Source: a virus (lineage: Duplodnaviria > Heunggongvirae > Uroviricota > Caudoviricetes). From it: a DNA stretch of 6,280 nucleotides. The stretch lies in IMG/VR virus record IMGVR_UViG_2690315994_000034; one strand, 5' to 3'. This document shows, piece by piece, positions 1-6,280 of the stretch. The translations under genes and the position numbers were made by a program. Numbering within the stretch: position 1 is the first letter of the stretch; each line of letters opens with the position of its first letter. The notes beneath the pieces were generated by a model. That model was given only the letters and a program-made list of their open reading frames with translations. It had not been told where the DNA came from and ran no database searches.

Positions 1-852
1 TTAACCGGCTTCGTTTTGACAGGTTGCCGGTCTTTCTTTTTTCACTTTCGCCAGTTCTTCCGCAGAGTAATGCGACGCGACATCCAGCCGTCGAAGCCCC
101 ATTTTGATGTACTCGCTGTTGATCTCAATACCAATGAATTTTCGTCCGCTGGCGATGGCTACGGCACCGGTAGTAAAGCTACCAGCAAACGGGTCGAGAA
201 CGATATCGCCTGGGTTGGAAGAGGCGAGAATAATGCGTTTCAGTAAGGCTTCCGGTTTTTGCGTCGGGTGGTTTTCATATTCATCCATCAAATAACGCAC
301 GCGCGGAAAATCCCAGACGTTACCCGGTACTTTTTGATGATTGTAAGGCTGTGGAGGATTTTTGCGATAATCGATCAACGCGCGCTGCGATCCGGTTTTG
401 GCTTCTACCAGAATAGCATCACCGTTGAATGTGTAGTTCTTTGCGTCTTTCACCATCATCAGGATGGGTTCGTACATGGAGCCGTAGTGTTTTTTCGCCT
501 GCACTCCAGAACTGTCATATGACCAGACGATGCGACTTTTGATGGTAAAAAGCTTGCGGCACTGGAGATCGATAAAGGGCATGTTTTCCGTACTGTTCAT
601 GATGTACATGCTGCCCTGCTTTTTCAGAACGCGGTGGCACTCTGCAATCACTTCTAACAGCCAGTCGATAAACAGATCTTCTTTCCAGGCTTCGATCAGA
701 CCATCAAAATTTTTACCGATGTTATACGGTGGGTCGGCAAAGATCAGATCGACGCTTTCAGTAGGTAGCTTTTTAAGTTCGGCAAGGGCATCACCGTGAA
801 TAATGGTCTTAGCTTCATTACCAAACCGGGTCGGTTCACATCCTGTTCTCAT
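1..852 (-). CDS. yhdJ: DNA adenine methyltransferase YhdJ-like (complete, 283 aa)
   Basis: Reverse-strand ORF with stop TAA at 1-3. Likely true start is ATG at 850-852 (protein begins MRTGCEPTRFGNEAKTIIHGDALAELKK), preceded by AAGGGAG 5 nt upstream; the ORF-track start at 916-918 is a TTG giving a 22-aa extension. Contains the DPPY motif (IFADPPYNIG) and an AdoMet-binding-like LDPFAGSFTTG segment typical of N6-adenine/N4-cytosine methyltransferases. N-terminus matches my recollection of E. coli YhdJ. Confidence 0.9.
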   Translation of the reverse strand: MRTGCEPTRFGNEAKTIIHGDALAELKKLPTESVDLIFADPPYNIGKNFDGLIEAWKEDLFIDWLLEVIAECHRVLKKQGSMYIMNSTENMPFIDLQCRKLFTIKSRIVWSYDSSGVQAKKHYGSMYEPILMMVKDAKNYTFNGDAILVEAKTGSQRALIDYRKNPPQPYNHQKVPGNVWDFPRVRYLMDEYENHPTQKPEALLKRIILASSNPGDIVLDPFAGSFTTGAVAIASGRKFIGIEINSEYIKMGLRRLDVASHYSAEELAKVKKERPATCQNEAG

Positions 853-876
853 GGTCACTCCCTTTGTGACACCTAT

Positions 877-914
877 AAAAAAGGCGCTTCCCCATGCCGA
901 GTAGCGCCTTTTAA
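877..914 (-). terminator. Rho-independent terminator, probably the fis terminator
   Basis: Stem GGCGCT (883-888) / AGCGCC (903-908), extendable by A:T pairs to 10 bp, 14-nt loop. On the minus strand the stem is followed by TTTTTT (complement of 877-882); on the plus strand by TTTT. Lies between the fis 3' remnant and the yhdJ start. Confidence 0.55.
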
Positions 915-936
915 TCAAGCAATTAGCTAACCTGAA

Positions 937-957
937 TTAGTTCATGCCGTACTGTCA
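937..957 (-). other. fis: Remnant of fis 3' end; probable element/chromosome junction (att core copy)
   Basis: Minus strand reads TGA CAG TAC GGC ATG AAC TAA (stop-Q-Y-G-M-N-stop). Fis ends ..KKYGMN as I recall it. An in-frame stop sits immediately upstream, so only the last codons are present and upstream sequence is unrelated and AT-rich. Confidence 0.5.
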
Positions 958-1036
958 GATTAGCTGTTTTCATGCTTTTAGGTGATTTTAGTATTTATAT
1001 AATAATCAATGGCTTATTTAAATTTATGCCTGTATA

Positions 1037-1065
1037 TTGTTCCAGTGTTTTTCTTTGTTTATGCT
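1037..1065 (+). promoter_or_regulatory. Candidate sigma70 promoter for the integrase gene
   Basis: TTGTTC (1037-1042), 17-bp spacer, TATGCT (1060-1065), about 55 nt upstream of the integrase ATG. Weak match; region is AT-rich so chance matches are likely. Confidence 0.2.
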
Positions 1066-1081
1066 ATTATGCAAGCAATTC

Positions 1082-1103
1082 TGTATAAACATTTGTATAA
1101 ACA
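1082..1103 (+). repeat. Tandem direct repeat TGTATAAACA x2 in the integrase leader
   Basis: Identical 10-mers at 1082-1091 and 1094-1103, 18-27 nt upstream of the integrase ATG; a related TGTATATTGT at 1031-1040. Confidence 0.6.
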
Positions 1104-1120
1104 CTTTGGGCTGGTGGTCT

Positions 1121-2347
1121 ATGGCTGGCGAACTTAACAAACTGAGCGACAGGAAGTTAAAGGGATTACATGGCATCCCGGCCAGTAAGATTGAGTTCTA
1201 TGCTGATGGTGCCGGGCTGAGTGCCAAGGTAACGAAAGCTGGTGGTATTAGCTGGGTGTTTACTTACCGACTCGACGGGCAGAAGTTGCATCGTCTTACT
1301 CTGGGACGATACCCGGATATGAGCCTCAAAGAGGCCCGTTCCTCGCGTGATAAATGCCGCCAGTGGCTGGCCTCAGGTAAAGACCCAAAGCACCAGTTGG
1401 CGCTAACTACTCAGGAAACGCTTAAACCGGTCACGGTGCAGGAAGCTATCGAATACTGGATACGTGAATATGCAGAAGAGAATCGCGCGAATGTTGAGCG
1501 GCATAAAGCGGAGCTACGCAAACATATTTACCCTTACATTGGAAAAATGGCGCTCGCTGACTGCGAAACCCGATACTGGCTTGACTGCTTTGACAGGATG
1601 AAAAAGAAAACGCCAGTCGCCGCAGGTTATGTGTTCCAGATGTGCAAACAAGCCCTGAAATTCTGCCGGGTTCGTCGCTATGCTGTGAGTACCGCGCTTG
1701 AAGATTTAACAATTCCAGATGTCGGTAAAAAACAGGCAAAAAAAGATCGGGTATTAAACGATAAAGAGGCTGGCGATTTATGGACTGCCATTACCTCTAG
1801 CACTTGCTTCATGCCTTACTACACCAGGCTACTGACAATCTTAATGGTGTTTGGGTGCCGAACGCAGGAGGCCAGACTATCAGAGTGGAGTGAATGGGAT
1901 ATGGATGCCTGGGTCTGGACAGTTCCCAAAGAGCACAGCAAGGGCGGCGAGAAGATTGTAAGACCTGTGCCGGATGCCATGCGCAAATTCATTGAAATAC
2001 TGCATGATGAAACGAAACTATCCGGTCTTTTGCTTGGGTCGGTTAAAGGCAGTGAAGCGGTAAGCCAGTGGGGCCGTAGCGTTTATAAAAAGCTGGGGCA
2101 TTCTGAACCATGGACACTGCACGATCTAAGACGAACTTTAGCAACGCATATGAATAATATGGGTATAGCACCACACGTTGTCGAACAGTTGTTGGGGCAC
2201 TCAATGCCGGGAGTTATGGCGATTTATAACCGTAGTCTGTACTTGCCTGAGAAGCTGGACGCGCTGAATAAGTGGTATGAACGATTAGAACTTCTTGCGG
2301 GTAATCATCAAAATGTGGTTCTGTTACCTGTAATGAATAGAGATTAA
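1121..2347 (+). CDS. int: Tyrosine recombinase, P4-type phage integrase (408 aa)
   Basis: Likely start ATG 1121 (MAGELNKLSDRKLK..); the ORF-track start 1037 is TTG. N-terminal region (LSDRKLKGL..YADGAGLSAKVTKAGGISWVFTYRLDGQKLHRLTLGRYPDMSLKEAR) resembles the arm-binding domain of P4-like integrases. C-terminal catalytic signature present: R in FGCRTQEARLSEW, HDLRRT, LLGHS, tyrosine in AIYNRS. Stop TAA 2345-2347. Confidence 0.9.
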   Translation: MAGELNKLSDRKLKGLHGIPASKIEFYADGAGLSAKVTKAGGISWVFTYRLDGQKLHRLTLGRYPDMSLKEARSSRDKCRQWLASGKDPKHQLALTTQETLKPVTVQEAIEYWIREYAEENRANVERHKAELRKHIYPYIGKMALADCETRYWLDCFDRMKKKTPVAAGYVFQMCKQALKFCRVRRYAVSTALEDLTIPDVGKKQAKKDRVLNDKEAGDLWTAITSSTCFMPYYTRLLTILMVFGCRTQEARLSEWSEWDMDAWVWTVPKEHSKGGEKIVRPVPDAMRKFIEILHDETKLSGLLLGSVKGSEAVSQWGRSVYKKLGHSEPWTLHDLRRTLATHMNNMGIAPHVVEQLLGHSMPGVMAIYNRSLYLPEKLDALNKWYERLELLAGNHQNVVLLPVMNRD

Positions 2348-2380
2348 ACTGATATTGCGGGCCTAGGTCGGCCAACCGAA

Positions 2381-2402
2381 AAGCGGGAAACCCTACCCGC
2401 TT
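2381..2402 (+). terminator. Hairpin between integrase and next gene; weak terminator candidate
   Basis: AAGCGGG (2381-2387), 8-nt loop, CCCGCTT (2396-2402); flanked by a partial outer palindrome GCCAA..TTGGC. No T tract follows, so terminator function is doubtful. Confidence 0.25.
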
Positions 2403-2440
2403 GGCTCGCAAATTAATTTAGGGGCGTTGAGGGCAGCGCA

Positions 2441-3370
2441 ATGGCTAACGACATTAAAATACCTTTTCAATACTGCAATATTGAACGTGCGTCGAGATTG
2501 CTGGGTTGTGAGATTAGCGACCTGATTAATTTAGGTGTTACTAAAAAAATATCTTTATGTCTAAATTTGTTTGATGCTCGCGCTGTTTTATATATGAGAA
2601 CTGACAGCAAATCTGCATGCGACTGGTTCGATACCAGAAAGGCAAACTCCACCACATCCATGATGGGAAACAATATTACTGAATTTTCCAGGCTTCATCT
2701 CTACAGATGCGATTACAATGAGGAAACGGAAGAAACGATTCACGTGCCTTTATTTGGTCAAGATACAGAAAATGGGTGTTTCAGTTCTATTGGTAAGGCT
2801 TATGGGTTGTGGCGTCTTTGGAGCGGATTAGAAGAGCTACAAAATTTTGGAGAGTATGCCCTAAGTGGTTTTGAATTAACCCCGTGCCATCCAGAAACTG
2901 ATAATCCCGCCGTACAGCTTTTAATGGTTGGCGAAGATAGCGATTATGATGAAGAAGACGATCAAGTATTCAAAAATAAAATCTCTATAAACGATTTGTG
3001 GATTACTGCTCAGGATATAAGGCGGCTCCTTGACTGTGGTGGCGATTATTTCACGCTGACAGATGATATTGAATTTGTAGAACCTCATAAGATGAATGGC
3101 AATGAAATTGTTCATCATTCTGCTGAAAGACATGCAAGAAATCGAGAGCAAATTTTAATGGTAGCCATGCGCTTCAAAGAAGAGCAGCAAAATGCTTTTA
3201 ATGAGAGTTGCAGAAAAACAGATGGAACTATTAACTATTCTGCCTGGGCCCGTGAGTTGATCGCCAGACCTGACTGGTTCATCAATGGTGAATTGCCAAT
3301 AAAAACAGAAACGAAAATAGCAGCAATATTAAACAATGCGCATAAGAGGCCGAGCGAAAGAACACAGTAA
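2441..3370 (+). CDS. Hypothetical protein, 309 aa, function unknown
   Basis: ATG at 2441 with GAGGG 7 nt upstream; stop TAA 3368-3370. Noticeably AT-richer than flanking genes (first 60 nt are about 37% GC). Contains acidic patch GEDSDYDEEDDQ and two helix-turn-helix-like stretches (IERASRLLGCEISDLINLG and ISINDLWITAQDIRRLLDCGG). No catalytic motif recognised. Confidence 0.65.
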   Translation: MANDIKIPFQYCNIERASRLLGCEISDLINLGVTKKISLCLNLFDARAVLYMRTDSKSACDWFDTRKANSTTSMMGNNITEFSRLHLYRCDYNEETEETIHVPLFGQDTENGCFSSIGKAYGLWRLWSGLEELQNFGEYALSGFELTPCHPETDNPAVQLLMVGEDSDYDEEDDQVFKNKISINDLWITAQDIRRLLDCGGDYFTLTDDIEFVEPHKMNGNEIVHHSAERHARNREQILMVAMRFKEEQQNAFNESCRKTDGTINYSAWARELIARPDWFINGELPIKTETKIAAILNNAHKRPSERTQ

Positions 3371-3391
3371 GCCTTACTCATATACTCCTAT

Positions 3392-3428
3392 AGCATACTG
3401 ATATATTTATAAGCATTATCAGTATGCT
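3392..3428. repeat. 12-bp perfect inverted repeat AGCATACTGATA / TATCAGTATGCT with 13-bp spacer
   Basis: Arms at 3392-3403 and 3417-3428, between the 309-aa gene stop and the alpA start; followed by ATGCTT x2. Could be an operator, recombination-related site or terminator. Confidence 0.5.
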
Positions 3429-3508
3429 TCTATGCTTACAACTGTATTTCTATCCAGTGTTAACGGTTGCAAACTAGCCTCCACAAACTTAGAAACAGTG
3501 GAGGCAAC

Positions 3509-3793
3509 ATGCAAAACCCCATTTTTACCCCGCCTAATCCTGAACAGCGCCGCACCCTTTTAGAAGAGTACGGCTTTAAGTTCGATCGTCGAATCCGTGA
3601 AGAAGAATGTAGCGAGATCACCAGCCTTTCCCGTTCCAGCCGTTGGAAAATGGAGCAGCAAGGACGATTTCCGCCACGCTGCCACTTCGGCCGCAATAGC
3701 TGTGCCTGGCTTCTTTCTGATGTGCTCTGGTGGGTTCGTAATCCGCCTGTAGTAGAGAACGTCAATAACCCATACAGCCGCAAATCTGCTTAA
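3509..3793 (+). CDS. alpA: AlpA-family phage transcriptional regulator / excisionase-like HTH protein (94 aa)
   Basis: Likely start ATG 3509 with GTGGAGG 4 nt upstream; ORF-track start 3467 is TTG. Segment ITSLSRSSRWKMEQQGRFPPRCHFGRNSCAWLLSDVLWWVRN fits the AlpA pattern (LSRSTIYR..G.FP.P...G.R...W...EV..W). Confidence 0.8.
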   Translation: MQNPIFTPPNPEQRRTLLEEYGFKFDRRIREEECSEITSLSRSSRWKMEQQGRFPPRCHFGRNSCAWLLSDVLWWVRNPPVVENVNNPYSRKSA

Positions 3794-3813
3794 TTAACTA
3801 CAGGTAATCAGAG

Positions 3814-4524
3814 ATGAAAAAGATTAATGCCCTCAACGGGCAGGGATTCGCTCACCCTGAAGCCAGCCAGAGCGATATTTTAATTAATCACAAATCGGAG
3901 CCGCGTATCGATTCCCGCGTTATTTCAGAGCGAGCCGGAATACAACATGAAAGCCTAAGCGCGACGATTAAATCGCACCAGAGCAGATTGCGCGAGCTGG
4001 GATCACTGCCTCGTCAGTCACTCAAGGAATTAACCGATTTGAAATCGGGAAAATCCGGCCGAAAGCGTGGGCGTCCTGAGATTAGTTATCTGCTGAATGA
4101 GCCGCAGCTCGACTATCTGCTGCGTATCACCCGAGGGCGTGATCCTGAGCGTATTAACCAGTTCAAACTGGATGTTACGAAGGCATTCACTAAGCGCCGC
4201 GCCGCAGAACCTATCCGCCGTGAGTACCTGCCTGGCTATCACGAAAGCCGCGACAGATTAAAAGCTCTGGGCGCACAACGGCACCATTACATCAATCTGG
4301 CCCGCGCTGAAAACCGCGTGGCTGGTTTGTCTGATGGTGAACGCGGTACCGCAGACGAACAGCAATTGGGGCTGTTGGTAGTGATGCAGAAAATCGAACA
4401 GGCGGCCTTTAATGAGGCGGTGCGTAATGACATGAGTCCAGGCGATGCGGTGCGTGAGGTTGCCCGCCGTATGGATGCGTTCGCCAGCCTGATCACTTCA
4501 TCGTCAGTGTTGGAGATTCGCTGA
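3814..4524 (+). CDS. Rha-family phage regulatory protein-like (236 aa)
   Basis: ATG 3814, stop TGA 4522-4524. Segments DSRVISERAGIQHESLSATIKS and ISYLLNEPQLDYLLRITRGRDPERINQFKLDVTKAF resemble the Rha N-terminal domain as I remember it (..TSSR.IAE.FGKRH..VLR.I.. and ..GY.LT..GF..L.M.FTG..A..FK..YI.AF..). Confidence 0.65.
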   Translation: MKKINALNGQGFAHPEASQSDILINHKSEPRIDSRVISERAGIQHESLSATIKSHQSRLRELGSLPRQSLKELTDLKSGKSGRKRGRPEISYLLNEPQLDYLLRITRGRDPERINQFKLDVTKAFTKRRAAEPIRREYLPGYHESRDRLKALGAQRHHYINLARAENRVAGLSDGERGTADEQQLGLLVVMQKIEQAAFNEAVRNDMSPGDAVREVARRMDAFASLITSSSVLEIR

Positions 4525-4546
4525 TGCGTCTTATGCCTAAAATTTT

Positions 4547-4568
4547 GCGCTCCCCCGTTTGGGGGCGC
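4547..4568 (+). terminator. GC-rich hairpin just downstream of the Rha-like gene; weak terminator candidate
   Basis: GCGCTCCCCC / GTTT loop / GGGGGCGC, 23 nt after the stop. No clear T tract on the plus strand (TCAAATCC follows). Confidence 0.25.
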
Positions 4569-4663
4569 TCAAATCCTTGTGAGTTAGCCGCGTGCTATTT
4601 GCATAACTCAATCAGGGTTGCGCAGAATTTGAGCCGACGAAATTCGCACGTACAAATTAACCG

Positions 4664-4680
4664 CGTACGTTTAACGTACG
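4664..4680. promoter_or_regulatory. 17-bp palindrome CGTACGTTTAACGTACG; candidate operator
   Basis: Perfect 8-bp arms around a central T; contains two CGTACG hexamers; a further ACGTAC at 4648-4653. Same core as the palindromes at 5247-5286. Confidence 0.4.
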
Positions 4681-4832
4681 GACATCTCAACCCATTGAAT
4701 CATTTTGATTATCGCGAAACGCGAGAATTGGCGAGCAACGAACACGAACAGTATTCGGGTTCTCCTGAACATCAACACTGCTTAGGTTCAGAGGTTCCGA
4801 CGAAAAACGTAGAGAGCTGCGAAGATAACCAA

Positions 4833-4847
4833 CCCTCTTTAAGAGGG
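4833..4847 (-). terminator. Candidate terminator of the leftward RHH/small-peptide operon
   Basis: Palindrome CCCTCTTTAAGAGGG. On the minus strand the hairpin is followed by TTGGTTATCTT, and it lies 33-47 nt downstream of the small-peptide stop. Confidence 0.3.
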
Positions 4848-4879
4848 CCAGTTAAAGGCATTACAGGGAGTAACCCTGA

Positions 4880-5032
4880 TCAGCCATTTTTACAGCCTTT
4901 CAGTACATCGCCAGGGTTAACGGAACAGTCAGGCTTCCAAAGCGAATCGAAAAAACCGAATTGGTACAAAATCCATAAAATAATTAGTGCAATGAGAATG
5001 CGACCTGGGAGGGTATGTAACAGCCAGTTCAT
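4880..5032 (-). CDS. Small single-pass membrane peptide, 50 aa (not in the ORF track)
   Basis: Hand-translated minus strand: ATG at 5030-5032 preceded by GAAGGAG (5041-5047) with 8-nt spacing; stop TGA at 4880-4882. Product MNWLLHTLPGRILIALIILWILYQFGFFDSLWKPDCSVNPGDVLKGCKNG has an 18-residue hydrophobic stretch and a short polar tail with two Cys. Starts 21 nt after the RHH gene stop. Confidence 0.5.
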   Translation of the reverse strand: MNWLLHTLPGRILIALIILWILYQFGFFDSLWKPDCSVNPGDVLKGCKNG

Positions 5033-5053
5033 TATTTTATCTCCTTCTGAAAT

Positions 5054-5245
5054 TCAACCTTTTGGCTCTATGCCGCGCCGCTTTAGTTCTGCCCTAGCTA
5101 ATTCTTTAAACCAGTTACCAAGGGTTAGACCGTCAGAAGTTGCCGCCTCATTTACTTGTTGGCGTAGCTCTTTACTGATTCTGATTTGGAAGGTTGGAGA
5201 CCATCCCTCACCGCGTGGCGATTTATCGCGCTTTAATGTTGACAT
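5054..5245 (-). CDS. Ribbon-helix-helix (Arc/MetJ/CopG-like) DNA-binding protein, 63 aa
   Basis: ATG at 5243-5245, only possible start (in-frame TAG upstream); AGGAG 12 nt upstream. PTFQIRISKELRQQVNEAATSDGLTLGNWFKELARAELKRRG fits strand / helix / G-x-T turn / helix of RHH repressors, compared by eye with P22 Mnt and Arc. Confidence 0.5.
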   Translation of the reverse strand: MSTLKRDKSPRGEGWSPTFQIRISKELRQQVNEAATSDGLTLGNWFKELARAELKRRGIEPKG

Positions 5246-5267
5246 GTACGTACGTAACTCCTATTAT
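5239..5267 (+). promoter_or_regulatory. Near-consensus sigma70 promoter, rightward
   Basis: TTGACA (5239-5244), 17-bp spacer, TATTAT (5262-5267); predicted start near 5274. The -35 box overlaps the RHH start codon on the opposite strand. Confidence 0.5.
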
Positions 5268-5286
5268 CATTGCTGTTACGTACGTA
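5247..5286. promoter_or_regulatory. Twin palindromic operator candidates TACGTACGTA x2
   Basis: Identical 10-bp perfect palindromes at 5247-5256 (inside the promoter spacer) and 5277-5286 (at the predicted transcription start), spaced exactly 30 bp. Confidence 0.5.
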
Positions 5287-5303
5287 CAATATCAGTAGGT
5301 ACA

Positions 5304-5346
5304 GTAAAAAGCAAAGCCCCGCAAGTGTCGTTACCACTCGCAGGGC
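5304..5346 (-). terminator. Strong hairpin, terminator-like on the minus strand
   Basis: GCCCCGCAAGTG (5316-5327), loop TCGTTAC, CACTCGCAGGGC (5335-5346): 12-bp stem with two mismatches. On the minus strand it is followed by TTTGCTTTTTAC; on the plus strand by TTCTAACC (poor). Lies in the leader between the promoter and gene 5385-5588. Confidence 0.4.
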
Positions 5347-5384
5347 TTCTAACCACCAACGATAGAAAGCGTATCGAGGTAGCT

Positions 5385-5588
5385 ATGAGAAATCATACCA
5401 CACACCCGCAAGGGCGGGACTCGCACAACCTGAATAAATACATCTGGCGTTTTATCGCCCTGAGCACGGCACAACCGCGCGTGATTACCATTGAGGCCAC
5501 CAGCGAACAGGAAGCACGCCAGCAATCTCCGGCTGGCTGCGTGATGGTATTCGCTGCCCGTATTCGTCAGGGGTCACATCATGCGTAA
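5385..5588 (+). CDS. Small protein, 67 aa, ends in ARIRQG motif; possibly Ash-like/Icd-like
   Basis: ATG 5385 with GAGG 5 nt upstream; stop TAA 5586-5588 overlaps the next ATG (ATGCGTAA). Shares YxWRF..EATSEQEARQQ..FAARIRQG with the C-terminus of the next ORF. The family name is a vague recollection, not a verified match. Confidence 0.55.
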   Translation: MRNHTTHPQGRDSHNLNKYIWRFIALSTAQPRVITIEATSEQEARQQSPAGCVMVFAARIRQGSHHA

Positions 5589-6048
5589 AAACCGCTTGCA
5601 AAAAATTATCACGGGGCTGTATGCTTCCCCCGTCGCCCACATGGCGACCGGGTTTGACAGCCTGAATACATCTGGCGGACAGCCGCCCACATCCGATAAG
5701 CGGTTTTTTTGTGTCCGTAAACCTACCCATACCCGCATTATGGCGGGGCGTAACGGGGGAGCCTTTGTGCTCGCTGGTTTCCAGATGACCAGTCTGTCAA
5801 CCCTGTTACGTCTCGCCACCATGTTTGACAGCGTAGTAGCGAGACTCCTTAAAATTCATCTGGGAGCCTTTCACATGGCTGTATCCGCACGCCCTTATTT
5901 TGTCTGGCGCTTTATGCAGTGCCAGGAAAAACAAACCTCACTCTTTACCGTCACGGCAGCAACAGAACGCGAAGCCCGCGCCCAGCTGCCGCACGCACAT
6001 CTGATTTTTGTCGCCCGTATTCGTCAGGGGGAAACCTATGCACAATAA
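5581..6048 (+). CDS. Protein of 155 aa whose C-terminal 50 aa are paralogous to the preceding gene
   Basis: ATG 5581 overlaps the upstream stop and sits 7 nt after GGGG, the same arrangement as the next junction at 6038. C-terminus YFVWRF..TAATEREARAQ..FVARIRQG. N-terminal 98 aa are compositionally odd (R/G/S/T-rich), so the real gene may start at ATG 5875 (57 aa). Confidence 0.45.
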   Translation: MRKNRLQKIITGLYASPVAHMATGFDSLNTSGGQPPTSDKRFFCVRKPTHTRIMAGRNGGAFVLAGFQMTSLSTLLRLATMFDSVVARLLKIHLGAFHMAVSARPYFVWRFMQCQEKQTSLFTVTAATEREARAQLPHAHLIFVARIRQGETYAQ

Positions 6049-6280
6049 AACCACGCCGGACGCAGCCGCCGCCGCGCTCACTACGCTGATGCATGCGCTT
6101 ATTGATATTGAATGCACAGCAGGGCTTGCACAAAAGGAAGAACGGGAAGAATACACATTGTTCGCCCTGGAATGCATCCGATACACCGCCACGCGGTCGC
6201 TGAATGACGCTAAAAATATTCTTGTTGCTGATTGTGAAAATGGGGAGGGTGCCCCTATTAAGTTGTCAAGCATGTTATGA
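6038..6280 (+). CDS. Hypothetical protein, 5' part only (runs off window end)
   Basis: ATG 6038 overlapping the upstream stop (ATGCACAATAA), AGGGGGAAA 4 nt upstream; ORF-track start 6008 is TTG. 81 codons with no stop before the window ends. Confidence 0.5.
   Translation: MHNKTTPDAAAAALTTLMHALIDIECTAGLAQKEEREEYTLFALECIRYTATRSLNDAKNILVADCENGEGAPIKLSSML

Follow-up and report, generated by a model that had tools for sequence, protein, structure and literature searches.

Positions 853-1120 of the window, by which we mean the whole 6,280-nucleotide stretch of DNA analysed here, are in our reading the attL of a fis-group PICI of the capsid-forming type (cf-PICI), and we put the probability of this reading at about 0.93. 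The first-pass annotation of this DNA had proposed that an element was integrated site-specifically at the 3' end of fis, with the displaced end of the gene left beside yhdJ, and had suggested that the junction be aligned with an uninterrupted fis-yhdJ region. When this was done by blastn with the E. coli K-12 MG1655 locus (L002), window 1-951 was collinear with L002 2506-1554 at 98.6% identity and the homology broke off sharply, exactly at 951/952, the endpoint being the T of a TAC (Tyr) codon. In a four-way alignment the window follows K-12 from yhdJ via the terminator to the TAC of TACGGCATGAACTAA and is unrelated beyond it. The gene order that had been given for K-12, with fis directly upstream of yhdJ, agrees with the K-12 gene coordinates: fis (3411271-3411567) and yhdJ (3411653-3412537) are adjacent, and in L002 they lie at 1272-1568 and 1654-2538 on the same strand with 85 nt between them. 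The features at and around the junction are the following.

1-852, minus strand: yhdJ, DNA adenine methyltransferase, chromosomal flank, 98.6% identical to K-12 (PF01555 N6_N4_Mtase, E = 3e-64)
850-852, minus strand: start codon of yhdJ
877-912, minus strand: original fis intrinsic terminator, a GGCGCT...AGCGCC hairpin followed by U6
937-951, minus strand: displaced fis 3' end, its last 15 nt, TAC GGC ATG AAC TAA (Y-G-M-N-stop), the attL core
952-1120, plus strand: element-side (P') arm of the attachment site, AT-rich, with stops in the fis frame
1082-1103, plus strand: doubled motif TGTATAAACA-tt-TGTATAAACA, period 12, by its position a candidate integrase arm-type site (P' arm)

The last fis codons and the terminator that had been noticed on the minus strand are thus where they were said to be, at 937-951 and 877-912. 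The terminator has the K-12 sequence except for one A in the A-run of the alignment. A simple terminator scan overlooked it because of an interior mismatch and a long loop, and it was recovered by folding: the 86-nt 3' region at 866-951, which includes the terminator, folds with -26 kcal/mol (z = -3.3 versus shuffles). The integration has parted this terminator from fis, and it now lies on the yhdJ side of the element. On the minus strand Y-G-M-N-stop is preceded by Q and then, in translation, by the in-frame stop that had been described, a TGA at 955-957, and by more stops. The unrelated DNA beyond the fis tail is AT-rich, as had also been stated, with 25-27% G+C at 950-1099 compared with 45-56% in the flanks. 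ARAGORN found no tRNA or tmRNA in the window, in agreement with the earlier statement that there is no tRNA at the junction.

The 17-mer AGTACGGCATGAACTAA which the first-pass annotation took to be the core stands in part: the 13-nt AGTTCATGCCGTA is shared, but the AG before TAC is element DNA and not fis. On the plus strand AGTTCATGCCGTA occupies 939-951 and is the sequence common to both element ends in relatives, as seen from the alignment with the K-12 attB and with the attL and attR of NZ_OZ040669.1. Judging from these sequence comparisons, strand exchange must be confined to 939-951, that is, to AGTTCATGCCGTA.

Within the P' arm, loci L019-L029 and L035 all conserve the block CTGTATATTGTTCCAGTG (1030-1047), which lies about 90 nt to the right of the core. 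It is kept in the TGTATAAACA and GTGGGGTAC classes of the doubled motif and not in the GTGTAGTC or GTGTATCAC classes, and it may serve to bind a further protein or belong to the int promoter. A sigma-70 scan of 800-1200 gave no promoter-like site for int. An sRNA in the fis 3' region was considered and rejected: the Rfam STnc40 matches in the window, in K-12 and in attR were sub-threshold (21-26 bits versus 45) and were dismissed because a generic terminator hairpin drives the alignment. A core-type inverted repeat, CAGT...ACTG, around the core in this attP was also rejected, its right half being unconserved across the motif classes. In the chromosomal flank, yhdJ has a 1-nt deletion in an A7/T7 homopolymer (window 36-42) relative to K-12 and L004, which alters the last ~22 residues (283 aa versus 294) and may reflect a true frameshift or an error in sequencing. 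No yhdJ gene was called in CP182026.1.

Recurrence of the junction and the rebuilding of fis

An uninterrupted fis-yhdJ junction is present in 5309 of 5426 complete E. coli genomes, and in the other 117 (2.2%) it is interrupted. The integrase gene was found at 86% DNA identity or more in 19 E. coli genomes and yhdJ adjoined it every time; E. coli islands with the same attL have an integrase gene 87-96% identical in DNA to that of the window. In 57 loci the same 12-mer precedes int at a distance of 176-201 nt. When contigs were taken at one genome per species, integrases that are 66-97% identical were found 176-201 nt from GTTCATGCCGTA in 12 named Enterobacterales genera (Enterobacter, Klebsiella, Pluralibacter, Pectobacterium, Brenneria, Rosenbergiella, Rahnella, Proteus, Serratia, Erwinia, Yersinia, and Scandinavium) and in one unclassified Enterobacteriaceae MAG, and IMG/VR gave 72 more loci. 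Across the Enterobacterales genomes and IMG/VR, integrases with 65-99% amino acid identity adjoin the same fis core.

These data bear on the possibility that the fis fragment by yhdJ came from a non-specific rearrangement, either IS-mediated or by illegitimate recombination, or that it is a chance match of 15 nt. Nothing was found in favor of this, and we regard it as practically negligible. In 46 distinct attL contexts from many genera the sequence breaks at precisely the same nucleotide, and in each of them a homologous integrase follows 176-201 nt downstream; the match extends over about 100 nt of contiguous chromosomal sequence with a sharp breakpoint; the reciprocal junction with fis is present in relatives; and IS sequence is absent at the junction. 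The recurrence of this junction is enough to refute the alternative, and the site-specific integration at the fis 3' end that was first proposed is supported. All that remains downstream of fis in E. coli strain 58-3 (L037, NZ_CP050036.1, 20169-23100; H127) is an element-type fis end, a DUF6602 gene and IS1, and yhdJ through acrEF is deleted; this is a decayed island with an IS1-associated deletion and is uninformative about intact elements.

It had also been expected that an intact fis and a second core would be found at the far end of the element. The window itself stops at 6280, but relatives with the same attL have both. In the E. coli genome NZ_OZ040669.1, whose int region is 95.5% identical in DNA to that of the window, the 15.8-kb island terminates in ...TATCAGTTCATGCCGTA, which is followed by full-length fis, dusB, and prmA, and the two ends share the exact AGTTCATGCCGTA and an imperfect 78-nt repeat with a second terminator. 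NZ_CP147130.1 also has the same attL and int, and in these two genomes a copy of the core and an intact fis follow 15.8-15.9 kb on. E. coli KFu015, with an int region 87% identical in DNA, has the same construction. Because the window's own right end lies beyond 6280 and the near-identical drafts L004-L007 end inside the island, the claim about attR rests on these relatives. The contigs L004-L007 probably end there because further copies of the late module are present elsewhere in E. coli genomes, as in L009 and L013.

The pattern of a doubled motif, 59 nt and the core was found in 33 IMG/VR contigs, with an identical 102-nt span in all of them. In 28 of these right-end contigs the core is followed by a complete fis of 98 codons ending ...KKYGMN; of the other five, two break off inside fis, two represent attP junctions, and in one (L122) unrelated sequence follows. 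All attR and attP sequences examined have a replacement fis terminator, which is located between the core and the doubled motif, and the stop codon supplied to fis by the element is often TGA and not TAA. Since in relatives element DNA gives fis its end and a terminator, fis is reconstituted and re-terminated. What the element re-supplies is Y-G-M-N, a stop and a replacement intrinsic terminator, and therefore Fis is unchanged and still terminated and the host retains a normal copy of this important global regulator. This is a textbook-clean case in which the target of an integrase is the 3' end of a protein-coding gene, and a new end and terminator are brought along to replace the old ones.

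The replacement fis end in E. coli elements is of two types, a Klebsiella/Enterobacter type (TGATAC..., with a diverged spacer) and an E. coli type (L001 36721-36732 versus L110 36822-36833). The E. coli type keeps TAA and is one base off the K-12 region over 78 nt. The existence of the two types suggests either recent host switches or homogenization of the arm with host sequence.

Excised forms are also found among the relatives. An attP, with one core and both arms, is present in two metagenome-derived IMG/VR contigs, and one of these is a circular permutation, TerS-TerL-...-attP-int-...-portal, without chromosomal flank. LR881103.1 (L144, 'Escherichia phage vB_KppS-Ant', 16,548 bp, 'induced prophage') has an attP at about 4850-5105 and an integrase 97% identical to that of the window. 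It is 99.92% identical to the fis island of K. pneumoniae ATCC 13883, which is the same type strain as DSM 30104. vB_KppS-Ant was recovered from phage preparations on K. pneumoniae DSM 30104 and described as a filamentous (ssDNA) prophage (PMC8006926). By its gene content LR881103.1 is a 16.5-kb fis-group cf-PICI and appears to be misclassified.

Gene content and state of the element

The genes and RNAs found in the window to the right of the junction are listed below.

1121-2347, plus strand: tyrosine integrase, 408 aa, intact (PF13356 Arm-DNA-bind_3, E = 6e-19; PF00589 Phage_integrase, E = 2e-17)
2356-2424, plus strand: int-alpA RNA motif, Rfam RF02996 (61.2 bits versus a gathering score of 35.8, E = 3e-11)
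2441-3370, plus strand: 309-aa protein between int and alpA (phrog_7144, E = 7e-40)
3509-3793, plus strand: AlpA-family regulator/excisionase, the PICI signature gene (PF05930 Phage_AlpA, E = 4e-10, above cutoff)
3814-4524, plus strand: Rha/Bro-type DNA-binding regulator ('Bro zone') (PF09669 Phage_pRha, E = 1.6e-5, just below cutoff; phrog_2657, transcriptional regulator)
5054-5245, minus strand: small Arc/YlcI/YnfO-like (HicB-like) DNA-binding protein (weak matches, NF041551, E = 3e-4, and phrog_228 Arc-like, E = 2e-4)
5385-6048, plus strand: P4-type immunity region (RF01695 C4, 72.6 bits versus 45; RF03163, 46.8 versus 46.7)
5385-5588 and 5876-6048, plus strand: Icd-like genes of the immunity region (NF033153 phage_ICD_like, E = 1e-19 and 4e-14)
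5619-5668, plus strand: C4 target sites a1/b1
5736-5823, plus strand: C4 antisense RNA
6250-6280, plus strand: terminus of an IS110-family (ISEc20-like) insertion sequence

The label 'P4-type' that had been given to the integrase is fair since it has both the PF13356 and the PF00589 domains. The 309-aa protein at 2441-3370 had no Pfam or NCBIfam match. A stop-free ORF of 354 aa at 4524-5588 overlaps the Arc/YlcI-like gene on the opposite strand and ends in an Icd-like domain; it is called as one protein in L006 and L008, and its family match (phrog_6196) lies only in the last ~80 residues.

The contigs L003-L007 and L015, which were found via exact-protein look-ups, are 99.6-99.98% identical to window 1-6249 (99.65% for L003 and L015) and show what lies beyond the window. 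Further along the island, the complete chromosome CP182026.1 has DUF4222, an AAA_25 replication protein, SSB, PerC, the major capsid protein, S78 protease, portal, head-closure protein, connector, HNH, TerS, and TerL, and there are no tail or lysis genes in the stretch read as far as TerL. The islands in relatives are 15.8-16.5 kb in size. This gene set is that of the capsid-forming PICI type, and for the window copy the late module would be that of the 99.6%-identical contigs. In loci L009-L018 (for example CP010238.1 and CP049278.1) the immunity, replication and capsid modules recur, with 98-99.7% identity to window 5306-6249, behind unrelated integrases at other chromosomal sites, including next to pntB and to a JmjC/ROXA-type gene; between these loci and the window element the integration module alone is swapped.

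Capsid, protease, portal, connectors, HNH and terminase are also what would be expected if the island were an ordinary temperate prophage with fis as its attB and not a satellite, and the close relative LR881103.1 was deposited as a 'phage'. However, the elements are only about 16 kb, AlpA is present, and tail shaft, baseplate, tail fibre and lysis genes are not found in the complete ~16-kb relatives. There are likewise no tail domains in the precomputed Pfam lists of L003 and L015 or in the annotations of L001, L110, and L144. We consider it very improbable that the island is such a prophage. In one relative a protein was annotated by the depositor as 'tape measure'.

At the right end of the window an IS110-family insertion follows GGGGAGGG and breaks a small ORF starting at 6038 (phrog_5146). 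The window diverges from L003, L004, L015 and L009 exactly at 6249/6250, the IS is missing from the copies that are 99.6-99.98% identical, and the last 35 nt of the window match ISEc20/IS110 transposase loci at 100% in 1095 E. coli genomes. Since the insertion breaks the island at 6250, this copy may be crippled, and the junction may be a genuine integration scar of a decaying, immobile remnant and not of an active satellite. The homopolymer frameshift in the neighbouring yhdJ also points in this direction, the right end of the window's own copy lies beyond the stretch seen, and the deletion of yhdJ-acrEF associated with IS1 at fis in strain 58-3 is a precedent for such a remnant. On the other hand, the int ORF is of full length and agrees with that of L003 in all of the first 110 residues, neither the attL core nor the P' arm nor the doubled motif is damaged and their spacing is canonical, alpA and the C4 immunity region are intact, and the ORF broken by the IS is the small phrog_5146 gene and not a known core gene. 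Decay to an immobile remnant is unlikely, though it is the most probable of the alternatives considered.

Doubled motifs flanking the core

In the window the doubled motif begins 39 nt upstream of the ATG of int and 142 nt right of the start of the core. For comparison, 46 attL-type, 32 attR-type and 3 attP-type distinct contexts were used, and an exact repeat of at least 8 nt with a period of 12 was taken as the criterion. A doubled motif was found on the int side at +141 to +143 from the start of the core in all 49 distinct attL and attP contexts, and a second copy in the same orientation was found on the other side, at -91 to -93, in all 35 attR and attP contexts. The background of such repeats is 0.11 per kb in all fetched DNA, a figure that includes the fis att sites themselves. 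The motifs fall into at least five classes, TGTATAAACA, GTGGGGTAC, GTGGGGCAC, GTGTAGTC, and GTGTATCAC. Within a class, residues 1-75 of Int have 89% identity, as against 56% between classes, and the corresponding values for the rest of Int are 84% and 68%; thus the putative arm-binding domain diverges faster between classes.

Based on these findings, we cautiously favor the view that the doubled motifs are integrase arm-type sites which have diversified together with the N-terminal arm-binding domain of Int into at least five classes, while the specificity for the fis core has stayed constant. The assignment of the doubled motif to the arm domain of Int comes from position and covariation in the sequences, which is confounded by shared ancestry, and the binder could be AlpA or another protein. 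A literature search for TGTATAAACA together with 'integrase' found no paper.

A doubled motif was reported to be absent from the attPs of fis PICIs and unique to helper-embedded PICIs (HE-PICIs) (PMC10111431). The HE-PICI motif, TGTATTGC-n4-TGTATTGC, has the same period as those described here and in IMG/VR lies mostly 32-41 nt upstream of int, and the integrases behind it have 44-52% amino acid identity to the window Int and score 343-422 bits against it. Apparently, the uniqueness to HE-PICIs holds for the sequence of the motif and not for the architecture. If this is the case, the published statement would need correcting, and the fis PICIs would be a natural series of Int/attP pairs with different arm recognition and one shared attB. 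The arm architecture, with its fixed spacing, 12-nt period and clade-specific sequences, would then offer testable determinants of arm recognition, which may interest specialists.

From this anatomy and from what is known of the family, integration and excision would proceed as follows. The circular element would have at the centre of its attP a sequence identical to the last fis codons, AGTTCATGCCGTA, within which its own tyrosine integrase (1121-2347) would exchange strands with the chromosomal fis 3' end. The outcome is shown by comparison of the sequences: the 15-nt end that fis had at first and the terminator that went with it are left by yhdJ as attL, and at the other end, about 16 kb off in relatives, element DNA completes fis. 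The doubled 10-mers, 142 nt away on the int-proximal side and 91 nt away on the int-distal side, would most likely be bound by the N-terminal domain of Int in the building of the intasome. By analogy with other PICIs, AlpA (3509-3793) would supply excision and activation, and a helper phage would derepress the island, leading to excision, replication and packaging in self-encoded capsids with helper tails.

Relation to known systems

The integration inferred in the first-pass annotation is supported as correct but it is already published. Tommasini, Mageeney and Williams (2023, NAR Genom Bioinform, PMC10111431) found 2642, and then 3565, fis islands among 165,778 proteobacterial genomes, gave TACGGCATGAACTAA as the identity block of fis PICIs, which can extend into the terminator, named yhdJ as the gene across the island in Salmonella, and showed these islands to be PICIs and not prophages. 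They also cite the excision of Kpn47.16.fis within TACGGCATGAACTGATAC after mitomycin C, and their fis-PICI integrases score just above 400 bits to their reference (PMC10111431). The window has the TACGGCATGAACTAA block that is found, in this form or as a TGA variant, in fis PICIs, with attL at 937-951 and attR seen in relatives only. Next to this attL is a tyrosine integrase which by its domains, identity and bit scores is related to those of HE-PICIs, and AlpA (PF05930, 3509-3793) is present with no tail domains in the gene lists of relatives. The element shares with fis PICIs the fis 3' end as target, yhdJ across the island in enterobacteria, the int and alpA integration zone, the Bro/immunity-RNA zone, the replication zone, and a late zone that has captured head genes and lacks tail genes, and there is no essential difference between them. 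The fis site, the element family and its excision are therefore already known, and because they have been published the finding in the window opens no new question. For annotation it means that the fis-like tail by yhdJ should be called the attL of a fis PICI and not a pseudogene, and the island a capsid-forming satellite and not a defective prophage.

Capsid-forming PICIs were reportedly described by Alqurainy et al. in 2023. The cf-PICI family is named in PMC10803314 and in bioRxiv 10.1101/2025.02.11.637232. The contigs nearly identical to the window share with this family the major capsid protein, S78 protease, portal, head closure, connector, HNH, TerS, TerL, and AlpA and the lack of tail genes; the element's own capsid and packaging set without tail genes is seen in L003 and L015, beyond the window.

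The PICMIs of Vibrionaceae insert at the end of fis or directly downstream of it, have a 17-bp direct repeat and an int-alpA-prim core, and their integration at fis was called a PICMI hallmark (Barcia-Cruz et al. 2024, PMC10803314). The element in the window has the fis site and int-alpA in common with them. However, PICMIs are minimal elements of ~6-7 kb that have no capsid or packaging genes and use virulent helpers, whereas the window's group is enterobacterial, ~16 kb in size and capsid-forming.

HE-PICIs have an integrase from a related clade, a doubled motif whose period is 12 nt and which precedes int by ~32-41 nt, and the same order of zones (PMC10111431). They differ in that their target is a prophage late gene and not fis, and their motif is TGTATTGC and not TGTATAAACA or that of the other fis-PICI classes.

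P4-like satellites are a more distant comparison. The target of P4 is a tRNA-Leu gene. The Arm-DNA-bind_3 type of integrase, the C4/CI-type antisense RNA with its a1/b1 targets and the Icd-like genes are shared with P4, and these are the only features shared: psu, delta, sid and alpha-primase were not found in Pfam, NCBIfam and PHROG scans of the window proteins or in the gene lists of related contigs. P4 resizes the capsid of P2, whereas the group to which the window's element belongs encodes its own capsid.

Follow-up and report, generated by a model that had tools for sequence, protein, structure and literature searches.

Positions 937/952-6280 of the window (the whole 6,280-nucleotide stretch of DNA analysed) are very probably the left end of a Gram-negative PICI (phage-inducible chromosomal island) integrated at fis, the unseen right part of which most probably holds the late module of a capsid-forming PICI (cf-PICI). 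Represented in it are the Integration zone, the Bro zone, an immunity switch and the gene that opens the replication operon. Since the fis-PICI family is large and already described, with 2,642 and later 3,565 mapped islands sharing the identity block TACGGCATGAACTAA (PMC10111431), the island is an ordinary member of it, and its uncommon feature is the RNA-based immunity switch. By its sequence, this switch is an antisense-RNA immunity module of the P1 immI / P4 CI type. The earlier note saw a compact switch, which is present, but missed its nature; it also held that no named element fits, whereas fis PICIs match both in the identity block and in the integrase, 97% identical to that of vB_KppS-Ant.

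Insertion site and family membership

Mobile-element DNA fills all of the window from 937/952 to its end and is inserted at the 3' end of fis. The left part and its chromosomal flank contain the following features.

1..852, minus strand: yhdJ (DNA adenine methyltransferase), chromosomal flank outside the element; N6_N4_Mtase 2.8e-64
875..914, no strand: fis terminator hairpin, chromosomal copy stranded on the yhdJ side; near-identical to the K-12 fis-yhdJ intergenic sequence
937..951, no strand: attL identity block TTAGTTCATGCCGTA, the reverse complement of TACGGCATGAACTAA, as in fis PICIs (PMC10111431)
1082..1103, plus strand: TGTATAAACA twice in tandem, immediately before int; putative arm-type sites for integrase binding (P' arm)
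1121..2347, plus strand: tyrosine integrase with arm-binding domain, fis-targeting clade; Arm-DNA-bind_3 6e-19 and Phage_integrase 2e-17 (Pfam)
2356..2424, plus strand: int-alpA RNA motif, Rfam RF02996, role not assigned; 61.2 bits, gathering score 35.8
2441..3370, plus strand: accessory gene of 309 aa occupying the variable slot between int and alpA; winged-helix/MerR/Xis-like fold at its N-terminus
3509..3793, plus strand: alpA, activator/excisionase-type regulator; PF05930 4e-10, phrog_2790 3e-38
3814..4524, plus strand: Bro-zone gene, weakly Rha-like, 236 aa; phrog_2657 'transcriptional regulator' 1.7e-7

Positions 937-951 are the last four fis codons and the stop codon, left at attL adjoining yhdJ, and match the fis-PICI identity block exactly as the reverse complement of TACGGCATGAACTAA. 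This core at the fis terminus is an attachment site of the specific kind, not used by prophages, that is expected of Gram-negative PICIs (PMC6092414). On the left the element begins at 937, counting the core, or at 952, its first exclusive base, and not at the 958 of the earlier note, whose fis insertion site nevertheless stands. The right boundary lies beyond the window; the contig stops 64 bp past the window end, so the element is known from its left end alone and its own continuation is out of sight. In E. coli relatives the same flank gene is annotated yhdJ, with yhdU-acrS-acrEF farther out, and the attR identity block is found in all five of them. The relatives' elements bring their own diverged copy of the fis terminator hairpin at attR/attP. 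The pair of TGTATAAACA repeats is also present near attR in four relatives (L001, L007, L019 and L020), and in a packaged genome, L009, which shows attP architecture, it flanks the core on both sides.

The integrase gene starts 170 bp from the junction of chromosome and element, and its Pfam matches uphold the earlier placement of an integrase there. Its product is 97% identical in amino acids to the vB_KppS-Ant integrase and 66-97% identical to the integrases of 17 species, each adjoining a fis core, which is the integrase clade of the fis PICIs (PMC10111431). In each of the 17 species representatives with such an integrase, the fis core TTCATGCCGTA precedes int by about 180 bp and alpA follows it. 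The left-end int (1121-2347) and alpA (3509-3793) are co-oriented on the plus strand, as in Gram-negative PICIs (PMC6092414). Further marks of that class are a size of about 12-16 kb and an induction and packaging that depend on a helper phage. After int come the int-alpA RNA motif, the 309-aa gene, alpA and the weakly Rha-like gene; these are followed by a divergently arranged ribbon-helix-helix gene and promoter, a pair of Icd-like genes and, last in the window, an 80-aa ORF. The RNA motif lies at the equivalent place in the E. coli cf-PICI L001 (51.1 bits). The AlpA call of the earlier note is secure (PF05930 39.9 bits, cut-off 21); its role as regulator is carried over from experiments on EcCICFT073 (PMC6092414). 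A gene does lie where a Rha-type regulator had been proposed and is 98% identical in DNA to that of L001, but the Rha label itself is doubtful, with Phage_pRha at 25.8 bits, below the cut-off of 29.9. Other fis elements fill this slot with AntA/AntB, KilAC or Rha genes.

The genome of vB_KppS-Ant (16.5 kb) came from a phage preparation, was induced from Klebsiella pneumoniae DSM 30104 and is more than 99% identical to a region of the chromosome of that strain, which carries the characterised cf-PICI KpCIDSM30104. The integrase comparison thus gives, at the level of the family, the close identity to an already characterised element that the earlier note had named as counting against its reading. 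The cf-PICI core set consists of MCP, prohead protease, portal, head-tail adaptor/connector, HNH, TerS and TerL, with no tail or holin genes (SatelliteFinder, PMC10085698). Family profile searches of 958-6280 found no structural genes, as the earlier note had said of its 5.3 kb; this is true of the window only, because genes for head and packaging are present in relatives at this site. Each of the five E. coli fis elements inspected has MCP, S78 protease, portal, closure, connector, HNH, TerS and TerL, with tail and lysis genes absent. The packaged genome L009 matches them in head and packaging genes and has, in addition, one ORF with a tape-measure annotation that is taken to be an error. MCP, protease and portal are present in 11 of 14 informative species loci, again as a late module free of tail genes, and a replication module (primase/pri-rep) follows the regulator in all complete relatives. 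Excision has been demonstrated for one fis PICI, Kpn47.16.fis of K. pneumoniae BAA-2146 (PMC10111431). Extrapolation from the fis relatives is imperfect, because the right-hand module of the window (~4880-6280) is not that of other fis elements and comes from PICIs at other attachment sites.

The antisense-RNA immunity switch

The features of the right-hand part of the window are as follows.

4524..5588, plus strand: 354-codon ORF, candidate for a nested ORF of the P4 eta/kil type, translation predicted
4880..5032, minus strand: 50-aa hydrophobic ORF, unverified, downstream of the RHH gene
5054..5245, minus strand: 63-aa ribbon-helix-helix (RHH) protein, may repress the divergent promoter; YlcI/YnfO, HicB and Arc-like matches, all below threshold
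5239..5267, plus strand: promoter TTGACA-17-TATTAT, 11/12 sigma-70 match, facing the RHH gene
5245-5258 / 5275-5288, within 5239..5288, plus strand: perfect 14-nt inverted repeat bracketing the -10, putative operator
5385..5588, plus strand: Icd-like gene 1, 67 aa; NF033153 69.8 bits (cut-off 25), phrog_6196 1e-45
5654-5660 and 5669-5675, plus strand: upstream C4 target sites a1 (TTGACAG) and b1 (CATCTGG); Rfam c4-a1b1 46.8 bits, gathering score 46.7
5736..5823, plus strand: C4/CI-type antisense immunity RNA; RF01695 72.6 bits, gathering score 45
5825-5831 and 5856-5864, within 5825..5866, plus strand: downstream C4 target sites a2 (TTGACAG) and b2 (TCATCTGGG)
5875..6048, plus strand: Icd-like gene 2, 57 aa; NF033153 55.1 bits, ATG aligned with the P1 icd start
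6038..6280, plus strand: 80-aa ORF overlapping the stop of Icd-like gene 2 by 11 nt; phrog_5146 1.4e-13, function not assigned

The C4 RNA is 78% identical in DNA to P1 c4, scores 98.8 bits with our own covariance model and has a fold energy of -47 kcal/mol (z = -6.5); alignment to the 77-nt P1 C4 places the mature RNA at about 5742-5820. The a1/b1 complementarity was computed, and the sites are collinear with the annotated P1 a1/b1. As in the P1-type immI, the a' and b' segments of the RNA are complementary to both a1/b1 and a2/b2, and b2 overlaps the GGGAG Shine-Dalgarno sequence (5862-5866) of Icd-like gene 2. Cognate b'/b2 pairs extend over 8-10 nt in six different elements and non-cognate pairs over 3-6 nt; the RNA segments covary three-way with both target pairs across these six specificities. 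Icd-like gene 2 is 50% identical to P1 Icd (E 9e-14), and its start codon aligns with those of P1, P7 and D6. The 80-aa ORF after it is the first of a run of small ORFs that leads to primase in relatives; in L003 and L004 an ORF at the homologous position is followed by DUF4222 and then by primase or a RepA helicase. C4 is uncommon among fis PICIs, although C4/isrK Rfam matches are known in some PICI Bro zones (PMC10111431). L004, an unrelated E. coli PICI sitting at tqsA, has exactly the C4 RNA of the window (100% identity).

The divergent repressor/promoter region of the earlier note is borne out by the RHH ORF (5054-5245, minus strand), the promoter (5239-5267, plus strand) and the 14-nt inverted repeat. 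The exact 63-aa RHH protein occurs in 1,370 collection blocks, among PICIs at many attachment sites, and is the candidate repressor of the divergent promoter. Family searches gave no match for the 50-aa ORF at 4880-5032. The 354-codon ORF has an ATG that overlaps the stop of the Rha-like gene, runs across the antisense RHH gene and the promoter, and ends in 67 codons that are Icd-like gene 1. The nine relatives examined all have a corresponding open frame, 244-366 codons long, ending at the Icd stop in eight of them and at the icd start in L006; the ORFs of L001 and L009 are 53% and 37% identical in amino acids to that of the window, with indels in frame. The frame of Icd-like gene 2 is likewise open from 5581, giving a 155-codon ORF through a1b1 and C4. 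The stop/start overlaps at 4524, 5581-5588 and 6038-6048 agree with the small translationally coupled genes described before.

Proposed mechanism and alternatives

The sequence, together with experiments in relatives, shows that the arm-type tyrosine integrase recombines a core of 13-15 bp at the end of fis, and that the island, bringing its own stop codon and terminator to attR, leaves fis intact. By analogy with P1 immI and P4, the RHH protein probably holds down the 5239-5267 promoter in the resting state through the 14-nt inverted repeats, and this promoter would make a leader from which the C4 RNA of about 79 nt is processed. The single-stranded segments CUGUCAA and CCAGAUGA would pair with a2/b2 and mask the ribosome-binding site of Icd-like gene 2, blocking its translation, and polarity would then shut off the downstream replication genes. 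Because Icd-like gene 1 sits upstream of C4, and hence outside its control, the model needs the predicted repression of the promoter by a protein. On induction a helper phage would turn on alpA, and AlpA would activate its own operon and excision, as shown for EcCICFT073. The alpA transcripts may be translated without a break from the Rha-like gene through the 354-codon, 155-codon and 80-aa ORFs, as the P4 PLL/eta case suggests, and would therefore pass the immunity region despite C4. The island would then replicate with its primase, build its own small capsids and package itself with its own TerS/TerL while needing helper-phage tails, by analogy with the five E. coli fis elements and that of DSM 30104. 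Production of C4, binding of the RHH protein to the repeats and translation of the long ORFs are all predictions. It is tentatively suggested, at rather less than even confidence, that the C4-Icd cassette replaced the replication-entry region of the subfamily and that the C4 RNA, if functional, gives trans immunity of satellite against satellite. If so, C4 immunity would act between islands at different chromosomal sites, and the conserved chain of long overlapping ORFs would point to the translation-dependent anti-termination of P4 (eta/kil) as a bypass for induction that PICIs and cf-PICIs use in general.

A fis PICI that has no capsid, portal or TerL genes, being either classical or short in kind or else decayed to a remnant, and that uses helper capsids or is immobile, is unlikely, though the most probable of the alternatives. 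In three of the 14 informative representatives, MCP, protease and portal are missing from the 10 kb next to int; one of the three, L039, has only ~9.6 kb between its two cores. The switch/replication-entry module is common to PICIs that have only a capsid gene (L003, L004, L010, L011), some E. coli fis elements (H7, H8) carry an IS1 insertion, and the contig break directly past the window fits a repeat or IS. The capsid-forming reading is nevertheless preferred, as all five E. coli fis elements and the DSM 30104 island form capsids and the RHH/switch module is also present in the full cf-PICIs L015 and L018.

Far less probable is a P4-like satellite with the sid-delta-psu capsid-size redirector and alpha primase. 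The integrase has the P4-family arm-type fold, AlpA is a homologue of Vis (30% identity), and the C4/isrK/a1b1 triad and nested-ORF layout match the P4 left operon. The window does have an immunity RNA of the CI/C4 kind with a seqA-type target in a primase-operon leader, but the Rfam triad reflects a shared mechanism and is insufficient for P4-like membership. Identity of the integrase to P4 Int is only 24%, compared with 97% for the integrase of the cf-PICI; int and alpA point the same way at the left end, which is the Gram-negative PICI arrangement and not that of P4, and fis is a PICI site. The window contains nothing of the SatelliteFinder P4-like core set (sid, delta, psu, epsilon). Searching the 21-kb loci of the 17 species representatives (int plus 10 kb downstream) by tblastn with the Sid, Psu and Delta proteins of P4 gave no hit, and the annotations of six complete fis elements list no sid, delta or psu either. 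A P4-like satellite in the defined sense is therefore rejected, so that of the satellite or P4-like element proposed in the earlier note there remain the helper-dependent, satellite-type island and the P4-like layout from alpA to replication. That an ordinary temperate prophage at fis ends in this stretch is scarcely credible: a junction integrase, regulators and an Icd/C4 pair like that of phage P1 speak for it, but tail-gene signatures occur in none of 3,565 fis islands (PMC10111431), yhdJ and fis lie 15-16 kb apart in each of the five E. coli cases, and an inward-pointing int followed by alpA is a satellite signature, in line with the earlier preference for a satellite over a full prophage.

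Comparison with known systems

The window shares with the fis PICIs (PMC10111431) the attachment site, the identity block at the fis terminus, the integrase clade, the co-oriented int and alpA and the order of Integration, Bro and Replication zones. It differs in joining an Integration/Bro zone ~92-98% identical to that of L001 with a switch module from other sites, a combination present in none of 5,426 complete E. coli genomes. KpCIDSM30104 was sequenced as vB_KppS-Ant (LR881103.1), with which the window shares, besides the integrase, an alpA about 91-95% identical. The cf-PICI of DSM 30104 has the same attP arm repeats and core and the same variable slots, after int and at the gene after alpA; that island has no C4 RNA and differs in the gene after int and in the replication-entry genes. 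A further cf-PICI is EcCIGN02175 (He et al., bioRxiv 10.1101/2025.02.11.637232).

The order in P4 immunity of vis/alpA, a long ORF with the immunity RNA, a small Icd/Kil-type ORF, further small ORFs and primase resembles that of the window. The P4 region has the promoters PLE/PLL, the segments seqA-CI-seqC and kil nested in eta. As in the window, the C4/isrK/a1b1 Rfam triad lies inside the P4 eta/'cI' ORF, and the long ORF begins upstream of the internal promoter, coupled to an upstream gene. The differences are that the window is without sid, delta, psu and epsilon, that protein similarity to the P4 ORF is marginal (E 0.08), that it has two successive nested ORFs and two icd-like genes where P4 has one, and that an antisense RHH gene lies inside the first long ORF.

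P1/P7 immI differs from the window in what surrounds the RNA: ant follows icd in the phages, whereas the 80-aa ORF toward the replication genes does so here; an antirepressor-like (Rha) gene lies upstream in the window; and in place of the C1 operator the TACGTACGTA inverted repeat by the RHH gene flanks the promoter. The b' segment CCAGAUGA is unlike those of P1, P7 and D6, and the b segment sets specificity, as between P1 and P7. The window is otherwise collinear with P1/P7 immI in a1-b1-C4-a2-b2-icd, with 78% DNA identity over 190 bp, and in both b2 lies over the icd ribosome-binding site and the next gene overlaps icd.

Gene order and the fis attachment site

The six-frame ORF list and family scans, together with Rfam for the RNA motif, give the following order of genes from the chromosomal flank into the element.

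1-852, minus strand: yhdJ, DNA adenine methyltransferase, chromosomal
937-951: last four fis codons and stop, TTAGTTCATGCCGTA
1121-2347, plus strand: tyrosine integrase (int) with arm-binding domain
2356-2424, plus strand: int-alpA RNA motif, Rfam RF02996 (61.2 bits), directly past the int stop
2441-3370, plus strand: 309-aa ORF of no family
3509-3793, plus strand: alpA
3814-4524, plus strand: 236-aa ORF, weakly Rha-like, under the Pfam cut-off
4880-5032, minus strand: 50-aa hydrophobic ORF
5054-5245, minus strand: 63-aa ribbon-helix-helix (RHH) ORF
5385-5588, plus strand: Icd-like ORF 1 (NCBIfam NF033153, passed)
5821/5875-6048, plus strand: Icd-like ORF 2 (NCBIfam NF033153, passed)
6038-6280, plus strand: 80-aa ORF

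The same scans find no tRNA or structural gene in the window, and the layout described in the earlier note, free of structural genes, is accurate. Comparison of the window with the empty K-12 fis-yhdJ site and with a filled site shows that 853-951 is chromosomal, containing the fis terminator and the end of fis, and that the first element base is 952. The chromosomal backbone has E. coli synteny, acrEF-acrS-yhdU-yhdJ. In complete relatives the 13-nt core AGTTCATGCCGTA is found again within the fis 3' end at attR, where a new stop codon and the element's own copy of the fis terminator are supplied. A pair of TGTATAAACA repeats adjoins int at 1082 and 1094; such pairs are also found close to attR in four of the five complete E. 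coli relatives inspected (the fifth, L006, has a single copy there) and flank the core on both sides in attP of the packaged relative. The repeats look like arm-type sites to which the integrase would bind. An exact-protein match of the last ORF puts the window on contig CYBJ01000051.1 (14,652 bp) of assembly GCA_001284825.1 and on no other contig. That contig stops 64 bp past the window, and the element described here is the left part only, before the primase, the late genes and attR.

The 309-aa gene occupies a variable slot past int, which in other fis elements holds DUF6387 or unrelated genes. Its family has about 20 clusters, the named ones coming from Enterobacter, Photorhabdus and Arsenophonus. 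The gene has no defence-system or Pfam match, and no relation of its product to the same-slot DUF6387 genes was found; a weak N-terminal relation connects it to the same-slot gene of the E. coli element PE15. An AlphaFold2 model of reasonable quality (pLDDT 81.8) gave weak structural matches, the N-terminus being like winged-helix, MerR and Xis-type DNA-binding domains. The RF02996 motif precedes the 309-aa gene here, not alpA, and its 3' end, UUUAGGGG, is found 17-24 nt ahead of the ATG at 2441. Given the AlpA/MerR/Xis-like fold modelled for the N-terminus, the motif may act as a 5' leader to AlpA-fold genes.

Relatives and class of the element

The element is, with high confidence, a fis PICI, a phage-inducible chromosomal island inserted at the fis 3' end, and a capsid-forming (cf-PICI) module probably makes up the right half beyond the contig end. 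The fis PICIs are a named, abundant and experimentally studied family, most of them capsid-forming. Exactly this group was reported as 2,642, later 3,565 islands, with TACGGCATGAACTAA as the identity block at the fis terminus, AlpA in nearly all members, tail-gene signatures in none and excision of Kpn47.16.fis verified by experiment; PICI zones follow the order Integration, Bro, Replication, Late (PMC10111431). In the PICI EcCICFT073, alpA is induced by helper phages and AlpA activates the island (PMC6092414). The cf-PICI core set has been defined, and the left part of a cf-PICI can match that of a classical PICI exactly (PMC10085698), so that the window alone cannot settle the class.

Among 5,426 complete E. 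coli genomes only 19 carry the integrase with coverage of 80% or more of the query; it adjoins yhdJ in all 15 listed among the 19, as in all five inspected. These five (L001, L006, L007, L019, which is PE15, and L020) are 15-16 kb islands with yhdJ on one side and fis on the other. Their left half holds int, a variable gene, alpA and a Bro-zone gene of Rha, AntA or KilAC type, followed by a small minus-strand gene (lacking in PE15), an icd-like gene, small ORFs and the primase. The late zone consists of major capsid, HK97-type protease, portal, head closure, connector, HNH, TerS and TerL genes, with one or two accessory genes after TerL at the right end; tail or lysis genes were found in none of the five.

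The same architecture is present in vB_KppS-Ant (LR881103.1), a 16.5-kb "phage" in the phage database whose integrase is 97% identical in protein sequence to that of the window. Its authors state that induction of K. pneumoniae DSM 30104 yielded it and that it has >99% identity to a region of that genome. DSM 30104 carries KpCIDSM30104, a capsid-forming PICI shown to make tail-less capsids and to borrow helper tails. A 765-aa ORF in the accessory slot past TerL of vB_KppS-Ant (2036-4333) is labelled "tail length tape measure protein", and the original paper took the element for a filamentous ssDNA phage; in both cases a cf-PICI seems to have been misannotated.

Outside E. coli, the integrase turned up in 17 species when a single genome of each species was scanned, from Enterobacter, Klebsiella, Pluralibacter, Pectobacterium, Brenneria, Rosenbergiella, Rahnella, Proteus, Serratia, Erwinia, Yersinia and Scandinavium. 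In all 17, int is preceded at a distance of about 180 bp by the fis core and followed by alpA; capsid, protease and portal genes follow 7-10 kb past int in 11 of the 14 loci with enough sequence, and one of the 14 is a short island of 9.6 kb. The earlier note had proposed a phage-satellite-like or P4-like element matching no named element that it could identify. What it observed holds, and a satellite is the right kind of element, the named group being the fis PICIs; by gene content it falls outside the P4 class, since P4 sid, psu and delta are found in none of the related species loci. What seemed an unnamed islet is one end of well-studied phage satellites, the fis PICIs and cf-PICIs, which transfer between enterobacterial genera and often carry defence genes, and the result matters mainly as annotation.

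Mosaic structure

The element is a new mosaic member of this family. Up to about 4850 the window resembles L001, an E. coli cf-PICI (identity 96% for int, 92% for the 309-aa gene, 94% for alpA and 98% for the Rha-like gene), and from about 4880 it carries a module known in PICIs at other sites. The stretch 5600-5870 is 100% identical to an E. coli PICI at tqsA, and the exact RHH protein is shared with PICIs at yejM/tRNA-Pro and elsewhere on the chromosome and is also present inside prophages, the islands that have it ranging in their late zones from a single capsid gene to the full cf-PICI set. The recombination joint is near 5054-5090. Coverage of the window is at most 81% in any complete E. 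coli genome, and in these genomes the junction region 4525-5400 is covered solely as two separate pieces from different elements. Past the RHH gene lies the very hydrophobic 50-aa ORF (4880-5032, minus strand), which has no database match; other PICIs with the identical RHH protein have a 117-aa ORF there instead.

Rfam C4 and isrK match the Bro zones of some PICIs (PMC10111431). Among the 24 fis elements examined, namely the window, five from E. coli, the packaged genome of DSM 30104 and one from each of the 17 species, a C4-type RNA is present in two, the window and PE15, the latter divergent. Rfam, blastn and a covariance model built here found no C4 in the closest fis cf-PICI relatives except PE15. 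Because PE15 alone among the 23 other elements has one, the cassette is uncommon at fis and not unique. A putative P1/P4-type RNA-immunity cassette in a fis PICI may be of modest specialist interest.

Predicted RNA immunity and nested reading frames

The part of the window from Icd-like ORF 1 onwards contains two RNA features above their Rfam gathering scores, and alignment to the annotated immI region of phage P1 gives the antisense target sites.

5619-5668: c4-a1b1 target motif (46.8 bits, gathering score 46.7)
5654-5660: a1, TTGACAG
5669-5675: b1, CATCTGG
5736-5823: C4 antisense RNA (72.6 bits, gathering score 45)
5825-5831: a2, TTGACAG
5856-5864: b2, TCATCTGGG, overlapping a GGGAG Shine-Dalgarno sequence
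5875: ATG of Icd-like gene 2, aligned with the P1 icd start

A sub-threshold isrK match was kept solely as a member of the P4-like triad; the sub-threshold matches to STnc40 and SAM_alpha in the window and to MIR395 in L001 were disregarded. The C4 RNA folds at -47 kcal/mol (z = -6.5), far better than shuffled controls. The window is collinear with P1 immI in every element, a1-b1-C4-a2-b2-icd start, with 78% identity to the P1 c4 region over 5644-5833 and 50% identity to P1 Icd for the protein from the ATG at 5875. The compact switch of the earlier note is, by its Rfam match and this collinearity, an RNA immunity module of P1/P4 type and not a novel switch.

A comparison of the window with P1, P7, D6 and two E. 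coli PICIs shows that in each of the six the b' segment of C4, CCAGAUGA in the window, changes together with both b targets. Cognate pairing covers 8-10 contiguous nt versus 3-6 for non-cognate combinations, and a' and both a targets co-vary too (CTGTCAA versus CTGCTAA). This covariation gives good comparative support to a functional antisense interaction and to an immunity specificity of the window's own. An extra b-type CATCTGG at 5441-5447, inside icd-like gene 1, is complementary to C4 b', has no adjacent a-type site and may be due to chance. In an E. coli PICI at yejM (GCA_000167915.2), two tandem C4-type RNAs (9086-9181 and 9564-9658, minus strand; 101.9 and 50.4 bits with the covariance model built here) sit inside an ORF with a Phage_ASH Pfam match.

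The sole strong sigma-70 match in the element, TTGACA-17-TATTAT at 5239-5267, faces the icd/C4 genes and overlaps with the beginning of the RHH gene, which runs the other way. Its -10 is flanked by the two halves of a perfect 14-nt inverted repeat, TGTACGTACGTAAC / GTTACGTACGTACA (5245-5258 and 5275-5288). The RHH protein would repress this promoter, and some such control seems needed because icd-like gene 1, upstream of C4, would otherwise be constitutive. The palindrome CGTACGTTTAACGTACG at 4660-4682 has the CGTACG half-site of these repeats and may be a third site for the same protein, 570 bp away. A strong 15-bp hairpin at 5313-5349, between the promoter and the start of Icd-1 and, read on the minus strand, upstream of the RHH gene, has a T-run on the minus strand and resembles a terminator of leftward transcription. 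Its possible roles are to stop an antisense transcript, to insulate the RHH gene or to give structure to the plus-strand leader.

From the Rha-like gene onwards the plus strand is a chain of overlapping ORFs (3814-4524, 4524-5588, 5581-6048 and 6038-6280). The second, of 354 codons, crosses the promoter and the RHH gene on the opposite strand, and its final part is Icd-1; the third, of 155 codons, crosses a1b1, C4 and a2b2, and its final part is Icd-2. All nine relatives examined have an equivalent open frame, 244-366 codons long, which begins at the stop codon of the preceding gene or close to it; it closes at the Icd stop in eight and where icd starts in L006. The long ORF stays in frame over indels of 9 and 18 codons, and a non-coding gap at 4525-4880 was rejected on the strength of this conserved frame. 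The corresponding ORFs of L001 (22524-23534) and vB_KppS-Ant (8578-9552) have a duplicated LHNSIRVAQN-like peptide-coding motif, single in the window, with in-frame indels; the duplication may reflect repeated DNA or RNA elements in the ORF.

P4 is matched by the same three Rfam families, inside its eta/"cI" ORF and immediately ahead of it, and its genes run from vis through the immunity ORF and small ORFs to the primase. Similarity between P4 Kil/Eta and the Icd-like protein is marginal (E 0.08) and was not used as evidence. Nesting of kil in eta and translation-dependent escape from immunity termination are known from P4; its arrangement, with kil as the terminal part of eta and the eta start upstream of PLE, matches the nested ORFs of the window. 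When eta is translated from an induced upstream promoter, immunity-dependent termination is prevented (summarised in PMC10111431). By analogy with P4 eta, alpA-driven transcripts would bypass C4 control, and the long ORF nested over icd, conserved in all relatives examined, suggests that translational read-through control of the P4 style may be widespread in PICIs.

Follow-up and report, generated by a model that had tools for sequence, protein, structure and literature searches.

Two short genes on the minus strand of the window, by which we mean the whole 6,280-nt stretch of DNA analysed here, raise the question of whether they form an obligate pair, and of what their products do for the element that carries them. 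An earlier note, made from the letters alone, had described them as a hidden leftward unit in which a small DNA-binding protein of the ribbon-helix-helix (RHH) type is followed by a tiny membrane peptide, and had compared this layout with toxin-antitoxin, abortive-infection, superinfection-exclusion and kil-type modules. The unit itself is real, with ORFs at 5054-5245 and 4880-5032 on the minus strand, separated by a 21-nt gap. The best overall explanation, to which we assign a probability of about 0.6, is that the region around both genes is the regulatory core of a P4/PICI-type satellite of E. coli, in which a satellite repressor gene and an optional cargo gene are nested antisense within a long eta-like ORF.

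What the window shows is a phage satellite of the P4/PICI type, inserted in E. coli beside yhdJ. The left end of the window matches E. coli yhdJ with 98% identity and is followed, in the rightward direction, by a tyrosine integrase, an int-alpA RNA, a 309-aa protein without assigned function, AlpA and a Rha-like protein, and then by the two minus-strand genes, an Icd-like ORF, C4-RNA target sites (c4-a1b1, 5619-5668; Rfam, 46.8 bits with a cut-off of 46.7), a C4 antisense RNA (5736-5823; Rfam C4, 72.6 bits with a cut-off of 45) and a second Icd-like ORF. Related loci, which are given L numbers below, extend into DUF4222, a primase or helicase, SSB, PerC and a capsid gene. The layout described for Gram-negative PICIs and P4-like satellites comprises an integration zone, a Bro/immunity-RNA zone and a replication zone (PMC10111431), and since the gene order of the window and the genes of its relatives match these zones, the element has the layout of a P4-like satellite or Gram-negative PICI.

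The 63-aa RHH protein and its candidate operator

The first gene of the unit (5054-5245, minus strand), a putative satellite repressor gene, was found in the ORF list and by direct reading, and ends with a TGA stop codon at 5056-5054. RefSeq holds a copy with 98-99% identity, labelled hypothetical. When the 63-aa product was compared with family models, the matches to HicB-RHH, YlcI/YnfO and Arc-like PHROG models were all sub-threshold; the protein scored 18.2 bits with Pfam HicB (PF05534, cut-off 21) and 20.7 bits with NF041551 (cut-off 30), and matched the Arc-like phrog_228 with E = 1.9e-4. A sequence-profile search of the PDB with the RHH alignment returned chance matches alone. The predicted structure was more informative. 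In the AlphaFold2 model, built with 16 homologues, an extended segment is followed by helices at residues 25-37 and 42-56, with a core pLDDT of 86-90, so that residues 17-56 make up the RHH fold and the rest is a low-confidence tail. Foldseek placed this model closest to P22 Arc (1myl; probability 1.00, target TM-score 0.84) in the PDB, and the top matches were all RHH proteins, with Arc first, then PutA, CopA_SO, AmrZ, CopG and ParG. The RHH assignment made in the earlier note thus holds on the predicted structure. The note could not assign the pair to a known family from the letters alone, and for the peptide this is borne out, since it has no family match.

Compared with the corresponding gene of L008 (75% protein and 67% nucleotide identity), the RHH gene showed a pS of 0.84 and a pN of 0.17 (pN/pS 0.21), which marks the 63-aa RHH as being under selection as a protein. 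Its homologues are spread over Escherichia, Salmonella, Edwardsiella, Citrobacter, Morganella and Klebsiella. Close homologues are often labelled "HicB family antitoxin" by PGAP, and this label, together with the order of a small RHH gene followed by a gene for a small hydrophobic peptide, which resembles such modules, is what speaks for a type II-like toxin-antitoxin or abortive-infection pair, in which the RHH protein would neutralise, or only repress, a membrane-damaging 50-aa toxin. However, the label appears to rest solely on the weak match of the RHH segment to PF05534, which lies under the curated cut-off, and the 63-aa protein fits a DNA-binding fold only; it is too short to include the N-terminal domain of HicB, it has no adjacent HicA gene, and no match was obtained with PADLOC. 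Judged by its modelled fold and by the promoter and operator geometry described next, the protein is most likely the satellite's repressor rather than an antitoxin.

The sole strong promoter-like site between 4400 and 5700 lies at the start of the RHH gene. It is a rightward sigma-70 promoter, TTGACA-17-TATTAT (5239-5267, plus strand; 11 of 12 consensus positions), which faces the icd-like/C4-RNA/primase operon and whose -35 overlaps the RHH start codon. A putative operator, TGTACGTACGTAAC / GTTACGTACGTACA, spans 5245-5288 as a perfect inverted repeat of two 14-nt arms set 16 nt apart; one arm (5245-5258) lies in the promoter spacer and the other (5275-5288) just past the -10, so that the two arms bracket the -10. 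Over five RHH types, the octamer GTTGACAT, which covers the -35 hexamer together with the RHH start codon and next codons, is invariant, and the conserved M-S-T/N start of the RHH proteins is due to this double use of the octamer as -35 and start codons. The inverted repeats found between the -35 and the transcript start vary by RHH type, at a matching position, and the window, L001 and L008 have both an identical DNA-reading beta-strand sequence and identical operator repeats. Such type-specific repeats are the signature of a repressor family with operators that differ by type, and suggest that the RHH protein would bind the repeats and repress the promoter. The locus provides a candidate satellite repressor: a small RHH protein that occurs as different sequence types in different elements, with repeats at the promoter of the replication operon that are particular to each type.

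A terminator-type hairpin on the minus strand (5313-5349; 15 pairs followed by a T-run) lies just upstream of the RHH promoter region. It is present in every variant, and both stem arms vary between variants when compared by eye. A convincing leftward promoter for the RHH gene was not found by promoter scan or by reading by hand.

The 50-aa gene and the cargo slot

The second gene (4880-5032, minus strand; ORF list and direct reading) encodes a 50-aa single-helix peptide, and its ATG (5032-5030) lies 21 nt after the RHH stop. The Shine-Dalgarno sequence that the earlier note had claimed, GAAGGAG, was read directly at 5047-5041, 8 nt ahead of this ATG, and is kept in all loci with the P0001 or P0002 peptide. 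The claimed single hydrophobic helix and Cys-containing tail are likewise borne out: there is one hydrophobic stretch, with a maximum 19-residue Kyte-Doolittle mean of 2.08 (2.0-2.2 in all three variants of the peptide), AlphaFold2 places a helix at residues 8-24 and gives low confidence to the tail, and the tail holds two conserved cysteines, Cys36 and Cys47. Residues that are invariant in the family comprise G10, R11, the helix core, Y23 and G.FDSL..PDCS.NPGD..K.C, and direct reading of the sequence revealed neither a lipobox nor a cleavage-type motif. The product is probably a single-pass inner-membrane peptide with its N terminus inside and its C terminus outside. In this predicted topology Arg11 would lie on the cytoplasmic side and the FDSL..PDCS.NPGD..K.C segment in the periplasm, where a Cys36-Cys47 disulfide loop may form.

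Hydrophobicity of this degree can arise in a short ORF by chance, and 3 of the 28 other short ORFs in the window exceed the peptide in this respect; it is because the peptide is conserved as a protein in other elements, and not because of hydrophobicity alone, that it stands above chance. To find relatives, we searched 5.8 billion protein clusters, which yielded only the identical sequence and one 84% variant (P0002). A HMMER scan of 1.84 billion cluster representatives added one true relative, the 49-aa P0003 (E = 1e-12; 53% identical to the window peptide, or 55% by BLASTP, with 74% similarity), along with three low-complexity false matches in long proteins. The only match in a genome scan with a peptide pattern was Rahnella perminowiae, and the flank of the P0003 locus showed no match to E. 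coli. Family searches of Pfam, NCBIfam, PHROGs and PADLOC gave nothing at E <= 0.1, and neither tblastn against phage records nor peptide-pattern scans of viral and metagenome contigs gave a match. None of the copies has an NCBI or UniRef record, and the gene is not called by gene callers or by RefSeq.

These missing annotations, the frequency with which hydrophobic short ORFs occur, and the maintained 354-codon ORF that covers the peptide on the opposite strand (described below) raise the possibility that the 50-aa ORF is not a functional gene, and that the block is kept by the plus-strand ORF or by a DNA or RNA signal. The pattern of substitution argues against this. Between the window and the Rahnella type, dN/dS was 0.33, and between the window and P0003 (L010), at 56% nucleotide identity, the peptide keeps 53% identity, with a pS of 0.975 and a pN of 0.28; the sense and eta frames have their third codon positions in common, however, so that the signal belongs partly to both. 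The BLOSUM62 score per site was 2.92 in the peptide frame vs 1.40 in the antisense eta frame, and frames other than that of the peptide score worse or contain stops. Over the three haplotypes on which these selection tests are based (the family comprises three 90% clusters on about 25 contigs), synonymous change is saturated and non-synonymous change is low. In addition, the window and Rahnella types are homologous from a point within the 3' end of the RHH gene up to the peptide stop codon. We consider the non-gene explanation very unlikely. As judged from these comparisons, the 50-aa peptide is encoded by a real gene selected as a protein, and it is new to the databases.

If the two genes formed an obligate pair, they would be expected to occur together. 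The co-occurrence check proposed in the earlier note gave a one-sided result: the peptide is always found behind an RHH gene, at a distance of 21-24 nt in six distinct contexts, and the RHH gene is mostly found without the peptide. Among 5426 complete E. coli genomes, the window RHH type (at least 80% gene coverage) is present in 30, and peptide DNA in a single one (strain AF39, NZ_OZ547136), where it lies behind a different, 57-aa RHH. The peptide is found behind at least five RHH alleles (window/L004/L005; L002; L006; L003/L007; L010/L011), which have a common C-terminal helix and tail (..ELxxRGIEPKG) and otherwise differ. Since this tail also occurs in loci without the peptide and in loci with unrelated cargo, and in view of the distribution over genomes, a toxin-antitoxin pair is unlikely. 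The same observations bear on the idea that the peptide takes part in regulating the switch, perhaps as a sensor or anchor in the membrane through which RHH activity is modulated or derepression is linked to events at the envelope when a helper infects. The restriction of the peptide to RHH genes that share the ..ELxxRGIEPKG tail is consistent with such a role, but the tail is not confined to these loci, and most elements with the RHH switch work without the peptide, which makes a regulatory partner quite improbable, somewhat more so than a toxin-antitoxin pair.

The optional nature of the gene is seen most directly in a precise 174-nt insertion/deletion, consisting of the SD spacer and the ORF, that separates the window from L008 and L009, while the flanks align. 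In L008 and L009, which lack the peptide, the RHH stop (..AAAGGCTGAAC) directly adjoins AGGGTTACTCCCCGTAATGC, and this AGGGTTACTCCCCGTAATGC is the sequence that follows the window peptide's own stop (..AATGGCTGATC AGGGTTACTCCCTGTAATGC). Since AGGGTTACTCCCCGTAATGC abuts the RHH stop in both loci, the difference is exactly the SD spacer plus the ORF, which also speaks against the non-gene explanation. The 174-nt unit is flanked by short GGYTGA repeats, and the GC content of the peptide gene is 42.5% vs 47.4% for the RHH gene. In elements with the same RHH, the same slot is occupied by a gene for a 41-aa basic protein in L013 and for a 119-aa SWIM zinc-finger protein in L014, and in L001 the cargo slot is empty. 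By these sequence criteria, the 50-aa gene behaves as a moron in a cargo slot and not as an obligate partner. The slot directly behind the repressor carries proteins missed by annotation, including the conserved 50-aa membrane peptide without a database record.

The earlier note had also claimed a terminator-like hairpin after the peptide gene. On folding, two hairpins were found beyond the peptide stop on the minus strand (4826-4878), one at 4878-4864 and the other, with a 13-bp stem, at 4854-4826, and the 101-nt fold has a z-score of -3.5. The hairpins therefore stand, and they mark the probable end of the leftward transcript, but the U-tract of the second is weak (AUCUUCG) and a simple terminator scan did not report a terminator here. 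In L008 and L009, which lack the peptide, the RHH stop is likewise followed by the second hairpin and the sequence past it.

The eta-like ORF on the plus strand and a possible two-strand switch

Both leftward genes lie antisense to a 354-codon ORF on the plus strand (4524-5588), which we call eta-like and which begins with an ATG that overlaps the Rha-like stop codon as TGATG. A 67-aa Icd-like ORF (5385-5588) is nested at its end, and the NCBIfam model phage_ICD_like matches these last 67 aa with 69.8 bits. When the 67-aa product was compared by tblastn with 50,697 phage records (E <= 1e-3), a single unrelated record and no P4 match was obtained. To evaluate whether the long frame is open by chance, stretches within genes and non-genic stretches were considered separately. 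Antisense openness within the genes, taken per gene, was not improbable (P = 0.16-0.83 by synonymous resampling), so it is the non-genic stretches that carry the argument for the eta-like ORF. Over the 117 + 46 non-genic codons, the eta-like frame contains no stops and most other frames contain 2-10, with a shuffle product of 6e-5, and openness was repeated in non-homologous sequence of L001, L009, L013, L007 and L010 (products of 2e-4 to 3e-3). Of 11 distinct loci, 9 have this frame open and two, L006 and L012, have it interrupted, and in each locus a GGAG-like site precedes its first ATG. All four cargo genes seen are in the reading frame of the RHH gene. From these sequence comparisons, the eta-like ORF is clearly kept open.

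A gene on the other strand was among the outcomes that the earlier note had set against its proposal, and the finding falls between the two: the 354-codon ORF is indeed kept open, but the minus-strand frames are the ones selected as proteins. A reading in which the plus-strand ORF is the selected coding frame over the minus-strand genes was rejected by the pN/pS and BLOSUM scores.

On the explanation that we favor, the RHH protein, as a dimer or a dimer of dimers, would bind the 14-nt repeat that brackets the -10, and binding would shut the icd-like/C4-RNA/primase operon and probably also the repressor's own overlapping promoter. The cargo gene, with its own ribosome-binding site, sits exactly between the repressor stop and the terminal hairpins, a position from which it should be co-transcribed with the repressor, such that the peptide would be made while the satellite is dormant. 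Helper-dependent activation of alpA/rha would then lead to translated read-through along the eta-like ORF (AlpA is an activator; PMC6092414), and translation of this ORF would protect read-through into the replication operon while running head-on through the repressor operon. Anti-termination by translation of the eta-like ORF is predicted by analogy with P4 eta.

This arrangement bears on the kil-type role that the earlier note had mentioned, in which the peptide would be a kil-type or lysis-type effector that acts after induction, inhibiting division or damaging the membrane to the benefit of the satellite or of its helper phage. This mode of action is common among small hydrophobic peptides of phages, and the element already has Icd-like ORFs of the division-inhibitor type. 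The peptide gene, however, shares its strand with the repressor gene, which it follows at a distance of 21 nt, and lies outside the induced operon; it is convergent with the induced alpA/rha and icd-like units, and induced rightward transcription would run antisense to it; nor was there a match to a holin, Kil or Hok family. A kil-type effector is highly improbable, and the least probable of the alternatives considered here.

The most likely role for the peptide is an accessory function in the dormant state, exerted at the membrane. The blocking of entry by competing phages is a plausible example, and we hold this specific role considerably more tentatively than the overall picture. The predicted dormant expression, membrane location and external Cys loop would fit action against an incoming phage or a host membrane protein, and an exclusion-type accessory role, whether superinfection exclusion or abortive infection, plausibly fits the layout. 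The peptide shows no similarity to known exclusion or defence proteins in PHROG, PADLOC or tblastn searches of phage records.

The observations on the two strands can also be joined in a more speculative model, which we regard as possible but doubtful. It supposes a head-on two-strand switch, in which the repressor and peptide are expressed leftward in the dormant state, and, once a helper phage has activated the element, translated rightward read-through from alpA/rha silences them, by collision or by antisense pairing, and drives replication. Cargo would be limited by frame, in that the slot would admit it in one frame alone, the one that leaves the other strand free of stops. The peptide would be the founding member of a new family of membrane peptides with a disulfide loop, encoded by satellites, whose target would be phage entry or a membrane protein of the host. 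The locus makes it possible to test directly both a coding constraint on two strands and a switch based on convergent transcription. The nested two-strand architecture is a more unusual feature than the peptide, whose practical importance is limited by its rarity unless a clear phenotype emerges; because the peptide is rare and has no assigned function, its interest is moderate.

Comparison with known systems

The architecture most similar to that of the plus strand is P4 eta/kil. In the part of the work of Forti et al. (1999) that is summarised in PMC10111431, a long ORF is coupled to an upstream alpA homologue, a constitutive internal promoter and a nested terminal ORF are present, and translation of the long ORF prevents termination of the late transcript. 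Similarly, the long ORF of the window begins ahead of a promoter that lies within it (5239-5267), is coupled to the preceding gene and contains a nested in-frame terminal ORF, and a C4/CI-family RNA and its targets lie just downstream. There are also differences, in that the coupling is to the Rha-like gene and not directly to alpA, and in that a repressor operon, RHH gene and cargo, lies antisense inside the long ORF. To our knowledge, nothing comparable to the latter is known for P4. The link to eta/kil would thus be one of architectural likeness and a C4/CI RNA in common, and not of proven homology. With this reservation, the principle of eta/kil in P4 seems to apply in these satellites as well, where an entire antisense operon lies inside the ORF.

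The RHH protein resembles Arc and Mnt of P22 in its small RHH fold, for which Arc structures are the best structural matches, and in the placement of its gene, which points away from an operon of the antirepressor/immunity type, with operator repeats that overlap the promoter. It differs from them in that there is no significant sequence match and in that the controlled operon is of the P1/P4 type (icd-like and C4 RNA). A further parallel is that in P22 the membrane exclusion gene sieA adjoins mnt, but SieA differs from the peptide as a protein of 162-164 aa with three helices, expressed from its own promoter (PMC10883804).

As for the cargo slot, the optional gene between repressor stop and terminator, with probable expression in the dormant state and with presence or absence among similar elements, is similar to other morons. 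Prophage morons behind a repressor gene are well represented by lambda cI-rexA-rexB. What sets the window apart from this class is that the family of its 50-aa peptide has not been described before, that the operon is encoded in its entirety antisense within another ORF, and that every cargo gene seen shares the frame of the RHH gene. Small membrane proteins of the MgrB and Hok types provide a final comparison. The peptide has no match to Pfam, NCBIfam or PHROG models (E <= 0.1 for Pfam and NCBIfam) and a different genetic context, and its topology and disulfide are predicted; it is in architecture only that it resembles these proteins, with a length of about 50 aa, a single membrane helix near the N terminus and, at the C terminus, a short tail in which two Cys residues stand 11 positions apart.

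An open frame antisense to the RHH gene and its cargo

The plus strand opposite the RHH gene, which encodes the putative satellite repressor, and its cargo contains an eta-like ORF (4524-5588). Antisense ORFs of 235-469 codons were found in the window and in the related loci L001, L002, L007-L010, L013 and L014, each beginning, with an SD-like site, where the alpA/rha gene upstream of it ends, passing through the RHH gene and any cargo, and having the Icd-like ORF as its 3' part. This arrangement resembles P4 eta with its nested kil. The antisense frame is kept open in 9 of the 11 distinct loci, even through spacers that are not homologous.

A slot for cargo genes lies directly 3' of the RHH stop. 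In place of the peptide gene found in the window, two other E. coli elements carry minus-strand genes here for a 41-aa basic protein (L013, 1372-1497) and a 119-aa SWIM zinc-finger protein (L014, 1110-1469), and all cargo genes seen share the reading frame of the RHH gene. The RHH stop TGA (5054-5056) and the peptide ATG (5030-5032) lie in one frame, 24 nt from start to start, so that read-through of the stop would fuse the RHH and peptide products. This shared frame is probably a mere by-product of the frame constraint.

The RHH start codon and minus-strand hairpins

The sequence GTTGACAT at 5238-5245 is unchanged across all RHH types. The bases of the RHH start codon (ATG TCA AC) also serve as the rightward promoter's -35 hexamer, and the M-S-T/N start of the RHH protein is therefore fixed. 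On the minus strand, a strong terminator-type hairpin (5313-5349, with a T-run to about 5303) separates the Icd-like start from the RHH promoter region and lies immediately upstream of the latter. It is found in every variant, and, judged by eye, both of its stem arms vary among them. To the right of this hairpin, no promoter was seen on the minus strand. A second terminator-like hairpin on this strand, CGTACGTTAAACGTACG followed by a T-rich tail (4664-4680), sits in the spacer separating the peptide gene from the Rha-like gene.

The second Icd-like ORF and the integration end

A second plus-strand ORF, whose 3' end is an Icd-like domain (5581-6048), begins 8 nt ahead of the stop of the first and spans both the C4 target sites (5619-5668) and the C4 RNA gene (5736-5823). 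Its overlap with the C4 RNA gene is much like that of kil/eta with cI in P4. A sub-threshold match to isrK was also detected at 5632-5710.

At the integration end, an int-alpA RNA (2356-2424, plus strand; Rfam, 61.2 bits against a cut-off of 35.8) lies directly 3' of the integrase stop. Between int and alpA, the plus strand carries a low-GC (39.6%) gene for a 309-aa protein (2441-3370), which had no match in Pfam or NCBIfam and whose sole match was phrog_7144, of unknown function. The left flank (1-918, minus strand) is 98% identical to the adenine methyltransferase gene yhdJ of E. coli, found in 5424 of 5426 genomes, and therefore the host is E. coli and the satellite adjoins yhdJ.

Follow-up and report, generated by a model that had tools for sequence, protein, structure and literature searches.

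The 63-residue protein encoded on the minus strand of the window (the whole 6280-bp stretch of viral DNA analysed here) is probably an Arc/Mnt-type RHH repressor of a cf-PICI-like phage satellite, and would act on two opposed promoters through a pair of GTACGTAC sites. Since at least six matched protein/site variants were found in related islands, the module is regarded as a probable immunity-type repressor switch, so far undescribed and of classical design. The literature searched contained nothing on this RHH protein or on the operator GTACGTAC. The predicted switch comprises the following features.

5054-5245, minus strand: gene for the putative RHH (Arc-like) repressor, 63 amino acids; an open reading frame supported by weak RHH-family matches, an AF2 model and Foldseek
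5239-5244, plus strand: -35 hexamer TTGACA of the predicted rightward promoter (P_right), embedded in RHH codons 1-3 (ATG TCA A..)
5262-5267, plus strand: -10 hexamer TATTAT of P_right, after a 17-bp spacer
5262-5258, minus strand: Shine-Dalgarno sequence of the RHH gene (AGGAG), as read from the sequence; the ATG follows after 12 nt
5246-5253, no strand: proximal operator core GTACGTAC, within the extended arm 5245-5258 and overlapping a 10-bp palindrome at 5247-5256
5280-5287, no strand: distal operator core GTACGTAC, within the extended arm 5275-5288 and overlapping a 10-bp palindrome at 5277-5286
5294-5286, minus strand: extended -10 element TGATATTGT of the predicted promoter of the RHH gene (P_left), just outside the distal core
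5303-5349, minus strand: intrinsic-terminator-like hairpin with a T tract (15-pair stem, GCTTTTTACT tail), directly upstream of P_left

P_right matches the sigma-70 consensus at 11 of 12 positions, in line with an earlier note on this DNA that had called TTGACA-17-TATTAT close to this consensus, and it was the sole sigma-70-like site found by a simple promoter scan of positions 4500-6280. Its start is predicted at approximately 5274 from the standard spacing between the -10 box and +1. The start of the RHH gene inside the -35 box, on the opposite strand, which the same note described, was borne out as well: the ATG (5245-5243, minus strand) shares 2 nt with the box, the remainder of which forms RHH codon 2 and the first base of codon 3. 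From the position of the Shine-Dalgarno sequence it follows that the left palindrome does fall between this sequence and the ATG, as had been stated. The 12-nt distance between the Shine-Dalgarno sequence and the start codon is long, and was counted against the main reading. Other operator classes likewise keep an AGG on the inner side of the proximal arm.

The palindrome TACGTACGTA has its only two exact copies in the window at the positions given above, where the chance expectation is, by our estimate, approximately 0.006 copies. Each copy is centred in one arm of a perfect inverted repeat of 14 nt, and an inverted repeat of at least 12 nt with a gap of 3-30 nt was present in only one of 300 shuffles of the window. 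The twin identical 10-bp palindromes of the earlier note, starting at 5247 and 5277, are thus present, but the unit that appears to be recognised is the 8-mer GTACGTAC (pattern GT....AC) with a spacing of 34 bp, not the 10-mer with a spacing of 30 bp; it is the 8-mer that forms the conserved, putatively functional core. The two cores lie 34 bp apart in the window, start to start, which corresponds to approximately 3.2 helical turns, and no further copy of the 8-mer was found in the whole 20-kb islands searched. The proximal core sits in the P_right spacer and abuts both the -35 box and the RHH start codon; the distal core spans approximately positions +7 to +14 relative to the P_right start and -8 to -1 relative to that of P_left.

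P_left combines the extended -10 element with a weak -35-like hexamer (TTGCTT, 5314-5309, minus strand), and its start is predicted at approximately 5279 on the minus strand. It was missed by the simple promoter scan because its -35 matches only three of six positions. The TGnTAnnGT motif directly outside the distal core is kept in nearly all operator classes, with TG and TA at near-maximal information, and is replaced by TATAAG in Pantoea-type loci. Since P_left lies just outside the distal site, the two predicted promoters, which are opposed, also overlap, and the distal site should additionally autoregulate the RHH gene. On the plus strand, the hairpin at 5303-5349 would form a stable stem-loop in the P_right leader, without a U tract behind it. 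Upstream of the operators, most related loci have a comparable hairpin, rich in G+C and with a T run behind it.

The comparison set consisted of 238 related loci, 158 of them unique, from Enterobacterales and Pasteurella. A link to an EDL933 island was considered and rejected; a homologue came from a phage-lysate contig of an EDL933 host, and its sequence was present in only one unrelated complete E. coli genome. The arrangement of sites and promoter recurs in 139 of the 158 unique loci, far beyond chance: in these, TGTCAA stands directly behind the initial base of the start codon, which keeps a perfect TTGACA over RHH codons 1-3, and codon 3 varies synonymously (ACA/ACT/ACC/ACG). Ser-2 was encoded by TCA in 52 of 52 genome loci tabulated, a count that is circular and provides no independent test because the loci had been chosen by a pattern requiring TCA. 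In the general layout, one 8-mer is directly adjacent to the start codon, with the other 33-35 bp further upstream; this core-to-core spacing was found in 113 of 116 unique loci. Exact GTACGTAC is present at both sites in 80 of the 98 loci with a protein of the type found in the window (TQR, named after its residues 18, 20 and 22). Across 71 loci of this class, the operator arms reach approximately 2 bits per position, and the DNA between the sites is variable except for T, A and T of the -10 box (positions 1, 2 and 6). The exceptions include three TQR proteins with a GTCCATAC-like proximal site (loci L049, L055 and L057) and three loci that retain a single site (L037, L040 and L048). The earlier readings of a strong rightward promoter and of two palindromes as repressor sites therefore both gain comparative support, the former from the retention of the -35 box together with T1, A2 and T6 of the -10 box in a spacer that otherwise varies, and the latter from the conservation of the sites around it.

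These data effectively refute the suggestion that the palindromes are a chance or restriction-site-related feature without a regulatory role. Short palindromes are restriction or methylation targets (TACGTA is the SnaBI site and GTAC the RsaI site), and the window also carries a DNA methyltransferase gene:

1-918: yhdJ, a host gene outside the island

However, three findings argue against such an origin: yhdJ lies outside the element, non-palindromic 8-mers serve in other operator classes, and well over a hundred loci, representing many genera, contain exactly two operator copies whose placement with respect to the promoter elements is fixed.

The 63-residue protein is predicted to adopt an RHH-type beta-alpha-alpha fold. 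The AF2 monomer model (mean pLDDT 73) contains two helices (residues 25-37 and 42-56) preceded by an extended segment; the predicted beta-strand (residues 18-23, TFQIRI) is unformed in the monomer, which is expected if the strand pairs across a dimer, though it is no proof of this. The top approximately 30 Foldseek hits in the PDB were all RHH proteins, albeit with E-values of at least 0.1; Arc was ranked first (1myl; TM(target) 0.85, rmsd 1.5), and PutA, CopA, AmrZ, NikA, ParG and CopG were among the further matches. The best PHROG match was PHROG 228, 'Arc-like repressor' (E=1.9e-4). In a PDB profile search, Arc was matched weakly (E=0.11, residues 11-58), with P17-T18-F19-Q20-I21-R22 aligned with Arc P8-Q9-F10-N11-L12-R13, and hhalign to Arc and Mnt gave the identical register at a probability of 33-35 %. 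The protein lacks a C-terminal coiled coil or Mnt-type tetramerization domain. The (pseudo)palindromic 8-mers are consistent with binding by an RHH homodimer, and the 33-35-bp spacing makes two independently bound dimers likelier than one compact Arc-type tetramer.

NCBI names the homologues HicB family antitoxin, an annotation that our analysis corrects: such proteins are not HicB antitoxins. The Pfam HicB match (PF05534) scores 18.2 bits where 21 are required and is confined to residues 18-46, the RHH-like stretch; with its 63 residues, the protein is also too short to accommodate the N-terminal (partial RNase H-like) domain of HicB. A HicB/HicA toxin-antitoxin pair was likewise rejected, since the adjoining ORFs are not HicA; the one in the window has no Pfam hit, and the ORF behind the RHH gene in other islands gives a SWIM zinc-finger hit:

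4880-5032, minus strand: small ORF after the RHH gene, 50 amino acids

This ORF differs between islands, and nothing comparable was seen behind the RHH gene in several loci whose ORFs were inspected. The match to the NCBIfam model YlcI_YnfO_N (NF041551) was also below its cut-off, at 20.7 bits versus 30.

Evidence connecting the protein with the sites comes from variation between loci. Among the related loci, six sequence classes of the operator 8-mer can be distinguished, named here after RHH residues 18, 20 and 22; a Pasteurella homologue (QQR) is given last.

TQR: operator GTACGTAC
AQR: operator GTGTGTAC/GTACACAC
QRR: operator GTG[AG][CT]CAC
ISR: operator GTATGGAC/GTCCATAC
PHR: operator GTGTACAC
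MNR: operator GTATAGAC/GTCTATAC
QQR: operator GTAATTAC/GTATATAC

When the classes were set from the DNA alone, columns 18 and 20 were the only RHH positions that were both class-specific and invariant within a class. Their counterparts in P22 Arc, Gln9 and Asn11, contact bases, and Arg22, the equivalent of Arc Arg13, does not vary, in keeping with the constant GT..AC ends of the operator. Near-isogenic proteins that differ at residue 18 have different operators, and the PHR protein of L033 and the AQR protein of L125 are identical over residues 24-63 and are associated with different operators. Co-variation between a gene and the adjacent DNA is partly confounded by co-inheritance. A control for shared ancestry is provided by the SPAFQIRI proteins, which are 72-78 % identical to the Pantoea-type TQR proteins and only 52-65 % identical to the APAFQIRI proteins, but nonetheless share the APAFQIRI operator. 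The co-variation is indirect evidence that alternate residues of the N-terminal strand read the operator bases, as in the RHH superfamily. The earlier proposal that the RHH protein is the repressor of the palindromes is thus supported on comparative grounds, as the operator co-varies solely with RHH residues 18 and 20. Erwinia psidii carries one ISR-class and one TQR-class locus (L005 and L015).

The same co-variation bears on two other explanations. It is unlikely that the operators, though real, are bound by another factor (AlpA, a Rha-like protein, or a host or helper-phage protein) and that the RHH protein is an antitoxin or unrelated regulator. The HicB naming of the homologues, the weak Pfam match and the small same-strand ORF that follows the RHH gene would fit such a role, but the size of the protein, the sub-cut-off score and the variable, non-HicA nature of the downstream ORFs speak against it. 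Moreover, residues 18 and 20, which are recognition positions in Arc and Mnt, predict the operator class exactly, and this class follows residue 18 across protein backbones, which would not be expected from an unlinked or neighbouring factor.

It also appears improbable that the inverted repeat acts as a nucleic-acid structure, either as an RHH mRNA-leader hairpin (for translational control or RNase III) or as a DNA cruciform. The arms are perfectly complementary over 14 nt, the RNA hairpin of the whole repeat is stable (-21.3 kcal/mol), its loop holds the Shine-Dalgarno sequence and the ATG follows directly after the stem; in addition, the arms of the ISR and MNR classes are not self-palindromic and are nevertheless complementary to each other. 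However, both predicted starts lie between the arms, so neither transcript would carry both, and the stem remaining from the predicted P_left start amounts to only -4.4 kcal/mol; the terminator just upstream of P_left is a further argument against an RNA hairpin. In the QRR class, the sites are often direct copies rather than complementary (GTGACCAC at both sites in five unique loci), which disrupts the stem of the inverted repeat although the individual sites remain pseudo-palindromic. Within a class, the arms have the same sequence in different genera, with no drift by compensatory changes, and this sequence tracks two amino-acid positions of the RHH protein.

The element itself is a cf-PICI-like phage satellite, with the gene order int, alpA, RHH (minus strand), small ORFs, primase/helicase, SSB, capsid, portal and terminase. 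The RHH gene is thus located at the junction of the int/alpA module and the replication-packaging operon, divergent from the latter. PADLOC returned no hits, and a defence-system reading of the neighbouring genes was rejected. The part of the operon that lies downstream of P_right in the window includes the following features.

5386-5588, plus strand: Icd-like gene, 67 amino acids, the first gene after P_right (NCBIfam NF033153, 69.8 bits versus a cut-off of 25)
5619-5668, plus strand: a1/b1 target element (Rfam RF03163, 46.8 bits versus a gathering score of 46.7)
5736-5823, plus strand: C4 antisense RNA (Rfam RF01695, 72.6 bits versus a gathering score of 45)

A second Icd-like gene follows downstream (NF033153, 52.3 bits versus the cut-off of 25), so that the C4 RNA, the a1/b1 targets and both Icd-like genes each exceed their curated thresholds; the a1/b1 and C4 elements lie further downstream in the same transcription unit as the first Icd-like gene. 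The window contains no ant gene. The expectation that the switch always accompanies the C4 RNA/Icd module was not upheld: no C4 RNA was found in an Rfam scan of 20 other diverse loci that keep the RHH switch, which indicates that the two modules are separable.

The C4 RNA is relevant to a further alternative, in which the RHH protein binds its sites but mainly controls its own leftward unit, P_right being either insignificant or constitutive with control by the C4 RNA downstream. RHH proteins commonly autoregulate, and C4 antisense RNA with its a1/b1 targets exerts post-initiation control in P1 and P4 immunity; both the RNA and the targets are found downstream of P_right here. Little weight is given to this alternative, since a perfect TTGACA is maintained inside the coding sequence in the large majority of unique loci, the -10 T, A and T are the sole conserved spacer positions, and the operator is placed exactly in the P_right spacer, where it would be needless for pure autoregulation; the 20 loci that keep the switch without a C4 RNA argue in the same direction.

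A repressor of both promoters, as favoured here, is not a new kind of mechanism, because an RHH repressor acting on overlapping, opposed promoters is already classical in P22 immI. The repressors are small RHH proteins in both systems, and Arc Gln9/Asn11/Arg13 and Mnt His6/Asn8/Arg10 align with Thr18/Gln20/Arg22 here; changing Mnt His6 reportedly changes operator specificity. Furthermore, the spacer of a strong promoter contains one operator in both cases (here at the sequence level), and a weaker, opposed and overlapping promoter would produce a monocistronic RHH repressor mRNA, as for mnt. The two systems differ in that P22 is a phage and the present element a satellite, with one RHH protein in place of two, two 8-bp sites 33-35 bp apart in place of one 17-21-bp tetramer-bound operator, and a repressor start codon that overlaps the -35 box. 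The proteins are only marginally similar in sequence (E ~0.1 versus the PDB), and the operon begins with Icd-like genes and a C4 RNA rather than arc-ant. The 34-bp spacing also differs from the compact, adjacent subsites of Arc, CopG and MetJ.

The P_right transcript, in turn, resembles the immI operon of P1 and P7 (C4-icd-ant) and the CI RNA system of P4 in carrying Icd-like genes and a C4-family RNA together with a1/b1 targets; the arrangement matches that of P1 (promoter, a1b1, c4, icd), and this module is common to P4-like and PICI-like islands. In P1, protein control of the operon is exerted by the C1 repressor at Op51, and P4 is not known to have a protein repressor at P_LE. Here, unlike in P1 and P4, protein control would be exerted by the RHH protein through its own operators.

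In the commoner E. coli PICI-like islands, such as that of Nissle 1917, YlcI/YnfO proteins show a similar organization. They are small, with an RHH-like N-terminus, are encoded on the minus strand divergently from an Icd-like gene, and have their own repeated intergenic motifs around a TTGACA, but these motifs (TGTAAG x4, or a GGTGAAATACAC inverted repeat) are different and the start codon lies outside the -35 box. The window protein may plausibly be a distant relative of this family, given that its slot is filled by true YlcI/YnfO proteins in other islands; no characterization of the family was found in the literature searched. The EcCIMP1 'repressor' was rejected as a counterpart, being an unrelated PerC/ANR-like protein. 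In gene layout, parallels are provided by SaPI Stl and Rpr of the Gram-positive PICIs (PMC6092414), whose regulator genes are also located at the junction of the int and replication-packaging modules and transcribed away from the operon, with operators in the intergenic region and a matching presumed logic. Both are of the HTH type, are larger than the RHH protein and show no sequence relationship to it; their derepression by helper-phage proteins has been demonstrated.

In the mechanism proposed for the RHH repressor, dimers would insert their paired beta-strands into the major groove of the two 8-bp GTACGTAC sites, with Thr18, Gln20 and Arg22 facing the DNA. The proximal site would fill the spacer of the strong P_right, and the distal site would cover the early transcribed region of P_right together with the stretch between the -10 element and the start of P_left, the presumably weaker, extended -10 promoter that makes the RHH mRNA. 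As the promoters face each other and their predicted starts are approximately 5 bp apart, RNA polymerase should be unable to occupy both simultaneously. When bound, the repressor would shut P_right and thereby silence the early operon of the satellite, which in the window would include the Icd-like gene, a1/b1, the C4 RNA and the second Icd-like gene, and in full-length relatives would run on into genes for primase, capsid and packaging. Repressor bound at the distal site would limit its own synthesis, and repression would presumably be lifted by a helper-phage product. The direction of regulation (repression) and the order in which the sites are filled are inferred.

For Gram-negative phage-inducible islands, the published position is that no global repressor has been identified and that the activator AlpA exerts control (PMC6092414). 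The module described here is a candidate repressor for one subfamily of Gram-negative PICI-type satellites, for which the operators, two promoters and the residues that determine specificity are all predicted. More tentatively, the RHH protein may be the missing master repressor of a subfamily of Gram-negative PICI and cf-PICI satellites, a counterpart of Stl and Rpr inactivated by a helper phage and acting beside or upstream of AlpA, with the six to seven classes representing hetero-immune groups. If so, these groups would be set essentially by two residues of the beta-strand, and hetero-immunity would let several satellites coexist in one cell, for which the two loci of different class in Erwinia psidii would be an example. 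The natural matched pairs, which differ at only two residues on an otherwise conserved 63-residue scaffold, form a data set on DNA recognition by beta-sheets and may serve as a source of small orthogonal repressor/operator pairs.

The earlier note's description of the RHH gene control region was borne out in each of its parts. The near-consensus promoter, P_right, consists of TTGACA (5239-5244), a 17 bp spacer and TATTAT (5262-5267), matching at 11/12 positions, and is the single sigma-70-like site reported by a consensus scan of 4500-6280. The proposed twin palindromes, TACGTACGTA at 5247-5256 and 5277-5286, occur in exactly two copies in the 6280 bp window. The RHH ORF (5054-5245, minus strand; 63 aa) does start inside the -35 box, its ATG (5245-5243) overlapping the hexamer, and the left palindrome does lie between the RHH SD and ATG, because AGGAG is found at 5262-5258. 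A perfect 14 nt inverted repeat (5245-5258/5275-5288) has the two palindromes at the centres of its arms; only 1 of 300 shuffled windows contained any short-gap inverted repeat of at least 12 nt. On the RHH strand, the predicted leftward promoter P_left comprises an extended -10 element, TGATATTGT (5294-5286), and a weak -35-like TTGCTT (5314-5309). From standard spacing, the rightward and leftward transcripts are predicted to start near 5274 and 5279, respectively; the promoters would thus be opposed, with almost complete overlap. A hairpin of 15 pairs followed by a T tract, resembling an intrinsic terminator, occupies 5303-5349 (minus strand); in plus-strand orientation, it forms a stable stem-loop in the 5' leader of the early transcript, and a G+C-rich hairpin with a T run is also present in most related loci.

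The RHH protein matches RHH families weakly, yet consistently, at the sequence level. PHROG 228 ('Arc-like repressor') is matched at E=1.9e-4, the Pfam HicB and NCBIfam YlcI/YnfO scores are both under their cut-offs, and the best match of a PDB profile search is P22 Arc (E=0.11, residues 11-58 aligned), with PDB 1par ('DNA recognition by beta-sheets in the Arc repressor-operator crystal structure') among the matches. A toxin-antitoxin (HicB) reading of the protein was rejected, as it has neither the HicB N-terminal domain nor a HicA neighbour. In the AlphaFold model (mean pLDDT 73), helices 25-37 and 42-56 are preceded by an extended N-terminal segment, and its top structural matches, led by Arc, are without exception RHH proteins. 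The segment P17-T18-F19-Q20-I21-R22 aligns with Arc P8-Q9-F10-N11-L12-R13 in the PDB profile alignment and in hhalign against the Arc and Mnt sequences. Arc contacts bases through Gln9, Asn11 and Arg13. The family is small, with only 78 clusters (50 % identity) at E<=1e-3 among 1.84 billion representatives, and it is detectable in only ~60 of 5426 complete E. coli genomes.

The comparative set, collected as 71 genome, 80 metagenome and 80 viral-contig loci, amounts to 238 loci in total, 158 of them unique. TCAA directly follows the start codon in 139 of the 158 unique loci, which places TTGACA on the opposite strand. Across loci, an 8-mer of the form GT....AC (the proximal site) directly adjoins the RHH start codon, and a second copy (the distal site) lies 33-35 bp upstream in 113/116 loci. 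In the largest class, both 8-mers carry ~2 bits per position and the DNA between them is variable save for three positions, which coincide with T1, A2 and T6 of an opposite-strand -10 hexamer correctly spaced from TTGACA. Nearly all operator classes carry TGnTAnnGT on the RHH strand directly beyond the distal 8-mer (in Pantoea-type loci, TATAAG replaces it); by its sequence, TGnTAnnGT is an extended -10 element, and together with the conserved P_right elements it argues for two promoters. No further copy of the operator 8-mer was found in whole 20 kb islands, so the regulator would act locally.

The operator 8-mers group into discrete classes, in agreement with residues 18, 20 and 22, which face outward on the strand of the RHH protein.

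Operator classes, named by RHH residues 18-20-22
T-Q-R: GTACGTAC; exact at both sites in 80 of 98 unique loci
A-Q-R: GTGTGTAC/GTACACAC
Q-R-R: GTG[AG][CT]CAC
I-S-R: GTATGGAC/GTCCATAC
P-H-R: GTGTACAC
M-N-R: GTATAGAC/GTCTATAC
Q-Q-R: GTAATTAC/GTATATAC; 15 kb Pasteurella element with the same architecture

When the classes were set from DNA alone and every RHH protein column was then examined, only columns 18 and 20 had a consensus that differs in nearly every class (6 and 5 residues, respectively) and is 100 % conserved within a class, while R22 is invariant across classes, as are the GT/AC site ends. Since a gene and its adjacent DNA are co-inherited, cases in which backbone and specificity disagree were sought. 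SPAFQIRI proteins share 72-78 % identity with Pantoea-type T-Q-R proteins outside residues 16-23 and only 52-65 % with the APAFQIRI group; nevertheless, their loci carry the APAFQIRI-type operator. Likewise, L033 (P-H-R) and L125 (A-Q-R) are identical at residues 24-63 and differ in their operators. As judged from these comparisons, the operator sequence thus follows the recognition residues, not overall relatedness, and the candidacy of the RHH protein as repressor of the switch gains support from the tracking of operator class by residues 18 and 20. Binding of the sites by another protein, with the RHH protein being an antitoxin (HicB) or otherwise unrelated regulator, would leave unexplained why these two residues predict the site, and is considered improbable.

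The inverted repeat might also act as an RNA hairpin or DNA cruciform instead of as protein sites, given that the whole repeat, if transcribed, would fold with -21.3 kcal/mol. However, both predicted transcripts begin between the arms, leaving only -4.4 kcal/mol, and a terminator-like hairpin lies directly upstream of P_left. Moreover, the two sites of the Q-R-R class are frequently non-complementary to each other, although each is still a pseudo-palindrome, and arm sequences show no compensatory drift inside a class, making such a role highly improbable.

Several loci depart from the common pattern. Three hybrids (L049, L055 and L057, at about 2940-3000) combine a T-Q-R protein and the distal site GTACGTAC with an I-S-R-class-like proximal site (GTCCATAC or GTTCATAC), which may reflect recombination within the 60 bp control region, tolerated cross-recognition or decay; L037, L040 and L048 have one site only. 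The Q-R-R class (L108-L135, L191, L196, L204) has an apparent TTG start (TTGTCAA) instead of ATG throughout, still keeps the opposite-strand TTGACA, and carries GTGACCAC, GTGGTCAC or GTGGCCAC in either orientation at either site. In Pantoea and Erwinia (L058-L072, about 2900-3190), a chromosomal paralogue with the strand motif SAAFQLRI directly follows the OmrA/B sRNA gene(s), whose terminator precedes it; these loci have neither GT....AC operators nor an embedded TTGACA.

The switch proposed here is an inference throughout, from binding and the strength of the promoters to their start sites and the sign of regulation; in it, one RHH dimer would occupy each 8-mer. The proximal site would span roughly -28 to -21 of P_right, within the spacer and abutting the -35 box, and the distal site would cover about +7 to +14 of P_right as well as about -8 to -1 of P_left. 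From these positions, bound repressor would shut off the early operon and, through the distal site, also the promoter of its own gene. As P_right, predicted to be strong, overlaps the weaker P_left, repression from the proximal site should also relieve P_left of competition, and the outcome would be a switch with both positive and negative autoregulation. Two separately bound dimers are favoured over an Arc-type tetramer because the spacing is 33-35 bp (about 3.2-3.3 helical turns) and the protein has no oligomerisation domain.

The window covers the left-hand part of a phage satellite that is cf-PICI-like and adjoins the host gene yhdJ.

Features of the window
1-918, minus: yhdJ (adenine methyltransferase, host gene)
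1037-2347: P4-type integrase
2356-2424: int-alpA RNA motif, RF02996 (61.2 bits; gathering score 35.8)
2441-3370: ORF without assigned function
within 3467-3793: AlpA-family regulator
3814-4524: Rha-like protein
5054-5245, minus: RHH gene
5386-5588, plus: Icd-like gene
5619-5668, plus: c4-a1b1 (a1/b1) element
5736-5823, plus: C4 antisense RNA
C-terminal end of ORF 5581-6048, plus: second Icd-like coding region

The island abuts the 5' side of yhdJ (1-1036), no tRNA gene lies within the window, and the int-alpA motif follows the integrase gene and precedes the next ORF. Downstream of P_right, 5386-6048 resembles the RNA module of P1 immI and P4 immunity; the long ORF 5581-6048, whose E. coli O121 equivalent is 'frameshifted' in RefSeq, crosses the a1/b1 and C4 RNA elements, and its 5' part is therefore probably non-coding. 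At the same yhdJ site, a related island of E. coli is ~95 % identical over the aligned parts (81 % of the window) and continues with primase, major capsid, prohead protease, portal, connector, HNH and terminase genes. The identical RHH protein is also encoded by islands at tRNA-Pro/yejM, where small ORFs, DUF4222, AAA_25 helicase, SSB and capsid/protease genes lie downstream of the promoter; the regulatory module thus travels among islands that differ in their integration site. The RHH gene is directly followed on its own strand by a 50-aa hydrophobic ORF (4880-5032, minus strand), which has a good SD (GGAGA) and matched nothing in Pfam, PHROG or PADLOC. Where E. coli islands encode the identical RHH protein, a 117-aa SWIM zinc-finger protein takes its place, so this slot may be variable cargo expressed from the repressor's promoter.

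The RHH switch is an uncharacterised example of a well-known kind. It shares the logic of P22 immI, in which a beta-sheet repressor controls opposed promoters that overlap: the proximal site holds the same position in P_right as that of Arc at P_ant, and the proposed release of P_left from competition is like that by Mnt at P_mnt. With C4 RNA, a1/b1 and Icd-like genes downstream, the switch is combined here with the RNA component of P1/P4-type immunity, and in other loci it is present without the C4 RNA module. In its position, the RHH gene is the counterpart of Stl/Rpr in Gram-positive PICIs. The literature on Gram-negative PICIs describes AlpA as an activator and leaves their global repressor unclear (PMC6092414). 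The published description of cf-PICIs does not mention the RHH gene, and no description of the RHH protein or its operator was found in the literature searched.

In the commoner E. coli PICI-like islands, a small YlcI/YnfO-family protein fills the RHH slot beside different repeated motifs, which suggests that the two are exchangeable immunity cassettes. The gene in this slot, too, is divergent from an Icd-like gene (regions 3541-4043 in L240, from E. coli Nissle 1917, and 3706-4079 in L241), and the intergenic repeats are four TGTAAG copies around a TTGACA in Nissle 1917 and a GGTGAAATACAC inverted repeat in S22EC. Erwinia psidii IBSBF 435 has two RHH loci in one genome (L005 and L015), of classes I-S-R and T-Q-R, the pattern expected of hetero-immune satellites. 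The natural recognition code of the RHH switch is unusually clear, and the switch bears on how Gram-negative satellites stay silent.

Follow-up and report, generated by a model that had tools for sequence, protein, structure and literature searches.

A conserved hairpin in the operon leader of a phage-satellite-like island as the predicted terminator of a RepX-like antisense RNA

Short antisense RNAs that act on an overlapping message are known from phages, examples being the sar RNA of the P22 immI region and the OOP RNA of lambda. Transcription of each begins within a gene or just behind one and stops at a terminator located in the intergenic region upstream; the site of action of OOP is the 3′ end of cII, not a ribosome-binding site. 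Neither RNA is known to be related in sequence to the one predicted below. FinP, the antisense RNA of traJ in F-like plasmids, is a two-stem-loop RNA that hides the ribosome-binding site and has loops mirroring those of the mRNA leader, and its terminator hairpin and 3′ tail form a handle for chaperones of the FinO/ProQ family (PMC8136791). On IncQ plasmids, the FinP-like RepX, a 75-nt RNA that is antisense to repA's ribosome-binding site, lowers plasmid copy number; mutations in RepX raise copy number, and the RNA is a FinO ligand (PMC8136791). For PICIs, published accounts of control centre on the activator AlpA, and a recent one makes no mention of such an RNA (PMC11773190). Here, we analysed a 6,280-nt stretch of viral DNA, the window, in which a hairpin at 5304–5346 precedes an icd-like gene. 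We read this hairpin, with a probability of about 0.68, as the terminator stem-loop of a predicted RepX-like antisense RNA of some 80 nt that would span the site at which ribosomes bind the icd-like message.

By its gene content, the window resembles the regulatory end of a phage-satellite or PICI-like island that has integrated (Table 1). An int-alpA RNA motif (RF02996; 2356–2424, plus strand) that separates the integrase gene from the ORF after it scored 61.2 bits, above threshold. A strong G+C hairpin, GCGCTCCCCC-GTTT-GGGGGCGC, occupies 4545–4568, just past the stop codon of the Rha-like gene; no T-run comes after it in the plus-strand reading, and in the minus-strand reading AAAATTTT comes next. 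Judged by its sequence, it may be a terminator between the convergent Rha-like gene, which runs rightward, and the leftward small genes. The 63-aa product of the second of these small genes scored 20.7 bits against the YlcI/YnfO family, for which the NCBIfam cut-off is 30, and gave a weak match to Pfam HicB. The perfect inverted repeat around the rightward −10 is a probable operator pair of an island-specific regulator. In related islands, other repeats lie around the rightward −10 and adjoin different leftward genes of the YlcI/YnfO type, which suggests that repressors and operators form exchangeable specificity modules.

Table 1. Positions of features in the window and of the divergent copies of the predicted RNA, with the basis of each assignment
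Feature	Position	Strand	Sequence or detail	Basis
yhdJ-type methyltransferase gene			marks chromosome side	
Tyrosine integrase gene	1121–2347			
alpA	3509–3793		followed by Rha-like gene	
Gene for 63-aa protein	5054–5245	−	second of two small leftward genes after Rha-like gene	
Rightward sigma-70 promoter	5239–5267	+	TTGACA-17-TATTAT; start near 5274	promoter scan, 11/12 positions
Perfect 14-nt inverted repeat	5245–5258 / 5275–5288		TGTACGTACGTAAC / GTTACGTACGTACA; brackets rightward −10	repeat search
Predicted cis-antisense RNA	5306–5386	−	about 81 nt	covariance model R1; ends from promoter and terminator
U-tract	5306–5315	−	UUUGCUUUUU, 3′ of stem	sequence, terminator scan
SL-II, predicted terminator stem-loop	5313–5349	−		fold energies, terminator scan, covariation
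SL-II core stem	5346–5335 with 5327–5316	−	loop 5334–5328	fold
SL-II base extension	5349–5347 with 5315–5313	−	GAA with UUU	fold
SL-I of predicted antisense RNA	5350–5385	−		RNAalifold consensus, pair counts
SL-I outer helix	5385–5378 with 5357–5350	−	UAGCUACC with GGUGGUUA	RNAalifold
SL-I inner helix	5376–5372 with 5364–5360	−	CGAUA with UAUCG; 7-nt loop 5371–5365	RNAalifold
Predicted extended −10 promoter	5392–5400	−	TGgTATGAT (TGGTATGAT)	motif scan, conservation
icd-like ORF	ATG 5385, stop 5588	+	SD GAGG 5376–5379	NCBIfam phage_ICD_like, 69.8 bits
Next ORF, 155 aa	5581–6048	+	start overlaps end of icd-like gene	
Divergent copy, locus L004	1586–1679 of that locus	−		model R1
Divergent copy, locus L133	10470–10557 of that locus	+		model R1
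Divergent copy, locus L188	6314–6410 of that locus	+		model R1

The first gene of the rightward operon is the icd-like gene, on which the antisense RNA is presumed to act. In related E. coli loci, DUF4222 and a primase, a DUF927 protein or a RepA-family helicase come after it. In the window, the icd-like domain of the 155-aa ORF that follows is limited to residues 107–149, and a C4 RNA lies inside the 5′ part of this ORF. On sequence grounds, the true start of the second icd-like gene is probably near the ATG at 5875, which GGGAG precedes; if so, the 155-aa ORF is likely an over-call. The C4 antisense RNA (RF01695) matched 5736–5823 on the plus strand with 72.6 bits and had no match at 5304–5346. 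The same region contains, also on the plus strand, the a1-b1 target motif of C4 (RF03163; 5619–5668, 46.8 bits) together with an isrK-like segment that has a terminator at its end (5632–5710; 35.2 bits, below threshold). These three elements make up a P1/P4-type RNA immunity device 350–500 nt to the right of the hairpin. C4, the P4 CI-type immunity RNA, is likewise an RNA-level brake on the rightward operon transcript. Unlike the RNA predicted here, however, it is a plus-strand RNA that arises by processing of the operon transcript, and the hairpin is not part of it.

In a repeat search, the hairpin appeared as an inverted repeat of 14 nt (5314–5327 and 5335–5348) with 86% complementarity and a 7-nt gap. 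As minus-strand RNA, 5304–5346 folds with 12 unbroken pairs at −23.7 kcal/mol (z −6.38), a stability reached by none of 200 shuffles, and the stem lengthens to 15 pairs across 5349–5313. The hairpin is real, far beyond chance. As plus-strand RNA, it is weaker (−13.3 kcal/mol, z −2.8) because two positions become C·A mismatches. A terminator scan called the hairpin on the minus strand only, with 15 pairs, 8 of them G-C, and the tail GCTTTTTACT; it headed the list of 12 terminator-like sites that the scan gave for the whole window and had the longest stem among them. These results bear out the first-pass annotation, which had described a stable hairpin that is terminator-like on the opposite strand only and is followed there by a T-rich tract. 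Indeed, the minus strand has the form of an intrinsic terminator, in which a G+C-rich stem of 12–15 pairs is directly followed at its 3′ side by UUUGCUUUUU. By contrast, no U-tract was found after the hairpin on the plus strand, and a plus-strand attenuator was rejected for this reason. The T-rich tails of the homologues described below are uneven and in many cases interrupted, the longest T-run being 3 or less in 75 of 113, which counts against the antisense-RNA reading. T-runs of up to 7 follow the hairpin in relatives from Serratia and Xenorhabdus.

The earlier description had also placed the stem about 40–70 nt downstream of the rightward start site, in agreement with a start near 5274, from which the stem extends over about +42 to +72. 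Its figure of 40 nt between the stem and the Shine-Dalgarno sequence needs correction, as the distance to GAGG (5376–5379) is 30 nt.

We then compared the locus with its relatives. A megablast search with 4850–5650 of the window matched 1403 of 5426 complete E. coli genomes, many of the matches starting exactly at the hairpin; with the Serratia and Xenorhabdus relatives added, the module of icd-like gene and predicted antisense RNA is widespread. Pattern scans of viral and metagenome contigs yielded about 245 loci with a related leader. A scan of genome contigs with a 15-base pattern returned chance matches almost exclusively, the usable ones being a few loci from Xenorhabdus and Serratia, and a search of a phage collection for the leader found no relative and one irrelevant 46-nt match. 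The hairpin is held at the corresponding place in the approximately 245 loci as 64 distinct segments, which differ in bulges and arm lengths. In 62 of these 64, the minus-strand fold is the more stable one, the mean difference being 6.1 kcal/mol, and G·U pairs in their minimum-free-energy structures number 164 for the minus strand as against 17 for the plus strand.

Covariation was evaluated in an alignment of 35 sequences, A1. All 12 pairs of the hairpin vary in this alignment, 10 of them with changes on both sides. Over the whole structure, pairing is retained in 96.4% of cells, and in 11 pairs both sides have changed. None of 500 shuffles reached the observed values, and sliding the 3′ partner by 1–3 columns left 33–57% of cells paired. 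Among the cells that are not Watson-Crick pairs, G·U was counted 124 times in the minus-strand reading and once in the plus-strand reading, counts that overstate the number of independent events since the aligned sequences share descent, so that the 124 cells do not stand for 124 independent changes. The wobble positions differ among hairpin types, and the hairpin has 78 mismatches if read as the plus strand, compared with 30 for the minus strand. A bias of 124:1 is not expected from a double-stranded DNA site or from a plus-strand RNA, and it therefore indicates that the selected RNA is the leftward-transcribed strand. A covariance model built from this alignment, R1, scored 91.9 bits on the minus strand at the window locus and 10.6 bits on the plus strand.

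Two alternative explanations can be weighed against these data. In the first, the hairpin acts only as a plus-strand leader element, for example by stabilising the 5′ end, by serving RNase processing or by binding a protein, and no antisense RNA is involved. The location of the stem within the predicted rightward transcript and the z-score of its plus-strand fold agree with this explanation. It is nevertheless quite improbable in view of the direction of the G·U pairs, the excess of plus-strand mismatches, the weaker fold in nearly all variants and the low plus-strand score of R1. A leader structure controlling the rightward operon had been among the original suggestions; it stands inasmuch as the antisense RNA has its mirror-image target in the mRNA leader, but the G·U bias opposes a plus-strand element. 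In the second explanation, the palindrome functions as DNA, whether as an operator or other protein-binding site, a cruciform or a single-stranded DNA signal. The inverted repeat does adjoin the promoter–operator region, and the arms of an operator can co-vary. However, the sequence is free to change while pairing is kept, the asymmetries are nearly all G·T on one strand, and the variants have bulges and unequal arms; the operator-like repeats of these islands are the island-specific ones around the −10. We consider a DNA-level signal very improbable.

The preferred reading, in which the hairpin terminates a leftward antisense RNA, implies a transcript with a defined 5′ part. We infer the existence of this RNA and both its ends, A5386 at the 5′ side and about 5308–5306 at the 3′ side, from the promoter motif and the terminator. 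Such an RNA would be complementary to the operon leader, the Shine-Dalgarno sequence GAGG and the first two bases of the icd-like AUG (5385–5386). Besides the hairpin, SL-II, it is predicted to form a second stem-loop, SL-I, that contains the anti-Shine-Dalgarno CCUC. In the collected set, 99.8% of SL-I cells are paired, with two wobble positions that are G·U on the minus strand and A·C on the plus strand; this invariance is no evidence for SL-I, because the pattern used to collect homologues fixed the linker and most of SL-I, including its stem. What support the predicted SL-I has comes from three divergent copies and from the IncQ sequence. R1 found the former as second copies in L004 (57 bits), L133 (45 bits) and L188 (40 bits). 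They retain SL-I in other sequence, with an outer helix of UAGCCA and UGGUUA, a longer inner stem and CCUC in the loop, and may represent remnants or tandem islands. The copies in L133 and L188 face an ORF whose product begins with MAGTQHTQ or MADQQHTQ. An RNase P-type tRNA-like substrate, considered for the motif ACCACCA, was rejected: CCA does not directly follow the stem, and the motif is explained by minus-strand pairing in SL-I.

A candidate promoter for the antisense RNA is the extended −10 motif inside codons 3–6 of the icd-like gene, about 80 nt upstream of the hairpin on the minus strand. Its pattern, TGNTATNAT, matches twice in the 6.3-kb window, with 0.9 matches expected on both strands. 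The other match, TGCTATTAT at 1062–1070 on the plus strand, lies about 50 nt before the integrase ATG at 1121 and is, by its sequence, a candidate int promoter. Among 29 distinct variants of the antisense promoter region, 28 have TATGAT, TATAAT, TATATT or TATTAT as the −10 hexamer, which keeps A2 and T6, and TGn precedes the hexamer in 20. The hexamer persists although codon 2 and the encoded N-terminus vary, Xenorhabdus and Serratia included. As the promoter overlaps coding sequence, part of the conservation of the motif could be due to the protein. No convincing −35 hexamer for the antisense promoter was found at the locus. Codons 7–12 of the icd-like gene contain a hairpin, CCCGC-AAGG-GCGGG (5404–5420), that is conserved in E. 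coli-type islands and occupies, on the minus strand, the place expected of the −35 of the antisense promoter.

Leftward transcription across this region could alternatively serve a protein gene that ends at the hairpin. The ORF list contains a 58-aa ORF (5525–5349) that terminates with an invariant TAG just before the stem. This ORF, however, starts with TTG, is wholly antisense to the icd-like gene and is interrupted in common variants by in-frame stops, such as ATG ATT TAA in all ‘TTAACAT’ variants and ACT TAA in the SL-I loop of Serratia. We give next to no credence to the hairpin as the terminator of such a gene.

To relate the predicted antisense RNA to known families, we searched Rfam. 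No family matched over the RNA at threshold, and a scan of the whole window with E values of up to 1 gave no match at the hairpin. A permissive scan of 5230–5460 gave one weak match, to RF00043 (R1162-like plasmid antisense RNA) over 5314–5386, with 21.6 bits and an E value of 0.097 for the 231-nt search, short of the gathering score of 55; otherwise, it returned only noise such as microRNA families. Locating the RF00043 consensus by BLAST against plasmids revealed that it is the sense strand of the IncQ repA leader. This class is described as lying on IncQ-type plasmids, upstream of repA-repC, and the window has in its place an island with integrase and alpA.

We also performed the reverse comparison, with R1 and with a second model, R2, built from an alignment that includes the divergent copies, A2. 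The RepX strand of IncQ scored 19.4 bits (E 0.0067) with R1 and 25.5 bits (E ∼1e-4) with R2, the next best scores in 393 kb being 14.5 and 14.7 bits, respectively; the E values are rough, as calibration was shortened, and the background was unrelated DNA preselected for a 15-base piece of the motif. Both matches were the highest in the 393 kb and spanned the full length of the models on the repA-antisense strand of an IncQ1 plasmid. The similarity between the RNA of the window and RepX is thus reciprocal.

The likeness extends to the organization of RepX and of the predicted RNA. Each comprises two stem-loops and reaches over the start codon and ribosome-binding site of the gene that leads a replication operon, with an anti-Shine-Dalgarno in SL-I and SL-II as the 3′ hairpin, and the 12-mer GUUGGUGGUUAG stands just before SL-II in both. 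The −10 hexamer (TATGAT in the window, TATGCT in the divergent copies and TAGGCT in IncQ) is followed after 6 nt by UAGC, the base of SL-I, so the spacing from promoter to helix is equal. The divergent copies share the UAGCCA/UGGUUA helix with RepX, and their SL-I is closer to that of RepX. A further likeness to IncQ is the RepA-family helicase encoded by some related islands. The RNAs differ in setting, the one being predicted on an integrated satellite or PICI-like island with an icd-like target and RepX being encoded on an IncQ plasmid with repA as target. They also differ at the 3′ end: a U-tract follows SL-II in the RNA of the window and is absent from RepX (PMC8136791). With its terminator hairpin and U tail, the predicted RNA has the features of a FinO/ProQ handle, and FinP/traJ differs from it in target and in host element. 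From the sequence comparisons, we read the relation to RepX as distant homology or, at the least, as a close structural and functional analogy.

The extent of similarity among the islands provides a further view of the unit. In 214 of the 245 loci, similarity to the window starts at the tail or the hairpin (5290–5349): in 165 it starts at 5290–5319, comprising the U-tract and the base of the hairpin, and in 49 at 5340–5349, past the variable hairpin top. It reaches the leftward regulator gene in only 19 loci. At the right-hand side, most similarity ends at 5550–5599, the end of the icd-like gene. According to these boundaries, a conserved unit that comprises the predicted antisense RNA and the icd-like gene begins on the left with the hairpin, and the operators and leftward regulator gene would form a separate, exchangeable module.

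These boundaries also bear on the possibility that the hairpin is an insulating terminator and nothing more, which stops stray leftward transcription from the rightward operon before it reaches the divergent promoters and the regulator gene and releases an RNA that has no function. The terminator-like form on the minus strand would be accounted for, the strand asymmetry suits any minus-strand terminator, and in the window the leftward 63-aa gene starts about 60 nt downstream. Moreover, a plausible leftward promoter (−35 TTGCTT at 5314–5309, TGa and TATTGT at 5294–5286) overlaps the U-tract; since read-through would enter the regulator gene, some insulating role is possible. Insulation leaves unexplained, however, the two-stem-loop unit, the −10 at a fixed distance and the full-length likeness to RepX, and the hairpin of most islands lies 150–200 nt from the leftward gene and promoter, which belong to the other, non-conserved module. 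Insulation as the sole function is therefore unlikely. The first-pass annotation had listed insulation of the divergent promoters among the possible roles of the hairpin, and this is compatible with our data as a side effect of an antisense RNA terminator. It had also proposed the terminator of a leftward antisense RNA arising within the small-gene cluster, and it is this reading that the comparative evidence favours, through the strand bias of the G·U pairs, the conserved −10 and the likeness to RepX.

On the antisense reading, transcription would start at the extended −10 that lies among the opening codons of the icd-like gene, from where it would run leftward over the start codon and Shine-Dalgarno sequence. 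SL-I would form at the 5′ end and display the anti-Shine-Dalgarno, and the RNA would end at the G+C-rich hairpin and U-tract. By analogy with RepX and FinP, the RNA would be made constitutively and pair with the mirror-image stem-loops of the leader, occluding the icd-like ribosome-binding site. It would in this way probably repress translation of the rightward operon of the island. As the start of the following ORF lies within the end of the icd-like gene, the downstream replication genes could also be damped. After excision and replication of the island, the higher dose of the RNA gene could give a negative feedback resembling that of plasmids. If this is true, a constitutive antisense RNA adds a layer of quiescence or dosage control beside the C4-type immunity RNA. 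If the link to RepX is true as well, it suggests that satellites have borrowed a copy-control device from plasmids, and that ProQ of the host or FinO of a plasmid could influence satellite induction.

Searches of the text of freely available papers, by topic and by exact 16–17-mers of both strands, returned no description of this RNA; given that scope, an earlier listing in an sRNA catalogue is possible. Cis-antisense countertranscripts are known as a class, and the predicted RNA appears to be an undescribed case. Its covariance model could label a feature that is missing from Rfam. More tentatively, and at odds that we put well short of even, RNAs of this kind may be a general and overlooked RepX-like control of enterobacterial satellites and PICI-like islands, with the loops as specificity determinants and an ancestry shared with IncQ. 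This would add to AlpA control an RNA brake or, once the island replicates, a dosage feedback. Shared ancestry with RepX would link the replication control of satellites to that of plasmids, possibly through common FinO/ProQ chaperones, and the SL-I loop and SL-II top would set incompatibility or heteroimmunity between co-resident islands.

Across the islands, the most variable parts of the unit are the SL-I loop (5365–5371) and the SL-II top (5328–5340), with dozens of variants. Their flanks are nearly constant, though partly fixed by the search pattern. Variable loops between steady flanks are what one would expect if the loops set specificity in antisense control.

Follow-up and report, generated by a model that had tools for sequence, protein, structure and literature searches.

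A P1/P4-type RNA-immunity cassette probably lies between Icd-like genes at the start of a phage-satellite replication operon

Overview

The replication operon of a phage satellite of the PICI/P4 type probably begins in the region described here, with a 457-bp RNA-immunity cassette of the P1/P4 type placed after an Icd-like leader gene and ahead of the genes that follow. The window, that is the whole 6,280-nt stretch of viral DNA that was analyzed, has rightward (+ strand) open reading frames (ORFs) at 5385–5588 (67 aa) and 5581–6048 (155 aa), and a preliminary description had read both as small paralogous genes. We find that the second is not a simple small paralogue, since its first 98 codons overlie a C4 RNA gene, the targets of that RNA and a likely promoter. 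As judged from model matches and base complementarity, 5581–5874 overlies a complete C4/CI-type antisense-RNA module between the two Icd-like genes, which we call icd-like 1 and icd-like 2.

Setting of the rightward operon

The closest relative of the island carries integrase, AlpA-type regulator and primase genes together with capsid, portal and terminase genes, and we therefore regard the island as a capsid-encoding satellite of the PICI type. The island is adjoined by yhdJ. In such elements, the rightward operon normally opens with an Icd-like gene, which is coupled to the gene that follows and oriented divergently to a small gene of the ribbon-helix-helix kind.

In the window, a minus-strand gene at 5054–5245 encodes a 63-aa product that resembles small ribbon-helix-helix regulators of the YlcI/YnfO or HicB-antitoxin kind, with weak matches to HicB, YlcI_YnfO_N and an Arc-like PHROG; its homologues are named "YlcI/YnfO family" or "HicB family antitoxin" by PGAP. 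This regulator is likely the repressor of the rightward promoter. The rightward operon has a sigma-70-like promoter, TTGACA-17-TATTAT (5239–5267, + strand), with 11 of 12 consensus matches, and we infer that it would act as the regulated upstream promoter, in the role of P4 PLL. Its −10 hexamer is bracketed by a perfect 14-nt inverted repeat, TGTACGTACGTAAC / GTTACGTACGTACA (5245–5288, strandless), which is a putative operator.

Downstream of icd-like 2, the next coupled gene (6038–6280, + strand) encodes 80 aa, matches PHROG 5146/2512 (labelled as of unknown function) and begins 11 nt inside the end of icd-like 2. An ATGA at 6277–6280 suggests that the coupling chain continues past this gene. 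A repeat search and an Rfam scan found no significant repeats or Rfam matches in the 530-nt gap at 4525–5053.

An antisense-RNA module within the second ORF

The C4/CI-type antisense-RNA gene (5736–5823, + strand) matches Rfam RF01695 of clan CL00128 over the full model length at 72.6 bits, compared to a gathering score of 45. It is preceded by a leader (5619–5710, + strand) that, by Rfam matches, holds the targets a1 and b1 and a seqA/IsrK-like hairpin region ending in GCGG-U7 (5700–5710). Within the leader, 5619–5668 matches the Rfam family c4-a1b1 ("a1, b1 targets of C4") at 46.8 bits (gathering score 46.7), and the isrK/seqA-like match at 5632–5710 reaches 35 bits, which is below the gathering score. 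The seqA/IsrK-like leader showed no significant folding (z = −1.1).

The individual target sites can be assigned by complementarity. The C4 loop b′ (CCAGATG, 5781–5787) is complementary to b1 (CATCTGG, 5669–5675) and b2, and the single-stranded a′ (CTGTCAA, 5794–5800) is complementary to a1 (TTGACAG, 5654–5660) and a2. The downstream targets (5825–5866, + strand) were recognized by an inverted repeat and occupy positions homologous to the annotated a2 and b2 of P1. They consist of a2 (TTGACAG, 5825–5831) and b2 (TCATCTGGGAG, 5856–5866, with its CATCTGG core at 5857–5863), the latter including the GGGAG (5862–5866) that precedes the ATG at 5875. The segment from a1 through b1 and c4 to a2 (5644–5833) has 78% DNA identity to the P1 c4 region, and the 3′ GCCACCA (5815–5821) resembles the P1 end. 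RNAs of the C4 type are processed by RNase P from a longer transcript to give a stable RNA of ~77 nt, which represses the downstream genes.

A putative constitutive promoter inside the cassette, TTGCAA-18-TATGCT (5596–5625, + strand), aligns with the P1 promoter P1c4/P51b (TTGACC...TATAGT). Its hexamers (TTGCAA, 5596–5601; TATGCT, 5620–5625) agree with the consensus at 8 of 12 positions, and a consensus promoter scan of the window placed it below threshold and did not list it. Across the cassette alignment the −35 TTGCAA is invariant and the −10 is either TATGCT or TATTCT. We infer a promoter at this site.

Covariation of the target sites and the C4 loop

We compared 21 distinct cassettes of the window type, which are 85–95% identical to the window. 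These are nearly invariant except at a1/a′/a2 and b1/b′/b2, and a change at one member of a set is always matched at the other two. The a set comes in two types (TTGACAG/CTGTCAA and TTAGCAG/CTGCTAA), the b set in seven. When b′–b2 duplexes were predicted, the cognate pair was the most stable in every row. Only RNA–RNA pairing explains this three-way covariation, which points to several immunity specificities, like those of P1 versus P7. In P1 itself, a′ is CTGTCAA and b′ is TCACTAAC, complementary to P1 a1/a2 and b1/b2, respectively; the difference from the CCAGATG of the window predicts a different immunity specificity. We had considered that 1-nt indels in E. coli strain ST130 were random frameshifts, and dropped this idea because the indels coincide with two of the co-varying sites, b1 and b′.

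Taken literally, the earlier gene model would have two ordinary paralogous protein genes (67 and 155 aa) in tandem at this locus and no RNA element. Both ORFs are indeed open and are called as PGAP coding sequences in related genomes, but the Rfam C4 and a1b1 matches exceed their gathering scores, the region is homologous to the experimentally defined P1 c4 locus, the covariation has no explanation other than RNA pairing, and the Icd-like protein model covers only a small part of the longer ORF (see below). We consider the tandem-gene model extremely improbable. The C4 RNA cassette makes up two thirds of what had been described as the second gene, and had been missed there. RefSeq annotates matching loci with a pair of "Icd-like" coding sequences, one of which is in some cases marked as frameshifted, and shows no RNA feature under the matches.

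Two paralogous Icd-like proteins

The first ORF of the rightward operon, icd-like 1 (5385–5588, + strand), encodes a 67-aa Icd-like protein that matches NF033153, the NCBIfam model "host cell division inhibitor Icd-like protein" (curated cut-off 25 bits), at 69.8 bits over aa 19–62. On the 155-aa ORF, the same model matches aa 107–149 only, at 52.3 bits; the Icd-like part is the last 57 codons, from the ATG at 5875. This nested 57-aa gene, icd-like 2 (5875–6048, + strand), is the equivalent of P1 Icd and P4 Kil. The Icd-like parts of the two ORFs share 41% amino acid identity over 49 aa (BLASTP E = 3e-12), with only 49% identity in DNA. On these matches, icd-like 1 and icd-like 2 are paralogous members of the Icd/Kil family, in agreement with the paralogy that had been proposed. 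The C-terminal motif reported for both genes is also present in both, but in the second ORF it is confined to the Icd-like last 57 codons.

The nested gene has a ribosome-binding site of its own, the GGGAG at 5862–5866 that b2 covers, 8 nt before its ATG (MAVSARPYFVWRF...), and in alignment this ATG falls within a few codons of the P1 icd start. Upstream of icd-like 1 there is no C4 RNA, as in most E. coli elements. A Pfam scan of both ORFs gave no family match, Phage_ASH included, and a search of solved structures found no relative of the Icd-like proteins. PHROG families that match the Icd-like proteins carry the label "transcriptional repressor". The suggestion of an Ash-like or Icd-like protein is thus upheld by NF033153 as far as Icd is concerned, and fails for Ash, since neither the ORFs nor 5581–5874 searched separately matched Phage_ASH.

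Icd-like ORFs always come first in a coupled chain, as would be expected if they were mere leader peptides for which the act of translation matters and the product has no function. In the isrK locus of Salmonella, the nucleotide sequence of orf45 is conserved and its peptide varies (PMC4825925). Several observations argue against such a role here. Eleven residues (W21, R22, F23, E41, E43, A44, R45, P49, F56, A58 and R59) are invariant among the window copies, P1 and relatives, despite the use of at least two synonymous codons for several invariant Icd residues in a 122-sequence set. Furthermore, variable sites in the Icd-like parts show an excess of third codon positions (29/59, p = 0.009 for this cassette type; 32/69, p = 0.017 for type A). 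Finally, P1 Icd blocks cell division (PMC8201110), and P4 Kil is described as lethal when over-expressed in the passages on it in PMC10111431. A role as leader peptides alone is unlikely.

A long open frame runs through the cassette

The 155-aa ORF (5581–6048, + strand), which we refer to as eta-like, starts at a conserved ATG, overlaps icd-like 1 by 8 nt and has the Icd-like domain as its C-terminal part. Between 5581 and 5874 there is no stop in this frame, compared to 4 and 7 in the other frames, and the frame is open in ~2% of shuffles. Of 43 modules, 40 keep the frame of the downstream icd free of stops through C4, the exceptions including P1 and an E. albertii element, and in all 20 distinct cassettes for which upstream sequence is available an Icd-like ORF ends in ...ARIRQG-x-H-x-stop with an overlapping ATG in frame with the nested icd, although the cassettes are close relatives (5–15% diverged) and these counts do not represent independent events. 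One further cassette, L046, is frameshifted in the G-run. Some b1 types lack 1 nt, which is made up for by a 1-nt insertion located either in the b′ loop or ~20 nt downstream of the deletion; the frame is kept both ways. The frame is also open in type-A modules (~54% identical) and in P4.

Conservation of the frame is not accompanied by a protein-like pattern of variation. In the N-terminal part, third-position variable sites number 16/63 in the window type and 68/203 in type A, with no excess, and therefore the first 98 codons evolve like an RNA gene. Phage_ASH (PF10554) did not match either 5581–5874 alone or the whole ORF at E ≤ 1; the same model scores 82 bits on P4 Eta and 44 bits on one type-A cassette. 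Given the lack of both a third-position excess and a Phage_ASH match, the N-terminal amino acid sequence is not conserved as protein. If the first 98 codons are translated, selection would appear to act on the act of translation and not on the peptide. The long ORF of the window may accordingly be classed as an analogue or divergent relative of P4 Eta, and not as a member of the Ash family.

These observations bear on whether the cassette is autonomous, with 5581–5874 never translated. In that case the ATG at 5581 would be a by-product of the junction, the open frame would have been inherited by chance among close relatives, and the real genes would be icd-like 1, the C4 RNA and the 57-aa icd-like 2. 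The missing codon-position signal and Phage_ASH match in the N-terminal part are as expected for such a cassette, as are the stops in the long-ORF frame of the P1 and E. albertii modules, the low divergence among cassettes, and the label "frameshifted" that PGAP gives to the long ORF in ST130, the closest E. coli relative. On the other hand, chance inheritance accounts poorly for a frame with no stops where the other frames have 4 and 7, for its persistence in type-A modules and P4, for a b1 deletion that is compensated by two distinct routes, each of which restores the frame, and for an overlapping ATG that is invariant in 20/20 cassettes. Moreover, nonsense mutations in P4 eta lead to termination (Forti 1999, as summarized in the relevant passages of PMC10111431). 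We regard an autonomous cassette as rather unlikely, while giving it appreciable weight. A translated bypass through the cassette is likely but unproven, and rests on frame maintenance and the analogy with P4.

The 18-nt block is a repeat and a ribosome-binding site

The identical 18 nt that had been noted near the ends of both genes, GCCCGTATTCGTCAGGGG, is present exactly twice in the window, at 5556–5573 and 6013–6030 (start-to-start spacing 457 nt), and no further copies were found in the window even when 3 mismatches were allowed (chance expectation 0.01). The repeat around the 18-mer reaches 29 nt at 83% identity. Inside the block 6/6 codons are identical, compared to 8 of 15 identical residues that share a codon elsewhere. 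Copy 1 (5556–5573, + strand) encodes ARIRQG and forms the left boundary of the cassette. Its G-run, GGGG (5570–5573), lies 7 nt before the ATG at 5581 and serves this start, which gives an 8-nt overlap with the TAA at 5586–5588. Copy 2 (6013–6030, + strand) forms the right boundary and is the ribosome-binding site for the ATG at 6038, with GGGGG (6027–6031) 6 nt before this start and an 11-nt overlap with the TAA at 6046–6048.

The same layout is seen well beyond the window. The start overlaps the stop at 85 of 87 distinct Icd-like 3′ junctions (by 4–20 nt, mostly 8 or 11), and a purine run ends 6–7 nt before the overlapping start in 73 of them. The P4 kil/epsilon junction reads GGAGG-N6-GTG, and that of P1 icd/ant1 has GGGGGG followed by TTT and ATGA. 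In other genera, such as Pectobacterium, Rahnella, Enterobacter and Rosenbergiella, a tail of the form ...FAGRLPVQE/VE takes the place of ...ARIRQG, GGGGG is replaced by GGAGG, and the overlapping start is kept. This radical Gly-to-Glu change, with the purine run and the overlapping start retained, is direct evidence that the nucleotides of the block are kept as a ribosome-binding site. At every gene junction here, a G-run within the Icd-like C-terminal codons comes before the overlapping stop and start, and the proposal that a GGGG run acts as Shine-Dalgarno sequence for an ATG overlapping the stop can be extended from the window to 85 of the 87 distinct junctions and to P1 and P4.

The rare Gly codon GGG is used at the block in 112/115 sequences, and synonymous diversity there is 0.28 bits versus 0.81 for other invariant residues (Mann-Whitney p = 0.02), the sequences being mostly retrieved by motif. 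It should be noted that most comparison sequences came from a degenerate DNA pattern on viral contigs that requires F[AV]ARIRQG, which biases estimates of block conservation; a narrower search by Icd alignment yielded 13 genome loci only.

We attribute the 18-nt identity to three properties of the block: it encodes the ARIRQG tail, it holds the next ribosome-binding site, and it is a joint at which satellite modules are exchanged. Recent recombination or gene conversion between the icd-like genes could by itself leave such an identity as a footprint, with the G-run having no ribosome-binding role. Reassortment of modules exactly at the block (see below), the existence of cassette-free alleles and the low synonymous diversity in the block would all fit a footprint. 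Against this, the purine run and overlapping start persist where the block itself has changed (QG to QE/VE in Pectobacterium, Enterobacter, Rahnella and P4) and are also found in P1, in which, by report, icd appears to be needed for expression of ant (P1 annotation; PMC8201110), and GGG is the Gly codon in nearly all sequences. There is thus little to recommend a footprint as the whole explanation, and we favor the combined coding, ribosome-binding and joint roles of the block.

Exchange and distribution of cassettes

The codons that follow Gln-Gly track the downstream module. Three Icd body types (MVFA-, AVFA- and LIFV-ARIRQG) and at least 6 downstream modules occur in nearly all combinations. 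When the cassette was deleted in silico (5246–5573 joined to 6031–6280), real elements matched across the junction at 93–97% identity. The 457-bp cassette, with one copy of the block on either side, therefore behaves as an insertion/deletion. The 457-nt spacing recurs in 11 of 80 viral contigs among the matches listed, in line with the repeated arrangement of coupled modules that had been suggested. Each cassette carries a putative promoter, targets, a C4 RNA and a nested Icd.

Of 5426 complete E. coli genomes, 2249 have the icd-like 1 region and 119 have the cassette (≥80% coverage). The 135 loci with Icd-like matches comprise 101 with icd only, 16 with icd-C4-icd as in the window, 8 with C4-icd and 10 with two cassettes in series.

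From these patterns we tentatively propose, as an idea more speculative than the cassette itself, that the 18–19-nt Icd tail is a selected linker that serves both as ribosome-binding site and as joint for homologous recombination. Satellites might then plug self-contained 457-bp cassettes in and out, or stack them, with at least 7 b and 2 a types that do not cross-react, and with the eta-like frame as a built-in override.

Proposed mechanism

By analogy with P1 and P4, the weak constitutive promoter inside the long ORF (5596–5625) would give a short transcript that is processed to C4 RNA, and this RNA would pair with a2/b2 and block translation of icd-like 2. The replication genes would stay off, which is the immune state, because the downstream genes are proposed to need icd-like 2 translation for coupling and for protection from Rho. 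When the regulated upstream promoter (5239–5267) fires, ribosomes would translate icd-like 1 and re-initiate at the ATG at 5581. From there, translation would continue along the 155-codon eta-like frame, across the RNA cassette and into the Icd-like domain, with another re-initiation at the ATG at 6038. As a result of this read-through, expression from the upstream promoter would be predicted to escape C4 control.

Comparison with P4, P1 and related loci

The P4 immunity region comprises the promoters PLL and PLE, eta with nested kil, and the CI RNA with seqA and seqC. Transcription from the constitutive promoter that lies within eta is terminated via CI/seqA interactions, and the transcript is processed to the immunity RNA. 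Translation of eta prevents this Rho-dependent termination, which makes the upstream promoter of P4 insensitive to immunity (Forti et al. 1999, PMID 10464191, as described in the relevant passages of PMC10111431). We find that P4 has a C4/CI RNA (74.9 bits) and isrK-like and a1b1-like elements inside one open frame. The last 65 codons of this frame are Kil (76 bits to NF033153), the 199-aa frame from MMM is Eta, and its residues 22–146 are the Pfam "Ash" family. The window resembles P4 in that a long ORF starts upstream of an internal promoter, spans the C4/CI RNA and has at its end a nested Icd-like protein that begins at a start codon of its own. The ORF lies in the same frame relative to C4 (Ile-Met codons on AUUAUGG) and is coupled to an upstream gene, and the stop of the nested protein overlaps the next start (by 8 nt at P4 kil/epsilon), with the ribosome-binding site in the last codons. 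Since the codon-position signal is seen in the Icd-like part and not in the N-terminal part, which the C4 gene overlies, the closest model for the window is the nested eta/kil pair of P4 around CI RNA, and not two tandem protein genes. The two systems differ in the upstream partner, which is a complete second Icd-like gene here and an alpA/vis homologue in P4. They also differ in the N-terminal part, which lacks the Phage_ASH match of P4 Eta, in the tail (ARIRQG here, ARLPVVE in P4) and in the element itself, a PICI-type island by yhdJ and not a P4 with sid/psu/delta.

The P1/P7 immI operon, which comprises c4 RNA, icd and ant1/ant2, has the same order of a1, b1, c4, a2, b2 and icd, with b2 annotated at the icd ribosome-binding site in P1, and P1 icd ends in CAGGGGGG just before the overlapping start of ant1. 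In contrast to the window, P1 has no long ORF through c4 (there are 2 stops in the frame) and no upstream icd copy, and its downstream gene is an antirepressor.

At the Gifsy-1 isrK-orf45-anrP locus of Salmonella, the orf45 stop overlaps the next start (AUGA) and orf45 translation is needed downstream (PMC4825925). As in the window, where the isrK match is sub-threshold, a seqA/IsrK-like leader precedes a small ORF with an overlapping start. IsrK RNA, however, activates translation in trans (PMC4825925), whereas the C4 RNA of the window is a predicted repressor, and the orf45 peptide is not conserved, whereas the Icd-like peptides here are.

For PICIs and helper-embedded PICIs, which belong to the same class of satellite, CI/seqA homologues have been reported from the "Bro zone", to which a role in immunity has likewise been assigned by inference (passages on this zone in PMC10111431). 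Those passages describe no tandem Icd-like arrangement, 18-nt joint, cassette insertion/deletion or a/b types. The P4 eta/kil-CI and P1 c4-icd-ant designs, of which the window system is a variant, are already known. What appears to be new is a full Icd-like gene as the upstream coupling partner, a cassette bounded by direct repeats, and a range of specificity types.

Implications

These findings extend the well-studied biology of P1 and P4 and overturn nothing there. They indicate that what Pfam lists as "Ash" is encoded by DNA evolving in the manner of an RNA gene, and that the locus is a natural example of a coding tail that serves as protein, as the next ribosome-binding site and as a recombination joint. 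The a and b types can be read directly from sequence and predict which elements are immune to each other. If cassettes are indeed exchanged and stacked as we tentatively propose, they would constitute a modular, combinatorial self/non-self system for competition between satellites. Once the cassette is recognized, one can see how satellites of this class are able to keep the replication operon silent.

Start of the rightward operon and the coupling chain

A near-consensus promoter (TTGACA-17-TATTAT, by sequence match) lies within 5239-5288. Its -10 hexamer is flanked by a perfect 14-nt inverted repeat (arms 5245-5258 and 5275-5288), and this stretch runs into the start of the divergently transcribed ribbon-helix-helix gene. 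Promoter and inverted repeat probably serve as the rightward operon's operator. Downstream, in the leader of icd-like 1, there is a 15-bp hairpin (5313-5349) that scores as an intrinsic terminator when the minus strand is read. Two related loci, L003 and L004, have a hairpin of different sequence in the matching position, which may represent covariation.

At the other end of the window, the 80-aa gene 3' of icd-like 2 has a further GGGGAGGG run close to its end (within 6243-6280) and terminates in ATGA (6277-6280). Stop/start coupling probably carries on from gene to gene past the window end.

An int-alpA RNA motif (RF02996, 2356-2424, + strand; Rfam, 61.2 bits versus a gathering score of 35.8) sits after the integrase gene and before the next ORF. 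Some 530 nt (4525-5053) separate the Rha-like gene from the ribbon-helix-helix gene; they contain no convincing ORF, Rfam match or notable repeat, and a mechanically called ORF at 4524-5588 was rejected as spurious.

Candidate alternative pairings

The exact 13-nt repeat AATACATCTGGCG is found at 5437-5449, where it encodes Tyr-Ile-Trp-Arg of icd-like 1, and at 5665-5677, at the C4 target b1. Because this sequence is common to b1 and icd-like 1, the loop of the C4 antisense RNA could also pair within icd-like 1 mRNA. Alternatively, the repeat may reflect descent of the b1 leader from a 5' fragment of icd.

An exact 10-nt repeat, GGGAGCCTTT, is shared by C4 helix 1 (5757-5766) and the ribosome-binding site of icd-like 2 (5862-5871); it might permit an alternative pairing in the unprocessed transcript. 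Finally, there is a perfect 11-nt inverted repeat with arms at 5587-5597 and 5698-5708. Since the first arm is upstream of the start site of the predicted internal promoter, only RNA initiated at the upstream promoter would carry it. A candidate partner for this arm is the seqA/IsrK-like hairpin, namely its 3' arm and U-run; by such pairing the arm would act as a promoter-specific antiterminator.

Database labels and serial cassettes in other satellites

Database labels look outdated here. In the phage P4 record (L139), a CDS labelled "cI gene product / transcriptional repressor" (8168-8584) spans the DNA of CI RNA and kil, and the "transcriptional repressor" label of PHROG 6196 and 1743 is probably derived from this annotation. 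Pfam "Ash" matches DNA of the seqA/CI RNA region, where codon-position signal is absent.

The G-run that ends the 18-nt block at the module joint varies from 4 to 8 G across loci. At L057 (near 3630) one extra G shifts the icd frame, and this may be slippage at the joint. Some satellites, including L004 (3485-4499), L042, L057, L065, L086 and L136, have two C4 cassettes in series, the type-A cassette with its Ash-matching ORF first and the window-type cassette second. These serial cassettes mean two immunity RNAs per operon.
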